In this document: positions 1-64,000 of the stretch, one piece after another | Layout of the letters: each line of letters opens with the position of its first letter | Numbering within the stretch: the stretch's first letter is position 1 | Origin: Candidatus Multivorans sp. | Lineage (GTDB): Bacteria; Acidobacteriota; Thermoanaerobaculia; Multivoradales; Multivoraceae | Assembly: GCA_965247095.1 (NCBI GenBank) | Contig: OZ251997.1 | Span: 1,888,001 to 1,952,000, forward strand | Reading direction: 5' to 3' | DNA length: 64,000 bases | Program-made: the position numbers and the translations under genes | The notes under the pieces: model-generated | Databases searched by the model: none | The model's input: only the letters and a program-made list of their open reading frames with translations | Told to the model about the DNA's origin: nothing

Positions 1-423
1 CACGTTCCGGGGGACCGGACCGCCTTCACCGGCGACATCCTGTTCATCGAGGGCGCGCCGATCATCTGGGCCGGACCGGTTCAGAACTGGATCGACGCCT
101 GCGACCTGCTGCTGAGTTGGGATCTCGAGACGATCGTGCCGGGGCACGGTCCGATCACGGACCGGCGCGGCGTCGAGGCGATGCGCGCCTACCTCCTCTA
201 CATCCGCGACGAGGCGAGGAAGCGCTACGACGCCGGGCTCAGCGCGCAGGAGGCGGCGTTCGACATCGCCCTCGGCGACTTCGAGTCCTGGGGCGACAGC
301 GAGCGGATCGCGATCAACGTGGACTCGCTGTACCGCGAGTTCAGCGGCAGCGGCACCGGCCCGACCGCGATGAAGGAATTGTTCACCCGCATGGCGGAAC
401 TCGCGCAGGCGCGCAGGCGCTAG
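1..423 (+). CDS. MBL-fold metallo-hydrolase, C-terminal part (truncated by window start)
   Basis: Frame 1 is open from base 1: ...AFTGDILF...IVPGHGP..., the MBL-fold GD and PGHG motifs; stop at 421-423. Confidence 0.8.
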   Translation, partial: HVPGDRTAFTGDILFIEGAPIIWAGPVQNWIDACDLLLSWDLETIVPGHGPITDRRGVEAMRAYLLYIRDEARKRYDAGLSAQEAAFDIALGDFESWGDSERIAINVDSLYREFSGSGTGPTAMKELFTRMAELAQARRR

Positions 424-442
424 CGCGGCAGAACGACCGGAG

Positions 443-488
443 GCCGGCGCTTCGCGCCGGATGCGGGCAGGCTGCCCGCGTTCCCAGG
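443..488 (+). repeat. REP-like palindromic repeat, family R1, copy 1
   Basis: GCCGGCGCTTCGCGCCGGATGCGGGCAGGCTGCCCGCGTTCCCAGG; near-identical to the reverse complement of 18986-19031. Confidence 0.7.
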
Positions 489-678
489 TCAGATCGACAT
501 CCTGGTCGCCAACGCCGGGGGCCCGCCGCCGGGCACGCCGGCAACCACGTCGATCGACGGCTACCGCGAGGCGATCGACCTCAACCTGCTGTCGACCATC
601 GTCATGTGCCAGACGGCGCTGCCGGGAATGCGCGATCGCGGCTGGGGACGGATCGTGGCGATCACCTCGATCGGCGCC
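487..678 (+). pseudogene. Internal fragment of an SDR oxidoreductase
   Basis: Frame 1 reads GQIDILVANAGGPPPG...AIDLNLLS...LPGMRDRGWGRIVAITS; no start codon, no GxxxGxG, no YxxxK. Confidence 0.75.
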
Positions 679-706
679 TGCACCGCCACTTCACCTCTGG
701 CGCCAC

Positions 707-744
707 TTGAAACTTCCAGCCTCGTTCGGTTAACCTTGTAACCG
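707..744 (+). promoter_or_regulatory. Putative sigma70 promoter with overlapping inverted repeat upstream of the TonB-dependent receptor
   Basis: TTGAAA...TAACCT; inverted repeat CGGTTA-N6-TAACCG at 727-744; GGAGG RBS before ATG 779. Confidence 0.4.
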
Positions 745-778
745 CAGATCAGCACACAACAGCTTTGGAGGATCGACA

Positions 779-3466
779 ATGAGTCGACATGCAAACCACG
801 CTCTCCCTTGGTTTCTGGCTGTGCTCCTCTGCTGCGCTCTGCCGATGCTGGCCGACGGCCCCCAGACCGGCACCATCGACGGTCGGGTCACTGACGCCGA
901 AGGACTAGGGGTTCCCGGCGTTTCCGTCACCCTCACCGGGCCTCAGCGGACCAGGAACACGATCACCGATGCGGACGGCGGCTACCGGTTTGCCCTCCTC
1001 CAGGCCGGCGACTTCACGATCACGGCCGAACTGGAAGGGCTGGGCAGGGCCGACTTCGCCACGAGCCTGAACCCCGGCCAGCGCCGGGGTATCAACCTCA
1101 CCCTGATCCCGGCCGAGGCGGAAGAGATCACGGTCACCGCCGACGCGGTCCTGATCAGCAAGTACGACACCGGTGTCGTCAGCAGCGCTCGCGCCGAGGT
1201 GGTGGAGAACGTCGCCTACGGCACCCGCAACTACTCCTCGACGCTGCGTCAACTGCCGGGCGTGGTCAGTATCAATGAGGGCGACCACCTGCCGGCGGTG
1301 AACGGCGGACTCTCGACCGAGACCCAGGTCCTGATCGACGGCGTGGACACCAGCAACACGCGCCGCGGCGGCGAGGCGCGGCTCATCATGCCGGCCACGG
1401 CCCTCGCCGAGTCCAGGCTCGAAACCCAGGGCTTCGGCGCCGAGTACGGCCGGGTCATGGGCGGCGTCATCAACTCGACGGTCAAGACCGGCACCAACGA
1501 ACTTCACGGCAACTTCCTGTACATCGGCCAGAACCCGAAGTGGAGGACCTTGAACCAACTGGAACTCGAGCGGCCGGACGACCACACGCCGAGCTTCGAG
1601 GCGTCGCTCGGCGGTCCGATCCGGCGCGAGAAGGCCTGGTTCTTTGCCGCCTGGGCCGACATGACGAACAACCTGCTCGACCAGTTGAAGGACGGCACGG
1701 TCGTCGACAGCAGCCGCACCTCCGAGCCCCGCATCGCCAAGCTGAACTTCCAGCCCAACGACCGCCATCAGCTCGCGGGCACCTGGATCGATTCGCGCGG
1801 CAACGGGATTGCCAACCCGGGCAACTCGGGCGACTTCCTCTCACTCATGGACCGGCCGCTCTACGCCCAACTCGCGACGTTCACCTGGAGCGTCGCCGCG
1901 AGCAGTTCCGTGTTCCTGGAGATGAAGGCCTCCAAGCGCAAGGACCTGTTCCCCCGCAACCTCCTCTTCCCCAAGGAGAGCCTCGATCCCAACGCCTCGC
2001 CCGACGACCCGCCGGGGAACAACTATCGCTACCGTGACCTGCTGACCAACCTGCGCCACAACGGGCCGGCCTCCGGTTCCGGCATCGGCTACAACGACTT
2101 CCCGCGGGACACGGCGAGCGCTTCGGCGAGCATCTTCCGCCGCAACCACGAGGTCAAGTTCGGTATCGACATCCAGGACATCGCGTTCACGAACCTGGGC
2201 AACGTCGGCAAGGAGTTCCGCGGGCGCGGCTACGACCCGAGCCTCCCAGGCGGCTACGAGCGGCCGCAACGGGTGCGCATCTTCGACGACTCCGTCCCCT
2301 CCCACAGCGAGGGGATCGAAGCCGCGCTCTACGCTCAGGACCGCCTCGACATCGGCAACCAATGGAGCCTCCACCTCGGCCTGCGCCTCGACGATCAGAC
2401 GATCAAAAACGATGTCGGGCGCACAGTCGACGACACGCAGGAGTGGGCGCCGCGCGTGACCGCGGTCTACGACGTCAACGCCGACGGCACGCTCCTGTTG
2501 CGGGCGAGCGCCGGTCGCTACTACCAGAACATTCCTCTCGACTTCGCCTACCGCGAGTACAGCGAACTGCCGGCCGGCCAGCAGTCCTACACCGAGTACA
2601 ACTGGAACTCGAGCACACTGCGCTACGACCGGTTCCGGAGGCAGGTCAGGCCGGCGGGCGGCGGCGAGATCCAGCGCGTCGACCACTTCTACAAGGACCA
2701 GGTCGCCCTTGGCCTCGACTGGCAATTCCGTCAGAACTGGGTCTTCCGCTCGAACGCCGTGTGGCACGAGACGGACAACGTCTACTTCGGCAACGAACAG
2801 TTCACCGCCGACGGCACGGGCGTTGAACGGGTGGTTCGCAACTGGCCGGGCGCGTTCCGTGAGTACCAGGGCCTCACCTTCGAGCTGAACCGCAGGTTCC
2901 GCAACAACTGGTCGCTCAACACGAACCTGACCATCGGCGACGCCAAGGGCAACACGGAGAGCGTGAACACGAACTCGAACCTGTTCGAGGGGTTGGGCGG
3001 CATCGAGCTCGGCACCGGCGCTACCGACGCGACGAGCCGCTACCAGGCAGGGCGCATGGGCCACGACATCGACCGGCTGAACATCGTCGCGGTCCGGATC
3101 TTCGAGCTGGGGAATCACCGCCTGAGCCTGGGCGGCTTCTTCTCCGGCAGCAGCGGCCGTTACTTCGGACCGACCCTGGCCACCACGGTCGCCCATCCAA
3201 CCACCGGCGTCGAGATCGACACGGTGACCCGCCTGGCGCCGCGAGACGGCATGCAGCTCGACGACATCTATACGCTCAACGGCTCCGTGGTCTGGTTCTT
3301 CCCGATCCGCGGTTCCATCAAAGGCCAACTCGGCTTCGAGGCCGCCAACCTGACCGACGAGCAGGGCGTACTCTTCGTCAACCCGCGCACGCTGGAACCG
3401 ATCTCGACGGTGACCGCCTGGCAACTGCCACGCGAGTTCCGCCTGAAGGCGGGCTTCCGCTTCTGA
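779..3466 (+). CDS. TonB-dependent receptor (Oar-like) with N-terminal carboxypeptidase-regulatory-like domain
   Basis: Signal peptide; GTIDGRVTD..G..VPGVSVTL; AEYGRVMGGVINSTVKTGTN plug motif; C-terminal RLKAGFRF beta-signal. Confidence 0.9.
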   Translation: MSRHANHALPWFLAVLLCCALPMLADGPQTGTIDGRVTDAEGLGVPGVSVTLTGPQRTRNTITDADGGYRFALLQAGDFTITAELEGLGRADFATSLNPGQRRGINLTLIPAEAEEITVTADAVLISKYDTGVVSSARAEVVENVAYGTRNYSSTLRQLPGVVSINEGDHLPAVNGGLSTETQVLIDGVDTSNTRRGGEARLIMPATALAESRLETQGFGAEYGRVMGGVINSTVKTGTNELHGNFLYIGQNPKWRTLNQLELERPDDHTPSFEASLGGPIRREKAWFFAAWADMTNNLLDQLKDGTVVDSSRTSEPRIAKLNFQPNDRHQLAGTWIDSRGNGIANPGNSGDFLSLMDRPLYAQLATFTWSVAASSSVFLEMKASKRKDLFPRNLLFPKESLDPNASPDDPPGNNYRYRDLLTNLRHNGPASGSGIGYNDFPRDTASASASIFRRNHEVKFGIDIQDIAFTNLGNVGKEFRGRGYDPSLPGGYERPQRVRIFDDSVPSHSEGIEAALYAQDRLDIGNQWSLHLGLRLDDQTIKNDVGRTVDDTQEWAPRVTAVYDVNADGTLLLRASAGRYYQNIPLDFAYREYSELPAGQQSYTEYNWNSSTLRYDRFRRQVRPAGGGEIQRVDHFYKDQVALGLDWQFRQNWVFRSNAVWHETDNVYFGNEQFTADGTGVERVVRNWPGAFREYQGLTFELNRRFRNNWSLNTNLTIGDAKGNTESVNTNSNLFEGLGGIELGTGATDATSRYQAGRMGHDIDRLNIVAVRIFELGNHRLSLGGFFSGSSGRYFGPTLATTVAHPTTGVEIDTVTRLAPRDGMQLDDIYTLNGSVVWFFPIRGSIKGQLGFEAANLTDEQGVLFVNPRTLEPISTVTAWQLPREFRLKAGFRF

Positions 3467-3539
3467 TCGGAAGCCCCCGGTGAAGGCGGGCAGGCCGTTG
3501 CCACGATCGGGGCACGCCGGCAGGGCGAAGGAGAAACGC

Positions 3540-5036
3540 ATGAGAACGTCCGTGACCGCGGTCCTGCTACTCGTCTTCATCTCCTGCACTCCCGCCGCCG
3601 ATCCGCCTTTCCGGCACAACGTCCTGTTCATCGTCGCCGACGACCTGAACGTCGCACTCGGCAGCTACGGCGCCTACCCGACCGCGCGCACGCCGAACCT
3701 GGACCGCCTCGCGGCGGAGGGCATCCGGTTCGAACGGGCCTATGCCCAACACCCGGTCTGCAACCCTTCGCGGGCGTCCTTTCTGAGCGGACTGCGGCCC
3801 GAGACAACGCAGGTGCTCTACAACTTCACGGCGCCGCGCCACGCGATCGGCGATGCCGTCATGTTGCCCGAGTACTTCCGCGAGCAGGGCTATTTCACCG
3901 CCCGGGTCGGCAAGGTGGCGCACGGCCGCTACGAGGACTCGGTCACCTGGGACATCTCCGAGAACGCCCGCCAGCGGGGCAGGGAGAACTATCTTCCCGG
4001 CATCGACCACTCCGAGGTCCGCGACAACTCCTGGACCGAAGGCTCCGAGAACGGCATGTCACGGGCGGACGTCTTCGCACCCCACGGCCGCACCGGCGGT
4101 CTGCCGCTCACCTGGCGAGCGACGGACGAGCGCGAAGAGGACACGCCCGACGGCCGCACGACGCGAAGAGTCATCGAGATCCTCCGCGAGCAGGGGGACC
4201 AGCCGTTCTTCATCGCCGCGGGCTTCCACAAGCCGCACCAGCCCTGGGTGGCGCCCGCCAGCTTCTTCGAGCAACATCGGCTTTCTGAGACCGCGCTGCC
4301 AAGCGAGCCCGACGACGACCGCGACGACATTCCGGCCGCGGCGCTCGTCGGCTACCCGGATGACGCCCGGCACACCGACGACCAGAAGCGGCAGGCGATC
4401 GCGGCCTACCACGCCACGGTCACGCTGATCGACCACCAGGTCGGCCTTCTGCTCGACGCCCTCCGGGAACTCGATCTTTCCGAATCGACGATCGTGGTCT
4501 TCGTCAGCGATCACGGCTTCCACCTGGGTGAGCACGGTGGCCTGTGGCGCAAACAGAGCCAGTTCGAGGAGTCGACGCGGGTTCCGCTGATCGTGCGCGC
4601 GCCCGGCGTCGCGGGCGGCAGATCGACAACGGGACTGGTCGAACTCGTCGACCTCTACCCGACGCTCGCCGACCTCTCCGGTCTACCCGAACCGGCGGGC
4701 CTCGAGGGCACGAGTTTCCGGCCGCTGCTCGATGACCCCGACCGAGACTGGAAGAGTGCGATCTTCTCGCGCTCCGATCGCTTCACGCGGCCCGATCGGC
4801 AACACCTCACCGCCGGGCTCAGCGTTCGAACCGCCCGGTATCGTTACACCGAGTGGACCCCGGTCGAAGGCGGCGGCGACCTGGAGATCGAACTCTACGA
4901 CCTGGAGACGGATTCCAGGGAGTTCAACAACCTGGGCCAGGATCCCGACCACGCCGCCTTGAGGGACCGGCTCGCCCGCGAACTCGAAGCCGGTTGGAGA
5001 GCTGCCCTGCCCTCTGGAATCCAGGCGCCGTCGTGA
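3540..5036 (+). CDS. Cys-type sulfatase (iduronate/choline-sulfatase-like)
   Basis: NVLFIVADDL, CNPSRASFLSG (CxPxR), GKVAH, KPHQP, SDHGFHLGEH; AAGGAG RBS before ATG 3540. Confidence 0.92.
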   Translation: MRTSVTAVLLLVFISCTPAADPPFRHNVLFIVADDLNVALGSYGAYPTARTPNLDRLAAEGIRFERAYAQHPVCNPSRASFLSGLRPETTQVLYNFTAPRHAIGDAVMLPEYFREQGYFTARVGKVAHGRYEDSVTWDISENARQRGRENYLPGIDHSEVRDNSWTEGSENGMSRADVFAPHGRTGGLPLTWRATDEREEDTPDGRTTRRVIEILREQGDQPFFIAAGFHKPHQPWVAPASFFEQHRLSETALPSEPDDDRDDIPAAALVGYPDDARHTDDQKRQAIAAYHATVTLIDHQVGLLLDALRELDLSESTIVVFVSDHGFHLGEHGGLWRKQSQFEESTRVPLIVRAPGVAGGRSTTGLVELVDLYPTLADLSGLPEPAGLEGTSFRPLLDDPDRDWKSAIFSRSDRFTRPDRQHLTAGLSVRTARYRYTEWTPVEGGGDLEIELYDLETDSREFNNLGQDPDHAALRDRLARELEAGWRAALPSGIQAPS

Positions 5037-5063
5037 TGCCGGGCGGCCCTGGTCTCCGATCGA

Positions 5064-5735
5064 TCAGACAGCCGCGGTCTCGAGCGCCGCATCCATAGCG
5101 GCCAGCCGACTCTGGCTCTTGAGCATCTCCTGTTCGAGTCCGGGCCGCGACGCGTCCGTTGCGGCCGCCAACAAGCACAGGCTCACGAGATACTCGACCC
5201 GAGCAGCCGTCTCCTCGCCGTTGATCACACGCCGAGCCCACAGAGACAGCCACACGCCAGCGTGACTGAGAATGACGAGCGCCAACTGCTCGAGGTCGAC
5301 TGAGGGAACCAGGTCGCCCCCGGCCGCGGCCCGGCGGAGTTCACCTGTCAGGTGTGCCCTCGCGACCCTTTCGATCGGTCCGCTCCCCGGGCGGCGCCAC
5401 GGCCCGGGCAGATTGATCGGCCGCGCCAGACCGGCCGGCGACTCCCGGACACCCATCATCAGGTCGACGATCGCTCGAATGCGATCGAAGGGCTCCGTCT
5501 CCTCGAGTGAGCCGATCCGCCGTTCCAGCTTCCGGGCCCCGGATCTGCGCAAAGCCTCGAGGATCTCTTCCTTCGAACCGTAGTAGTTGTACAGGGTGGT
5601 GACATCGAGTCGGGCCTTGCGCGCCAGCTCTCGCATGGTGCAGGCCTCGATGCCCCCGTCCAAGATCAGCTTGGTCGCCGCCTCCAGAATCCGTCGCTTC
5701 CGACGGCGCATGTTGAGTTCTCTTCGGCCAGGCAA
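5064..5735 (-). CDS. TetR/AcrR family transcriptional regulator
   Basis: RILEAATKLILDGGIEACTMRELARKARLDVTTLYNYYGSKEEIL helix-turn-helix; AAGGAG RBS before TTG. Confidence 0.9.
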   Translation of the reverse strand: MPGRRELNMRRRKRRILEAATKLILDGGIEACTMRELARKARLDVTTLYNYYGSKEEILEALRRSGARKLERRIGSLEETEPFDRIRAIVDLMMGVRESPAGLARPINLPGPWRRPGSGPIERVARAHLTGELRRAAAGGDLVPSVDLEQLALVILSHAGVWLSLWARRVINGEETAARVEYLVSLCLLAAATDASRPGLEQEMLKSQSRLAAMDAALETAAV

Positions 5736-5787
5736 GGGCTCTCCTTGTTCTCCGGCGGCACCGTCAGAGCGCCACCGTCCAGTACGG

Positions 5788-6735
5788 TCAGTGCATCGTC
5801 AAAGCGCAACGAAAGCCCATGTGCCCCGTCGCGCTGTCGGGCGTGTTATGCGTACGGGCCGAGACCCGATAGCGGTTGCAGTAGGAAGCGTGGCACAAGT
5901 GGGAACCGCCCCGGATGACCCGGGCAACGCCGGCAGACGGTCCTTTCGGATCACGGGCGCCGGCGGGCGGCAAGCGAGGCGCAAACCAGTCTGCACACCA
6001 CTCCCAGACATTGCCGATCATGTTGTAGAGACCGAGGCCGTTCGGCTCGAAGGCGCCCACCGGGCAGGTGCCCCGGTAGCCGTCGACCCCTTCGTCCCGG
6101 CGCGGAAAGTCCCCCTGCCACACGTTGCAACGGTGCTCGCCGCCCGGTTCGAGCTCATCGCCCCAGGGAAAGTCACTCCCCTCCACGCCGCCCCGAGCCG
6201 CGTGCTCCCACTCGGCCTCGGTCGGCAACCGGCAGCCAGCCCAGGAACAGTAGGCCAGCGCATCGTTGTGCGACACATGGACGACAGGATGGTCGAGCCG
6301 CCGCTCGATCGAGGCGCCCGGCCCTTCGGGGCGGCGCCAGTCCGCGCCGTCGATCCGGCACCACCACAGCGCCGACGGCAGCCGCTCGACGATCCCGTTC
6401 CGCCGCAGCCGGCGCGAGAGACGGCCCTCGAAGACGAAGGACCAACCCAGGCGCTCGCTGTCGGTAACGTATCCCGTCGCCTCGACGAAGTCGGCGAAGT
6501 CGCCGTTCGAGACCGCGAAGACATCGATCGCGAACGGGCCGACTTCGACTTCGCGCGACGGTCGCTCGCCGTCGCCGGGCACCGCCTGGTCCGAGTCCGT
6601 GCCCATCCGAAAACCGCCGCCGTCGAGTCGGACCATCTTCCGCTCAGGCCCGGAAGCAGCATCAGCAGCCGTTGGAACGCCGTGCTCCGGAGCTGGCAAG
6701 GTGACACTGCGGGGCGGCGAACAGCAGGAGTCCAT
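5788..6735 (-). CDS. Formylglycine-generating enzyme (SUMF1/FGE, sulfatase maturation)
   Basis: HPVVHVSHNDA, RLPTEAEWE, GNVWEW, RGGSHLCHASYCNRYRVSAR, GFRC. Confidence 0.92.
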   Translation of the reverse strand: MDSCCSPPRSVTLPAPEHGVPTAADAASGPERKMVRLDGGGFRMGTDSDQAVPGDGERPSREVEVGPFAIDVFAVSNGDFADFVEATGYVTDSERLGWSFVFEGRLSRRLRRNGIVERLPSALWWCRIDGADWRRPEGPGASIERRLDHPVVHVSHNDALAYCSWAGCRLPTEAEWEHAARGGVEGSDFPWGDELEPGGEHRCNVWQGDFPRRDEGVDGYRGTCPVGAFEPNGLGLYNMIGNVWEWCADWFAPRLPPAGARDPKGPSAGVARVIRGGSHLCHASYCNRYRVSARTHNTPDSATGHMGFRCALTMH

Positions 6736-6823
6736 CGGCCGCCGAAGCCTACCGCGGATTCGACAAACTTCCAACTTCGTTTGTGTTGCCGAGAAGACAC
6801 CCGCGGCGGCAATGACGATCGAG

Positions 6824-8023
6824 CTACTGCACGCGCCGGACGTAGCCCCTTCCAGCTCCCCAGAGCGCGACGCAGCCGAGCCACGACATCGCCGCGCCAA
6901 GCGCATAAGCGCCCCGATAGCCGTCTGCCAGATCGTGGGCCCAGCCCAGCAGAAGCGGGCCAAGCGCCACACCCACCGACGCGCACAACGTGCTCACCGA
7001 GTAGATGCGCGCATAGCTCCGGGTGCCGAAGGCCTCGGCAAGCAGCAACGGATGCATCACGAGAAAGCTGCCTATCGTGAGTCCGAACGCCGCGGAAGCG
7101 AAGAGCAGACCCGCTGCGGTCGTGCTCGATCCAAGAACCAACAGGGTGAAGCCCTGAAGGACGAGCAGCACGAGGCTGAAGCCCCGGTACGGAAGACGCG
7201 CGAGCAACGGGCCTGAAGCCAGGCGGCCAACCACGCTTGCCGCGGCCAGGATCGAGACCGCCAGACTGGCAACAGCCGGCTCCTGGAGGCTGACCAGCCT
7301 GAACTGATGGGCGATGCCGCCGACCTGCGCCATCAGCCCGAAGAAGAAGGTGCCGGCGATGCCGGCGAAGTAGCGGGAACGGAACGCCTCACGCGCGTCC
7401 ACTCCCGGATCCTCTCCGCCGTCGAACTCCCCGGCCAGATCCTGCGCGTGCCGCGGCCGTGGCAGCAACCGCCACAGAGCCAGGGGCAGGACGCCCACTA
7501 CATAGGTTGCAGCCAGAATCTCGGTGCCGCGCCGGAGGCCGTGCTCGGCAACGGCCCAGGCCGCGAAGGGCGCCACCAGAATGCCGCCGACCGAGAGACC
7601 CGTGAACACGATCGAGAGCGCGAACGCCCGTCGCCGGGCGAACCAACGGGTGACCAGGGTGCTCGCCGTGAGCAGGTTCGTGGCGGAAAAGCCGATGCCG
7701 AACAGCACGAACGCCGCGTAGACGTGAAGGGTCTCCTCGACGCGGCCGATCGCGACCAGCGATCCGGCACAGACGGCGACGCCCGCGGCGACGGACCAGC
7801 GGGCATCGATCCGCTCGATCAGACTGGCGACCGCCAGACCGGTGAGCCCGCTGGTCGCAAAGAAGAAGGTCGAGGCGAGCGACGCGCCGGCAACCGAGAA
7901 CCCGCGCTCCCGCGTCAGCGCTTCGAGCAGCACCGACTGGTTGTAGAAGCCGAGCCCCGACGAGAACATCATCATCGCGAACAGCGCCCCGACGATCTGC
8001 CAGCGAGTGGAGATCCGGGCCAT
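6824..8023 (-). CDS. MFS transporter
   Basis: About 12 hydrophobic segments from MARISTRWQ; WFARRRAFALSIV motif; ATG overlaps the upstream stop (TGATG). Confidence 0.85.
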   Translation of the reverse strand: MARISTRWQIVGALFAMMMFSSGLGFYNQSVLLEALTRERGFSVAGASLASTFFFATSGLTGLAVASLIERIDARWSVAAGVAVCAGSLVAIGRVEETLHVYAAFVLFGIGFSATNLLTASTLVTRWFARRRAFALSIVFTGLSVGGILVAPFAAWAVAEHGLRRGTEILAATYVVGVLPLALWRLLPRPRHAQDLAGEFDGGEDPGVDAREAFRSRYFAGIAGTFFFGLMAQVGGIAHQFRLVSLQEPAVASLAVSILAAASVVGRLASGPLLARLPYRGFSLVLLVLQGFTLLVLGSSTTAAGLLFASAAFGLTIGSFLVMHPLLLAEAFGTRSYARIYSVSTLCASVGVALGPLLLGWAHDLADGYRGAYALGAAMSWLGCVALWGAGRGYVRRVQ

Positions 8024-10686
8024 CACGAGCCTTCCCGCAGCGAGTCGATCGGTGGCCTGCGCAGCGCGCCGGCGCTGGCCAGAATGCCGGTGCCGAGAGA
8101 CAGCAGCGCGCCCGCCAGCAGCGCCACCAGAACCGTCAGCGGACGGAACGACCACTCGAGTTCCAGCTCGCGGGTGACCAGCCACCATGCCGCAGCCGAG
8201 CCCAGAACCGCGGCCACCAACGACGCGGACAGCCCGATCAGGGCGTACTCGGCGGCGAAGGCCCGCAGCACGTCGAAGCGGGTGGAGCCGATCGTCTTGA
8301 GCAGGGCCACCTCTCGGCCGCGGCGCGACGAGCCCGCGGCGACCGCGCCGGCAAGCGTCAGGAGCGCAGCGCACACGGTGAAGCTGCCGAGCACCCGCAC
8401 GCCGACCTCGAGGTTGCCGATCAGCTCGACGACCTTCTGCAGCATCTCCCGGATCCGCACCACCGCGACGCCGGAGTGCGCGCGGTACACCGCGTCCTGG
8501 ATCCGCTGCTCCCGTTCGGGCGGCAGCCAGGCCGCCGCAAGCCGCGTATGGGGCGCCCAGTCGAGAGCCGCCGGTTCGACGACCAGGAAGAAGTTGATGC
8601 CGAAGCCCTCCCAGTCGACCTGCCGCAGACTGGTCACGGTGACCTCGACCTCGCGGCCAGCGACATCGAGCGCGATGACCGAACCGACTCCCACCCCGAT
8701 CGTCTCCGCGAACTCCTGCTCGACGCTGACCTCGGCAACCGCCGGATCGATCCACGGCGCCGGCCCCGTCAACGGCGCGGCCGCCTCGACGATCACGTTG
8801 TCCGCCGGCAGTTCGTCCAGAAAGGTCAGCCGCATCTGCCGGCTCAAGGCCCACCGATTGCCGTCGTCAATGCGCGCCTCAACCGGGTCGCCGTCGATCG
8901 TGCGCACCCGCGCCAGGACGACCGGAGCGGACTGCACCCTCCGGGCGCCCTCCCGCTCGAGCAGCTCCTCGAGGGGGCCCCACTCCAAGGGCGACACGTT
9001 GAGCAGGAACGCACTGGGCGCCTCGGCGGGAAGTTCCGCCAGGAGCTGATCCCGAAGATGACCCTGGACGACAAACATCACGAGCAGGACCATCAGGCCC
9101 ATCCCGAGGGCGACGGTTGCCGGCAGCGTGCCGGAGTCGGGCCGCGCCAGCGCAGCCACGCCGTGCCGCAACCAGTACCGGCGGCAGGCCGGCGCCAGGA
9201 CCCGCGCCGCGGCGCGCACCAGCAGGGCGGCGACACAGAGACCGGCAACGGCGGCCGCCAGCGCGCCCAGGAACTGGAGCGCCAACCGCGGCGAGCCCGC
9301 CTGCACGGCAACAGTCGCGGCCACACCGACGGCCACCACGAGCACCGACACCACGCCGGCCTTGCGCGAACCCGGCAGCGGTTCGGCGATCCGCCGGAAG
9401 ACCCGCACCGGCGGCACTCTCAGCACCACCAAGAGCGCCGGCGCCGAGAACGCCACGGATACGCCGACGCCGAGCACGATCCCGCGCACCAAGGCCAGCG
9501 GCTGCCAGATCGAGATCGCCTCCACCGGCAGCGCACCGCCCAGAATCGCCGGCGCCAGCGCGATCGACAGCAGACCCAATCCCCCGCCGAGCACTCCCGC
9601 CCCGCAACCCAGCACCAGTGCCTGGGCCACGTAGGCACCCAGCAGATCGCGGGGCCGAGCTCCCAGACACTTCAGCACCGCCAGCGCGTCCAGGCGTTGG
9701 AGCAGCCACGCGCGGATGCCCTGGGCGACGCCGACGCCACCGACCAGAAGAGACAGCAGCGCGACCAGCCCCAGGTAACGCTCCATCCGCTCCAGGTCGC
9801 GGCGAATGCCCGGCTGCGCGTCGACGTAGGTCTCGACGCGCACCGTAGGATCCTCGCCCAAGGCCAGCCGGAGCGTCTCCGCGACCTGGTCCAGTCCTTC
9901 TCTGGAGGACTCGACCGGCAGCCGCACCAACACCCGGTAGCCGCCGAAACCGGCAAAGGGAAAGACCCCGGCCGCTTCCTGCGCCGCCATGCCGACGATC
10001 ACCCGCGGGCCGAAGGACAAGCCGGCCGGCAGCCGGTCCGGCTCGGCCACAAGCAGGCCGGCAATCCGCAACGTCCGCCGCCCGAGCCGAATCTCGTCAC
10101 CGACCTCGAGCCCGAGCCGCGACAGGGCCTCCTGCGCCACCAGCGCCGAGTGGTCGCCGAGCACATCGGCAGGGGCCCGGTCCGGGGGCAGCGGCGGCGC
10201 CGACCCCAGCTCACCGTAGAACGGATAGCCGCCCGAGACCGCCTTCAGGTCGACCAGCAGGCTCGACGGGCCATCGTCTCCCGGCCCTCGCGGCGACGCC
10301 CGACCCACCATCGCCGCCAGTTCGCGCACCTCGGCGCGGACCGCTCCCGGCACCCGGTCGATCGCGGCGAACGTGTCCGAAGAGACCGGCGTGCGGGAGC
10401 GCACCGCGAGATCGGCTGCCAGCAGCGCCCTCGCTTCGCCCCGGATCGCCTGGTCGACGCTCGACGCCAGACCCGCGATCGAGACCACGGCGCCGACTCC
10501 GACCGACAGGCACAGCACCCAGACCCAGATCCGTCCGAGAGAACCGCGGAACTCCCACAGGGAGTAGCGGAAGACCGCGCCCGGACCCACCGTCAGCCTC
10601 GTCGGGACAGCGCCGCCAAACCCGTCGCGGGCTCCGTGTTTGGCCCCATCCCCCACCTCGCCAGGAGCTTGCGCCTCATGGCTCAC
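8023..10686 (-). CDS. ABC transporter permease, FtsX-like (YbbP-type)
   Basis: Two FtsX-type halves: AVLKCLGA and EVALLKTIGS; follows the ABC ATPase; N-terminus overlaps repeat R2. Confidence 0.88.
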   Translation of the reverse strand: MSHEAQAPGEVGDGAKHGARDGFGGAVPTRLTVGPGAVFRYSLWEFRGSLGRIWVWVLCLSVGVGAVVSIAGLASSVDQAIRGEARALLAADLAVRSRTPVSSDTFAAIDRVPGAVRAEVRELAAMVGRASPRGPGDDGPSSLLVDLKAVSGGYPFYGELGSAPPLPPDRAPADVLGDHSALVAQEALSRLGLEVGDEIRLGRRTLRIAGLLVAEPDRLPAGLSFGPRVIVGMAAQEAAGVFPFAGFGGYRVLVRLPVESSREGLDQVAETLRLALGEDPTVRVETYVDAQPGIRRDLERMERYLGLVALLSLLVGGVGVAQGIRAWLLQRLDALAVLKCLGARPRDLLGAYVAQALVLGCGAGVLGGGLGLLSIALAPAILGGALPVEAISIWQPLALVRGIVLGVGVSVAFSAPALLVVLRVPPVRVFRRIAEPLPGSRKAGVVSVLVVAVGVAATVAVQAGSPRLALQFLGALAAAVAGLCVAALLVRAAARVLAPACRRYWLRHGVAALARPDSGTLPATVALGMGLMVLLVMFVVQGHLRDQLLAELPAEAPSAFLLNVSPLEWGPLEELLEREGARRVQSAPVVLARVRTIDGDPVEARIDDGNRWALSRQMRLTFLDELPADNVIVEAAAPLTGPAPWIDPAVAEVSVEQEFAETIGVGVGSVIALDVAGREVEVTVTSLRQVDWEGFGINFFLVVEPAALDWAPHTRLAAAWLPPEREQRIQDAVYRAHSGVAVVRIREMLQKVVELIGNLEVGVRVLGSFTVCAALLTLAGAVAAGSSRRGREVALLKTIGSTRFDVLRAFAAEYALIGLSASLVAAVLGSAAAWWLVTRELELEWSFRPLTVLVALLAGALLSLGTGILASAGALRRPPIDSLREGS

Positions 10687-10712
10687 TCCGTTCCGCGTCT
10701 ACGGCGCAAGCT
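10611..10712. repeat. 102-bp dispersed structured repeat, family R2, copy 1
   Basis: About 85% identical by eye to 12276-12377; internal inverted repeat CTTGCGCC...GGCGCAAG. Confidence 0.8.
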
Positions 10713-11536
10713 TGCATGGAACAAGTTTCCTGTGCGTCAGCGCGGCGCGGACGCCGCGACTCGACTCCTAGCCGCCCGTCCACCATGACCAACTCGCGGT
10801 CGGCGCGCGCGGCGACCGCCGGATCGTGGGTGACGAGCACCAGTGTGGCGCCGAAGCGGTCGCGCAGCGCCATCATCACGTCCAGGATCGCGGCGCCGGT
10901 GACCGAGTCGAGGTTGCCGGTCGGTTCATCGCCGAGCAGGATCGCCGGTTCCGCGGCAAACGCCCGCGCCAGGGCCACCCGTTGCTGCTCGCCGCCCGAG
11001 AGCTGCGACGGATAGTGGTGACCGCGCCGGGCAAGCCCGACTTCGGCGAGCAATGCCTCAGCCCGTTGCTTCGACTGTCGGCGACCCTGGAGATCGAGCG
11101 GAAACCGGACGTTCTCCCGAGCGGTCAGGTTGCCGAGCAACTGGAAGGACTGGAAGACGAAGCCGATCTTCTCGCGCCGCAGCAGCGCCAGCTCGTCTTC
11201 GCTCAGACCCTCGATCGGCCGGCCGTCGATCAGCACGCTGCCGGCGGTCGGGCGGTCGAGACCGGCAAGCAGCGCCAGCAGCGTCGACTTGCCAGCTCCC
11301 GAAGGACCGCGGATGGAGACGCACTCCCCCGCGGCCACCGCAAGATCGATGTCGTCCACCACGATCAGGGTGCGCTCCCCGGAGCGCAACTCGCGGCGCA
11401 GCCTGCGGGTCTCGATCCGCGGAGGAGTTCCAGGCGGCGCGACGGCGGCAGGCGAAGCGGCCTGGTCCCGGCTCAGAGGAGCCCCATCATCGCGCGCCAC
11501 TGTTCCAGGCTGCTCGGTCGGAGGTAGGCGTTCCAT
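10676..11536 (-). CDS. ABC transporter ATP-binding protein (YbbA/LolD-like); true start probably downstream of 11536
   Basis: GPSGAGKS, LSGGEQQRVALARA, ILLGDEPTGNLD, VTHD. Confidence 0.92.
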   Translation of the reverse strand: MERLPPTEQPGTVARDDGAPLSRDQAASPAAVAPPGTPPRIETRRLRRELRSGERTLIVVDDIDLAVAAGECVSIRGPSGAGKSTLLALLAGLDRPTAGSVLIDGRPIEGLSEDELALLRREKIGFVFQSFQLLGNLTARENVRFPLDLQGRRQSKQRAEALLAEVGLARRGHHYPSQLSGGEQQRVALARAFAAEPAILLGDEPTGNLDSVTGAAILDVMMALRDRFGATLVLVTHDPAVAARADRELVMVDGRLGVESRRPRRADAQETCSMQACAVDAERSEP

Positions 11537-12204
11537 TGCAGTTCACGGCCGATCGTCGAGAACGACTCCGGACCGTAGTCGTGCCCCGGGTAGATTCCCA
11601 CCTCCGGCGGCAGCGCCTTCAACCGCTCCAGGGAGTGGAACATGGCGTCGACGTCGCTGTGCGGCAGATCGATCCGGCCGATGCCCTGCACGAAAAGGGT
11701 GTCGGCGGTCAGCATGTGGTCGCCGGCACGGAAACAGCAGCTCCCCGGCGAGTGCCCGGGGGTGTGCAGCACCTCGACCCGGAGATCGCCCAGTTCGAGA
11801 ACGTCGCCGTCGCGGAACGCCTCCACCCGGTCGGGCGGGCAACCGGCGATCTCGGCGCCCCGCTCGGCCTCGGCCTCGTGAATCAGCATCGGCAGGTCGA
11901 ACTCGGCGCGCAGCTCGCGCACGCCGGGAATGTACTGACCCATGATCTCGCCGCCGATGTGATCCTGGTGGAAGTGCGTCGCCAGCACGCCCGTCACCTC
12001 GTAGCCCTGCTCCCCGGCGATCTTGACGATGCCGAGCGGCTCCCAGGCCGGATCCACGACCCACGCCTTGCGGGTGGCGGAGTCCGCCAGAACGTAGACG
12101 AAGTTGGCCATCGGTCCGGCCTGGATCTGGACGAGACGGGGTTCGGCGGCGGCCGCCGCATCGACGGCGCCGGCGGCGGCGGCAAGCGGTGGAGAATCGG
12201 TCAT
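11473..12204 (-). CDS. MBL-fold hydrolase, glyoxalase II-like
   Basis: THFHQDH, HTPGHSPGS, ADTLF, YPGHDY. Confidence 0.9.
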   Translation of the reverse strand: MTDSPPLAAAAGAVDAAAAAEPRLVQIQAGPMANFVYVLADSATRKAWVVDPAWEPLGIVKIAGEQGYEVTGVLATHFHQDHIGGEIMGQYIPGVRELRAEFDLPMLIHEAEAERGAEIAGCPPDRVEAFRDGDVLELGDLRVEVLHTPGHSPGSCCFRAGDHMLTADTLFVQGIGRIDLPHSDVDAMFHSLERLKALPPEVGIYPGHDYGPESFSTIGRELQWNAYLRPSSLEQWRAMMGLL

Positions 12205-12275
12205 CGTCAGCGGAATCTACCCCGGCCCAGTCCGGGCCGCCGAATCCCAGGGATCCACCCTCCGAGGACTGTTGC

Positions 12276-12377
12276 CGCCGCCGAACCCGTCGCAGGCTCC
12301 GTGTTCGGCCCCAGCCCCCACCTCCCCCGAGACCTTGCGCCTCAGAACTCACTTCGTTGCGTTCTACGGCGCAAGCT
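12276..12377. repeat. 102-bp dispersed structured repeat, family R2, copy 2 (intergenic)
   Basis: Aligns to 10611-10712; lies between divergent genes, 14 bp upstream of the SDR ATG. Confidence 0.8.
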
Positions 12378-12391
12378 CCTAGGCTCGCGCC

Positions 12392-13159
12392 ATGACCACT
12401 CGCGATGTCCACCGCGTTTTCGACCTCTCCGGCCGCACGGCTCTCGTCACCGGCGGCAGCCGCGGACTGGGCCGTGAGATGTCGCTTGCCTTCGCCGCCG
12501 CCGGCGCCGATGTCGTCGTCACCAGCAGGAGGATCGACTCCTGCCGCGAGGTGGTGGCGGAGATCGAGGCGATGGGCCGGCAGGGACTCGCCCACGCCTG
12601 CCATGTCGGCCACTGGGATGAGGTCGACGGCCTCATCGAGGTCGCCTACGAACGGTTCGGCAAGGTCGACGTGCTGGTCAACAACGCCGGCATGTCACCG
12701 CTCTACCCCAGCCTGTCCGAGGTCAGCGGGGCGTTGTTCGACAAGGTGATCGGAGTGAACCTGAAGGGACCGTTCCGGCTGGCGGCGGTGATTGGACAGC
12801 GCATGGCCGCCGGCGACGGCGGCAGCATCATCAACGTGACGAGTACCGCCGCGATCCACCCGAGCCCGAACGCCGAGCCCTACGGCGCGGCCAAGGCCGG
12901 ACTGAACTCGCTGACCGAATCCCTGGCCCACGCCTTCGGCCCCAAGGTGCGGGTCAACGCGATCATGCCGGGACCCTTCCTGACCGACATCTCGAAGGCC
13001 TGGGACTTGGAAGCGTTCAACAAGCGGGCGAAGACCTCGATCGCCCTCGGCCGGGGCGGCGAACCGGACGAGATCGTCGGTGCCGCGCTCTACCTGGCGT
13101 CCGACGCTTCCAGCTACACGACGGGCGCCGTACTGCGAATCGACGGCGGCAGCCGGTGA
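12392..13159 (+). CDS. SDR family oxidoreductase
   Basis: TGGSRGLG, NNAG, YGAAK, VRVNAIMPG. Confidence 0.93.
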   Translation: MTTRDVHRVFDLSGRTALVTGGSRGLGREMSLAFAAAGADVVVTSRRIDSCREVVAEIEAMGRQGLAHACHVGHWDEVDGLIEVAYERFGKVDVLVNNAGMSPLYPSLSEVSGALFDKVIGVNLKGPFRLAAVIGQRMAAGDGGSIINVTSTAAIHPSPNAEPYGAAKAGLNSLTESLAHAFGPKVRVNAIMPGPFLTDISKAWDLEAFNKRAKTSIALGRGGEPDEIVGAALYLASDASSYTTGAVLRIDGGSR

Positions 13160-15450
13160 CCCGGGCCGCGCGGTCCTGCCGCGGCGCCGCCCTTGCCCTG
13201 GCGGTGCTCGCCTGCGGCGGCGGAGCGGCGGAACGCTTCCAGACCGATCTCGCCAAGGTGCTCGACCTTGCCGAGTCAACGGCTGAATCGGCCGAACTCC
13301 GGCCTGGCGACTACGAGCACCGCCAGCAACTCCTCGAGGGTTGGTCAGCACCGGAGGAGGACGAGAGCGGCGCCTTCGCGACAGGCGACGGCGAGCGTTC
13401 CAGACTGAACTGGCAACTGTCCTGGTCCCGCCCCCTCGAACTCGTGTTCACCGGCCGGCCCCTCGCGTCGCCCGGGAGCGAGCCGACTACGGTGGACGTT
13501 TCATGGAACGGCGAACGGCTGGGCCAGCTCGAGCTGGCCTCCACCGACGGCATGGAGGAGTACCGGCTGCAAGTGCCCATGGCGGCGCAGCGCCCGGGCG
13601 CCAACGAGGTCGTGCTCGAGTACTCGTCCGATCCACCATCTGGAACCACTTCAGAGCACGTCGCGTGGAGCCGCATCCGGATCGAGGGCGCCGGCGCCGG
13701 CGCGAGACCTTCCGCGGCCGCAGACGGAACGCTCCATCTGCCCTTCCGCACCGCGCTCGACTACTACGTCCTGCTGCCCGAGGGAGGAGTCCTCGAGCTC
13801 GACGACCTCGCCCTCTACGGCCCCCAGGGTGCCTGGCGCAGCGCCGAACCGGCCCCTCGGCTGGTAGCGGCCGTCCACCGCTACCCGACCGGGTCGGCGA
13901 CGGCCACCACGACCCTCACCGAGGGCCGCGGCCAACTGAAACTCCCGGTGCATGATGGTCCCCTCCGTATCCGCATCGAAGCGCTTGGCGGCGCCCGTCT
14001 TCCCGAGGCTGAGGCGGGGTTCCGTTTCTCGGCCGTTCTAGGCAGCCCGACCCCGCCCTGGCCGCACGCCGAAGCGCCGGTCTCCCACGCTGCCGAAGCG
14101 GTTGCGGCCCGGCCCGCCGACGGCCGCGAAGGGTCTTCCAGCGCCTCCGGCACTTCCGACGCGCGCTTGCCGCACGTCCTGATCTTCCTGGTCGACACGC
14201 TCCGAGCTGATCACCTCGGTTGCTATGGCTACGAGCGTCCGACCTCACCGAACATCGACCGGTTTGCCGCCGGCGCCGTCCGCTTCGAACACGCCGTCGC
14301 GCAGTCTTCGTGGACGCGCCCGGCGACCGCGAGCATCCTTACCGGCCTCTATCCGCACAACCACGGCGCTCGTACGCGGAACCAGAAACTCCACGAGGAC
14401 GTTTCCTACCTGCCCGAGATCCTGAGTTCGCTCGGCTACCGCGCGCTCGGCATATCCACGAACGGCAACGCCGGCATCGACTTCGGATTCCGCCGCGGAT
14501 TCAGTCACTTCAAACAGATGCGGGAGCGGTCCGCCCGGCCGGGCACTCATGTCCCGGTCTGGAGAGCGGTCGACGAAAGCTTGGAGTGGCTCGAACGGAT
14601 CGGTCCCGGAGACTCCTTCTTCGTCTTCCTGCACGTAACCGATCCCCACGAGCCCTACCGCCCCCCCGAATCTCACAGGCAGCAGTTTGCCTCCGAAGCG
14701 CCGGCCGGACCCGGCGTCCTCCACCGCAACCAGCCGGCCGACGCCAGCCACTCGACGCGCGATCTGAAGGATCTCTACGACGCCGAGATCGCCTTCGTCG
14801 ACGAGCACTTCGGCCGCATGCTCGAAGAACTCGACCGGCGAGGTCTGCTCGACGACACGCTCGTCGTCTTCGTGGCGGACCACGGCGAGGAGTTCCTGGA
14901 CCACGGCCGGCACGGTCACGGAGCAACGCTGTACCAGGAGCAGATCCACGTGCCGCTCATTGTCCGGCTACCCAGCCGGCTGCGACAAGCCGCGGACCGC
15001 TCCGTGGTCGAGGCGCAGGTGCGGCAGATCGACATCGTCCCCACGATCCTCGACGCGATCGGGCGCACCGGCCTGGTCGAAACCGATGGCCGGTCTCTGC
15101 TTCCTCTCATACGCTCCGGCGACGAGCTCCGCCCGCCCACCGTCGCCATGGCCGAACTCCGCGTCGACGGGCTGGCAATGGACGCGGTGCTGCTGGACGG
15201 CGCCAACGGCCGCCGCAAGTTGATCGACTACAACAGCACGCCTTCCGGCACGGTGCGGCAACTGTTCGACGCCAACAGCGACAGTGCCGAGTTGAACGAC
15301 CTGAGACAGGAGGACTCCCTCTGGGCCGGCTATCTGGCGGCCGTCGGCAAGCTCCAGCGCCGGGGATCGGGGTCGCTCACGGCCGGGATCGAACCTGCGA
15401 TGCCGGCCGTGCAGCGCGAGGCGCTCAAGGCTCTCGGCTACATCGACTAA
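13156..15450 (+). CDS. Sulfatase-like hydrolase (alkaline phosphatase superfamily) with long N-terminal beta-rich extension
   Basis: LVDTLRADHL, SSWTRPATASILTG, DPHEPY, ADHGEEF, C-terminal LKALGY; possible lipobox VLAC. Confidence 0.85.
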   Translation: MTRAARSCRGAALALAVLACGGGAAERFQTDLAKVLDLAESTAESAELRPGDYEHRQQLLEGWSAPEEDESGAFATGDGERSRLNWQLSWSRPLELVFTGRPLASPGSEPTTVDVSWNGERLGQLELASTDGMEEYRLQVPMAAQRPGANEVVLEYSSDPPSGTTSEHVAWSRIRIEGAGAGARPSAAADGTLHLPFRTALDYYVLLPEGGVLELDDLALYGPQGAWRSAEPAPRLVAAVHRYPTGSATATTTLTEGRGQLKLPVHDGPLRIRIEALGGARLPEAEAGFRFSAVLGSPTPPWPHAEAPVSHAAEAVAARPADGREGSSSASGTSDARLPHVLIFLVDTLRADHLGCYGYERPTSPNIDRFAAGAVRFEHAVAQSSWTRPATASILTGLYPHNHGARTRNQKLHEDVSYLPEILSSLGYRALGISTNGNAGIDFGFRRGFSHFKQMRERSARPGTHVPVWRAVDESLEWLERIGPGDSFFVFLHVTDPHEPYRPPESHRQQFASEAPAGPGVLHRNQPADASHSTRDLKDLYDAEIAFVDEHFGRMLEELDRRGLLDDTLVVFVADHGEEFLDHGRHGHGATLYQEQIHVPLIVRLPSRLRQAADRSVVEAQVRQIDIVPTILDAIGRTGLVETDGRSLLPLIRSGDELRPPTVAMAELRVDGLAMDAVLLDGANGRRKLIDYNSTPSGTVRQLFDANSDSAELNDLRQEDSLWAGYLAAVGKLQRRGSGSLTAGIEPAMPAVQREALKALGYID

Positions 15451-15497
15451 GCGCGACCGCGCTCCAGACTGGCCGTCAGGCGCGCTGACACTGCCGG

Positions 15498-16277
15498 TCA
15501 GGCCCGACGCACAGTCAACCCACCGTCCACCGGCAGCGTCACGCCGGTGATGAAGGACGAAGCGGGCAGGCACAGGTGCAGCGTGCCGTGGGCCACTTCC
15601 TCTGGGTCGCCGTAGCGGCGCAGCGCGGTGCGGCGGCGGGCGTAGATCTGTTTGTGCTCCTCGGGGATCCGCTCGGTCATCGCCGTGCGGATCGGTCCCG
15701 GACAGATGCAGTTGACGGTGATGCCCTCCTTGCCGAGTTCCACCGCCAGGCCCCGGGTGAGACCGATAACCCCGGTCTTCGCCGCCGAGTAGGCGCTGTT
15801 CAGGGGCGTCGCGCCCAGCCCTTCGGTCGAGGCGATGTTCACGATCCGCGGCGAACTCGACTTGCGGAGATGGGGCAGCGCCGCGCGGATCGTCCGCTGA
15901 TGGGCGGTGAGCAGCACGCTGACCGTCTCGTGCCAGCGCTCCTCGTACTCGTCGGCGTCGATCGGTCCGCCGCGCGAGATGCCCGCGTTGTTGACCAGGA
16001 TGTCCAGGCCGCCGTAGCGGTCCGCCACCTCGCCGACGACCCGCTGGATCGCCTCCGCGTCGCCCACGTCGAGCGTCCACGCCGTCGCCTCCCGCCCCGC
16101 GGCGCGGATCTCCGCGACCACGGCCTCAACCCCCGGGCCGTTGATGTCCGTGGCCGCGACATTGGCGCCTTCGGCCGCGAACAGCCGGGCCGTCGCACGG
16201 CCCATGCCCGAGGCGCAGCCGGTGATCAGCGCCGTCTTTCCCGCCACCGATCGGCTCAGCGTGCTCAGTTCCGTCAT
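15498..16277 (-). CDS. SDR family oxidoreductase
   Basis: TGCASGMG, NNAG, YSAAK; ATG overlaps the aminotransferase stop. Confidence 0.92.
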   Translation of the reverse strand: MTELSTLSRSVAGKTALITGCASGMGRATARLFAAEGANVAATDINGPGVEAVVAEIRAAGREATAWTLDVGDAEAIQRVVGEVADRYGGLDILVNNAGISRGGPIDADEYEERWHETVSVLLTAHQRTIRAALPHLRKSSSPRIVNIASTEGLGATPLNSAYSAAKTGVIGLTRGLAVELGKEGITVNCICPGPIRTAMTERIPEEHKQIYARRRTALRRYGDPEEVAHGTLHLCLPASSFITGVTLPVDGGLTVRRA

Positions 16278-17680
16278 CAGGACGCTCCGCCGCCCGTCTC
16301 CACCCAGGCCAGGGTCTCTTCCAGGCCGCGACCGAAGCGTTCCAGGATCTCGTCGACGTCCGACTCGGTGACGATCAGCGGCGGGCAGAAGGCCACTGTG
16401 TCGCCGAGCGCCCGCAGGATGACGCCGTGGTCCAGGCAACGATCCTGGCAGTACGCCCCCACTCCGCGCTGGATCGGGAAGGCCTCGCGGGTCCGCTTGT
16501 CAGCCACCAGCTCGCAGGCGCCGAGCAGGCCCACACCGCGCGTCTCCCCCACCAGCGGGTGATCGGCGAAGCGGCGGAGCCGGGCCTGGAAGTAGCGACC
16601 CACCCTGTCGGCATGAGCGTAGAGGTCCCGCTCCTCCATCAGCTCCAGCGCCCGCAGCGCTACCGCGGCACAGACGGGATGCCCCGTGTACGTATAGCCG
16701 TGGCCGAACAGGCCCCACCGCTCGCCCGCCTCGACGAAGACATCGACCATCCGGTCGGGCAACAGCACCGCACTGATCGGCATGTAGGCGGAGGACAGCG
16801 CCTTCGCGACCGAAACGGTGTCCGGCCTCATGCCCATCGCCTCGGCGCCGAACTGCGTGCCGAGCCGGCCGAAACCGCAGATCACCTCGTCGTCGATCAG
16901 CAGCACGTCGTGCTCGTCCAGAACCGCCTGGATCGCCTCGTAGTAGCCCTCAGGGGGCACGACGACGCCTCCGGCGCCCAGCACCGGCTCGGCGATGAAG
17001 GCCGCGACGGTCTCGGGCCCCTCGGCGCGAATCAACTCGTCGAGTTCGGCCGCCAGCCGGCCAGTGAACTCCGCTTCCGTCTCGCCCGGCTTGGAATCCC
17101 GGTAGTAGTGCGGGCAGGTGACGTGCCGGAACTGCGGCAGCGGCAGATCGAAGCTCTTGTGGAACGCCGGCAGGCCGGTCATGCTGCCGGCGGCCAGAGA
17201 GACACCGTGGTAGCCGCGGCGGCGGCTGACGATCTTCTTCTTCTCGGGCCGGCCAAGGGCGTTGTTGTAGTACCAGACCAGCTTGACCTGGGTGTCGTTC
17301 GCATCCGAGCCGGAGGTGCCGAAGAAGGACTTTGCGTTCGGAATCGGCGCCATCTCGCGCAGCTTCTCGGCCAAGGCAACAGCCGGCTCGTGGCTGCGGC
17401 CCGCGAAGAGATGGGAGAAGGAGAGCTTACGAATCTGCGCGGCCGCGACTTCAGCGAGTTCCTCCACGCCGTAGCCCAGCGCCGTGCACCACAGGCCCGC
17501 CATCGCTTCGATGTACTCGTTACCGTGCTCGTCCCAGACCCGGATGCCCTGGCCGCGTTCGATCACCAGCGAGCCGTCCCGCCGCAGGGCTGGAAGGTCC
17601 GTCGTCGGATGGAGGACGGACGCGATGTCGCGATCTGACGTGGAAAGGGCGAACGAAGTCGCCTCGGCGGGTAGGCTCAT
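16277..17680 (-). CDS. Class III aminotransferase (omega-amine/putrescine-pyruvate-like)
   Basis: GLWCTALG, SGSDAND, YHG, FIAEPV, DEVICGFGR, VAKAL, HGYTYTGHP. Confidence 0.93.
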   Translation of the reverse strand: MSLPAEATSFALSTSDRDIASVLHPTTDLPALRRDGSLVIERGQGIRVWDEHGNEYIEAMAGLWCTALGYGVEELAEVAAAQIRKLSFSHLFAGRSHEPAVALAEKLREMAPIPNAKSFFGTSGSDANDTQVKLVWYYNNALGRPEKKKIVSRRRGYHGVSLAAGSMTGLPAFHKSFDLPLPQFRHVTCPHYYRDSKPGETEAEFTGRLAAELDELIRAEGPETVAAFIAEPVLGAGGVVVPPEGYYEAIQAVLDEHDVLLIDDEVICGFGRLGTQFGAEAMGMRPDTVSVAKALSSAYMPISAVLLPDRMVDVFVEAGERWGLFGHGYTYTGHPVCAAVALRALELMEERDLYAHADRVGRYFQARLRRFADHPLVGETRGVGLLGACELVADKRTREAFPIQRGVGAYCQDRCLDHGVILRALGDTVAFCPPLIVTESDVDEILERFGRGLEETLAWVETGGGAS

Positions 17681-17747
17681 CTCAACTCCCGGATTCGGTC
17701 CTGGTTCAACGTAAGGAGCAGCAGTCTATGCCGCAGGACGGCGACAC

Positions 17748-18962
17748 TCAGAGATCGGTGTCGCCCCTGAGGAGTTGGCGGGCGATCATCCGGTTCATGA
17801 TCTCGTTCGAGCCGTCGGCGACGTTCACGACCCGCAGCGCCTTCCACGCCTCGGTGAGCCCAAGTTCGTTCGTGAACCCCAGCGCGCCGTGGGTCTGCAT
17901 CGCCCGATCCACCGCCCGGAGTCCGGCCTGAACCGAGTACGCCTTGGTCATGCTGAGCTCCTTGACCGCGCGCTCGCCCAGATCGAGCAGCCGGGCGACG
18001 TTCCGCCCCATCAGGTGCGCGGCGTGGAGTTCCGTCGCCGACTCCGCGAGCGGGAAGGTGACGCCCTGGTACTCGGCGATCGGGGCGCCGAAGGCGTGCC
18101 GCTTCTGCGCGTAATCGAGAGCCGTCTCGACCGCCCAGCGACCGGTGCCCACCGCGCGCGCCGAGTTGTAGACCCGCCCCAGCGAAACCCCGTAGAGCGC
18201 CGCCGATAAGCCCCGATCGACCTCGCCGATCACCTGCCACGGCGCCACACGGACATCCTCGAGGACAATCTCCGCCTCGTCGCCGCCGATATCGCCGAAG
18301 AGCGCGACGACCCGCACCCTCTCGAAACCCTCCGACGCGGTCGGCACCAGGAAGGCGGTGATGCCCCGCTCGCCGGTGGTCGCGAACAGTACGCAGTAGT
18401 CGGCGATCGGTCCGTGCGTGGTCCAGATCTTCCGGCCGTTGATCCGCCAGCCGTCGCCGTCCCGCTCTGCTCTGGTCGCAAGCGCCGAGAGATCGGAACC
18501 GGCGCCCGGCTCCGAGAGCCCGAAGCACATGATCTTCGAGCCGTCCATCAGGCCCGGCAGGACACGCTCCCGGGCCTCCGCCGTCAGCTTCAGCAGCAAC
18601 CGGCTGGGGCCGAAGGCCCAGTGCGCCAACACGTGCAGAAGCAGCCAGGGACGGGGGCCCAAACGGTGGAACAGCGCCTGCCAGCCGACGTAGTAAGCGA
18701 GGTGGCCGTGGCCGCCGCCGCCCAGTTCCTCGGGCACCGAAGCCGTGAACAGACCCTCGCGGGCCGAAGCCGTCCGTACCTCCCGAATCAGGTCGACGAC
18801 CTCCGGGCGCAGCCGACCGTCTTCGTCATAGCGCCGGCGCGGGTCGTCGAGCAACTCGCCGTGCCGCTCGTGCCGCGGCAGCACCTCGCGCTCCGCGAAG
18901 TCCAGTAGCCGCCTCCGCAGATCATCGATCTCCGGCGGCAGCGCTTCGGCGATCGCGGTCAT
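17748..18962 (-). CDS. Acyl-CoA dehydrogenase
   Basis: CFGLSEPGAGSD, NGRKIWTT, MQTHGALG, ADGSNEIM. Confidence 0.93.
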   Translation of the reverse strand: MTAIAEALPPEIDDLRRRLLDFAEREVLPRHERHGELLDDPRRRYDEDGRLRPEVVDLIREVRTASAREGLFTASVPEELGGGGHGHLAYYVGWQALFHRLGPRPWLLLHVLAHWAFGPSRLLLKLTAEARERVLPGLMDGSKIMCFGLSEPGAGSDLSALATRAERDGDGWRINGRKIWTTHGPIADYCVLFATTGERGITAFLVPTASEGFERVRVVALFGDIGGDEAEIVLEDVRVAPWQVIGEVDRGLSAALYGVSLGRVYNSARAVGTGRWAVETALDYAQKRHAFGAPIAEYQGVTFPLAESATELHAAHLMGRNVARLLDLGERAVKELSMTKAYSVQAGLRAVDRAMQTHGALGFTNELGLTEAWKALRVVNVADGSNEIMNRMIARQLLRGDTDL

Positions 18963-18985
18963 GTCGTGAGCCTAGCCGCCGCCGC

Positions 18986-19031
18986 CCTGGGAACGCGGGC
19001 GTCTCGCCCGCATCCGGCGCGGAGCACCGGC
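18986..19031 (-). repeat. REP-like palindromic repeat, family R1, copy 2
   Basis: Reverse complement GCCGGTGCTCCGCGCCGGATGCGGGCGAGACGCCCGCGTTCCCAGG matches 443-488. Confidence 0.7.
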
Positions 19032-19040
19032 TTGCCCCCG

Positions 19041-20708
19041 TTAGCCACCTCCGCCGAGCGCCCGGTCCAGGGCGTCCAGCTTCTGCTTCAGCACAGCCGC
19101 CTGGGCACCGACCTCGTCGCCGACCACGAGAGCCAGGTCGCCGTCCGGGTCGTACCGCGGCCACTGGGCCAATCCCTCGCCGTTCGGATCTCCGGTCTTC
19201 GCGAAGTTCGTCCAGTAGCTCGACAACAGATCGGCGATCTCGTGATCCCAGTCCTCCCAGTTGATCCCGACCAGGTCGACGTTGCCGAAGACGTAGGCGA
19301 GATCGCCGGAGTGGTAGGCGCCGAAATGGCGGGGACCGCCCTCCCCGCCCAGGTCGGGCCGGTCCGGCAGGTAGAGCCGGAACACCGGCGGCGCGTGCTT
19401 GATGAAGTAGAGGTACGCGTCGCCGCCGGCAGCCGAGGCATGACGGACCCACGTACGGCTGCCCCAGCCGAAGATCGTGTCCGAGCGGATGAGAGTCGGT
19501 ACCGCTCCCGGCGCCTGCTCCGCCTCGGCAGCGTACGCGGCCAGGAGATCCGGCGCCGCTTCGCCGTACTGCTCCTTCAACTGAAGCTCGAGTTCTTCCG
19601 CTCCAAGCGGCGGCCCGGGCGCGAACAGAGCGCTCGATTCGTCGGCCATCGAGCCGACCATCATCGGTACGCGGTTGTGTTCACCGCGGGCGTAGATCGC
19701 CGCGGGCTGATCCGGCAGGTACCAGCCATCGACCACCGTCTTGAAATCGGCCGACCAGCCCGAACTGCCGGCCGCCGCCAGCACGTCCTCGGCGGAAGCC
19801 GCGCGCAGCGTCGAGACCGCACTCTCCGGGGTCGCTCCTTCGGCCGCGCCCAGCTCGGCGGCGAGCAGGGCGCCGCTCTCCTCTGCCCGCTCAAGCGTCG
19901 GCAGCGGCGTGAAGCAACCCGCCGACTGCCCGATCGCGCGGTGGAACAGGCCCGCGGCGAGCGGCGACGCAACCAGGCTGCAGACACTCATCGAACCGGC
20001 CGACTGACCGAAGATCAGAACCCGCTCCGGATCGCCGCCGAAGGCCTCTGCATTGGCCTGCACCCAACGCAGCGCCGCGATCTTGTCGAGCAGGCCGTAG
20101 TTGCCGGACGATCTGCCCGATGATCCGTGCTCGGACTCGGCGCTCAGGCCGGCGTGCGCCAGAAACCCGAAGGAACCGAGCCGGTAGTTGATCGAGACCA
20201 GCACGACGCTCTTGCGAGCGAGCGCGGCGCCGTCGAAGATGAGCGACGAACCATGACCGACCTCGTGGCTGCCGCCGTGGAACCAGACCATGACCGGCCT
20301 CGGGCCGTCCGTACCGGCATCCGCGGCGGTCCAGAGGTCGAGGTAGAGGCAGTCCTCGCTGCGGTCGATTTCGCCGCGGCTGTAGATCGAGGTGTCGGGC
20401 GAGATCCGCTGCCAGCAGGGAAAGCCGGACTCAAGGGCGCTCCGTACGCCCTCCCACGAGGCAGGCGGCTCTGGCGGGCGCCACCGCAGATCGCCAACCG
20501 GGGGCGCGGCGTAGGGAATGCCGCGGAATACCAGAATGTCGCCTGCCGGACCCCGGCCGTCGTCGACGGCCGCGCCCTCGACCCAGCCGTAGGCCGTCTC
20601 GATGATGAGTCCACCGTCGCTCTCCGGCTCCGGACCGCCACACCCCATGGCGACGATCATCAACGGAATCAATGTCCAACGCAATGGCGATCGATACGGA
20701 CGCTTCAT
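19041..20708 (-). CDS. Type B carboxylesterase/lipase, probable lipoprotein
   Basis: FRGIPYA, SEDCLYL, HGG, NYRLG, GQSAG, HSGDL; lipobox AMGC. Confidence 0.92.
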   Translation of the reverse strand: MKRPYRSPLRWTLIPLMIVAMGCGGPEPESDGGLIIETAYGWVEGAAVDDGRGPAGDILVFRGIPYAAPPVGDLRWRPPEPPASWEGVRSALESGFPCWQRISPDTSIYSRGEIDRSEDCLYLDLWTAADAGTDGPRPVMVWFHGGSHEVGHGSSLIFDGAALARKSVVLVSINYRLGSFGFLAHAGLSAESEHGSSGRSSGNYGLLDKIAALRWVQANAEAFGGDPERVLIFGQSAGSMSVCSLVASPLAAGLFHRAIGQSAGCFTPLPTLERAEESGALLAAELGAAEGATPESAVSTLRAASAEDVLAAAGSSGWSADFKTVVDGWYLPDQPAAIYARGEHNRVPMMVGSMADESSALFAPGPPLGAEELELQLKEQYGEAAPDLLAAYAAEAEQAPGAVPTLIRSDTIFGWGSRTWVRHASAAGGDAYLYFIKHAPPVFRLYLPDRPDLGGEGGPRHFGAYHSGDLAYVFGNVDLVGINWEDWDHEIADLLSSYWTNFAKTGDPNGEGLAQWPRYDPDGDLALVVGDEVGAQAAVLKQKLDALDRALGGGG

Positions 20709-20737
20709 GTACGCATTCCTTCCTGCATCTTTAGGGA

Positions 20738-21139
20738 TCAGCCCTCGAGGAACTGCCGTCTGACCTCCTCCGGCAGCGGAACCGGCCGTCCGGAGCGAGT
20801 GTCAAGCCAAACCCAGCGGTGAGTAAAGCGGGCGATCTCGCGGCCGTCCGCCGCGGAGCTGACGTCGAAGTCCTGGTCGAAGCCCCGGTCGTTGGCCTCG
20901 GTGGTGCGCACCTGGATGCGCGCCCCCTCCTGCCACCGCAGCGGCGAGAAGTAGGTCGCCGCGGTCGACCGCTGCACCGCGTAGACGTGCTCCGGCTTGT
21001 GCCCGGCGTCGATGCCGCAGTGGGCTTCGAACCGGGCGTAGGCCATCTCGGTCAGCGCCAGCAACACGCCGGCGTGAACGAAGCCGGTGGCGGCGAAGCA
21101 GTCCGAGTGGCGGGTTTCGAACTCCGTCTCGAAGGTCAC
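20738..21139 (-). CDS. Acyl-CoA thioesterase (4HBT/hot-dog fold)
   Basis: ETRHSDCFATGFVH...YFSPLR...VWLD..GRPVPLP; GTG start chosen. Confidence 0.75.
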   Translation of the reverse strand: MTFETEFETRHSDCFAATGFVHAGVLLALTEMAYARFEAHCGIDAGHKPEHVYAVQRSTAATYFSPLRWQEGARIQVRTTEANDRGFDQDFDVSSAADGREIARFTHRWVWLDTRSGRPVPLPEEVRRQFLEG

Positions 21140-21149
21140 GCAGACGGCC

Positions 21150-22844
21150 TCAAACCGACGCAGCCAGGTACTCCCGGGCCTCCGCAAGCTCCGTGGGCTC
21201 ATCCGCGGCCTGCCACGCCTTGAGCAGCTTGCCATAGGCATCCGCCGCGGCTTCCGCGTCCCCGGCTGCGGCATGGGCGCGAGCCAGCCCGAGCAGGGAG
21301 CGGGGACGGTTCGGGGTGCTGAGCAGCGAGGCCTCGAACTGCTCCGCGGCCTCGGCCGGCCGCTCCAGTTGCAGCAGCACCTCGCCGTACAGCTCGCGGA
21401 TCGGCTTGATCGGCGACGCGGCGCCCCGCGGCGGTCCCATCGTCGAGGCGATCGCGACTCCCTCGTCGAACATCTTGACCGCGCCGTCGGCGTCGCCTTC
21501 GGCAAGCCGGATCAGGCCCGTGAGCTCGTGGTGCATCACTTGGGCGGGCTTGGTTCCGCGCTGGAAGGTCGAGCGGTCGGCGGTCTTCCGGGCGCCCATC
21601 TTCTCGAGCCGCGCAGCAGCCGCGCGCGCGACGGTCAGGTCGCCGGTGTGGACCGCGGAGATCCCGGTCGCGAGCAACTCCGCACTCCCCGTATCGTCGG
21701 TGATCTCGCGCGTTTCCCATTGCTCCGTCTCGACGATGTACCGGGCCCGGACCAAGGGCACGGTGCTCTTCCCGCGGCCGGTGTCGCCGGTGCGGTCGAC
21801 CAGATCGTCGAGTTCGGCGATCCACTCCCGCGCCTTCGCGTAGTCGCCGCGCTGCAGATCGCCGTACTGCCCCCAATCGAGCGAATGGACCATGTCGCCC
21901 ACCCTCTCGCCCGGATCCCAGAGCGCCATCGCCGCCTCGTACGCCGAATCGTTCGACTTCGAGACCAGGTCCCACATGCCGCGCTGAATGAAGATGTGGG
22001 ACGGCATGTGCCGGGCGTGCGAGACGGCAGCCGCGATCTCGGCGAAACGATGCGCCGCCGGCAGGGCCAGGGGCGCGTGAACCGGATCGTCGAAGGCGTG
22101 GATGGTGTAGTGGGCGGCGCCCGGGTGGTTCGGATTCCGCTCGAAGAGGCCCATGGCGATCGACCCCGCCATGACGTTCAGGCGGAATGTGTCGTCGCCC
22201 AGCGGCCCAACTGCCGAAAGCAGCGACAGCGCGTAGAAGGCCGCCACCTCGTCGTCATCCGGGTTGCGCTCGTAGAGGTTGCGCATCGCCTCCATGTAGG
22301 CGATGCGGCGCTCGGCAAGCTCACCTTCGGCAAACAGATTCTCGACCGCATTGAGGAATCCCAACTCGCGTTCGGTGGCCGCCTTCGCCGCCCGCTCCTC
22401 GCGAGTCGCACCGAGCCGCTCCAGGGCGGCACGCGGCGATTCCAGATCCCGCTCCGCCAGCAGTGGGTGGTTGTACGTCAACGTCTCCCCCCAGTAGGCG
22501 AGGGCGAAGTCGGGTTCCAGCTCCTGGGCGGCGTGGAACTGCTCGCGCGCCTGCTCGTAGCCGAAGCTGTGCAGGATCGCGACGCCGCGGATGAAGTGCT
22601 TCTGCGCCTCGCTGCCGGCCGAGGTCGGGAAGTCGATCGAGCCGACGTCGACCGAGGCGTCGAAGTCGGATGCCCCCGTGGGCTCGGCGGACGCCTCCGA
22701 GTCCACGGAGATGACACACCCGGCGGACGCCAGGCAGAGAACCGGGACCGCGAACAACGCTGCAACCCTGCTTGCCGAGCGCGGCGAACCGGAGATCACG
22801 CCGGAGGAACTGGAACGGCTGAAGTTGAACGGTGAACGAGACAT
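21150..22844 (-). CDS. TPR-containing exported protein
   Basis: FIRGVAILHSFGYEQA, HPGAAHYTIHAFD, HARHMPSHIF; AGGAGGG RBS. Confidence 0.8.
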   Translation of the reverse strand: MSRSPFNFSRSSSSGVISGSPRSASRVAALFAVPVLCLASAGCVISVDSEASAEPTGASDFDASVDVGSIDFPTSAGSEAQKHFIRGVAILHSFGYEQAREQFHAAQELEPDFALAYWGETLTYNHPLLAERDLESPRAALERLGATREERAAKAATERELGFLNAVENLFAEGELAERRIAYMEAMRNLYERNPDDDEVAAFYALSLLSAVGPLGDDTFRLNVMAGSIAMGLFERNPNHPGAAHYTIHAFDDPVHAPLALPAAHRFAEIAAAVSHARHMPSHIFIQRGMWDLVSKSNDSAYEAAMALWDPGERVGDMVHSLDWGQYGDLQRGDYAKAREWIAELDDLVDRTGDTGRGKSTVPLVRARYIVETEQWETREITDDTGSAELLATGISAVHTGDLTVARAAAARLEKMGARKTADRSTFQRGTKPAQVMHHELTGLIRLAEGDADGAVKMFDEGVAIASTMGPPRGAASPIKPIRELYGEVLLQLERPAEAAEQFEASLLSTPNRPRSLLGLARAHAAAGDAEAAADAYGKLLKAWQAADEPTELAEAREYLAASV

Positions 22845-23022
22845 CTTGTACTCCCTCCTGCCGCGGCAAGCCGCGCCGGCCACGGGGCTCTTGTGGAACA
22901 ACGCTTCGTGTAGAACAAGGATAGCGGCCAGCGGGCGCCGCTGCCGCCGTGTCTGTGTCAAAGTGAAGGCCCTGCCTCCTGAGAGCGTGTACCTGCAGGC
23001 AGCCCGGCCCCGGATCTCGACG

Positions 23023-25521
23023 ATGAAGGACCTCCTCCTCGCAGCGGCGATCTCGACCGTCCTCTTCGGGGCCGCGCCGGCGCCGGGCCGGGCGCAGCCG
23101 CCGCCGAACATCGGCGACGGCTGGTTCCGCTCGGTGCCTGCGGACCAGGGCCTGGACAACGCCATGGTCCAGGAGATCTTCAACCGCGTGCGCTCACAGT
23201 CCGATTTTCGGACAGTCCGGGGAGTCGTCATCGTCCGCCACGGCACGCTGGTGGCGGAGACCTACTTCGGCGACTTCACGAGCACCAGCCTCAAGAACGT
23301 CCATTCGGTCAGCAAGAGCGTGACCTCGCTGGCGGTCGGCATCGCCATGGACCGCGGCATGCTCCCCTCCGTCGACGCGCGTCTCGCGGACCTCCTGCCG
23401 CACTACACGCACCGCTTGAAGGAAGCGCCCAAGGATGGGATCACCCTGCGTCACGCCTTGACCATGACCGCGGGGCTGGCCTGGAACGAGACGGCTGGAG
23501 CCTTCTGGAACTCTCCCGACAGCGTCGACTACGTACTGACCCGGGACGTCGCGGCCCAACCCGGCGCCGAGTTCTTCTATTCGAGCGGCCTCTCCCACGT
23601 GATCGCCGAGGTGAACAACCGGGCGTCCGGCCAGAGCCACCTGGCCTTCGTCCAGAAGCACCTGTTCGAGCCGCTCGGGATTACCACCGCCACCTGGGAC
23701 CCGGACCTGAGCGGCCGTCACTGGGGCGGCACCGGGCTCCGGATCCGACCGCGCGACATGGCGAAGATCGGCCAACTCACCCTGCAGGAGGGTCTGTGGG
23801 AAGGCCGGCGGCTGGTATCGCGGGAGTGGATCGCCGAGTCGACACGCGGTCAGACCGGCGGCGTCGCCGGCGCTCCGAACTACGGCTACCAATGGTGGAT
23901 CCGGCCCCAGGGGCGCTACCTCGCCCACGGCTACAACGGGCAGTACATCGGCGTCGATCCGGATGCCGACATCGTGACGACGATGATCACCCTCTCAGAG
24001 CAGTCGCCGCGGCCGCAGGAGACCTTCCGCTACTACTTCGAGCAGCTCCAGGATCTCGCCCGCGAGGCGACGAGGCCGGAGCAGCGGGGACGGCTCCTGG
24101 CGACCGCGGCGGCAGGCGGGAGCGACCTGGACGGAATCACGATCGAAGTCAGGCGCGTCGGCGGCAGCGACGGCGCGGTGAAGCTCGCCTACGGGACACG
24201 GAACGGCAGCGCCCGAGCCGGCCGGGAGTTCCGCCGTACCGAAGGGGAGCTGCGATGGGAGCACGGCGACGCTTCGACGCGCGAGATCAGGATTTCGCTA
24301 CTCCCGAACGCGGCCGGCGATGCCGCGCGCGACTTCCGCTTCGAGTTCGAGTCGATGAGCGGCGGCATCGACGCCCCGCATCGGATGAAGCTCGAGCTCG
24401 GACCCGGCGGGCGGCCGGTCAACCCCGCCGGATCGATCGAGTTCACGGGACCGGCGTTCCCGGGCCACGAGGGCGACGAGGCCACGATCTCGGTGGAACG
24501 CCGGGGCGGCACGCAGGGCGAGGTCGCGGTGCGCTACCGGACGATGCCCCGCTCCGCCGCCGCCCACACCGACTTCAGCGCCGTCGAGGGCCGGCTCGTG
24601 TGGAAGGACGGGGAATCGGGCCCGCGCCTGGTCAACGTCCCGCTGATGGCGGACGAGGAGATCGAGCGCAGCGAGCTGTTCGACCTCGTTCTCAGCGACG
24701 TCTCCGGCGGCGCCGAGCTGCCGGAACCCCGCGCCGTGGGCGTGATCCAGGACATGACCGCCGGCCCGGGCTGCACCGACAGCGACGGCGCGCTCTGTCT
24801 CTCCGGCGGCCGCTTCCGGGTCGAAGTCGAGTGGCAGTCGCAGTACAACGGCAAGCGCGGCACGGGCGCCCTGCAACGCCTGAGCGACGAGACCGGCACC
24901 GCGACCTTCTTCTCGCCCGAGAACGTGGAACTTGTGTTCAAGCTTCTCGACGGTCGAGGCTTCAACGACCACCACTGGGTGTACTACGGCGCCCTCTCCG
25001 ACGTCGAGTACTGGCTCACCGTCACCGACACGCTGCACGACCGGGTGGTCGTCTACCGGAATCCGCCGGGCGAGATCTGCGGACGCGGCGACTCCGAGGC
25101 ATTCCCGGAGCCCGCCGGCGCGACCGCGATGTCGACGACACCTGGGTTCACGGGCGTCTTGCCCGCATCCGTCGCAACGGACGGCGGCTGCGCCCCCGGC
25201 GCCCTCTGCCTGCTCGACGGCCGCTTCGAAGTGACCGCGGAGTGGACCAAGGCCGACGGCGAGAGCGGCGTTGCCACCCCGCTGCCGGGCGCCGACGCCA
25301 CCGGCACCATGTGGTTCTTCTCGCCCGGAAACATCGAGCTCGCGGTCAAGGCTCTCGACGGCAGGTCGCACAACAACGCCTTCTGGGTCTTCGCCGCCGG
25401 GCTCACCGATGTCGACTACCAGTTGACCGTCACCGACACCGTGGCCGGCGTATCGAAGACGTACTCCAACCCGAGCCGTCCCTTCTGCGGCCTGGGCGAC
25501 ACCTCGGCGTTCCCGCAGTAG
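23023..25521 (+). CDS. Secreted serine hydrolase (beta-lactamase family) with two Calx-beta domains and two C-terminal LCL-xGRF repeats
   Basis: SVSKS (SxxK), YSS, HGYNGQ; two V.R.GG..G.V.. Calx-beta segments; two repeats LCLxxGRF...FFSPxNxEL...LDGR. Confidence 0.82.
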   Translation: MKDLLLAAAISTVLFGAAPAPGRAQPPPNIGDGWFRSVPADQGLDNAMVQEIFNRVRSQSDFRTVRGVVIVRHGTLVAETYFGDFTSTSLKNVHSVSKSVTSLAVGIAMDRGMLPSVDARLADLLPHYTHRLKEAPKDGITLRHALTMTAGLAWNETAGAFWNSPDSVDYVLTRDVAAQPGAEFFYSSGLSHVIAEVNNRASGQSHLAFVQKHLFEPLGITTATWDPDLSGRHWGGTGLRIRPRDMAKIGQLTLQEGLWEGRRLVSREWIAESTRGQTGGVAGAPNYGYQWWIRPQGRYLAHGYNGQYIGVDPDADIVTTMITLSEQSPRPQETFRYYFEQLQDLAREATRPEQRGRLLATAAAGGSDLDGITIEVRRVGGSDGAVKLAYGTRNGSARAGREFRRTEGELRWEHGDASTREIRISLLPNAAGDAARDFRFEFESMSGGIDAPHRMKLELGPGGRPVNPAGSIEFTGPAFPGHEGDEATISVERRGGTQGEVAVRYRTMPRSAAAHTDFSAVEGRLVWKDGESGPRLVNVPLMADEEIERSELFDLVLSDVSGGAELPEPRAVGVIQDMTAGPGCTDSDGALCLSGGRFRVEVEWQSQYNGKRGTGALQRLSDETGTATFFSPENVELVFKLLDGRGFNDHHWVYYGALSDVEYWLTVTDTLHDRVVVYRNPPGEICGRGDSEAFPEPAGATAMSTTPGFTGVLPASVATDGGCAPGALCLLDGRFEVTAEWTKADGESGVATPLPGADATGTMWFFSPGNIELAVKALDGRSHNNAFWVFAAGLTDVDYQLTVTDTVAGVSKTYSNPSRPFCGLGDTSAFPQ

Positions 25522-25532
25522 TTTCGGCTTAG

Positions 25533-26384
25533 ATGGGACGTATCCGTGGTCACGGCCGAGTCGTGCGCGCTCTGGCAACGCTGGCATTGGCGACGGCGCT
25601 GACGGCGCCTGCCGCCGCCCAGGTCAACACCGAGAGCATGCGCCTCGGCGCCGACGAGCCCGGATGGGGCGGCACCTTCGATCTGAACTCCTCTCTTCAG
25701 CGCGGCAACACCGAGCGCGAGGTCCTCGGCGCCGGCACCCGCCTCCAGTACGCTTGGCCACCGCCGGCTGAGACCGAGGGCGATGACGCCCAGGACGACA
25801 ACCTAGCCGAAGGCCCCGCCAACACGCTCTTCTTGACCTCGAACTACTCCTTCACCCGACTGAACGAGAACCGCTTCGTCAACAACGCCCTGAGCCACCT
25901 GCGCTTCATCCGGCGGCACAGCCCCAGAGTCTCCTACGAGCTGTTCGGCCAGCACCAGTTCAACGAGTTCATCCGCCTCGAGCAACGGCTCCTGTTCGGC
26001 GGCGGCGGCCGCTTCCTGGTGTTGCAGGCGCCAAGAACGGAGATGTTCCTCGGAACCGGGTACATGCTCGAGGGAGAGACCCTTGACCTGGCGGGGGAAC
26101 TTCCCGAGGCACGGCGAAGCGAGCACCATCGGTCGACGAACTACCTGACCGTCCGCTACAACAGCGAAGACGAACGTTTCCGCCTGGTCGAGACCCTCTA
26201 CGTCCAGACCCGCGTCGACCGACTGGAGGACTACCGCCTGCTTTCCGAGACCTCCTTCGAGATCCAGCTCCTCCGCCGTCTCGCCCTGGCGATCAACCTG
26301 AACGTCACCCACGACAGCGAGCCGCCGACCGGGGTCAAGGACACGGATGTCGTGCTGTCGAACTCGCTGCGGTACTCGTTCTAG
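25533..26384 (+). CDS. DUF481/YdiY-like outer-membrane beta-barrel protein
   Basis: Signal peptide, RGNTE, alternating beta strands, C-terminal LRYSF. Confidence 0.75.
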   Translation: MGRIRGHGRVVRALATLALATALTAPAAAQVNTESMRLGADEPGWGGTFDLNSSLQRGNTEREVLGAGTRLQYAWPPPAETEGDDAQDDNLAEGPANTLFLTSNYSFTRLNENRFVNNALSHLRFIRRHSPRVSYELFGQHQFNEFIRLEQRLLFGGGGRFLVLQAPRTEMFLGTGYMLEGETLDLAGELPEARRSEHHRSTNYLTVRYNSEDERFRLVETLYVQTRVDRLEDYRLLSETSFEIQLLRRLALAINLNVTHDSEPPTGVKDTDVVLSNSLRYSF

Positions 26385-26396
26385 GAGCCGCTCCGC

Positions 26397-26810
26397 CTAC
26401 GACGGCAGCGTCTCCACGCCCAGTCGCCCGGCCGCCTGGACCAAACGTCGATCCAGCGTGGCCAAAGCGACTCCCCGCCGCGCGGCCAGTTCCAGGTACG
26501 CCGCATCGTAGGTGGTCAGACCCTCGGTTCGGGCAAGCGACAGAATCTCACGGAATGCGCGGCTGTCGGTCTCGGTATCGGTCGTGACCGGCAAACGGTC
26601 CAGGAGTTCAAGATGCGCCGACGTTTGGGCCGGCGCGATGCGCTTCCGCCGCTCCGCCTGCGCCAGCACGTTGCCGACCTCCAGGCGCCAGAGCCCGGGA
26701 ACCAGCGCATCGCCTTCCTTCAGCCGGTCCTGAAGTGCATCCACGGCCGGTGTTGCCTCGTCCTCGAACAGCCAGGCAACCGTCACCGAGCAGTCGAGCA
26801 CGAAGGTCAT
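26397..26810 (-). CDS. vapC: PIN-domain toxin VapC
   Basis: FVLDCSV, EVGN, YDAAYL, TLD. Confidence 0.92.
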   Translation of the reverse strand: MTFVLDCSVTVAWLFEDEATPAVDALQDRLKEGDALVPGLWRLEVGNVLAQAERRKRIAPAQTSAHLELLDRLPVTTDTETDSRAFREILSLARTEGLTTYDAAYLELAARRGVALATLDRRLVQAAGRLGVETLPS

Positions 26811-27076
26811 CGGCGACCTTCGTCGCGCAGGTCCTTCCAGTTCAGACCGCCCAATGTCAGGCCCTTGCGCCGCCTGCGGAGCTCATCAATGACACTCTCC
26901 GTCTCTCTCCGCTCCACCTGGCCGGCAGGAACAAGCCGCGCGACAGGCTTGCCCCTGCGGGTGATGACCACCTCACGCCCTTGTGAGACCTTGTCCAGCA
27001 GGGCCGAAAGGTGGGTCTTCGCGGCAAATGCGCCGACACTCAGAGTGGGCTCTCGGGACTCATCCAACCAGTTCAT
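26807..27076 (-). CDS. Phd/YefM family antitoxin
   Basis: AKTHLSALLDKVSQGREVVITRRGKPVARLVP; 4-bp overlap with vapC. Confidence 0.92.
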   Translation of the reverse strand: MNWLDESREPTLSVGAFAAKTHLSALLDKVSQGREVVITRRGKPVARLVPAGQVERRETESVIDELRRRRKGLTLGGLNWKDLRDEGRR

Positions 27077-27250
27077 CCAACTAGTTTACACAGAACTCTG
27101 TCCGTGCGTCCCACGGCTCGACAGCCACGACATTCTCTCCAGCTCGCTGGAGCGCCCGGCGGCTGCATCGACTCGAGACACGGCACAATCCCAAGAATGT
27201 CATCTTCGTGCTACTCTAACCCCAGCTATGGAGCTACAAAGCTAACTACT

Positions 27251-27583
27251 ATGCCCACACCACACCATCCGCCGGCCGCCGTCAGGCGAACCCTCCGCAA
27301 GCTCGGCGCCGACCTCCGTGACGCGCGACGGCGAAGACGGCTGCCGATGCAGGTGGTAGCCGATCGGGCCTTCACTTCGCGCTCCACACTCCAGCGCATC
27401 GAAGCCGGCGACCACAGTGTAGGGATGGGCATCTACGCCGCCGTGATGCATGCACTCGGGCTGCTGGACGGGTTGGGCGAGATGGCGGACTGGCGCCGCG
27501 ACGCCTTCGGTCAGGCCCTTGCGGCTGCCGACCTGCCGCAGCGAGTTCGCTCCAGGCATTCGCCCTCGAAGCCAGGACGATGA
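27251..27583 (+). CDS. XRE-family HTH protein, HipB-like antitoxin
   Basis: LGADLRDARRRRRLPMQVVADRAFTSRSTLQRIEAGD; 4-bp overlap with hipA. Confidence 0.85.
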   Translation: MPTPHHPPAAVRRTLRKLGADLRDARRRRRLPMQVVADRAFTSRSTLQRIEAGDHSVGMGIYAAVMHALGLLDGLGEMADWRRDAFGQALAAADLPQRVRSRHSPSKPGR

Positions 27584-28848
27584 CCGACTCTTCTCCTGAA
27601 CGAGAGGTCGAAGTTCACGTCGACCTCAAAGGCCTGCCGCACCGCGTAGGACTCCTGCGCCGCCATGCCAGCAGGCAGCGCGCCGACGCCTTGACCTTCG
27701 AGTACGACAGGGCCTGGCTCGAGGACGACCGGCGCTTTCCGCTCGATCCCGCTCTTCCCATGACACTCGGCCTCTTTGAAGCGAACCGAAGAGGGCGCCT
27801 CGCCGGAGCGATCGGCGACGCCGCTCCCGACACCTGGGGCCGGCAGTTGATGCAGCGGGCCGCACGGCGCCGAGCTGATCGGGACGGCGAGCGCGTACGG
27901 AGCCCGCACGAACTGGACTATCTGCTCGGTGTCACGGACGAGGTGAGGACAGGTGCGCTTCGGTTTCGAGTCAGCGGCCGAGCCCGATTCGAGGCCCGGT
28001 CAGACACTGGAGTGCCAGCGCGTGTCGCCCTCCGCCGACTGTCGAGCATCGTCGACCGCCTGCTCCGCGGAGAAGAGTCCGACGAAGACCTCCGCCTGCT
28101 CCTGGCGGCCGGCTCCTCGCTCGGCGGCGCTCGACCCAAGGCCGCAGTGCTCGACCAGCGCGGCCAACTCTCCATCGCCAAGTTCCCCCGGGAGACCGAC
28201 GAGTACAGCATCGAGACCTGGGAAGAAGTGGCGCTGCAACTCGCGGAGCGGGCTGGCATCGCTACACCGCACCACGAACTCGTCAGTTTCGCGGATCGGG
28301 CGATCCTCCTTTCACGCCGTTTCGACCGGATCGGTGCCGTCCGAATCCCCTTCCTCTCGGCCATGTCTCTCACGGACTCGGTCGACGGAGAACCCGGTAG
28401 CTACCCCGAAATCGTCGACGAGATCGCCCGGCACGGCGCTCGGGCCAAGTCCGACTCCATCGCTCTATACCGGCGAATGGCCTTCAACGTACTGATCTCG
28501 AACGTCGACGACCATCTTCGCAACCACGGCTTTCTGCGCCGGGAACGCAGTGGCTGGTCGCTCTCGCCCGTCTACGACCTGAACCCGACGCCAGCCGATG
28601 TCAAGGCGCGTATCCTGACCACCCGAATCGATCTCGACGACGGAACCTGCTCCCTCGACCTGGTCCTGAGCGCGTCCGCCTACTTCGGGCTTTCACTGCC
28701 TGCTGCCCGCGACATCGTGACGGAAGTAGCCAAGGCCGTCCAGAACTGGCGGAGAGTAGCCCGCGCAGTGGGGGCGCCACACCCAGAGATCGATCGCATG
28801 GCCAGCGCCTTCGAGCACGACGACCTCGCACGGGCGCTCGTGATGTGA
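27580..28848 (+). CDS. hipA: HipA family kinase toxin
   Basis: PDTWGR, GSSLGGARPK, IAKFP, RRFDR, NVDDHLRNHGF, SPVYDLNP. Confidence 0.92.
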   Translation: MTDSSPEREVEVHVDLKGLPHRVGLLRRHASRQRADALTFEYDRAWLEDDRRFPLDPALPMTLGLFEANRRGRLAGAIGDAAPDTWGRQLMQRAARRRADRDGERVRSPHELDYLLGVTDEVRTGALRFRVSGRARFEARSDTGVPARVALRRLSSIVDRLLRGEESDEDLRLLLAAGSSLGGARPKAAVLDQRGQLSIAKFPRETDEYSIETWEEVALQLAERAGIATPHHELVSFADRAILLSRRFDRIGAVRIPFLSAMSLTDSVDGEPGSYPEIVDEIARHGARAKSDSIALYRRMAFNVLISNVDDHLRNHGFLRRERSGWSLSPVYDLNPTPADVKARILTTRIDLDDGTCSLDLVLSASAYFGLSLPAARDIVTEVAKAVQNWRRVARAVGAPHPEIDRMASAFEHDDLARALVM

Positions 28849-28944
28849 TCGCCAAGGCGGAGCGGGCGCCGCCAAGCAGAATGCACTACCACTGAGCTGA
28901 AACGGCTCAGTCTTGCCTCAAACTGCGGCCGATAAGCTGCCGCG

Positions 28945-30012
28945 ATGTCTCGCACTTCCCCTCTGCTCTCGACCCTCCTCCTGCTCGCCGCGGCAACCAC
29001 CAACACCGTTCCGGCCCAGGACTACGGCAGCCGCGGCAACCTGGGCGCCACGGCGACCGCCGAGGAACGCGCCGAGATCGAGGCTCTCTACGAGCGCTTC
29101 GTCCCGTACATCGACAAGGCGCGCACCGAGCTGACGATGGTTCGGGAGACGGTGGCCTACGCCGAGACGCGCGGGTTCCGCGAGTGGGATCCGGCGATCA
29201 GCGAAGTCAGTCCCGGCGACCGCTTCTACGCCGTGAACCGGGACCGGACGATGCTGCTCTGGGTGGTCGGAACGGAGCCGCTCGCGTCCGGGATGCGTCT
29301 GATCAACAGTCACATCGACTCGGTGCGGTTGGAGCTCAACCCCATCCGCTGACGAAGAAGAAGGGCGTGGCGGTCCTGGACACTTTGGTCCACGGCGGCG
29401 TCAATGCCTACCAGTGGGTGAACGTGCCGCTCGGCCTCACCGGCAGGGTCGACAAGAAGGACGGCTCCGTGGTCTGGATCGACTACGGCTTCGACGCCGA
29501 AGACCCGGTCCTGCCGATTCCCGACCTCGCCCTCCACGTCGACCGGGACTTCCGCTCGCGGACTCGGGCCGAGGCGATCAAGCGCGAGGAGGTCGACCCG
29601 CTGATCAACTCGGCGCCGGCGCCCGGCGGGGAGGACGACGCCGAGAGCGAAGGAGAGGGCGACGGGGACGACACGAATGCCGCGGCCACCGACGCCATGG
29701 CCCCAGGCATCCGACAACGCCTCCCTTCTTCACCACGGCCTGGTGATCAAGCTCTACGGCGCCGGCTGCAGCGCGAACAGCGAGTACACGGCCAGGCTGC
29801 GCCGGATGCTCGATAACGCGAACGTCGCCTGGCAGAGCCACACCTACAAGGCCGGCTACGGCGGCGGCACGGTCGCCCGCTACTTCAGCGCGATGAACAT
29901 GGATGTCACCGACTGGGGAGTCGGCATCCTCTCCATGCACAGCACCTACAGCGTCGCCTCGAAGGCCGACCTGTGGGCGCTCTATGAGGGGTTCGTCGCG
30001 TTCTTCGAGTCG
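28945..30012 (+). pseudogene. M18 (aspartyl) aminopeptidase pseudogene
   Basis: SHIDS then a frameshift near 29340; second frame QWVNVPL...IPDLA; jump near 29710 to GGGTVA...LSMHS; the middle is missing. Confidence 0.8.
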
Positions 30013-30038
30013 CAGGGGATCAGGGGATCAGGGGATCA
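30013..30038. repeat. Tandem repeat (CAGGGGAT)x3 at the aminopeptidase/hicA junction
   Basis: cgCAGGGGATCAGGGGATCAGGGGATCA. Confidence 0.8.
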
Positions 30039-30216
30039 ACTCGATCCCAAGGTCCGAACAGATCTTGCGCGCCAAAACGTTCCGTATCTCGGTATGCCGT
30101 GGAACCGCACTGCGGCGGTCCCCAGCCTGGTTCCGCCACCAGGAGTGGCGTCTCCCTTCACGGACCAACTCGCAACCTTGTCTCCGAAGGTGTCACAGAA
30201 GGGCTCTGCGCTTCAT
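30028..30216 (-). pseudogene. hicA: HicA toxin with in-frame stop at codon 8
   Basis: MKRRALL*HLRRQGCELVREGRRHSWWRNQAGDRRSAVPRHTEIRNVLARKICSDLGIELIP; TGA at 30193-30195; ATGA overlap with hicB. Confidence 0.85.
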
Positions 30217-30425
30217 GCAACAACGACCTTCTCCAGCTTGTAGCCCTCACCTGCTGCGGCAAGCGCATCCTCGCGATTGAACTCCAACGCCTCGTTCAGA
30301 GTGATGGCCAACGTCTCCAACAACTCGTCGTGGCTTCGCTCCTGGCAGTTCACGCCTGGCACTTCTTCGATCCAGCCGATCCACCAGTCGCCGTCACGTT
30401 TGACGATCGCGGTGTACTCCTGCAT
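30213..30425 (-). CDS. hicB: HicB family antitoxin
   Basis: YTAIVKRDGDWWIGWIEEVPGVNCQ...LLETL..TLNEAL; GGAGGAG RBS. Confidence 0.88.
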   Translation of the reverse strand: MQEYTAIVKRDGDWWIGWIEEVPGVNCQERSHDELLETLAITLNEALEFNREDALAAAGEGYKLEKVVVA

Positions 30426-30740
30426 CTCCTCCGTCCTCCTCTCTCGAAGACAACCGTGACCGGTGCATCTGCCGCCCCTTCCGTGCTGCAGGCCGAGAGA
30501 GCACCTGATCCGGCCAGCAAGAGCGACTCTACCGGGTCGCAGCGGCAACAAGAGTCGACGCAACGACCCACTGCCGAATCTCAGGAGCGGCGAAGGCGAA
30601 AGCGAAACGGCCTCGGGCCGGCGAGGAACGACAGACCGATCAAAGCCCAACCGACGGATGCGGCCGTGGCAAAGAACTCCTCAAAGCCCACCGCCGCCAG
30701 CAGGGCGGCCGCACCGCCCAATCCGACCGAACGAAGGCAA

Positions 30741-31271
30741 GACGGCCGGCCCCCGAAGGGACCGGCCGCCAGACTGTCAAGGCCCGCCGAACTGCGTCCG
30801 GCGGACCGATCTGACGAAGGCGCCTACTCGCCGCCGCCCGCCGAGATCATCAGCACCGAGCCCTGACGGTGCTCGGCGTGACGCGAGGGAGCGTTCGAGT
30901 TCGTGGTCCAGACGTTGCCGGCCTCGTGATCAAGCTCTACGCCGCCGGCCGCAGCGCGAATAGCGAGTACGTCGCCCACGGCAGCGAGCCCCCGACCAGA
31001 GTCAAGGAGACGGACGTCGTGCTCTCGAACTCCCTGCGGTACTCGTTCTACGAGTCTGGGCCGTAGGACGGTGCTGAGCCCCAGCAAGGTGGGGCTGGGT
31101 TGAACCTCCGCCGCGTGTGTCTTCTTCGTGCCACATTATCTCCTGTGCTAGGCACTAGTTATAGGCCACCATGCCGACACCGCACTATCCACCGGCCGCC
31201 GTCCAGCGGACCGGGATGGGCATCTGCGCCAGCGTACTGCCCGCGGTCGGGCTGCTTTACGAACTCGGCGA
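30741..31271. repeat. Patchwork of five diverged fragments of four neighbouring genes
   Basis: Matches in order 35470-35718, 29737-29793, 26308-26383, 27198-27292 and 27422-27480. Confidence 0.85.
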
Positions 31272-31282
31272 CAATCGCAGAC

Positions 31283-31407
31283 TTGACTTGAAAGAAATCG
31301 CGAACTATGGTTCCTCCCAGTTCACTGAAAAGCTGCCAATGCACTCATGCACTAATGCACTATCGCTAATGTGTCGAGGCGGCAATGCGCTAATGCTAGT
31401 GCGCTAA
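31283..31407 (+). promoter_or_regulatory. Sigma70-like promoter followed by an octamer repeat array in the leader of the TonB-dependent receptor
   Basis: TTGACT-17bp-TATGGT (31283-31311); AATGCACT/CATGCACT/AATGCACT (31338-31361); AATGCGCT (31384-31391) and further variants. Confidence 0.6.
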
Positions 31408-31420
31408 CGGAGGTGGAAAT

Positions 31421-34243
31421 ATGCTGTCTTCTTCTCGCATGGCTACTCCGGCTGGTCTCGTCATTCTGGCGCTTCTGGCGGCAACGCCTATCTACGCCCA
31501 AAACGTTGGAACGGTACGCGGCACGGTCACCTCGCCGGATGGCGAACCGCTTCCGGGTGTGCTGGTGCAGGTCACGGGAGAAATCGTCCGTGGCGAACGC
31601 ACCTCGATCACCGGAGCCACTGGGGAGTACTTGATCCCAGGTCTGCCGCCCGGGCTGGTGACGGTGACCGGGACGCTTGAGGGGCTCCGGCCCGACACGG
31701 TCGAAGGGGTCCGAGTCTCCATCTCCGGCGTGGCCACCGTGAACCTCACGATGCGGCCCGCGGACGTGGCCGAGGCGATCACCGTAACCTCGGAGGCGCC
31801 CATTCTCGATGTGACGAGTTCTTCCGTCAGCACCAACTACCAGGCAGAGATGATCGACGCTCTGCCGACGACGACGCGCAACTACCAGGAGATCGCCCTG
31901 CTGGCCCCTGGCGTGAACGCGATAGGTCGCGTCGGAGGCGTCGGGGAGTATCAGGGGTTCATCTCGGCGTACGGTCGCGACCTAGGGTCACTGGGGTGGA
32001 ACGTCGACGGCCTCGGGGTCGGCCTTCCAGATGAAGGCACTCCCATTGGTGGGTCGATCGACCCCGACACCATCGCCGATTATCAGGTGCTCGGCGCCGG
32101 CGCCCCGGCGGAGTACGGAAACATGACGGGAGTCGCAATCAACGTGGTCACCAAGTCGGGGACCAACACCCTCCAAGGGCGTCTGGCCTACAACGGTGAG
32201 TGGCCCGGGACCACCGCCAGCGGTCCCAAGGTCGAGGACGGGTTCGGGGTGGAGCGCGGCTTCGAGAGAGACACCTATGAGAACTACTCCCTGTGGTCGA
32301 GCGGGCCCATCAAGAAAGACAAGCTGTTCTACTTCCTCTCGATCGGGTTGAGGGACGATCTCATGAACAATCCCGGCCACACTCCTAGCATCGACATCCC
32401 CGCCGGTCAGGCAGACCACTACAACCTCAAGGTCGATTGGTCGATCAACGCGTCGCATACGCTGACGGGCGCGTACCAGTGGGAAGAGGTTGCTAGACCG
32501 AGCTTCTCAACGACAGGGGGTCGCATACTCGCCAACCCGAATTCCGTTGGCATCCTGCAGGCAAGCGGCCAGCCGTACGTCCGGTTCGGCTACACGGGTG
32601 TTGTGGGTGCCGCCACCCTCTTCGAGGCCAACTGGTCGGACGTCTACGGCGTGTTCCATCACACCTCGGCGACCGGCAGTTTTGAATCGCCATTCATCGA
32701 CTACAACACGTCTCCCCAGACTTCGTCGGGCGGGCTGGTTTATCCTTACATCTACCCAGTCTGGTGGTCTCGCGGCCACGCCAAGGTGACGCACTTCGCC
32801 GACGATCTCGCCGGCAGCCACGAGTTCAAGTTCGGTGTCCAGTACAGCACCAGCGGTCAGAAGGCAGGGGCCGTCTTTCCCGGTTTCGGCGGCAAGTACT
32901 ACTACAAGTACGGGGCCAATTACTATCTCTACGCCCGCGCCGTGCACTACTACGGCGCCAAAGCAGAGGCTGTCGGGATCTACGTCGACGACTCGTGGCG
33001 TGTGACCGACAGACTGACCCTGAACGTCGGAGTGCGCGCCGACCAGGACGGGGCTGATCTGCCCTCCTTTCCGATACTCGAGGAATACCTTTGTAACGAC
33101 ATCGAATGCGGCGTCACCGTTCCCGGAGAATTCACGCCCGAATACCCCGATGTCGTCGACTATGACAGCGTCGACCCGCGCCTCGGAATCGCCTACCGGG
33201 TCGGTGAGGGACGCAGGCAAGGGGTCCTGCGGGCGTCCGCCGGCAGGTATCACGAGTTCAACGCCACCTCCATGTGGCAACAACCGCACCCCGACCGGCC
33301 CCCCGCGCGCTTCGGCTCCAGCCCCAACCGGAACGGCCCATTCACTTACTTCGCCGAGATCACGGAGGAGGACTTCGGGCTACCGCGCAAGGACTTGAAG
33401 CGACCCCAGACGGACCAGTTCTTCGTCGGCTACGAGCAGCAGCTCGGGGACTACACCGTCGGCGTTCAGCTCGTCAAACATGACACGACGGATCTGATTG
33501 GCTGGCAGCTCGACGACGACGGCGTCTACGAGGACTTTGCCTACGTCAACCCCTTGACCGGCGAGACGATCATGCTCAAGAACATCATCGAGACGCCCAC
33601 CTCTCGAAAGGGCAATGCGCCCGGTGCGGACGCCAACGTCCCAGCGGGGACGAAGTACGAGCAGCATTACCAGGCCGCTTTCCTCACCTTCGCGAAGCGC
33701 CACACCGACGGCTGGTCGGTGAGCTCATCCCTCAGCTGGTCGGAGACGAAGGGATTCCAGGCTCAGTCAGCTAACCAGAACCAGGGGGGCACTTTCTACG
33801 TCGGTCTAGATGGCAAAGACCCGAACAACCATCTCTACGGTGGAGGGCTCGGACAGGCAGACCGGCCGTGGGTGTTTCGGACCCAGGCACAGGTCGACCT
33901 GCCCTGGCAGCTCAAGGCGGTAGCCAGCTTCAACTATCAGGACGGCAGACCGTACCGACATCTGGCGCGCGTGCGACTGAACCAGGGGAATGTCACGATT
34001 CCACTCGAGCCGCTGACCGGCGACCGCCGGATGCCTACCAACACCAACCTCGACCTTGGTCTCTCGCGTCGGTTCCTTGTCGGCGATCGGGTCGGGTTGG
34101 TCGTCGACCTCCAGGCGTTGAACGTCTTGAACGACGACACCTTCTACTACTGGGGGGGCTACGGGCGCTACCCCACTCCGCTCAGTCCCTCGCAGTACAC
34201 CTATCCGCGGCGGCTGGCGCTGCGGGTGGGTGTGGACTTCTAG
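31421..34243 (+). CDS. TonB-dependent receptor (Oar-like)
   Basis: Signal peptide, GTVRGTVTSPDGEPLPGV, AEYGNMTGVAINVVTKSGTN, C-terminal LRVGVDF. Confidence 0.9.
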   Translation: MLSSSRMATPAGLVILALLAATPIYAQNVGTVRGTVTSPDGEPLPGVLVQVTGEIVRGERTSITGATGEYLIPGLPPGLVTVTGTLEGLRPDTVEGVRVSISGVATVNLTMRPADVAEAITVTSEAPILDVTSSSVSTNYQAEMIDALPTTTRNYQEIALLAPGVNAIGRVGGVGEYQGFISAYGRDLGSLGWNVDGLGVGLPDEGTPIGGSIDPDTIADYQVLGAGAPAEYGNMTGVAINVVTKSGTNTLQGRLAYNGEWPGTTASGPKVEDGFGVERGFERDTYENYSLWSSGPIKKDKLFYFLSIGLRDDLMNNPGHTPSIDIPAGQADHYNLKVDWSINASHTLTGAYQWEEVARPSFSTTGGRILANPNSVGILQASGQPYVRFGYTGVVGAATLFEANWSDVYGVFHHTSATGSFESPFIDYNTSPQTSSGGLVYPYIYPVWWSRGHAKVTHFADDLAGSHEFKFGVQYSTSGQKAGAVFPGFGGKYYYKYGANYYLYARAVHYYGAKAEAVGIYVDDSWRVTDRLTLNVGVRADQDGADLPSFPILEEYLCNDIECGVTVPGEFTPEYPDVVDYDSVDPRLGIAYRVGEGRRQGVLRASAGRYHEFNATSMWQQPHPDRPPARFGSSPNRNGPFTYFAEITEEDFGLPRKDLKRPQTDQFFVGYEQQLGDYTVGVQLVKHDTTDLIGWQLDDDGVYEDFAYVNPLTGETIMLKNIIETPTSRKGNAPGADANVPAGTKYEQHYQAAFLTFAKRHTDGWSVSSSLSWSETKGFQAQSANQNQGGTFYVGLDGKDPNNHLYGGGLGQADRPWVFRTQAQVDLPWQLKAVASFNYQDGRPYRHLARVRLNQGNVTIPLEPLTGDRRMPTNTNLDLGLSRRFLVGDRVGLVVDLQALNVLNDDTFYYWGGYGRYPTPLSPSQYTYPRRLALRVGVDF

Positions 34244-34263
34244 GCATGAGAGGAGCACTGGAC

Positions 34264-34761
34264 ATGAGAGAGACACCCGATACCCGACACCTCGTCGATC
34301 GTCGTCGTCTGCTGGCAGCGACCTCGTTGGGGATCGCGGCGGCGGCCTTCGTCCCGCGGTCGGCGGGCGCCGCTTCGACGGCGGACGAGGAGGCGAATCG
34401 ACAGACTACGCGCGACTTCACCAAGGCGATGGAGACGGGCGACTGGGATCGGGTCTCGAGCCTCCTCGCCGAGGACGCCCGGTTCATTACCCACGCGGCC
34501 AGCGGGGAGTGGGCCCGCAAAGAGGTGGAGGGCCGAACGGCGATCATGGAGACCATGGAGTCGTGCTGCTTTGACAACACGGATATGACCCTAATGATCA
34601 CGCGCGAAGAGGCGCTCGGACACGTGGTCATCCACCAGCGTGACGACAACTGGACCGACGCCCATGGCAGTCCTATGTCGATGCCCAACACCAGTATGTT
34701 CCTCGTCCACCAGGGCAAGGTCCAAGTTTGGTTCGAGCTTATCGGCGAACTCCCAGCCTAG
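34264..34761 (+). CDS. NTF2/limonene-1,2-epoxide-hydrolase-like protein with Tat signal
   Basis: DRRRLL Tat motif and AGA cleavage site; LLAEDARF, GRTAI, GHVVIHQRDD, F.VHQGKVQVW. Confidence 0.65.
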   Translation: MRETPDTRHLVDRRRLLAATSLGIAAAAFVPRSAGAASTADEEANRQTTRDFTKAMETGDWDRVSSLLAEDARFITHAASGEWARKEVEGRTAIMETMESCCFDNTDMTLMITREEALGHVVIHQRDDNWTDAHGSPMSMPNTSMFLVHQGKVQVWFELIGELPA

Positions 34762-34767
34762 CAGCCC

Positions 34768-35421
34768 GTGGTGGAAGTCGGTTCGGCCGGCACTCTCGCC
34801 GCCTTCCTCTGGATCGCCATCGGTCTCGCGATGCGCGCACTAGTCGTCGGCGGCGACCACCCGGAGCTGGGCCAGCCCGACGACGCCGCCTACGCTTTCC
34901 TCCAGACCTACGCTCATCCCATCCTGGCGGGGATCGTCTTCGCGGGCCTCTTCGCTGCGATCATGTCGACGGCCGACGGATTCCTGAATATCGGCGCCGC
35001 CGCCCTGATTCACGACATTCCGAAGGCCCTCACCGGCAAGCCGCTCCAGCGCGAGCTGTTCTGGGCACGCACCGCCACTCTGCTCCTCGCCGTCGGCGCG
35101 GCGCTCTTCGTGAGCTTCTCCAAGGAGGACCTCGTCGCACTGCTCGGGACCTTCGGCTGGGGCACCTTCGCCGCGGCACTTGTGCCCACGCTGGCCATCG
35201 GCTTCAACTGGAAGCGCGCGAGTGCGCTCGCCGCCAACGTCGCCATCATCTCCAGCCTCGCTCTGAACTTCATCATAGAGATCGCCGCCATCGAAGTGCC
35301 GCACGGCATCCACGGCGGCACCATCTCGCTGATTCTCTCCTCGAGCTTGTTCTTCGGAATCTCGCTCATCACCAAACCACGGAAGCTGCCCGAGAACGTC
35401 GAAGCGATCCTGGATCTCTGA
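34768..35421 (+). pseudogene. C-terminal fragment of a sodium:solute symporter (PanF/PutP-like)
   Basis: AGIVFAGLFAAIMSTADG is an SSS-family motif; only 217 aa, N-terminal half absent. Confidence 0.75.
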
Positions 35422-35520
35422 GGGACCTCACTGCGCATGGCTCCGTCCCTACCAGTTCAAGTCCCCTTGGACGGCGGCCCCCGAAGGGACCGGCCGCCAA
35501 ACCGCTGAGGCCCGCCGAAC

Positions 35521-35589
35521 CCGGTTGGCGCGTCCTCGCGCCAACCGCGAACCAGTCCCCGCGCCCGTCACCGGGCGCGGGGATGGAAC
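35521..35589 (+). repeat. Two-hairpin repeat, family R3, copy 1
   Basis: GGTTGGCGCG-TCCT-CGCGCCAACC, linker GAACCAG, TCCCCGCGCCCG-TCAC-CGGGCGCGGGGA; absent from the paralogous segment at 30792. Confidence 0.8.
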
Positions 35590-35616
35590 GTGTGCGGCGG
35601 ACCGATCTGACGAGGC

Positions 35617-37356
35617 CTATTCGCCGCCGCCCGCCGAAATCATCAGCACGGAGCCCTGACGGTGCTCGGCGTGACGCGAGGGAGCGTTCGAGTTCGTGGT
35701 CCAGGCGTTGCCAGCCTCATCGAACTCGATCTCGCGGGTGTAGGTGACCTGCATCGGCATCCGGTACTCGACGAACTTCTCGGTCTTCGGATCGAAGCGC
35801 AGCATCGAGTCGCTGCCGGTGCCGGTGATCCAGATCTCCCCGTTCACCGGGTTGATGTTCAGCGCGTAGGGCATCGAGTTCGGGCCGTGCGGCAGGTCGT
35901 AGACCTTCCACTCTTCCGTCTCCTCGTTGAACGACGCGATGTCGCCCGAAGCCCAGCCGGGCACCCAGACGATGCCGTCGGGGGCCACGTGCAGGCGGCG
36001 CGGACCGTGGACCGGCGGCTTCCACTCGACGATCAGCTCGGGATCGTCGGCGTCGAGCTCCGGACGGATGCGGCCGACCCGCTGGCCGTTCAGCTTGCTG
36101 TAGAAAACGTGGCCGTTCGGCGCCACGTCGATGCCGTAGGGGGTCACGCCGCGCGACTCGCCGCGGGCGCCGCCGCCGCGGACCTGATCGGCCGCCGGCA
36201 GCTTGTACTCGGTGACTTCCCAGCGCTCGCCGTCCCAGGTCTCCGGATCGAGCGAGAGAACGCCGACGCCGCTCGGGTTACCGGCGTCGGTCCACCACAG
36301 AATGCCGTTCGGCGCGAAACGCAGGGTATGCGGATAGCCGCCGCGGGGACGCGGAGCGGCGCGACCGGGTCCGACCCGCCATTCCTTCGTCTCGACATCG
36401 AACTCGGCCATTCGACCCGAGTAGGCCAGGGTGGCCCACATGTTTCCGTCCTGGGCCTTCTCGATCGAGTGGATGCCGGTCGTGATGCTGGATGGCGACA
36501 GGTAGTCCTTGCCGCCGGGCACGGTGTAGAAGGCGCGCTCGCCGGTCACCGGATCGAGCGTCTCGATCACGTCCTGGGCCATGTCGACGGTGTAGACGAG
36601 GCCGTCGTCGCCGAGTTCGAGATCGTGGATCACGGCGCCGGACTGGTCGCCCATCAGCCACTCGCGAACCTCGCCCTTGAGGGCCTCGCCCTTCGGCGGC
36701 TCCGGCGGCACGAACTCCGGCCACTCTTCCTCGGCCTCACGGCTGTAGACGCTGACGATCTTGTCGACCAGAACGTCCTGGGTGTGCTTGTACAGACCCT
36801 GGAAGCCGTCCATCCGCGTGAGCATGACCTCCCAGTCCACCGGCTCCTCGGGCGAACGGAAACCGACCGTCCCGACCTGGTGGCAGTAGGTGCACATCAT
36901 CCTGAAGTTCAGGGCGTCCTTCTCGTCTTCCCACTCCAGCATGTTCATCAGGTCGTGGCCGGGGCGCTGCGACTGCAGGGCCCAACCCTCGGCCGCACGC
37001 AGGCGAACCTGGATCGGGGTCGGCTCGGTGGTCTCCTTGAGATCCTTCCACTCGTCGAGCCAGCCCATCAGGCGGACTCGGAGCTTGTACTTGCCGGCGG
37101 GAACGGCGGGCAGCTTGTAGGCGCCGTCCGGCTGGCTGTAGACCGAGATGCTCCTCTGTTCATCGGTCGAGAACAGCGACACGGTGGCGCCGCGGACCGG
37201 CTGGCCGTCGTTGCCGACGACGGTGCCGGTGTAGACGGTGAGCGGCGCGTCGAGCGCGTTGTTGGGAGCGGCCGCGGCAGTCGCCGAAGCGGCGAGCGCG
37301 AGGACGGCGAAGCTGGCGAGCGTGACCAGCGTCGGAGACGGACTGAGTCGAGACAT
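35617..37356 (-). CDS. Exported protein: carboxypeptidase-regulatory-like domain, c-type heme motif and Vgb-like beta-propeller
   Basis: Signal peptide; GTVVGNDGQPVRGATV; CTYCH; repeated PHTLRF/PYGIDV/PRRL/PYAL blades. Confidence 0.8.
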   Translation of the reverse strand: MSRLSPSPTLVTLASFAVLALAASATAAAAPNNALDAPLTVYTGTVVGNDGQPVRGATVSLFSTDEQRSISVYSQPDGAYKLPAVPAGKYKLRVRLMGWLDEWKDLKETTEPTPIQVRLRAAEGWALQSQRPGHDLMNMLEWEDEKDALNFRMMCTYCHQVGTVGFRSPEEPVDWEVMLTRMDGFQGLYKHTQDVLVDKIVSVYSREAEEEWPEFVPPEPPKGEALKGEVREWLMGDQSGAVIHDLELGDDGLVYTVDMAQDVIETLDPVTGERAFYTVPGGKDYLSPSSITTGIHSIEKAQDGNMWATLAYSGRMAEFDVETKEWRVGPGRAAPRPRGGYPHTLRFAPNGILWWTDAGNPSGVGVLSLDPETWDGERWEVTEYKLPAADQVRGGGARGESRGVTPYGIDVAPNGHVFYSKLNGQRVGRIRPELDADDPELIVEWKPPVHGPRRLHVAPDGIVWVPGWASGDIASFNEETEEWKVYDLPHGPNSMPYALNINPVNGEIWITGTGSDSMLRFDPKTEKFVEYRMPMQVTYTREIEFDEAGNAWTTNSNAPSRHAEHRQGSVLMISAGGGE

Positions 37357-37474
37357 GGGACCTCCTGTGCCTGCTAGGGAGTGTCTTGGGGTGTAGTTAA
37401 GCTGGGACTATACAGCAACACTTCAGCCCGTGAGCGACCTCCGCCGGCTCGCCCCCGCGGGATAACCTCCGCCG

Positions 37475-38917
37475 ATGCAGGAGCGACCCGGGGCCGATCG
37501 GCTGGACCGTTTCGTCGCCAATCCGCGGCGTGCGTTGTGGCTGCTGGCGATGCCGATCCTGATCGGCATGTCGATCCAGACGCTCTACATGATCGTCGAC
37601 ATGTTCTTCGTCGGCCGGGTGAGTCCGGAGGCGTTGACGGCCCTCGCCTTCAACATGCCGCTGGTGTTCCTGGCGATGGGCGTGACCTTCGGCCTCGGCA
37701 CCGGCATCACCGCGGTCATCGCGCAGGCGATCGGCGCGCGCGACCGGGTGCGCGCCGACTGCGCGGCCGAGCACGCCGTTCTGATCGGCGCCCTGGTCGC
37801 CGCGTTGACCACGGGCTCGGCGCTCGGCTTCGGCGTACCACTGCTCCACGCGCTCGGGGTCCCCGCCGAACTCGTGCCCCAAGCCTGGAGCTACTTCCGG
37901 GTACTCGCCTGCGGCTATCCCTTCATGGTGCTGGCGGTCTTCTTCCGCTCGATCCTCTCGGGCGAGGGCAACGTGAAGACCCCGGTCATGATCCAGGGCG
38001 CGGCCACGCTGCTCAACATCGCTCTCGACCCGCTGTTCATCTTCACGTTCGGAATGGGCGTCGCCGGCGCGGCGTTGGCCACGATCGTGAGCCAGGCGGT
38101 CGCGGCTCTGGCCTTCATCTACCTTCTCTTCGTCGCCAAGCTCTCCTACGTCCGCTTCGACCTCCGCAACTTCCACTACGACCCCTCCATCGCGCGCAGC
38201 ATCTGTGTCATCGGCCTGCCGGCATCACTGTCCTTCCTGGTCATGTCGATGGGCGGCGGCGTGTTGAACCGGATCCTGGTCGAGCACACGCCCGACGCTG
38301 TGGCCGCGCTCCAGATCGGCAGCCGCCTCGACCATGTCGTCATCCTGCCCCAGGTCGCGGTCGCCTCCGGCCTGGTGACCCTGGTCGGCATGTTCTACGG
38401 CGCCCGCCGCGGCGACCTGCTGCGGGAGATCATCACCTACGCGATGCTGCGGACGATCCTGCTCAGCATCGCTATCGCCGCCGCGTTCTACGTCCTGGCG
38501 CCCGGCCTCGTCGCCTTTTTCACCGACAGCCCGGGCATTCGCAGCCTGGGTGTCGGCTACCTGCGCGTGGTGGTGTTCGCGTATCCGTTCATCGGCATCT
38601 CGATCCTCACCGGGCGTACGCTGCAGGGCCTGGGCCGCGGCTCCCCGGAACTCTGGCTGTCCCTGCTGCGGGTGATCCTGATCAGCGCGCCGCTCGCCTG
38701 GGCGGTGACCTTCTGGCTGCGCTTGCCGGTCCAGTGGGTCTGGTACTCATCGCTCATCGGCACCGTGATTTCTGCCTCGATCGCGCTCCTGTGGCTCACG
38801 ATCGGCGTGCGCACCGCGATCAACACCTTCGGCAGCGGCGCACCGCCCCTCGGCGACCGGCCCGGCGCCGCCGAGCTAGCGGTCGATGCGACAGCCGAGG
38901 CCGCGGAACCGGCATGA
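37475..38917 (+). CDS. MATE family efflux transporter
   Basis: LAMPILIGM..QTLY.IVDMFFVG, GEGNVKTP, NIALDPLFIF...GVAGAALAT. Confidence 0.92.
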   Translation: MQERPGADRLDRFVANPRRALWLLAMPILIGMSIQTLYMIVDMFFVGRVSPEALTALAFNMPLVFLAMGVTFGLGTGITAVIAQAIGARDRVRADCAAEHAVLIGALVAALTTGSALGFGVPLLHALGVPAELVPQAWSYFRVLACGYPFMVLAVFFRSILSGEGNVKTPVMIQGAATLLNIALDPLFIFTFGMGVAGAALATIVSQAVAALAFIYLLFVAKLSYVRFDLRNFHYDPSIARSICVIGLPASLSFLVMSMGGGVLNRILVEHTPDAVAALQIGSRLDHVVILPQVAVASGLVTLVGMFYGARRGDLLREIITYAMLRTILLSIAIAAAFYVLAPGLVAFFTDSPGIRSLGVGYLRVVVFAYPFIGISILTGRTLQGLGRGSPELWLSLLRVILISAPLAWAVTFWLRLPVQWVWYSSLIGTVISASIALLWLTIGVRTAINTFGSGAPPLGDRPGAAELAVDATAEAAEPA

Positions 38918-39546
38918 GCCGCTGGGCGTTCGGCGCCGTCGCCATCCTGTGCGCGACCGTGGCCACAGTACCCGCCGGCGGCCAGGAGTGCCCCGGACCT
39001 GAAACCCACGCCCTGTTCCCTCAGGACATCTACGTCCTGCGCGGCTTCGTTACCGAGGTGGCCGCGCTACCGGCGGAAGACGACGGCGCCTACCAGCTCG
39101 AGGTCCAGGTCGAAGGCTCGGTCCACCTGCCCAGACCCCGGTCGCGCTACGTGATTACCGTCGAGATCACCGGGGAAGACTGCTCGGTGCGGCCGATGAC
39201 CGCGCCGGAACTGCGCGACCGCTTCGCCGTCTCAGACGAAGTGAAGATCGTGGCCCATGCAGTGCCCGGTTCGCAGCGCTCTCTCGTGGCGCCCTACGAG
39301 CGCGTCGCCCTGGTCATGGCCGAGGCCGGTCAGCGCGGCTTCATCAAGAACGACTTCGACTACTACGACGCACTGCTGGAACTGGACGCCCGCTTCCACG
39401 ACAACAACAAGTTCTCCCTGCTCTCCCAGATGGGCCGCTACCTGGACTCCCAGGACGACTTCAAGCGCCTGCTCGAGGAACAGATCCAGCAGCGCCGTCT
39501 CAGACGCCAGTTGCTCAATCTCTACGACGTGCTGAGAGAACAGTAG
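38914..39546 (+). CDS. Hypothetical secreted protein
   Basis: Signal peptide MSRWAFGAVAILCATVATVPAGG; ATGA overlap with the MATE stop; host-like codon use. Confidence 0.7.
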   Translation: MSRWAFGAVAILCATVATVPAGGQECPGPETHALFPQDIYVLRGFVTEVAALPAEDDGAYQLEVQVEGSVHLPRPRSRYVITVEITGEDCSVRPMTAPELRDRFAVSDEVKIVAHAVPGSQRSLVAPYERVALVMAEAGQRGFIKNDFDYYDALLELDARFHDNNKFSLLSQMGRYLDSQDDFKRLLEEQIQQRRLRRQLLNLYDVLREQ

Positions 39547-39564
39547 GAGCCTGCGCGGCCGCTG

Positions 39565-40059
39565 CTACGAGCCGGCCAGGTCGCGCTCCATCACCTCGAA
39601 GTAGCAGGGGCGTAGCAGTCTCCGCGCCGGCGGCGGGTTCACCGCTTCGAAGGGTTCGGTACGCACCACGCGATAGCCGAGACGGCGATACCAGGCCGAC
39701 AGTTCAGGCCGCACGCTGAGCACCCAGAGCTCGCAGACGCCGCAGCCCGCCTCGCGCAGCCAGTTCTCGGCCGCCGTCATCAGTCTTCGGCCCAGACCGA
39801 GGCTCTGCTGCGACCGCGCGACCGACACCAGGCCGAGATAGCCGGTCTCGCCTCGCACCTCGACATAGACGCAGCCCGCCAGGCCGCCCGCTTCGGCGTC
39901 GCACACGAGGAACCAGCCGCGCTTGAGCCGCTCCCTCACCTCCGGGAGCCCGATCCGGTCGCCGGAGAGCGTGTCCGCCTCGATCATGAAGGCGTCGTTG
40001 ACGAGGGTCACGATCTCCGAGGCATCGGCGACCGTGGCGGTGCGGCAGGTGGTGGCCAT
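39565..40059 (-). CDS. GNAT family N-acetyltransferase
   Basis: VSVARSQQSLGLGRRL acetyl-CoA motif; WYRRLGY. Confidence 0.88.
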   Translation of the reverse strand: MATTCRTATVADASEIVTLVNDAFMIEADTLSGDRIGLPEVRERLKRGWFLVCDAEAGGLAGCVYVEVRGETGYLGLVSVARSQQSLGLGRRLMTAAENWLREAGCGVCELWVLSVRPELSAWYRRLGYRVVRTEPFEAVNPPPARRLLRPCYFEVMERDLAGS

Positions 40060-40164
40060 GGAACCGGATTCAAGTTCGGACGGGCTGGCCCGCCACAAGC
40101 AGCCGGAGATTCTAGCGCCGCCCCTGTATCCTCCCGTTCTTCCTCAAACCAACGGGGTCAGTCC

Positions 40165-43100
40165 ATGCCGCAACTCGAACGCGTCCTGATCAGCAACCGC
40201 GGCGAGATCGCCATCCGCATCGTCAAGGCCGCCTCGGCGCTGGGCATGGAATCGGTGAGCGTCTATCCAGCCGCCGACTCGCTGTCGCTCCACACCCGCC
40301 TCGCGACATCGGCCGTCGAGATCGGAAACGGCGTTCCCGACGATCCTGTGGCCGCCTATCTCGACGCGGAGGCGCTGGTGGCGGCGGCCCACGGGAGCGG
40401 CTGCGACTGCGTCCACCCCGGCTACGGGTTCCTGGCCGAGAACGCCGGATTCGCCGAGCGGTGCGCCGATGCCGGACTGGTCTTCGTGGGACCGCCGCCG
40501 GCGGCGCTCTCGCTGTTCGGCGACAAGGTGCGCTCCCGCCAGCTCGCGGCCTCTCTCGACATCCCGGTGGTTCCCGGCAGCGACGGCCCACTCGAGTCCC
40601 CGGCCGACGCGGTGGATCTGGCCGCCCTGCTCGGCTACCCGGTGATGCTGAAGGCGGCTGCCGGCGGAGGCGGCCGCGGCATGCGCAGAGTCGCGTCCGC
40701 CGGGGCGATGACCGAGGCGTTCGCCCGCTGCCGGAGCGAGGCCGAGGCCGCCTTCGGCAACGGCGCACTGTTCGTCGAGAAGCTCATCGAGCGCCCGCGC
40801 CACATCGAAGTCCAGGTTCTCGCCGATGGGGACGGCAACGTCGTCCACCTGCACGAGCGGGACTGCTCGGTCCAGTTGCGCAACCAGAAGGTGATCGAGA
40901 CGGCGCCGGCGCCGGGCCTCGACGCCGACCTGCGGGACCGCATCCTCGCCGACGCGGTCAAGCTGGTCGCGGCTGCCGGCTACGCGAACGCCGGCACGGT
41001 CGAGTTCCTGGTCGTGCCCGAGACCGGCGAGCACTTCTTCATCGAGTGCAACGCGCGCATCCAGGTCGAACACACCGTCACCGAGCAGGTCACCGGCATC
41101 GACCTCGTCGAGGCCCAGTTCCGGATCGCCGCCGGCGCCACGCTCGCTGCCCTCGGTCTCGGTAGCCAGGGCGCGGTCGGCGCGCCGCGCGGCGCCGCCG
41201 TCCAGGCCCGGGTGGTCGCCCGCGGCGCGGGGACGCTGAGCGGCTACAAGGAGCCCACCGGCCCCGGCGTACGCGTCGACGGCTGCGGCTACGTCGGCTA
41301 CGCGCCGCCACCCCAGTTCGACCCGCTGCTCGCCAAGGTCATCGGGGCGAGTTCCTCGTCGTTCGCTTCCGGTCACGCCTCCTACGTCGCCGCGGTCGAC
41401 CGCCTTCTCCGGGCCCTGGACGAGTTCCATATCGGCGGTCTCGCCACCAACCTGAATCAACTGAAGGCGATCCTCGCCCACCCCGCGGTCCGCGCCGGCG
41501 ACGCACGGACCACGCTTCTCGGCGAACACCCGGACCTGCTCTCCCCCGCCGCCGACGCCGGCGGCAACGGCGCCCTGACCCTGCTGCGGCAGCAGGCGAC
41601 GCTGGCGGGCGTTTCCGTGGCGGGCGGCGCCGGCATGCAGCCCACCGCGAGGTCGACGGCCACGGAACTCCCGGTCGGACCAGGCCAGCAAGCCGTCGCC
41701 TGCCCCATGGCCGGATCGATCCTGGAGATCCGGGTCGCCGAGGGCGACCGCGTGGCCGCCGGCGAAGCGCTGCTAGTCGTCAGCGCGATGAAGATGGAGT
41801 CCCAGGTTGCCGCGCCGCTGAGCGGCACGGTGACGGCGCTCCAGCCGCTGACGGCCGGCGACACGGTCGAGGCGGGGCAGGTCGTCGCGGTCATCGCGCC
41901 CGCTGAGGGCGCGACAAGCGAGCCGCGGGCGGAGCACCGAGCCGACACTTGGGCGCCGCTGCTCGAGGATGTCGCCACGATGCAGGCCCTGGCGCACAAG
42001 CGGCTGGCGCCCGGCTCCGACGAGCGCGGCGTGGTGCGCCAGCGCAGCCGCGGCAAGTTGACCTGCCGGGAGCGCATCGACCTCCTGTTCGACGACGGCA
42101 GCTTCCACGAGATCGGAAGCATCGCGGGCTTTGCTTCGTACGACGAGAGCGGAGCGATCGTCGACTTCACGCCCGCCAACCACGTCGGCGGCTGGGGCCG
42201 AATCGAGAGCCGCACGGCCGTCGTCTGCGCCGACGACTTCACCTCCCGTGGCGGCCACGCGGACGGCGCGATCGGGGAGAAGAGCCGCCACCTCGACCGG
42301 CTGGCCCTGGAGATGCGGGTGCCCTCGGTCCGTCTGCTCGACGGCTCGTCCGGCGGCGGCAGCGTCGCCACGATGGTGCCGCAGCAAAGACAAGAGGGCG
42401 AAAGCAAGGCCAAGGAGAGCCGCGGCGCGATCAAGGCCGGCCGGCCCCGGGTCGCGGGCGGCGGCGGTTCCTTCCTGCCCGGCCACCTCGGCAGCACGAT
42501 GTACACGGAGCAACTGAGCACCGTGCCCGTCGTCAACCTGCTGCTCGGCAGCGTCGTCGGCATCGGCGCCGCCAAGGCCGTGCTCGGCCACTTCTCCGTC
42601 ATGGTGCGCGACATCGCGCAGTTGTTCGTCGCCGGACCTCCGGTCGTCCGCCCCGCGATGGGCTACGACATCACGAAGGAAGATCTCGGCGGCTGGCACA
42701 TCCACTGCCGCAACGGCTCGGTGGACAACCTCGCCGAGACCGAGGAGGAGGCGATGGCGCTCACCCGGCGCTTCCTGTCGTACCTGCCTTCCTCCGTCTT
42801 CGAGACGCCGCCGGTCGCGCCGCCCGATCCGAGCGACCCGACCGACCGCCGCGACGAGGAGCTGTTCAGCCTGATACCCCGCAAGCGCACCGCGACCTTC
42901 GACGTGCGCAGGGCGATCCGCCTGATGGCGGACAGGGACTCCTTCTTCGAGATCGGCCCGCTCTGGGGCACCGACCAGGTCACGGGTTTCGTGCGCATGA
43001 ACGGTCACCCGATGGGAGTCATCGCCTCCGACAGCCAGCACACCAACGGCGGCGCGCTCACCGCCGACGGCTGCCGCAAACTGACCCGCCACCTCGACCT

Positions 43101-43608
43101 CTGCGACCTCTTCCACCTGCCGGTCCTGAACCTGGTCGACAACCCCGGCTTTGCCGTCGGCCTCGAACACGAGATCACCGGCACCATCCGCTGGGGCGGC
43201 CAATGGATGATCGCCTTCTCCCAGGTCACCACGCCCATCTTCACCGTCCTCATGCGGCGCAGCTTCGGCGTCGCCGGCAACAACTACGCGACGCCGAGGG
43301 CCGAGCCGTCGATGCGCGTCGCCTGGCCCGCCGCCGACACCGGCGGCATCCCGCCCGAAGGCGGCATCGAAGCCGCCTACAAACGCCAACTCGCCCAGGC
43401 CGAGGACCCCAAGGCCCTACGCGACGAACTGATGGCACGAATCGAGAGCGCCCGCGGCCCCGTCGGCCCCCTGTCCCGCTTCCAGATCGAAGAGATGATC
43501 GACCCGCGAGACACCCGCCGGATGATCTGCGAGTGGATCGAAACGGCCTGGAAGATCGTCTCCCAGCCGGCGAGGCTGCGGCCGCGGCCGATTCAGTTCC
43601 GGCCTTGA
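40165..43608 (+). CDS. Single-chain acyl-CoA carboxylase (biotin carboxylase, BCCP and carboxyltransferase)
   Basis: SNRGEIA, HPGYGFLAEN, GGGGRGM, RIQVEH, SAMKME biotin motif, LTCRERID, DNPGF. Confidence 0.93.
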   Translation: MPQLERVLISNRGEIAIRIVKAASALGMESVSVYPAADSLSLHTRLATSAVEIGNGVPDDPVAAYLDAEALVAAAHGSGCDCVHPGYGFLAENAGFAERCADAGLVFVGPPPAALSLFGDKVRSRQLAASLDIPVVPGSDGPLESPADAVDLAALLGYPVMLKAAAGGGGRGMRRVASAGAMTEAFARCRSEAEAAFGNGALFVEKLIERPRHIEVQVLADGDGNVVHLHERDCSVQLRNQKVIETAPAPGLDADLRDRILADAVKLVAAAGYANAGTVEFLVVPETGEHFFIECNARIQVEHTVTEQVTGIDLVEAQFRIAAGATLAALGLGSQGAVGAPRGAAVQARVVARGAGTLSGYKEPTGPGVRVDGCGYVGYAPPPQFDPLLAKVIGASSSSFASGHASYVAAVDRLLRALDEFHIGGLATNLNQLKAILAHPAVRAGDARTTLLGEHPDLLSPAADAGGNGALTLLRQQATLAGVSVAGGAGMQPTARSTATELPVGPGQQAVACPMAGSILEIRVAEGDRVAAGEALLVVSAMKMESQVAAPLSGTVTALQPLTAGDTVEAGQVVAVIAPAEGATSEPRAEHRADTWAPLLEDVATMQALAHKRLAPGSDERGVVRQRSRGKLTCRERIDLLFDDGSFHEIGSIAGFASYDESGAIVDFTPANHVGGWGRIESRTAVVCADDFTSRGGHADGAIGEKSRHLDRLALEMRVPSVRLLDGSSGGGSVATMVPQQRQEGESKAKESRGAIKAGRPRVAGGGGSFLPGHLGSTMYTEQLSTVPVVNLLLGSVVGIGAAKAVLGHFSVMVRDIAQLFVAGPPVVRPAMGYDITKEDLGGWHIHCRNGSVDNLAETEEEAMALTRRFLSYLPSSVFETPPVAPPDPSDPTDRRDEELFSLIPRKRTATFDVRRAIRLMADRDSFFEIGPLWGTDQVTGFVRMNGHPMGVIASDSQHTNGGALTADGCRKLTRHLDLCDLFHLPVLNLVDNPGFAVGLEHEITGTIRWGGQWMIAFSQVTTPIFTVLMRRSFGVAGNNYATPRAEPSMRVAWPAADTGGIPPEGGIEAAYKRQLAQAEDPKALRDELMARIESARGPVGPLSRFQIEEMIDPRDTRRMICEWIETAWKIVSQPARLRPRPIQFRP

Positions 43609-43811
43609 GGGGGGCTGCGAGCTCCCCCGGCACCAACTGAGCGCGTTGAGGAGGGAATCAACCAGAGCTCGCTCAACCTCTCCGGCTCGATCGATGACCT
43701 TGGTGAAGAGATCAGCAACCTGGCCGGCCGAGCCCGTGCCCTTCACCGTCGCGCTCTCGAACTCCGGCAAGCCGCCTGAAGCCCTTGGACTTCAACGGGC
43801 CTGCCGGCCTG

Positions 43812-44135
43812 CTAGCGGCTGGCCTCGGCCAATCTGCTCCCGGAGGATGCCGGCGAAGCGGGCAGTACCTCGCGGTCGATCGCGGCCCCTTGCTTGGCCT
43901 CGACGACGGACACGTCGTAGGCCGTTTGGAGGTTCATCCACAGGACCGCTCCCGTTCCCATGTAGCGACCAAGGCGAACCGCCGTCTCCGCGGTGACGGC
44001 TCGCTCCCCGCGGAGAATCGCCGTGATTCGATTCGCCGGCACTCGGAGCGCGAGCGCCAGTTGGTTCGCAGTCATTCCTCGAGCTTCGAGTTCTGCCTTG
44101 AGAATCCGGCCCGGGTGGTTTCTCAGTCTGTTCAT
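43812..44135 (-). CDS. higA: HigA antitoxin (XRE HTH)
   Basis: HPGRILKAEL...ANQLALALRVPANRITAILRGERAVTAETAVRL...WMNLQ..YD. Confidence 0.92.
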   Translation of the reverse strand: MNRLRNHPGRILKAELEARGMTANQLALALRVPANRITAILRGERAVTAETAVRLGRYMGTGAVLWMNLQTAYDVSVVEAKQGAAIDREVLPASPASSGSRLAEASR

Positions 44136-44137
44136 CG

Positions 44138-44425
44138 TCACCCCTTGTGGTAGTCCTCGATCACGACGTCCGCAGCATCTCCGCTGGCGAACCGGAAGGT
44201 CACTCGCCATCGCGCATTGATCGTCATGGAGCTTGTGCCCTTCCGCTTTCCGCTGAGGGAGTGCAGCCGAACTGACCGTAGTTCGCGGAGCGAATCCAGC
44301 GAAGGAGCCGCATCGAGCGTGTCCAGCAGGAGCAAGGCGCGTTCATAGTCCAAGCCACGGAATCCTCGTCGACGGTTCTCCTCAAACAGACGCCGAGTCT
44401 TGCTGTCGGCGAAGGACCGGATCAC
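44138..44425 (-). CDS. higB: HigB toxin (RelE/ParE family)
   Basis: MIRSFADSKTRRLF...LHSLSG.RKG..S..IN.RWRVTFRF...VVIEDYH. Confidence 0.9.
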   Translation of the reverse strand: MIRSFADSKTRRLFEENRRRGFRGLDYERALLLLDTLDAAPSLDSLRELRSVRLHSLSGKRKGTSSMTINARWRVTFRFASGDAADVVIEDYHKG

Positions 44426-44431
44426 CCCCGC

Positions 44432-44460
44432 ATCGTAGTACGCGCCTCGTACTACGTCAA
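44432..44460 (-). promoter_or_regulatory. higBA promoter with perfect palindromic operator; probably leaderless
   Basis: Minus strand TTGACG-17bp-TACGAT, 6 nt before GTG; CGTAGTACG-N5-CGTACTACG at 44434-44456. Confidence 0.75.
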
Positions 44461-44715
44461 TCGTCAGCGCTGTCCAACAGTCCGCTCGACCCACTAAAGA
44501 CATCGGCAAGGAATCCATGCCCGCCTGGGAGGGCGAACCGATGGATCTGCGCTGCGTAACGGACGCCATGTGGTGGCCACCGCCAAACACTGCGGCGTCT
44601 GCCGGTGCGAGCCAAGCGAGAAACGGACTCGACGCTCCACGCAGTGGTGCAGTGCCGTAACATCTAACGCTCCGCTGGCTCACACACGACACGCACAGCC
44701 GAGGAGCATGCCCCG

Positions 44716-45762
44716 ATGACATCCGAAGCCCGGGAATACCTGGAGCGGGTAGCGAAAGAGAACCGCGAGGCCATCGAGGGCGGCGCGGCGCCAACCCCAA
44801 ACAAGCTGTCAGTTCGCCGCCTTCTGGCCCTGTTCGGATACGCCAAGAGGGGACGTTTGGTGGTATCCACGATCCGCAACGCTCTTGAAGACAACGGACT
44901 GCGAACGAGCCCAGACTTCGAGAGCGTCTGGATCGACCACGAGATCTCGATCGAACTCGACCGCGAGAGCACGAACGGCTGGGTAGCGGCTGCGGCCATC
45001 CAGGATCCCACAGTCCGTATCGAAGCACTCGCTGCCGCTAACCACGAGCCCGCCGTCGCTCATCCCGAAGGCCTACTGAGCGAGGCAACCACACTCATGC
45101 TGCTCAACGACTACTCCCAACTCCCCGTTACGCAGGACTGCCGAGAGATCCGCAAGATCGAGGGCATGATCAGTTGGAAGTCGATCGGTTCGCGGCTGTC
45201 ATCCGGAGTCGAGTGCGCCCGAGTCAGGGACTGCGTGAACCCGCAGGTCCGCGACGTGCGCCAGGACACCCCGCTCCTGGATGCGGTTGCCGGTATCGCC
45301 AGCAACGGCTACACGCTGGTCCGGGACTCGACGAACAAGATCGTCGGTATCGTGACGACGAGCGATCTGAGCAGGGAGTTCCTTGAACTTGCCAGCCCGT
45401 TTCTCCTGATCGGCGAGATCGAGAAGTACCTGCACACACTCGTGCATGGCCGGTTCACGAAGGACGAGATCCTGGCGGCACTGCCCGAGGGACTCACCGC
45501 CACCGGTACCGCCGACCTCACGCTCGGCGGCTACTGCCGGCTTCTCCAGAAACCCGCGAACTGGAAAAAACTGGGCCTCGAGTTCAGCCGCAAGCAGTTC
45601 GTCGCAAGGCTGGAGGCTGTCCGGGAGATACGAAACGAGGTCATGCACTTCCGCCCCGACGGCCTGGACCCGGACAAGCAGCAAGTGCTGCACGGCCTCG
45701 TCGCGTTCTTCCGCCACCTCGCGCGAATGGGCGTTGTCGACACCTCCGCGAACTCGAACTGA
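44716..45762 (+). CDS. CBS-pair protein with C-terminal HEPN (Swt1-like) RNase domain
   Basis: CBS motifs YSQLPV..GMISWKSI and VGIVTTSDL; EIEKYL...RNEVMH (RxxxxH). Confidence 0.78.
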   Translation: MTSEAREYLERVAKENREAIEGGAAPTPNKLSVRRLLALFGYAKRGRLVVSTIRNALEDNGLRTSPDFESVWIDHEISIELDRESTNGWVAAAAIQDPTVRIEALAAANHEPAVAHPEGLLSEATTLMLLNDYSQLPVTQDCREIRKIEGMISWKSIGSRLSSGVECARVRDCVNPQVRDVRQDTPLLDAVAGIASNGYTLVRDSTNKIVGIVTTSDLSREFLELASPFLLIGEIEKYLHTLVHGRFTKDEILAALPEGLTATGTADLTLGGYCRLLQKPANWKKLGLEFSRKQFVARLEAVREIRNEVMHFRPDGLDPDKQQVLHGLVAFFRHLARMGVVDTSANSN

Positions 45763-45794
45763 CCGCGCGAAAGACGAAGGAGGAGGTTCGGAAG

Positions 45795-48209
45795 ATGCAG
45801 GAGCAACCGTTCCGCGCCTGGTTGAGAGATGTCCGAGAACAGGTGGAGGGAAGCATCGCTACGCGACTCGCCGACTGCAGCCTGGTCGAGAGACACGAAG
45901 GCGATCTGGACGCCCATTGGAACGCGGACGGGCTAAGGGGGTTGCTTGACCGGCTCACGTACTCCAGGGAAGACGAACGAAACGGCAGATCTCCGGGGCA
46001 CAACGTCCCGACCAAGGGCGACCTCTACAACAACAGCGCAACGTTCAAGGCGGCCGTGAATCTCTACCGCAAGTTCCTCGACGCCCGAGGCGACGAGGGC
46101 GCGGAAGGCTCCGTTGCCCACTGCGAACGATGGGATCGGTACCTGGAGGAGGTGCGGCGCTACGTCGAGAGCGGGAAGCTGGACCGGGAGGAGATCGACT
46201 ACAAGTCGAGGATCGCCGCGAAGCTCACGAGCGCGCGAAACGCAGTGCTCGCCGGTGACGAAGACTGGTCCGATCTACTGAAGGAAGCGATCCTGGATCC
46301 AAGCAACAACCTCATTGACTTCCGGTTCGGCAAGCCAAGGCTTCGGGACTGGCTTGAGACGCAGGCTGAAGAGGCGTTCGGCGCACTAGCGGGGCTCTGG
46401 TCCGGCGAGGACATCTCGCTGGAAGACCGGATTCGCAGCTTCACCGAGAGCTTTCCGACCGACGTACTCTCTGGCACGGGGACGCGCTTGCGCGTGATCT
46501 CCGTGCTCTTGATGGCCCTCGACGCCCACCTCTACCCACCCTACAAGTTCAAGGAGTACCACAGTGCTTTCGCCCGCACCGGGCACCCGGTGCCACCTGC
46601 GGTCAACGACGAAGCCTCTCAGTACGAGCACGCCCTCGTCTTCCTGGACAAGATCATCGAGCGCGCTCGCCTAGCGGGACTCAAACGACCGAAGGACCGC
46701 CTTGAAGCGCAGTCGGTCCTGTTCGCGGTCGCCGGAGGCAGAGGAGCTGCCCCAAAGCCAGCGGACGATCGGCCTTGCTGGTTCGTGGGCGCTTCCTGGG
46801 ATGCAGGCGATCAGACGGATCGTTTCATCCGAGAGGGAATCTGGCAGAACGGCTACGAGGAGAAGTACCTGGACTATGTCAAGTCGATAGAGCCCGGGGA
46901 CCGAATTGCCATCAAGGCCACCTTCGTGAAGAAGCACGGTCTCCCCTTCGACAACAGGAGTGAAGACACCTCCACCATGGCGATCAAGGCGACCGGTGTC
47001 GTGACCGAGAACATGGGAGACGGTCGCAATCTCCGTGTGGACTGGACGCCCGCGAAACCCAGCCGCGAGTGGTACTTCTACACGTATCAGCCGACGGTCT
47101 GGAAAGTCACGCGCGATTCGGGCTGGCAGGCAGCCGCCTTGATCGATTTCACTTTCGACGGGGCGGAACAGGACCACAAGGAGTTCCTGCGCCACCGGTT
47201 CCCCGAACGCTACGCGGACGACGATCCCAACAATGACCGAACGGATTCGGACGTAGTTCGCAGCCCGGCAGAGGTCGATGTCTCGGATCTCGCCATCGAA
47301 CTCCTGTACGAACCGGGGGTTCTTCAGAACATCACGAACCTCCTGGACGACAAGCGCCAAGTCATCTTCCAGGGGCCACCCGGCACGGGGAAAACGTACG
47401 CTGCGCGCGAGCTGGCCACCTTCCTTGCAGGATCCAATGGCCAGGTCACCCTCGTCCAGTTCCACCCCTCCTACGCCTACGAGGACTTCGTGCAGGGTTA
47501 CCGGCCGACTCTGACCGCCGGTCAGGCCGGCTTTGAACTGCGCGACGGCCCGCTGGTTGCAGCGGCAGCGGCCGCCCGGACAGAGCCGGACGCCCTGCAC
47601 TTCCTGATCATCGACGAGATCAACCGGGGCAACTTGGCCAAGGTGTTCGGCGAGCTGTACTTCCTGCTCGAGTACCGCGACGAAGACATGAGGCTCCAGT
47701 ACGCCTCCACCGAGGACGAGCCGTTCAGTCTGCCCGAGAATCTCTACATCATCGGCACGATGAACACGGCCGACCGCTCGATCGCCCTGGTCGACCTGGC
47801 GCTGCGCCGACGATTCCACTTCGTCGAGTTCCATCCCGACAAGGAGCCGGTCGAGGGATTGCTCGGCCGGTGGTTGGAAAGGAACGCGCCCGAGATGGCT
47901 TGGGTGGCGGACGTCATGAGGCGAGCGAACAGCAAGCTGGATGACCGACAGGCAGCCATCGGGCCGAGCTACTTCATGAAGGAGGATCTCAACGAGGAGA
48001 AGGTCCGGCTGATCTGGGAGCACAACGTCCTGCCGTATGTGGAGGAACATCTCTACGGCGAGCCCGACCGGCTTGCCGATTTCGACCTCGGCAAGCTGCG
48101 GCGTGCAACAGAGTCCGCCGCTTCTGCCGCGGCCTCGGACAGCCGTGAAGCACCCGGAGAGCCTGACGGCGACGGGCAAGACGAAGAAGCCGCCGATGCG
48201 GGATCTTGA
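45795..48209 (+). CDS. mcrB: McrB-like AAA+ GTPase with extended multi-domain N-terminus
   Basis: GPPGTGKT, VQFHPSYAYEDFV, IIDEINRGN, GTMNTADRS (NxxD), ALRRRF; AGGAGG RBS. Confidence 0.92.
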   Translation: MQEQPFRAWLRDVREQVEGSIATRLADCSLVERHEGDLDAHWNADGLRGLLDRLTYSREDERNGRSPGHNVPTKGDLYNNSATFKAAVNLYRKFLDARGDEGAEGSVAHCERWDRYLEEVRRYVESGKLDREEIDYKSRIAAKLTSARNAVLAGDEDWSDLLKEAILDPSNNLIDFRFGKPRLRDWLETQAEEAFGALAGLWSGEDISLEDRIRSFTESFPTDVLSGTGTRLRVISVLLMALDAHLYPPYKFKEYHSAFARTGHPVPPAVNDEASQYEHALVFLDKIIERARLAGLKRPKDRLEAQSVLFAVAGGRGAAPKPADDRPCWFVGASWDAGDQTDRFIREGIWQNGYEEKYLDYVKSIEPGDRIAIKATFVKKHGLPFDNRSEDTSTMAIKATGVVTENMGDGRNLRVDWTPAKPSREWYFYTYQPTVWKVTRDSGWQAAALIDFTFDGAEQDHKEFLRHRFPERYADDDPNNDRTDSDVVRSPAEVDVSDLAIELLYEPGVLQNITNLLDDKRQVIFQGPPGTGKTYAARELATFLAGSNGQVTLVQFHPSYAYEDFVQGYRPTLTAGQAGFELRDGPLVAAAAAARTEPDALHFLIIDEINRGNLAKVFGELYFLLEYRDEDMRLQYASTEDEPFSLPENLYIIGTMNTADRSIALVDLALRRRFHFVEFHPDKEPVEGLLGRWLERNAPEMAWVADVMRRANSKLDDRQAAIGPSYFMKEDLNEEKVRLIWEHNVLPYVEEHLYGEPDRLADFDLGKLRRATESAASAAASDSREAPGEPDGDGQDEEAADAGS

Positions 48210-49416
48210 TCTCCGCGAGTGGACACCAACCGAAGAGCCGGTGTCACTCTCGGTCAAGGAACGCGACCAACTGAGGCCCGTCCTCGCGAGCATCGAACCC
48301 GCTCCCGGGACGAGCGACGCGTACTACCTCAGGCCAGGTTCCAAGGTCGGCGCGCTTGAGATCGGCGATCTCTCCGTCTCCATCGAACCCAAACTACCCA
48401 TCGGCCGCGTGCTCTACCTGGCGTCCTACGCCATGGGCGTCGATTTCCGGGAGGAGCGTTTCGACTACGTGAGGCAACCGACGCTGGTCGAGGCTCTGGT
48501 CCCGGCGCTCACCCGCGCCGCCCGACGCGCCTTTGCCCGCGGACTCCTCCACGGCTACCGGACCGAAGAAGAAGCGCTGCACACGGTCCGTGGACGCATC
48601 CGCGTCGCCGATCAGCTCCGCCGCAGGTTCGGCGTACCTCTCCCGGTCGAGGTCCGCTACGACGACTTCACCGACGACGTGCTCGCCAACCAACTCGTCA
48701 AGGCCGCAGCCGACCACCTCGGCAAGCTCCGCATCCGCTCACAACGTTCCCGGCGTGATCTCGCCTGGGTCGCCGCGACCCTGGACAACGTGAGCCTGGT
48801 CGAGTTCCCGACAAACACCATCCCCGAGGTCAAGTTCGACCGGCTGAACGAGCACTACCGGGAAGTCGTGACCCTGGCACGGCTGATCCTCCGCTGCACG
48901 TCCATCGAGACCGGGCGCGGTCGAGTGCGAGCGAACGCCTTCCTGATGGATATGAACAAAGTGTTCCAGGAGTTCGTGATGCGGGCTCTGCGCAAAGAAC
49001 TGCGACTCACCGAATCGACGTTCCCGTCCGACAGGAAGCTGTCGAGGAGGGTCTTCCTGGACGAAGGCAGAGAGTTCGGGCTTGAGCCCGACCTCTCCTG
49101 GTGGGACGGCACAACCTGTACGTTCGTCGGCGACGCGAAGTACAAGCGGGTCAAGAACGAGCGAGTCCCCAACGCCGATCTCTACCAGCTACTCGCCTAC
49201 ACCACCGCCCTCGACCTTCCCGGCGGTCTGCTGATCTACGCGGAAGGCGAACCGGGGAGTACGGTCCATCAAGTCCTCCACGCCGGCAAGCGTCTGGAAG
49301 TCGCGACGATCGACCTGTCTGGTTCAATCAGCGAGCTTCATGGCGAGATCAGCAAGTTGGCTGGCCGCGTTGAAGTCCTCCAGCGTCAGGCGGCAACTCA
49401 CAGGCAGGCGGCCTGA
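48196..49416 (+). CDS. mcrC: McrC-like PD-(D/E)xK nuclease
   Basis: RGLLHGY...VRGRI, F.MDMNKVFQEFV, EPDL...GDAKYK, DLYQLLAY; overlaps the mcrB end. Confidence 0.9.
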   Translation: MRDLDLREWTPTEEPVSLSVKERDQLRPVLASIEPAPGTSDAYYLRPGSKVGALEIGDLSVSIEPKLPIGRVLYLASYAMGVDFREERFDYVRQPTLVEALVPALTRAARRAFARGLLHGYRTEEEALHTVRGRIRVADQLRRRFGVPLPVEVRYDDFTDDVLANQLVKAAADHLGKLRIRSQRSRRDLAWVAATLDNVSLVEFPTNTIPEVKFDRLNEHYREVVTLARLILRCTSIETGRGRVRANAFLMDMNKVFQEFVMRALRKELRLTESTFPSDRKLSRRVFLDEGREFGLEPDLSWWDGTTCTFVGDAKYKRVKNERVPNADLYQLLAYTTALDLPGGLLIYAEGEPGSTVHQVLHAGKRLEVATIDLSGSISELHGEISKLAGRVEVLQRQAATHRQAA

Positions 49417-49494
49417 GGCTGATCCACGCAGCGAGCGGGCTAGCCGTCCGGGGGTAAAGGCCTGCCCCCGCTCTACGCGAAGGCTCCTCTTCTC

Positions 49495-49524
49495 TTGACA
49501 CGCCTCATCGCCCTCGCCTATCCT
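49495..49524 (+). promoter_or_regulatory. Sigma70-like promoter of the DUF3800 unit
   Basis: TTGACA-18bp-TATCCT. Confidence 0.7.
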
Positions 49525-49530
49525 CCTCCC

Positions 49531-49590
49531 TGAGGCGCAAGGCTCTGCCTTACCCTCCTTCCGAGGCCCACGCTACGGCGTGGGCTTTCG
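49531..49590 (+). ncRNA. Putative DUF3800-associated structured RNA: bulged hairpin plus terminator-like hairpin
   Basis: GAGG-C-GCAAGGC-TCT-GCCTTAC-CCTC (49532-49557), then AGGCCCACGC-TACG-GCGTGGGCTT (49564-49587). Confidence 0.55.
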
Positions 49591-49607
49591 TGCATCCTGG
49601 GAGTCCT

Positions 49608-50408
49608 GTGACCTTCCTAGCCTACCTTGACGAGTTCGGGCATATCGGTCCCTACGTCAGTCGCGGGGACCGCAGATACAAGAGCAGCCCGGTGTTCGGG
49701 TTCGCCGGCTACGTCCTTCCCGCAGATCAGGTGCGAGGATTCGGGACTTGGTTCTTCCAACGCAAGTGCGAACTCCTGGACTTCGAGATTCGGCGCTCCG
49801 GCCGACACCCCGCATTATGGGAGAAGAAAGGTGCCAGCCTCTACACCGTGACGAACGTCACGAAGTACCGGCAACTCCGGCTCTTCACGAACCGCCTCTT
49901 CAACAAGATCGCGAGACTAGGTGGCTTCGTACTCTACGTCGGCGTTGAGAAGACCGAGCCTCACACACAGCACGACTCGAAGGACCTGTACGTTCGCGTC
50001 CTTCTTGAGGCAATCAAGCGAATCGACCAGTTCTGCATGGATGACCGCAGGCCGCCGGACAACTTTCTGCTAGCTCTGGACGAACACGAGCAGCGTTCTG
50101 ACCTGCTCACCCAGGTATCGCAAGCGATGTACGGGGGAACATCACCTCGGCGCCGGCTAGTCGAACCGCCATTCCACCTGGAGAGTCACCGCTATCAGAC
50201 CGTACAAGCCGCGGACTGGATATGCGGGCTGGTCGGGCGTCTGGGAGCATTCTGGGCAGATCCCGAAGGCTACCCCGAGAACGAACTGTTCTTCCGCTAC
50301 TTCGGGCACCGCCTCAACCAGGTCAGCCGGCGCAGTGGAATTCGCATCGCCGTGGCTCAGCCAGGAAGCAGCTCCGCCGTTCAACGCCTTGCCAATGGCC
50401 AAACCTAA
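49608..50408 (+). CDS. DUF3800-like protein (RNase H-like fold)
   Basis: N-terminal YLDEFG, WEKKG, C-terminal ESH...VQAADWICGL; GGGAG RBS before GTG. Confidence 0.82.
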   Translation: MTFLAYLDEFGHIGPYVSRGDRRYKSSPVFGFAGYVLPADQVRGFGTWFFQRKCELLDFEIRRSGRHPALWEKKGASLYTVTNVTKYRQLRLFTNRLFNKIARLGGFVLYVGVEKTEPHTQHDSKDLYVRVLLEAIKRIDQFCMDDRRPPDNFLLALDEHEQRSDLLTQVSQAMYGGTSPRRRLVEPPFHLESHRYQTVQAADWICGLVGRLGAFWADPEGYPENELFFRYFGHRLNQVSRRSGIRIAVAQPGSSSAVQRLANGQT

Positions 50409-50450
50409 CGTGGTAGCGGCATGTGGCAACGTCCTGTCGTGAAGGAACAC

Positions 50451-51194
50451 ATGCGCCAACTCACCGACTACCGCGTTCTGACGTTTGACTGCTACGGCAC
50501 CCTGATCGACTGGGAAACCGGGATCTGGGACGCGTTGCAGCCGCTGATCATGCGGAACCGGGGCGCCGAGGTCACCCGCGAGGCCGCGCTGCTTGCGTTC
50601 GGGCAGGGCGAGAGCCTTCAGGAGCAGGAGACGCCCGGGTTGCTCTACCCCGAGCTGCTGGCTCGCGTGCATCGGCGCATCGCGGACAGCCTCGGCATGC
50701 AATCCGACCCGCAGCTCGACGAGGTGTTCGGCGCCTCGGTGCCGGACTGGCCGGCGTTTCCGGACACCGCGGACGCGTTGCGGGTCCTCAAGCGGCACTT
50801 CCGGCTGGTCATCCTGTCCAACGTGCACCGGGACGGCATCGCGGGGTCGAACCGCAAGCTCGGGGTCGAGTTCGACGCGATCTACACGGCCGAGGACATC
50901 GGCTCCTACAAGCCGGCCGACGCGAACTTCGAGTACTTGCTCGCCCATCTCGCGTCCGACTTCGGGCTCGACCGATCGAATGTCCTGCACACCGCGCAGA
51001 GCCTGCACCATGACCATGTGCCGGCGAACCGGTTCGGACTCGCCAACGCCTGGATCGACCGGCAGCGCCTGTCCGAGGGCGGGAGTTGGGGCGCTACGGA
51101 CCGCGTCCAGACGATGCCGACCACCGATTTCGTGTTCTTCTCGATGGGCGAGATGGCGGAAGCCGTAGCGGAGTGCGCGAACGCCGAGACCTGA
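50451..51194 (+). CDS. HAD-superfamily hydrolase (haloacid dehalogenase type II-like)
   Basis: TFDCYGTLIDWE, LSN, SYKP, HTAQSLHHDH. Confidence 0.9.
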   Translation: MRQLTDYRVLTFDCYGTLIDWETGIWDALQPLIMRNRGAEVTREAALLAFGQGESLQEQETPGLLYPELLARVHRRIADSLGMQSDPQLDEVFGASVPDWPAFPDTADALRVLKRHFRLVILSNVHRDGIAGSNRKLGVEFDAIYTAEDIGSYKPADANFEYLLAHLASDFGLDRSNVLHTAQSLHHDHVPANRFGLANAWIDRQRLSEGGSWGATDRVQTMPTTDFVFFSMGEMAEAVAECANAET

Positions 51195-51197
51195 CGC

Positions 51198-52742
51198 TCA
51201 CGCAACCTCTGAGCCCCCGTCCTCCTCCACCGTCAGCCGGTACTTCGCCGCGGCAAGGAGGCTCGCTTCCTGGCGCAGGTCCGCACGGGTCAGCGGGGAG
51301 ATCTCGAGCCAGGCATCCGGCAGCGCCAGGCGCAGGTCCCGGCCGTCGACGTCGAGCCGGACCGCGAGCGGTTCTGTGCGGCGACTCCGGTGGAGCACCA
51401 CGGCAAGGCGGAGCAGGACGGCGAGGCGCCGCGCGGTCTGACGCCAACCGGAGGGCAGGCGGTCGAAGACCTGGCGCGGGAACTTGCGGCGGTGGCAACG
51501 GATCAGAGAAGCCAGCAGCAGGTGCTCCTGGAGCGAAAAGCCGTGCATCTCCGCGTTCTCGACGATGTAGGCGCCGTGCTTGTGGAAGCCGGCGTGGTTG
51601 ATGTCGAGGCCGACCTCGTGCAACTGCGCGCCCCACGACAGCATGAGCCGGGGAAGCTCTCCCGTCAGGTTCCACTGCTCGGCGCACTGCCCGAGGAGCT
51701 GCAGGGCGGTCTCCCGGACCCGCTCGGCCTGATCCGGCTGCACGTGGTAGCGCCGGGCCATCGACTCGACGGCGGCGTGCCGCGTGTCCTCGTGGTGAAG
51801 TCGACCGAGGAGATCGTAGAGCGCGCCCTCGCGCAGGGCGCCGCCCGCGACTCGCATGCGCTCGATGCCGAGCGCCTTGAAGGTGGCGAGGAGCACGGCG
51901 GCGCCGCCCGCGAACACCGGCGCCCGGCCCTCGCTCAAGCCCTTGATACCGCCATTCATGGTCGTGCCGCGTTCGATCAGCAACTCGCGAAGCCGCAGCA
52001 GCGCCTCCAGGGTGATCCCCTCCTCGCACCAGCCCGCCGCCTGGACAACCGCCGCCACGGAGCGCACGGTGCCCGAGGAGCCGACCGCCGACTCCCAGCC
52101 GGCGCCGAAGCGGAATCGGTGCTCGACCGGCGCCAGCTCCACCAGCGCCGCCGTCTCGGCCCGCCGCCAGCGCTTCTCCTTCACCCGGCCGTTCGGGAAG
52201 TAGCGCAGGCTGCTGCTGACACAGCCCATGTACAGGCTCTCGAGGTCCAGCGGCTGCGAGCCCTCGCCGATGATCAGCTCCGTCGACCCGCCGCCGATGT
52301 CCACGGCGAGACGCCGTTCGTCGCCGGCCAGACTCCTCGAGACGCCGAGGTAGATGAGCCGCGCTTCCTCCAGGCCCGAGATGATCTCGACGGGATGACC
52401 CAGCGAGCGCTGCGCCGCCTCCAGCAGATCGCGCGCGTTGCGGGCGAGGCGGAGAGTGTTCGTGCCCACGACGCGGACCGTCCCCAGCGGAAGGCCGCGT
52501 ACCCGCTCACCGAACCGGTCGAGACAGTCGAGCGCCCGCGCCGACGCTTCCGGGGTCAGGCGTTTGCGCTCGTCGAGCCCGGCGGCCAGACGCACGAACT
52601 CCTTCCGGCGATCGACGAACACGAGTTGGCCGCCCCGAACCTCCGCCACCACCAAGTGGAAACTGTTCGAGCCGAGGTCGGCCGCGGCAACCACCTCCGC
52701 GTCGGCCTGCGGTCGCTCTGACTGGGCCCCGGAATCGTCCAT
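51198..52742 (-). CDS. ppx: Exopolyphosphatase / Ppx-GppA family
   Basis: DLGSNSFHL, ISGLEEARLIYLG, DIGGGSTE, GSSGT, ALREG, LHEVG (HD-like). Confidence 0.92.
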   Translation of the reverse strand: MDDSGAQSERPQADAEVVAAADLGSNSFHLVVAEVRGGQLVFVDRRKEFVRLAAGLDERKRLTPEASARALDCLDRFGERVRGLPLGTVRVVGTNTLRLARNARDLLEAAQRSLGHPVEIISGLEEARLIYLGVSRSLAGDERRLAVDIGGGSTELIIGEGSQPLDLESLYMGCVSSSLRYFPNGRVKEKRWRRAETAALVELAPVEHRFRFGAGWESAVGSSGTVRSVAAVVQAAGWCEEGITLEALLRLRELLIERGTTMNGGIKGLSEGRAPVFAGGAAVLLATFKALGIERMRVAGGALREGALYDLLGRLHHEDTRHAAVESMARRYHVQPDQAERVRETALQLLGQCAEQWNLTGELPRLMLSWGAQLHEVGLDINHAGFHKHGAYIVENAEMHGFSLQEHLLLASLIRCHRRKFPRQVFDRLPSGWRQTARRLAVLLRLAVVLHRSRRTEPLAVRLDVDGRDLRLALPDAWLEISPLTRADLRQEASLLAAAKYRLTVEEDGGSEVA

Positions 52743-52768
52743 CGAGCGCCAAGTATGATCGCCCGGCC

Positions 52769-53809
52769 ATGAACGCCCCCGTGGACCTCCGATCCGACAC
52801 ACTGACCCGGCCGTCCCCGGCCATGCGCAAGGCGATGGCCGCGGCGGAAGTCGGCGACGACGTCTTCCGGGAGGATCCGACGGTCAACCGACTCCAGGAG
52901 CGTGTCGCCGGGATGCTCGAACGGGAGGCGGCCATCTTCGTTCCCTCCGGCACCCAGGGCAACCTGTCGTGCCTGCTCGCGCACGAACTGCCGCGGGGCA
53001 GCGAAGTGCTGCTCGAGGCGAACGCGCACATCATCAACCACGAGATGAACGGGATCACCGGAGTCGCCGGCTTGCTGCCGCGCGCTGTCCCGGCGGCGGC
53101 CAACGGCACTCTTCTGCCCGCCGAGGTCGAGGCCGCGATCGCGCCAGACGACCCGACCCTGGCCCCGACGCGGCTGCTCTGCCTGGAGAACAGTTGCAAC
53201 CAGGCCGGCGGCACGATCTACAACCGGGACCGCACCCGGGCCCTCTGCGACACGGCCCACAGCCACGGTCTGCGGGTCCACCTCGACGGCGCCCGGCTGT
53301 TCAACGCCGCGACCGCGCTCGGCTGCACGCCGGCCGAAGCCGCCGGACCGGTCGACTCCCTCTCCTTCTGCTTTTCGAAGGGGTTGGGCGCGCCGGTCGG
53401 CTCCATCGTCGTCGGTTCCCGCGACTTCGTCCAGAACGCCCGCCGCTACCGGCAGATGTGCGGCGGCCAGATGCGCCAGGTCGGCGTGCTCGCGGCGGCG
53501 GCGGAAGTCGCCCTCGACGAGAGCCCGCCCCTCCTCGTTCAGGATCACGAGAACGCCCGTCTGCTCGCGGACACCTTGAACGACCTTCCCGGCGTCGCCC
53601 TGATCGCCGAGCAGCGCACGAACATCCTCGTCTTCTCGGTCGAGGGCACGGGCCGAAGCGCGGTGGCATGCGCCGAGGCCCTGGAACGCGAGAATGTGCT
53701 GTGCTTGGCGGTGAGCCCGACCCACATCCGGCTGGTGACGCACCGCGACGTGAGTCCGGAGCAGACGGCGCAGGCGGCCGAGGCCCTGACCCGGGTGTTC
53801 GGTGGATAA
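52769..53809 (+). CDS. ltaE: Low-specificity L-threonine aldolase
   Basis: DLRSDTLTRP, GDDVFREDPT, SGTQGN, HLDGARLFNA, FSKGLGAP. Confidence 0.92.
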   Translation: MNAPVDLRSDTLTRPSPAMRKAMAAAEVGDDVFREDPTVNRLQERVAGMLEREAAIFVPSGTQGNLSCLLAHELPRGSEVLLEANAHIINHEMNGITGVAGLLPRAVPAAANGTLLPAEVEAAIAPDDPTLAPTRLLCLENSCNQAGGTIYNRDRTRALCDTAHSHGLRVHLDGARLFNAATALGCTPAEAAGPVDSLSFCFSKGLGAPVGSIVVGSRDFVQNARRYRQMCGGQMRQVGVLAAAAEVALDESPPLLVQDHENARLLADTLNDLPGVALIAEQRTNILVFSVEGTGRSAVACAEALERENVLCLAVSPTHIRLVTHRDVSPEQTAQAAEALTRVFGG

Positions 53810-54278
53810 AGAGCGCGGCCTCGTCGACGTCAGGCCGTTCGACGAACTGAAGATCGGCGAGAGCTTCCCACTTCCAAGCCGTACCGTCACCGAAGCGCAC
53901 TTCGCGGCGTTCCAGGCGATCTCGGGCGACAACCACCCCATCCACTACGACATCGAGTACTGCCGCTCCCAGGGCCACAGCGGGATGCTCGCCCACGGCC
54001 TCCAGGTGCTCTGCTACAGCGCCGCTGGGGCCGGCACGTTCGCCGACGTGATCGGCCGCGCCATGGTCGGTTACATCGACCAGTCATGCCGCTTCCTCAA
54101 GCCGGTGTATCCGGGCGACACGCTGTATCCGACGCTTCACATCGCGGAGCTCAGGCGTCAGCGCACGACGGGCGTGGTCGTGCTCGAGAGCGTGATCGAG
54201 AACCAGCGCGGCGAGCGGGTGCTCGAGGGCCGGCAGAGCTACCTGGTGCGGCTGGAGGGCGAAGCGGCCTCCGACTGA
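53802..54278 (+). CDS. MaoC family dehydratase
   Basis: SGDNHPIHYD, AHG, FLKPVYPGDTL. Confidence 0.9.
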   Translation: MDKERGLVDVRPFDELKIGESFPLPSRTVTEAHFAAFQAISGDNHPIHYDIEYCRSQGHSGMLAHGLQVLCYSAAGAGTFADVIGRAMVGYIDQSCRFLKPVYPGDTLYPTLHIAELRRQRTTGVVVLESVIENQRGERVLEGRQSYLVRLEGEAASD

Positions 54279-55078
54279 GTCAGCGGTTCGAAGTCGAAGA
54301 CGGTCGACGCGGCGCCGGGCAGAGGCACCGCCTCGACGCGGAACACGCGCCGCACAAGCTCCGGCGCCAGGACCTCGGAGGGCGGGCCCTCGGCGACCAG
54401 GGCGCCGCCGTCGAGCACGGCCACCCGATCGGCGAAGCGGGCGGCGGCGTTCAGGTCGTGGAGAACGAGCACGACCGAGCGCCCCTCGTTGACGAGCCGG
54501 CGGGCGAGACCCAGAAGGTCCAGGCCGTGGGCCAGGTCGAGGTTCGAGGTCGGTTCGTCGAGCAGCAGGACCTCCGCTTCGGTGGCCAGACAGCGAGCCA
54601 TCAGCACCCGCTGCAACTCGCCCCCGGAGAGCGTCGTCACCCGGCGTTCGGCGAGCCCCAGCACATCCGTATCGTCCAGGCAGCGGTCGATCCAGCCATG
54701 GTCGGCGGAGCGGGTGCCGAAGAGCCGGCTCTCGTGCGGGTAGCGACCGAGGGTGACGAACTCGCGCACCGTGAACTCGAACGACGGGCGCACCGACTGC
54801 GGCACGTAGGCCACCCGCCGGGCCGCCTGCCGCCGCGGCAGCTCCGCCATATCGAAGCCGCCCAACAGCACGCGCCCCTCGGTCAGCCGCCAGGTGCCGC
54901 TCAACAGCCGCAGCAGGGTCGACTTGCCGGCCCCGTTCGGGCCCACGACCGAGGTCAGCATGGACGGTTCGATGACGAGATCGATGCCCCGCAGCAGCCA
55001 GCGGCCCCGGCGCTCGACGCCGCCGCCCACGAGTTCCAGCCGCGGCGCCCTGCGCGCCGACCCCGGCGCCGCCGTCAC
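54239..55078 (-). CDS. Iron-chelate/cobalamin ABC transporter ATP-binding protein
   Basis: GPNGAGKS, LSGGELQR, LLLDEPTSNLD, LHDLN. Confidence 0.9.
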   Translation of the reverse strand: MTAAPGSARRAPRLELVGGGVERRGRWLLRGIDLVIEPSMLTSVVGPNGAGKSTLLRLLSGTWRLTEGRVLLGGFDMAELPRRQAARRVAYVPQSVRPSFEFTVREFVTLGRYPHESRLFGTRSADHGWIDRCLDDTDVLGLAERRVTTLSGGELQRVLMARCLATEAEVLLLDEPTSNLDLAHGLDLLGLARRLVNEGRSVVLVLHDLNAAARFADRVAVLDGGALVAEGPPSEVLAPELVRRVFRVEAVPLPGAASTVFDFEPLTQSEAASPSSRTR

Positions 55079-56132
55079 CGCGACACCGCCACTTCGCCCT
55101 CATGGCGCATCAGCAAGTAGAGGAAGAACGGAGCGCCCACGAAGGCCGTGACCACGCCCAGGTGGACTTCCTTGGGCGCCGCCAGCGTACGCGCCAGAAG
55201 GTCGGCGCCGACCACGAACCACGCCCCGGTCAGGAACGAGGCCGGCAGCAGGCGGCGGTGGACGGGTCCCAGCAGCAGGCGCACGAGGTGCGGCACCACG
55301 AGGCCGACGAAGCCGACCACACCGCTGACCGCGACGGCGCTGCCGGTCAGGATGGCGGCACTCCACAGTACGGCCCGCTTCGCCCGCTCGATATCGACCC
55401 CGAGCGATGCCGCCACCTCCTCGCCTTCAAGCAGCAGATCCAGGTCGCGCGCAAACCAGGCCGCCACGACGCAGCCCACGACCATCCCCGGCAACAGCAT
55501 GCCGACGTGGTTCCAGCCCCGGTCCGTAACGCCACCCATCATCCAGAAGGCGATCTGGCGCGCCGCCTCGTACTGCTCCCACGAGCGGGCGATCAGCCAC
55601 GAGTTGACCGCGGCCAGCAGGGCGTTGAGCGCCACACCCGCAAGCAGCAGGGTGGTCACCGGCGTGTAGCCGTCGCGGGTCGCGATCCGGGTCACGATCA
55701 GCAGCGACAGCAGCGCGCCCCCGACCGCGAACAGCGGCGCGGCGAGGAGGAAGGTGCCGGCCAGACCGAAAGTGAGCGCAAAGACGGCGCCCACGGCAGC
55801 ACCGGTACTCGTGCCGACGATCCCGGGCGAGGCGAGCGGATTGCGGAACAAGCCCTGCATCTGCGCGCCGGCGAGCGCCAGGCAACCGCCGACCATCGCC
55901 GCCACCACCACCCGCGGCGCCCGCAGCGACCACACGATCGTGTCCACCTGCGGATCCACGGGGCCGTACTCGCCGGGAAGCAGATGCCGCGCCAGCACGC
56001 CATGACTTCCGCTGGATCGAGAGCGACCGAGCCCCGGTACAGACCGATCGCCGCGAACGCCACGAGCAACACCGCGCCAGCGGCCATGTACCACCAGAAT
56101 CCGACCCGGTACACCCCCAGAGCGATTCTCAT
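55075..56132 (-). pseudogene. FecCD/BtuC-type permease split by a 1-nt frameshift near 56000 (pseudogene or sequencing error)
   Basis: N-terminus ...GSVALDPAEVM is in one frame and GVLARHL...RAPRVV...LFRNPLASP...VGAPFF in another; ATGGCGTG where ATG GGC GTG is expected. Confidence 0.75.
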
Positions 56133-57172
56133 TCGGCGCCACCCGCCGCCGCATCCCGACCGCCCGCGGCTTCAAGCCGTTCCGCGGCGTCAACCAGCGC
56201 GTCCGCGAGCCGGTCGACCAACCCGACGACGTGGTGCGAGACGGCGGCCATGTCCCGGCCGTCGAGGGCCACCACGTTGCCGAGTCCAGCGGCCCGGGTG
56301 CCGTCCGGGACGCCCACCGCCGCGGCGTCGAGCACATAGGAGTCAGTGAAGATCACGTCCGGGTTCCATAGCACGACCTGTTCGGCGCTGATCCGCGGCC
56401 AGCCGACGAGGCCCTTCTCCGCCGCGAGGTTCACCGCACCCAGGTAGCGAACGGCGTCGTCGAACACGGTCCTCCCACCCAGCACCACGCCGCCGCTGTA
56501 GTGGACGACGCGCAGGCCCGCCACCCGGGCGCCAGCCCGGGCCCGCGCCGCCTCCAACCGGGCCCGCATCGACTCCACCAGCCGCTCCGCCTCGCTCTCG
56601 CGGCCGATCGCGAAGCCGACGACCCGGATGTTGGCCTCGATCGCCGCCAGGCTCTCGTGATCGAGCAGGACGAGTACGGGCACACCCGCCGCCTCCAACT
56701 GGGCGAGTGTCTCCCGGGTGTTGAACCCGGCCGCGAACACCAGGTCGGGCGAAACCGCCAGGATCTCCTCCGTGCTGAAGCCGCCTACACGCCCCAGGCG
56801 CCGCGCCGCGTCCGCGCTGGGACTGAACGCCGGATCGCCGGCAAAGGGCGATAGCAGCACGATCCGCTCCGGCTCGGCGATCTCCAGTAGGATCTCGTCC
56901 GTTGCCAGGGTCCGCGATGCAATCCGTTCGGGCGGCGCCGCCAACCGCACCACTCGCCCGCCGCCGCGGATCTCGCGCCAGACGCCGTCACCACCCGGTT
57001 CGACGAGTTCGAGCTCGGCGCCCGCCACGCTTCCCAGGTACGCGGAGTGCTCGACGCCCAAGTCGAACGCGCCCGCGTCTCCGGCCTCGCCGTCATCGGA
57101 AGTCCGGGCACAGGCACAGACCAGCAACGCGAGACCGATCACCCGGACCAAGGGCGTCCGAGCCACGACCAT
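56129..57172 (-). CDS. Iron-chelate/cobalamin ABC substrate-binding lipoprotein (BtuF/HmuT-like)
   Basis: PERIAS..LATDEILL, EEILAVSPDLV, ISAEQVVLWNPDVI; lipobox-like LVCAC. Confidence 0.85.
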   Translation of the reverse strand: MVVARTPLVRVIGLALLVCACARTSDDGEAGDAGAFDLGVEHSAYLGSVAGAELELVEPGGDGVWREIRGGGRVVRLAAPPERIASRTLATDEILLEIAEPERIVLLSPFAGDPAFSPSADAARRLGRVGGFSTEEILAVSPDLVFAAGFNTRETLAQLEAAGVPVLVLLDHESLAAIEANIRVVGFAIGRESEAERLVESMRARLEAARARAGARVAGLRVVHYSGGVVLGGRTVFDDAVRYLGAVNLAAEKGLVGWPRISAEQVVLWNPDVIFTDSYVLDAAAVGVPDGTRAAGLGNVVALDGRDMAAVSHHVVGLVDRLADALVDAAERLEAAGGRDAAAGGAE

Positions 57173-57259
57173 CTCCGCCTGCATACGCCTCCGCACAAGT
57201 CGCGATCATAGTTATACTGCCGGCCCCATCGGACCCAGGAACGTCACGGAGCGGAGTTC

Positions 57260-57745
57260 ATGAGCATCAAGACCGGGGAGACGATCCCCGAAGCCAGCTT
57301 CAAGCAGATGACATCGGACGGCATCGTCGACATCTCGACGCGGGAGCTGTTCAAAGGCAAGAAGGTCGTCCTCTTCGCAGTGCCCGGCGCTCTGACGCCG
57401 ACCTGTTCCGAGGTCCACATGCCCGGCTTCGTCGAGCACCTGGAGACGATCAAGGCCAAGGACGTAGACACGGTGGCCTGCGTCGCGGTCAACGACGTCT
57501 TCGTGATCAACGAATGGCGCAAGGCGCGGAGCATTCCCGACGACATCCTGCTGCTCTCCGACGGCAACGGCGAGTTCACGGCCAAGGTCGGACTGGAACT
57601 CGACGCCTCGCGCTTCGGCATGGGCACCAGGTCCCGGCGCTACGCCGCGGTCGTCGACGACGGCGTGGTGAAGTACCTCGGCGTCGAGCCGGCGGGTCAG
57701 GTCGGCGTCAGCGGCGCCGAAGCAGTGCTGGAGGAACTCGGGTGA
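57260..57745 (+). CDS. Peroxiredoxin, Prx5-like
   Basis: VPGALTPTCS..H.PGF, VNDVFV, SDGNGEF, RSRRYA. Confidence 0.92.
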   Translation: MSIKTGETIPEASFKQMTSDGIVDISTRELFKGKKVVLFAVPGALTPTCSEVHMPGFVEHLETIKAKDVDTVACVAVNDVFVINEWRKARSIPDDILLLSDGNGEFTAKVGLELDASRFGMGTRSRRYAAVVDDGVVKYLGVEPAGQVGVSGAEAVLEELG

Positions 57746-57803
57746 CGCGTTCCGCGTCAGCCGTGAACCAGTCCATGCGCCCGTCATCGGGCGCATGGAT
57801 GAC
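57741..57803 (+). repeat. Two-hairpin repeat, family R3, copy 2
   Basis: TGACGCG-TTC-CGCGTCA, GAACCAG, TCCATGCGCCCG-TCAT-CGGGCGCATGGA; contains the peroxiredoxin stop codon. Confidence 0.8.
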
Positions 57804-57845
57804 ACTCGGCTGATCCAGCGCGGCTATCCGTAGCCCGGGGGTCTC

Positions 57846-58802
57846 TTGACCAACCACAAGGTCGACTCTCTCACCGACTCGATCTACGTCACCTTCGACG
57901 AGGAGGCGTGGGGACGTCTGCGTGCCGACACGCCACTGACGCTGTCCGAGAGCGAACTGCAGCGGCTGCGCGGCATCAACGAGAACGTGTCGCTGGACGA
58001 GGTCGCGCAGATCTACCTGCCGATGTCGCGCCTCCTGAATCTCTACGTCGGGCGCACCCAGGATCTCTACCGCGCCAGCACCACCTTCCTCGGCGGTCTG
58101 GCGCCCAAGGTGCCGTACATCATCGGCATCGGCGGCAGCGTCGCGGTGGGCAAGAGCACCACCGGCCGCATCCTGCGCGAGCTCCTCGCGCGCTGGCCGA
58201 ACCACCCCCAGGTCGACCTGGTGACCACCGACGGCTTCCTCCACCCCAACGCCGTCCTGAAGGAACGTGGGCTCATGGAGCGCAAGGGCTTCCCGGAGAG
58301 CTTCGACATACGCACCCTGGTCAACTTCGTCCTCCAGGTGAAATCGGGCGAGCGTCGAGTCAAGCACCCCGTCTACTCGCACCACTCCTACGACATCCTG
58401 CCCGGGGCCACCGAGATCGTCGATCAGCCCGACATCCTGATCCTGGAGGGCTTGAACGTGCTCCAGGCGCGGTCGGAGGCGCCGAAGAGCAGCCGGCTGA
58501 TGCTCTCCGACCTGTTCGACTTCTCGATCTACGTGGACGCCGAGACCGAGGTCGTGGAGCGCTGGTATGTAGAGCGCTTCCTGACCTTCAGGGGTACCGC
58601 GTTCCAGGACCCCGACGCCTACTTCCACCGCTACGCGAGCCTGAGCGAAGAGGACGCGATCGAGACCGCGCGCGGCATTTGGCAGGCGATCAACGAGCCG
58701 AACCTGACCCAGAACATCCTGCCCACCCGCGAGCGGGCGGATCTGATCCTCGAGAAGGCGCCCGACCACGCGGTGCGGCGGGTGCGTCTGCGGAAGCTGT
58801 AG
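57846..58802 (+). CDS. coaA: Type I pantothenate kinase
   Basis: [55 protein letters not shown]. Confidence 0.96.
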
Positions 58803-59408
58803 CTAGCGCGGCGCCTGCCAGTTCGGCGTCATCCATGCGCCCGATGACGGGCGCATGGACTGGTTCTGGCGCGGAACGCGCCACCCGGGTTCCCGCAGGG
58901 CTCCGGCCTCGTCGAGAAGCTCGTCCAGCCGCCCGGACAGGCGGTCGAACAGCGCCTTGAGTGCCAGCACCTCGGCTGCCTCTTCGCCGTCCTGGCTCCG
59001 CGCGTTCCGGGCCGCGACCGCCAGTCGCGTCTCGACGTTGCCGGCGCCGTGACGGGTGATGAAGCTGCCCAGGAGGTTGTCTCTCTCCGCCGGGTCGGCC
59101 TCCAGGTCGTAGAGCTCGTAGCGGTCCCACACGCCGTGGAATCGCATCAATCCGGGCCGCGGCTCGTCGGACGTGCCGCCCATGTGCCATTTGCCGACGA
59201 AGGCCGTCCGGTAGCCGGCGCCCTGGAGTTCCTGCGGGAAGGTCGGCGTCGACGGATCCAGACGGGTGCGGTTGTCGAGTACGCCGTGACGGTGGGCGTA
59301 CTGCCCGGTGAGGATCGAGGCGCGGCTCGGCGAGCAGAGCGACGTGGTCACAAAGGCGTTCTCGAACAGCACCCCGCGTTCGATCAGCCGGTCGAGGTGC
59401 GGGGTCTC
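58803..59408 (-). pseudogene. Sulfatase remnant with 5' truncation and large internal deletion
   Basis: ETPHLDRL..CSPSRASILTG..GKWHMG is joined directly (near 59150) to the C-terminal ELYDLEADPAE..NL. Confidence 0.8.
58828..58885 (-). repeat. Two-hairpin repeat, family R3, copy 3
   Basis: Reverse complement TGGCGCG-TTC-CGCGCCA, GAACCAG, TCCATGCGCCCG-TCAT-CGGGCGCATGGA. Confidence 0.8.
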
Positions 59409-59429
59409 GTCATCTCAGCTCCCGTCACC

Positions 59430-60353
59430 TCAGTCTTTCTGGGGAAGTTCGCCCAGACCGACCGCGGCCAGTTCCTCGGGCTCGTAGTTCCAGCGCCGGT
59501 AGTTCCACATCCACTGCTCGGGCTGCGCCCGCACTCTCCGTTCGATCGCCGCGGCGATCCGCTGCGACAGCTCGACCGCGTCCCTCGTACCGCCGGGCGA
59601 GCGCAGGATCTCACTCTCCAGCCGGTACGAGAAGGGGCCCTCCCGGACGCAGAACGCGGCGACCAGGGGGCAGTCGCGCTTGGCCGCCAGCGCCGCCGGA
59701 CCGCCGACGAACTCCGTGCGGCGGCCCAGGAAGGAGACCTCCGGCCCGCGCCGCTGGTCGGGCCGCTGATCGACCACCATGATCAGCGTCTCCTTCCGCG
59801 TGAGGCAGCTCAGCATGTCGCGCAGGAGAGAAGCGCGGCCGCTCCAGATCACTCGCACATCCGACCGCGCCCGCATCCGCTCGACAAAGAGCGACATCGC
59901 CGCGGAACGCGCGGGCTTGGCGACCGCGCACACCGGAGAGGCGGCCGCGCGCACGGTGCTCTGAGCCAGCAGTTCCCAGGCACCGAGGTGGGCCGTGACC
60001 AGCACCTGGCCGCGGCCGCAACCCTCGACCTCCGCCATCAACCGCTGCAGGTCGCCGAAGCCCTCCATCGCTCCTACCTCGAGCCGCTTCTGGTCGAAGC
60101 TGATCCGCACCGTCTCCAGCGCCGCCACGATCTGATGCCGGACGCAGCGCCACTCCAGGTCGCGCGCCTCCGGCGACCCCGGAGGCAGCCCCAGAACCAC
60201 CGCCAGATTGCGGCGCATCAAGCGCACGTCACGCGGCGTGATCCGGCGGCAATGGGCCAGCAGCCCCGCCAGCGGGCCGAAGGCGGCCGCCGGCAGCAGG
60301 CGCAGCAGCCACGAGGCGGCGTGGAGGAAGGCTCCCATGGTGCGATTGGACAT
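59430..60353 (-). CDS. Lipid A lauroyl/lysophospholipid acyltransferase family (LpxL/HtrB-like)
   Basis: TAHLGAWE, VDQRP, FLGR, VRAQPEQWMWNYRRW. Confidence 0.85.
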   Translation of the reverse strand: MSNRTMGAFLHAASWLLRLLPAAAFGPLAGLLAHCRRITPRDVRLMRRNLAVVLGLPPGSPEARDLEWRCVRHQIVAALETVRISFDQKRLEVGAMEGFGDLQRLMAEVEGCGRGQVLVTAHLGAWELLAQSTVRAAASPVCAVAKPARSAAMSLFVERMRARSDVRVIWSGRASLLRDMLSCLTRKETLIMVVDQRPDQRRGPEVSFLGRRTEFVGGPAALAAKRDCPLVAAFCVREGPFSYRLESEILRSPGGTRDAVELSQRIAAAIERRVRAQPEQWMWNYRRWNYEPEELAAVGLGELPQKD

Positions 60354-60609
60354 CAGGGACTTGGTGAGTGTAGTGAGGGATCCGTCGCACCACCGCAGTT
60401 CTCGAACAACGGGCCGTGGACTACGACAACCATCGTCTCAAAGATACTCGGCCCTACACGTATCCTGGCCCACCCGGTCGCTAGGGGCCGCGCCCGGCCC
60501 GTTCCCTGCTCCACGGCGGCGGCACGCAAGCGACGCCAGCCACAGGACGGCGGGTCAGCCGTCCCCGCGGGGCCCCCGAGGCGGAGAGACCGGGCGAAGC
60601 GCTGCAGAT

Positions 60610-60750
60610 CGAGCAGGCACCCTTCAAGGTGCGCACCATCCATGTCGATGGCGGCAGGGAATCACCGCCGACCTTGAACAGGCCTGCGCTGAGCGGGGAA
60701 TCGGGCTCGGTGTCCTGCCGCGTCACTCGCTCACACTCAACGGAAGCGGG
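60610..60750 (+). mobile_element. Degenerate integrase-core (rve, IS481-like) transposase fragment
   Basis: PFKVRTIHVDGGRE-(frameshift)-ADLEQACAERGIGLGVLPRHSLTLNG. Confidence 0.6.
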
Positions 60751-60764
60751 AATATGGCGGCCGC

Positions 60765-61075
60765 GATGACGGGATGACCACAGCGGAGCGCGGGAAGCTT
60801 CGGAGGCTTCGGCGGGAGAATCGGCGGCTGCGCGAAGAGCGGGAGATCCTGGCAAACCAACGGCCTGGTTCGCTCGGGAGACGGGGCCCACGAGGTCTAC
60901 GGGTTCATGAAGGCGAACCACGCCAGAAGAGACTCTTCCGCTACGTCGAGGCTGATACGATCCGCATCGTCGGCACTCCGCCGTCGGACACCGCCCTTCC
61001 TCAACTTCGAGAAACCTACCGCGAAGCCGCTTGTGTCCCTAAACGTAGACTGTCCACGAAACCGGGGCAACCTCG
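60765..61075 (+). mobile_element. IS3-family remnant (orfA end, orfB start, right inverted repeat)
   Basis: TTAER.KLRRLRRENRRLREEREIL, WFARETG, VYGFMKAN; IS3-like end CTGTCCACGAAACCGGGGCAACCTC at 61050-61074. Confidence 0.7.
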
Positions 61076-61191
61076 CTTCTTCGCAATTCCCCCGCATTGG
61101 ATCCCGTTCATTTGCTAGGTGTCGAGGGTGTGGCGAGCTGCTAGTGTGTCCCTCCAACTAAGAGGTTTCCCGCCTCAAGAAGGAGTTCCTG

Positions 61192-61455
61192 ATGAAGAAG
61201 AGCGTTTGGATCCACGCTGTGATGGCTGTCGTGGCGGCTGCTCTAATGGGCGTCGGGTCGGCCGGTGAAGTGCTTGCCGACGAGTGCGACCAGAAATGTA
61301 AATTCACCATTGGCCCGAACGGAACCACGGTGGAATGCACCACGGTCGCGCCCGGCGAGACGGGCGCGAAAGTATGCGTTCCAATCAACACGAAAGACGA
61401 CAACTACTGTGAACTTGAGCTATGCGACGACGGCTTTGCCTATCCGATAGCGTGA
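61192..61455 (+). CDS. Small secreted cysteine-rich protein (6 Cys)
   Basis: AAGGAG RBS; Sec signal ending VLA; mature 58 aa with C-x3-C-x12-C-x12-C-x10-C-x4-C. Confidence 0.75.
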   Translation: MKKSVWIHAVMAVVAAALMGVGSAGEVLADECDQKCKFTIGPNGTTVECTTVAPGETGAKVCVPINTKDDNYCELELCDDGFAYPIA

Positions 61456-61474
61456 CGAGGACGGAGCCTTCGAG

Positions 61475-63754
61475 GTGGGGCGCAAGCTAACTAAGATGCC
61501 TCAAATGGATGGACCCTGTCGCCGGCTTGTCCTGTCGGCCCTCGTTATGGCTGCGACGGTGTCGGTCCATCGGCCGCTGACGGCCCAGGTCGCCATCTCG
61601 GTTCAGGTAGAGGCGAATCTAGTGCCCGGTGAGGCGTCCCCGGACCAGGCCGAGGTCCTGCTGGCTCTCGCCCCGACCCGGGAGATCGTTGGTGGGTACA
61701 CGGTGAGCGAGATTCCGGGCTCGGTCACCGCCAACGTTCCCCCTGCCGCGAACGGATGGATCGTGGAGGTGTCGGCGCCCGGCTGGTGGGCGCCGACGGC
61801 TCGGGTGACGTCAGACGATCCGGAAGCCTCGTTGGTTCTGGTGCCCGAAGGTCGGCTCCGATTCCGTCTGGAGGGCGCCGACCTCGGCGTGGAGACCCTG
61901 GACAGCGGAAGCGTCCGAGTCTTCGGGCGAGTCTGGGGCGAGGAGACGAGGTTGGGGCGTGGCATCCACGGCGGGCCGTGCGAGATCGACCTCGACCGGG
62001 ACGATCGGGACGCGTCGGTTACATGCCCCTTTGCGCTCGGGGTAAAGGCGGACCTTCAGGTCTTTCTAGGGCCCTTCCTGCCGTGGATCCAGTCTGGTGT
62101 CGTGGTGGCCGAGAACACCGACTTCGGAGCATTCAATCCGGAGCGCGGAGCCTCGGCCTCCGGCCGCGTGCGGGCTGCCGTCGGGCAAGGTGCCCTGCTG
62201 CTAGCCCTGTCGCCGAGAAACGGGTCCTTCCCCTTCACGACCTGGACCGACGAGCAGGGCGTCTTTGCGTTCGAGGGCCTTGCTTCGGGAACGTACGACC
62301 TCCATCTGGAGCAGTCGCCACGGGACCGCTGGGCGGTTCGGGTCGAGTCGGTGCTGGATCAGATCGACCTGGGCGAGATCGTTTCGGCGGCTGCCAACCG
62401 ATTCTCCGTGGACGTCTCCGCCCCCCACGCGATTCTTCCCAACCTGACCGTGAAGGCCAGTCGGGTATCCCTCCGCGAAGACGGCACGCCCGCACCCAGG
62501 GTCTTCGGGCAGCACCTCGCGAAGCGGTCTTTCGACGGTGGTTCGATCTTTGTCTGGTCTGGCATACCCGGCGGGTCCTACCTGATTCTGGTCGAAGGCC
62601 AGTGGGGCAATCGGTGGCATCGCGAACACATCGACTTCTCTGCTGCCTCCCATCATGCCATCGATATGGATGGGGTCCAGATCCGAGGTCGAATTCGAAG
62701 AGGCGCCAAGCCCCTGGAAGATGTGCTCGTCTGGTTCGGCGGTCTCACGGGCGGAGAGCGCATCGCCATGAAGAGTCGGCATGATGGTCGGTTCGAGGGT
62801 TGGCTGCCAACTCGTGCGCACCTCGGAGATTCCGGGGACGAGTGGCACGTCCAAGTGACGCAGGCGCCGGCCTGTGGGCCATGTGAGGGCGACTGGACAA
62901 CTTGGCAGAGCTTCGATTCTGGCCAGGTCGTGAATGCGGGCGTGGTAGAGATCGTCGAGAACGTAGATGGCGTCGGGCGTGTCGAGATCAGCCTGCCGGA
63001 CGGGCGGATCAGCGGCCGCGTCCTGCGAGTGGACGCCGAAACCGCTGACCGCACGGCCCTATCCGGCGCCACCGTCCGGCTCAGCGCGCGGGACCATGGC
63101 CGTTGGGACTGGAGTACCGTGACCTCGGAAGAAGGAGGTTTCGAGTTTCTTGGCGTACCAGAGGGGGAAGTCGATCTGTCTGCCGAAGCCCGTGTGGACG
63201 ATCAGATCTTTCGGTCCGGCCGAACGCAATTGCAGCTCTCGGAGGGAGCAGCCGTTGAGGATGTTGAGATCCACCTTGAACCGCAGCAGCTCTTCAACCT
63301 GCTCGTTCGGACACGCAACGGTCCGCTGAGGAACGCCACGGTCCTGCTCTTGGACACAGAGTCCGCAGCAGCCCGTGTACAGTGGACTCTCGCCAACGGG
63401 TCCACGCAGTTCTGGGTTCCTGCCGACCGCCTCGTCCAGTTCGTCGTTCTGGCCTCTGGCTTGGGGGCGGACGGGTGGCGGGTGAGATTGCCGCCAGAGG
63501 GCGATCTTGAAGTCGAGCTCTTCGATACACGAGGCGACCTGCTGCTGCCGGACACCGTCGAGGCGACGATCGTCAACTCCCGCGGCGTTGCGCTGCGACT
63601 CTCGGTCCTGCGACACGTGGGCCAGATTCGCGACACGGAAGAGGGCGAGGTGATCAGAAACCTCGCCCCTGGCAGCTACAGCTACTGCCCGCGAGACGCC
63701 GAATGCGCAATGGTGCACGTCATCGCTGGAACACTCAATCGAATCGGTCCGTGA
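61475..63754 (+). CDS. Large exported protein with several carboxypeptidase-regulatory-like beta-sandwich domains (start uncertain, possibly 61496)
   Basis: Signal-like LVLSALVMAA; repeats TDEQGVFAFEGLASGTY, TSEEGGFEFLGVPEGEV, IRNLAPGSY. Confidence 0.7.
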   Translation: MGRKLTKMPQMDGPCRRLVLSALVMAATVSVHRPLTAQVAISVQVEANLVPGEASPDQAEVLLALAPTREIVGGYTVSEIPGSVTANVPPAANGWIVEVSAPGWWAPTARVTSDDPEASLVLVPEGRLRFRLEGADLGVETLDSGSVRVFGRVWGEETRLGRGIHGGPCEIDLDRDDRDASVTCPFALGVKADLQVFLGPFLPWIQSGVVVAENTDFGAFNPERGASASGRVRAAVGQGALLLALSPRNGSFPFTTWTDEQGVFAFEGLASGTYDLHLEQSPRDRWAVRVESVLDQIDLGEIVSAAANRFSVDVSAPHAILPNLTVKASRVSLREDGTPAPRVFGQHLAKRSFDGGSIFVWSGIPGGSYLILVEGQWGNRWHREHIDFSAASHHAIDMDGVQIRGRIRRGAKPLEDVLVWFGGLTGGERIAMKSRHDGRFEGWLPTRAHLGDSGDEWHVQVTQAPACGPCEGDWTTWQSFDSGQVVNAGVVEIVENVDGVGRVEISLPDGRISGRVLRVDAETADRTALSGATVRLSARDHGRWDWSTVTSEEGGFEFLGVPEGEVDLSAEARVDDQIFRSGRTQLQLSEGAAVEDVEIHLEPQQLFNLLVRTRNGPLRNATVLLLDTESAAARVQWTLANGSTQFWVPADRLVQFVVLASGLGADGWRVRLPPEGDLEVELFDTRGDLLLPDTVEATIVNSRGVALRLSVLRHVGQIRDTEEGEVIRNLAPGSYSYCPRDAECAMVHVIAGTLNRIGP

Positions 63755-63797
63755 CTGGATGGTCACAGATCAACGACGAAACAAGGAGGAACTTCGA

Positions 63798-64000
63798 GTG
63801 TCTCTCGAAACAAGTGGACGACGTGCCGTCGTCATCGCAGTAGGCGTCATCTTCTCGGCCGGCTTGCTCGTGGCCCAGGCTGCGCCGGGGCCTGGCTACT
63901 TGGGAATTGGCTTTTCGATAGATCCCGAGTCGGGAGTACTGTCAGTACGTCAGATCGTCCCCGACAGTCCTGCTGCGTCTGTGGACATTGTAGTCGCTGA
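63798..64000 (+). CDS. PDZ-domain exported protein, N-terminal part (truncated by window end)
   Basis: AAGGAGGA RBS, GTG, signal peptide, then GYLGIGF...VRQIVPDSPAA. Confidence 0.65.
   Translation, partial: MSLETSGRRAVVIAVGVIFSAGLLVAQAAPGPGYLGIGFSIDPESGVLSVRQIVPDSPAASVDIVVA

Follow-up and report, generated by a model that had tools for sequence, protein, structure and literature searches.

The 348-amino acid protein encoded immediately upstream of mcrBC in this 64,000-nucleotide stretch of a Candidatus Multivorans genome (contig OZ251997.1; the whole stretch is referred to as the window) is, judged by its sequence, a member of the known DS-11 family of anti-phage proteins and not a new protein. 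It very probably constitutes a stand-alone CBS-HEPN defence that has been stacked, in one lineage, next to McrBC as a separable module; no functional dependence of either on the other is indicated. The relevant features of the window are the following.

43812-44500, minus strand: higA (43812-44210) and higB (44138 to ~44500), a toxin-antitoxin pair, upstream and divergent (HTH_3, HigB-like_toxin)
44716-45762, plus strand: DS-11-family CBS-HEPN anti-phage gene, 348 aa (NF053863 match)
44716-44970, plus strand: N-terminal domain, ~residues 1-85, no assigned function (structure model, conservation)
45028-45381, plus strand: CBS pair, ~residues 105-222 (Pfam, profile, Foldseek)
45382-45735, plus strand: HEPN-like helical domain, ~residues 223-340 (domain model, VIA-align)
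45631-45648, plus strand: RNEVMH, the Rx4H HEPN motif, residues 306-311 (conservation)
45763-45794, plus strand: 32-nt spacer with the mcrB Shine-Dalgarno (sequence read)
45795-48209, plus strand: mcrB, 804 aa, a variable N-terminal region of ~500 aa and an AAA+ GTPase (AAA_5, McrB structures)
48196-49416, plus strand: mcrC, 406 aa from the 48196 start (PF10117)
49590-50408, plus strand: DUF3800 gene, the last cargo gene of the island (PF12686, E 7.8e-13)

The DS-11 protein and its domains

NCBIfam model NF053863 ("DS11_antiphage"), an equivalog with a curated cut-off of 260 bits, matches the 348-aa protein with 316.3 bits (E 1.8e-94), positions 1-304 of its 305 aligning with residues 34-331. 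Across residues 1-339 the protein is 36% identical to an E. coli relative that carries the RefSeq name 'CBS domain-containing anti-phage protein'; that name, and the matching residue numbering, identify this relative, we infer, as the published DS-11. A sequence-only reading of the same DNA had described a 348-aa gene with an N-terminal domain, a CBS pair and RNEVMH, ending 32 nt before mcrB and its RBS, with mcrB and mcrC overlapping, and the open reading frames and sequence agree with it on all of these points. Its proposal of a CBS-regulated HEPN defence protein is likewise sustained, by the NF053863 score and by publication of the family as DS-11, as presented in the excerpted text of the DefensePredictor paper (DeWeirdt et al., Science 2026, PMC13092281).

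The whole-protein AF2 model (pLDDT 85.9) opens with a long helix and a small alpha/beta unit, after which residues 86-94 form a linker modelled at low confidence. Pfam has no match in this N-terminal domain, of which R45 and F68 are invariant among 26 aligned homologues. The CBS pair is located by a Pfam CBS match at residues 170-223 (E 4e-9), by the 26-homologue profile, which matches solved CBS pairs at positions ~107-220, and by Foldseek with the whole model, which leads to CBS pairs (best E 1.8e-7, TM to target at most 0.83). Y133 corresponds in alignment to E. coli Y157, a position that is Y or F in all 26 homologues.

Further along, the E. coli protein has RNDVMH where the window protein has RNEVMH, and R306, N307 and H311 are invariant in all 26 aligned homologues, down to 41% identity, so that the RxxxxH motif singled out in the earlier reading is not a chance match. 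For the HEPN fold of the window protein the modelling evidence is moderate: the C-terminal domain model is all-helical (pLDDT 89.3), and the top VIA-align rows are rich in HEPN at Z 5-7.1, a range in which the tool advises caution with helical bundles. The expectation that the C-terminus would model as HEPN is upheld to that extent, and not by the other searches: Foldseek of the C-terminal domain model against the PDB gives nothing at E <= 0.001; Pfam at E up to 10, with the whole protein and with residues 215-348 alone, yields no HEPN family; and a profile search of PDB sequences returns CBS proteins only, with no solved DS-11 or HEPN relative. A tblastn search of a phage collection gave no match.

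McrBC and its junction with DS-11

The two downstream genes, by their domain matches, encode a canonical modification-dependent McrBC nuclease (type IV restriction). McrB has an AAA_5 match at residues 523-674 (E 6e-22), matches E. coli McrB chain 6hz4 at E 1.3e-47 and reads NTAD (NxxD) at its signature in translation; McrC matches PF10117 at E 1.2e-53. Since the NCBIfam equivalog scores are under their cut-offs for McrC (100 bits against 338; E 1.2e-28) and also for McrB, the pair is a diverged McrBC rather than the orthologue of the E. coli system. The N-terminal region of McrB has no Pfam match; in the ESM Atlas its 495 residues score 0.77-0.84 toward DUF8425, DUF8426 and EVE, which are leads only. 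Two starts can be considered for mcrC, at 48196 (a 14-nt overlap with mcrB) and at 48037 (a 173-nt overlap); relatives align from residue 1 of the former. In the PADLOC check that had been suggested, PADLOC-DB 2023, a library older than DS-11, has no match for the CBS-HEPN protein or for McrC.

The 32-nt gap between the DS-11 stop (45762) and the mcrB ATG (45795) contains the Shine-Dalgarno run GAAGGAGGAGG. On the plus strand between DS-11, mcrB and mcrC there is no promoter-like or terminator-like site, which is weak evidence, consistent with co-transcription and no stronger, and none of the RNA contigs of run X1 spans the DS-11/mcrB junction; co-transcription of DS-11 with mcrBC in this genome is plausible. 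In the four loci that aligned across the junction (L001, L002, L003 and L008), the 32-33 nt spacer with its RBS is conserved and homologous. Given this homology and the lack of a terminator-like site, the DS-11/McrBC pair was probably inherited as one transcription unit, an arrangement that would also fit a functional pairing of the two.

Distribution of DS-11 and McrBC

The window's cargo island (~43.7-50.4 kb) has a GC content of 0.60-0.65, against ~0.70 in its flanks, and closes with the DUF3800 gene, ahead of which lies a promoter-like site at 49495-49524. The slot that it occupies is genus-wide and is flanked by a biotin carboxylase/carboxyltransferase gene on one side and by HAD/ppx genes on the other. 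McrC of this type is found in the same slot in 19 of 32 genomes of the window's genus; DS-11 lies upstream of McrBC in 5 of these 19 loci and is absent there in the other 14, and 10 of those 14 genomes have no DS-11 anywhere. Above the NF053863 cut-off, DS-11 is present in 12 of the 32 genomes of the genus and in 12 of 301 of the class.

Mapped on the McrC tree, linkage to DS-11 takes 5 changes, where shuffling gives a mean of 5.9; on the tree of the flanking carboxylase it takes 7, against a shuffled mean of 6.5. With counts so near the shuffled means, linkage is not clustered, and the McrC sequences linked to DS-11 form no clade. A weak-threshold tblastn search for DS-11 remnants in the 14 DS-11-less McrBC loci returned noise only (E 2-6); in two of the loci (L103 and L109) DNA alignment finds ~25 nt similar to the 3' end of DS-11, which is suggestive and not proof. 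Where DS-11 is absent, the ORFs that fill the space from the carboxylase gene to mcrB mostly lack a Pfam match, the exceptions being an AAA_14/DUF4143 ATPase (L105) and a weak Hjc match (L107). We read the slot as a variable defence hotspot, of which McrBC is the common resident and DS-11 an accessory that is gained and lost.

Neighbourhoods were compared for the best 80 of 458 detected DS-11 relatives. Intact McrB and McrC lie downstream of the DS-11 homologue in 6 of these 80 loci (L001, L002, L003, L006, L008 and L009), and in each of these DS-11 has 69% identity or more to the window protein and the chromosomal slot is the same; among the same best 80 of 458, the 71 loci with 38-52% identity all lack adjacent McrBC. 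With the window counted, intact McrBC is preceded by a DS-11 homologue, whole or damaged, in seven loci. The damage runs in both directions: next to intact McrBC, DS-11 has lost the Rx4H motif to an in-frame deletion (L009) or lacks its first 103 residues (L008), and at two further loci (L005 and L007) an intact DS-11 has only McrBC remnants alongside. A Rhizobium plasmid copy of DS-11 has no McrBC nearby. In E. coli the family member occurs in 129 of 5426 genomes and is likewise a singleton, with an integrase fragment next to it. Homologues that stand alone in this way lend indirect support to the view that the gene by itself suffices for defence, as reported for the E. coli gene. For the best 80 of 458 relatives, restriction, BREX, CRISPR, Abi or transposase genes are neighbours at about one quarter of loci, and many homologues are surrounded by metabolic genes rather than defence islands. 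The adjacency of DS-11 and McrBC thus looks real but narrow, apparently confined to one lineage.

Two modules or one system

The family score, the equivalence of Y133 and Y157 and the invariance of R306 and H311 lead us to infer that the window protein, 36% identical to its E. coli relative, would function as E. coli DS-11 does. Its CBS pair would bind an adenine-containing ligand and control the C-terminal HEPN ribonuclease, which is probably dimeric; activation in the course of infection would lead to RNA cleavage and an arrest of phage growth, likely at the expense of the cell. That McrBC is a partner independent of this protein is our reading of the narrow adjacency (6/80 and 0/71), the 14 of 19 McrBC loci without DS-11, decay on either side, scattered trees and the E. 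coli singleton.

The central proposal of the sequence-only reading was a guard or back-up role: coupled to McrBC in this lineage as a single system, the CBS-HEPN protein would sense failure or inhibition of McrBC, or a linked nucleotide change, and would answer with abortive cleavage of RNA, on the precedent of PrrC and EcoprrI. The arrangement of the genes (one strand, a 32-nt gap with a strong RBS, no intervening terminator-like site), the homologous junction in four relatives, the seven loci with a whole or damaged DS-11 homologue ahead of intact McrBC, and the precedents for pairing HEPN with McrBC, namely DUF4145 with McrB/C (PMC3710099) and the CoCoNuTs (PMC11090510), all speak for it, but it now appears unlikely. 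A survey of homologues for recurring mcrBC linkage had been put forward as its test, lack of enrichment counting as refutation, and among the best 80 of 458 relatives the outcome goes against coupling: the 6 of 80 loci with adjacent McrBC all belong to a single lineage and slot, and none of the 71 distant homologues has it alongside. McrBC in the same slot does without DS-11 in 14 of 19 loci, either partner stays intact next to a decayed or deleted other, and DS-11-linked McrC is not a clade. The N-terminal domain, a possible mediator of coupling, is equally conserved in unlinked homologues, and DS-11 is a one-protein system in the excerpted text of its publication (PMC13092281).

Because the junction appears to be of one origin, DS-11 and McrBC may have begun as a single co-transcribed cassette, and this opens a variant in which the cassette is a two-tier defence: McrBC would attack modified phage DNA first, and the CBS-HEPN protein would read a nucleotide signal when McrBC is overwhelmed or inhibited and then shut down the cell. 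Repeated losses of DS-11 would, in that case, register the cost of a suicidal arm and not functional independence; we consider this quite improbable. That the CBS-HEPN protein is instead a nucleotide-responsive regulator of RNA turnover, not immune and only incidentally located in the island, would suit the many homologues found among metabolic genes (best 80 of 458) and the ligand-controlled RNA stability proposed for CBS-HEPN fusions in 2013 (PMC3710099), but is most improbable in view of a score over the cut-off of an equivalog built for a validated defence protein, a position within a low-GC cargo island with HigBA, McrBC and DUF3800, a patchy spread (12/32 in the genus, 12/301 in the class) that is typical of accessory defence genes, and the restriction, BREX, CRISPR, Abi or transposase neighbours at about one quarter of those same 80 loci.

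Two separable modules thus remain the preferred reading. Its discovery value is small: the literature already covers the family, its domains and its role in defence, and the adjacency to McrBC belongs to one lineage. What the locus does offer is a natural experiment, in which a resident McrBC has been joined or left by DS-11 in one slot of one genus, and in which deletion scars and decayed copies on both sides illustrate how defence modules are stacked and shed. A DS-11 as divergent as this one, at 36% identity to the E. coli gene, could also help to identify the CBS ligand.

Comparison with known systems

PrrC, encoded with EcoprrI, is an HEPN-type RNase that accompanies a restriction system, and the concept of an HEPN RNase encoded with restriction genes is common to it and to the window. 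The sensor differs, being a CBS pair in the window protein, in which Pfam detects no ABC-type ATPase domain, and in DS-11 the linkage to restriction genes that a PrrC-like guard implies is not a conserved trait of the family, being present in 6 of the 80 loci compared (best 80 of 458). PrrC is cited as an analogy by Anantharaman et al. (2013, PMC3710099).

In CoCoNuTs, McrB and McrC homologues are encoded with HEPN RNases, and the excerpted text of Bell et al. (2024, PMC11090510) characterises them by a variant McrB signature (NxD) together with coiled coils and tandem nucleases. The window McrB has the canonical NxxD (NTAD) and not the NxD variant, and in this departs from the CoCoNuT signature; its McrC has a full PF10117 match, and its HEPN protein is a separate, CBS-fused gene. 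The term 'CBS' has no occurrence in the main text of PMC11090510.

The sequence-only reading guessed correctly that CBS-HEPN fusions were already catalogued: CBS(+HD)-HEPN proteins are listed in the Swt1/Abi2 HEPN group (PMC3710099), with a CBS sensor, an active Rx4-6H HEPN and a predicted response to a nucleotide ligand. The window protein is likewise a CBS-HEPN fusion, but it is without an HD domain, and Pfam HEPN_Swt1 does not match it even at E up to 10.

The closest comparison is with DS-11 itself, in the excerpted text of PMC13092281 a one-protein CBS+HEPN defence validated in E. coli, in which CBS Y157A or HEPN catalytic mutants lose defence. The window protein is likewise built of an N-terminal region, a CBS pair and HEPN. 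With the E. coli member, to which it is 36% identical, it shares Rx4H and the aromatic residue at the adenine contact (E. coli Y157, window Y133). It differs in its origin from a high-GC uncultured lineage, its nearest named relatives being Thermoanaerobaculia/Acidobacteriota MAGs, and in its setting: the E. coli gene is a singleton, whereas the window gene lies 32 nt upstream of mcrBC.

Identity of the 348-aa protein

The product of the gene that ends just before mcrB belongs to a known family of single-gene defence systems, DS-11, as a new and divergent member. It matches NCBIfam NF053863 ("DS11_antiphage, CBS domain-containing anti-phage protein") with E 1.8e-94 and 316 bits (the same on a genome-wide repeat), the curated cut-off being 260 bits. 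The portions of the DefensePredictor paper that treat DS-11 describe a one-protein system with CBS and HEPN domains that gives E. coli protection against phage, with a putative adenine-type ligand; its defence is abolished by Y157A in the CBS domain and by HEPN catalytic mutants (PMC13092281). The guess of the sequence-only reading that CBS-HEPN fusions were already catalogued is borne out by the 2013 HEPN census, which lists them (PMC3710099); a literature search found no further paper on CBS-HEPN defence. An E. coli family member, called "CBS domain-containing anti-phage protein" in RefSeq, shares 36% identity with the window protein over residues 1-339; its Y157 aligns with window Y133 and its RNDVMH with window RNEVMH. 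When 25 homologues at 41-89% identity are aligned with the window protein, R303, R306, N307 and H311 are invariant. At the level of sequence, the window protein agrees with DS-11 in every feature that could be checked.

The AF2 model of the protein is confident (pLDDT 85.9); solved CBS pairs match the CBS portion of it. The C-terminal domain, which had been read as HEPN, also folds well alone (pLDDT 89.3, pTM 0.81). Aligned by VIA-align with 48,161 chains, it finds HEPN proteins abundant among the top rows, at Z values under the tool's caution bar for helical bundles. Three of these rows are HEPN by entry title (2hsb, Z 7.0; 7ae2, 6.2; 8xdj, 5.8); others are the HEPN proteins AbiF (8vz6, Z 6.7), Csm6 (4rgp, 8jbc), AbiA (8oz7) and LsoA (5hy3). 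Rows 1v4a and 3l0i are placed under HEPN in the relevant part of the census (PMC3710099). A Foldseek search with the same domain model gave no match. The modelled fold is supportive of the HEPN assignment, not decisive.

Gene array and slot

The sequence-only reading had its coordinates and features right. Pfam finds CBS in the 348-aa protein, AAA_5 in the mcrB product and PF10117 in the mcrC product.

Genes of the slot and its borders (window positions)
40165-43608: carboxylase gene, one border of the slot
43812-44500: higBA pair, upstream of and divergent from the DS-11 gene (Pfam)
44716-45762, + strand: DS-11 CBS-HEPN gene, 348 aa (ORF listing)
45795-48209, + strand: mcrB, 804 aa (ORF listing; AAA_5 at residues 523-674, Pfam)
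48196-49416 (likely), + strand: mcrC, PF10117 McrBC domain, E 1.2e-53 (Pfam)
49590-50408: DUF3800 gene (Pfam)
50421-51194: HAD gene, other border of the slot

The DS-11/mcrB spacer is 32 nt, with GAAGGAGGAGG read immediately 5' of the mcrB ATG, and mcrB overlaps mcrC by 14 nt if mcrC starts at 48196, the most likely start because relatives align from its residue 1. A consensus scan between the genes found no promoter-like or terminator-like site, which is weak evidence. Metatranscriptomic run X1 holds exact-match contigs in DS-11 (44891-45154), mcrB (46694-46844) and the DUF3800 gene (49654-49820), DNA carry-over being possible; none bridges the DS-11/mcrB junction.

The slot (43609-50420) is genus-wide, variable and of lower GC (0.60-0.65 across 43.7-50.4 kb, ~0.70 around). 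What it carries varies by species and includes McrBC with or without DS-11, HigBA, DUF3800, a DNA methylase (L008), an AAA_14/DUF4143 ATPase (L105) and unannotated ORFs. The DUF3800 gene, which has its own promoter-like site at 49495-49524, also follows mcrC in L109 and L111 and leaves a remnant after DS-11 in L005; like others in the slot, it seems to be optional cargo. HigBA, upstream of DS-11 in the window, is downstream of mcrC in most relatives. A contig of run X6 connects 44162 with 50450, so that 6287 nt are missing and 22 other letters stand between the two; its probable source is a related strain in which higBA adjoins the HAD gene, a weak case because the shorter side has only 30 letters.

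The McrB N-terminal region (residues 1-500, window 45795-47294) has no Pfam match. When orthologous slots are compared, no part of the locus varies more than these ~500 aa (30-66% identity); the segment at about residues 95-312 is duplicated in L009, L099, L102, L105 and L107, and ESM Atlas gives weak leads (0.77-0.84) to DUF8425, DUF8426 and EVE-type clusters. The region is probably a diversifying modified-base reader.

Linkage of DS-11 and McrBC

The sequence-only reading named a survey of homologues for recurring mcrBC linkage as a check. Among 458 genome relatives of the window DS-11, the best 80 were typed for neighbours by tblastn with window McrB and McrC and by Pfam scans of 289 flanking ORFs (at most 2 per side, each at least 100 aa), plus 13 extra for five loci. 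Such recurrence did not emerge: among the best 80 of 458, six have intact McrB and McrC immediately downstream (L001, L002, L003, L006, L008, L009), all six within the nine closest relatives (65-82% identity). Two more of the nine (L005, L007) have McrBC fragments only, and L004 (75% identity) has a different context outside the slot. Of the other 71 loci (38-52% identity), not one has McrBC adjoining DS-11; L019, L026, L049, L060, L061 and L069 in this group are short, little-informative contigs, and L023 has a McrB-like ATPase ~6 kb away.

In L004 a 471-aa same-strand ORF without Pfam match (9060-10475) follows DS-11 by ~20 nt, with an AAA_21 ATPase farther along. Neighbours of the distant homologues are diverse: metabolic genes are frequent, with some transposases or defence genes, the latter comprising Eco57I-type methylases, a TIR protein, DndB with HEPN_Swt1, Mrr/ResIII, ApeA, Cas3/Cse1, BREX PglZ/BrxL, AbiEii and Uma2. 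Four such loci adjoin, respectively, two DndB-like genes, one with N-terminal HEPN_Swt1 (L016:4916-7743), a Mrr/ResIII/methylase fusion and ApeA-HEPN (L024:3284-10877), BREX PglZ/BrxL (L047:2974-7867) and Cas3/Cse1 (L036:9138-13398). The E. coli gene, in 129 of 5426 complete genomes, is a singleton adjoining an integrase fragment; a Rhizobium plasmid copy neighbours NYN, PIN-like and ATP-binding genes.

One contig of 4.6 Mb makes up the window genome, and DS-11 occurs on it once. The DS-11 cut-off is exceeded in 12 of 301 genomes of the class, all within the window's genus (12/32, window included). PF10117 is present in 26 of the 32, and 19 carry the window-type match (174-189 bits), in five of them ~3 kb downstream of DS-11 (G000, G153, G125, G181, G029). 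In every one of the other 14, McrB-McrC occupies the same slot and HAD, Ppx and aldolase genes come after it; the carboxylase gene is on the opposite side in 13 (the L102 contig begins too late to show it), and DS-11 is at the locus in none; ten of these genomes are without DS-11 anywhere and four have a divergent copy elsewhere (38-52% identity). With 19 McrBC carriers and only five having DS-11 upstream, McrBC is what the slot commonly houses, and DS-11 is an occasional first gene.

At least two further divergent DS-11 types occur at other loci of the genus (L112, L113, L114, L013, L027; 38-52% identity to the window DS-11); two copies occur in G053, and one with an internal TAA in G169. A second, partial PF10117 match in G000 (C1:2441750-2442127, outside the window; model positions 190-318 only, within an open frame of 201 aa) may be a piece of a McrC.

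History of DS-11 and McrBC in the slot

The DS-11/mcrB junction can be aligned without a break across L001, L002, L003 and L008, with a spacer of 32-33 nt throughout, and therefore probably arose once. L103 and L109, without DS-11, keep ~25 nt resembling its 3' end right before mcrB; L005 has an intact DS-11, then the spacer and first mcrB bases, with a stop-containing mcrB fragment upstream; in L009 an in-frame deletion takes out the Rx4H region of DS-11, and in L008 its first 103 residues are missing and an inserted DNA methylase gene precedes it. McrBC alongside is intact in L009 and L008 alike.

On a McrC tree (21 sequences) DS-11 linkage requires 5 changes, at least 4 forced by well-supported branches (label shuffles: mean 5.9; 140 of 500 as low as observed). 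On a flanking-carboxylase tree (20 sequences) DS-11 presence requires 7, and shuffling of the McrBC-only label gives a mean of 6.5, with 410 of 500 shuffles as low. Both trees omit L115-L117 (duplicates of L004, L005 and L007) and L004 and L112-L114 (no such genes); the carboxylase tree also omits L009, L102 and L109 (gene incomplete). By carboxylase, the relatives nearest the window (97%, 96% and 95% identity) are without DS-11. The simplest reading is that an ancestral DS-11-McrBC cassette has lost one or the other module repeatedly and independently, as separable modules do.

Known systems compared

The notion that the DS-11 protein guards or backs up McrBC, as PrrC does its restriction partner, is very unlikely, since the linkage is not conserved among the best 80 of 458 relatives; conserved linkage with a restriction partner is the sole point of the PrrC analogy that is checkable here, and there the analogy breaks down. 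The CoCoNuT branch differs as well: the window McrB is without the NxD signature, and CoCoNuT HEPN partners are built differently from the window CBS-HEPN protein, CBS being mentioned nowhere in the main text of that paper (PMC11090510). By sequence the window system classes as canonical McrBC: its McrB carries the signature NTAD and aligns with solved E. coli McrB (1.3e-47), and its McrC has a full PF10117 match. DS-11 and this type IV restriction system are stacked in a hotspot specific to the lineage.
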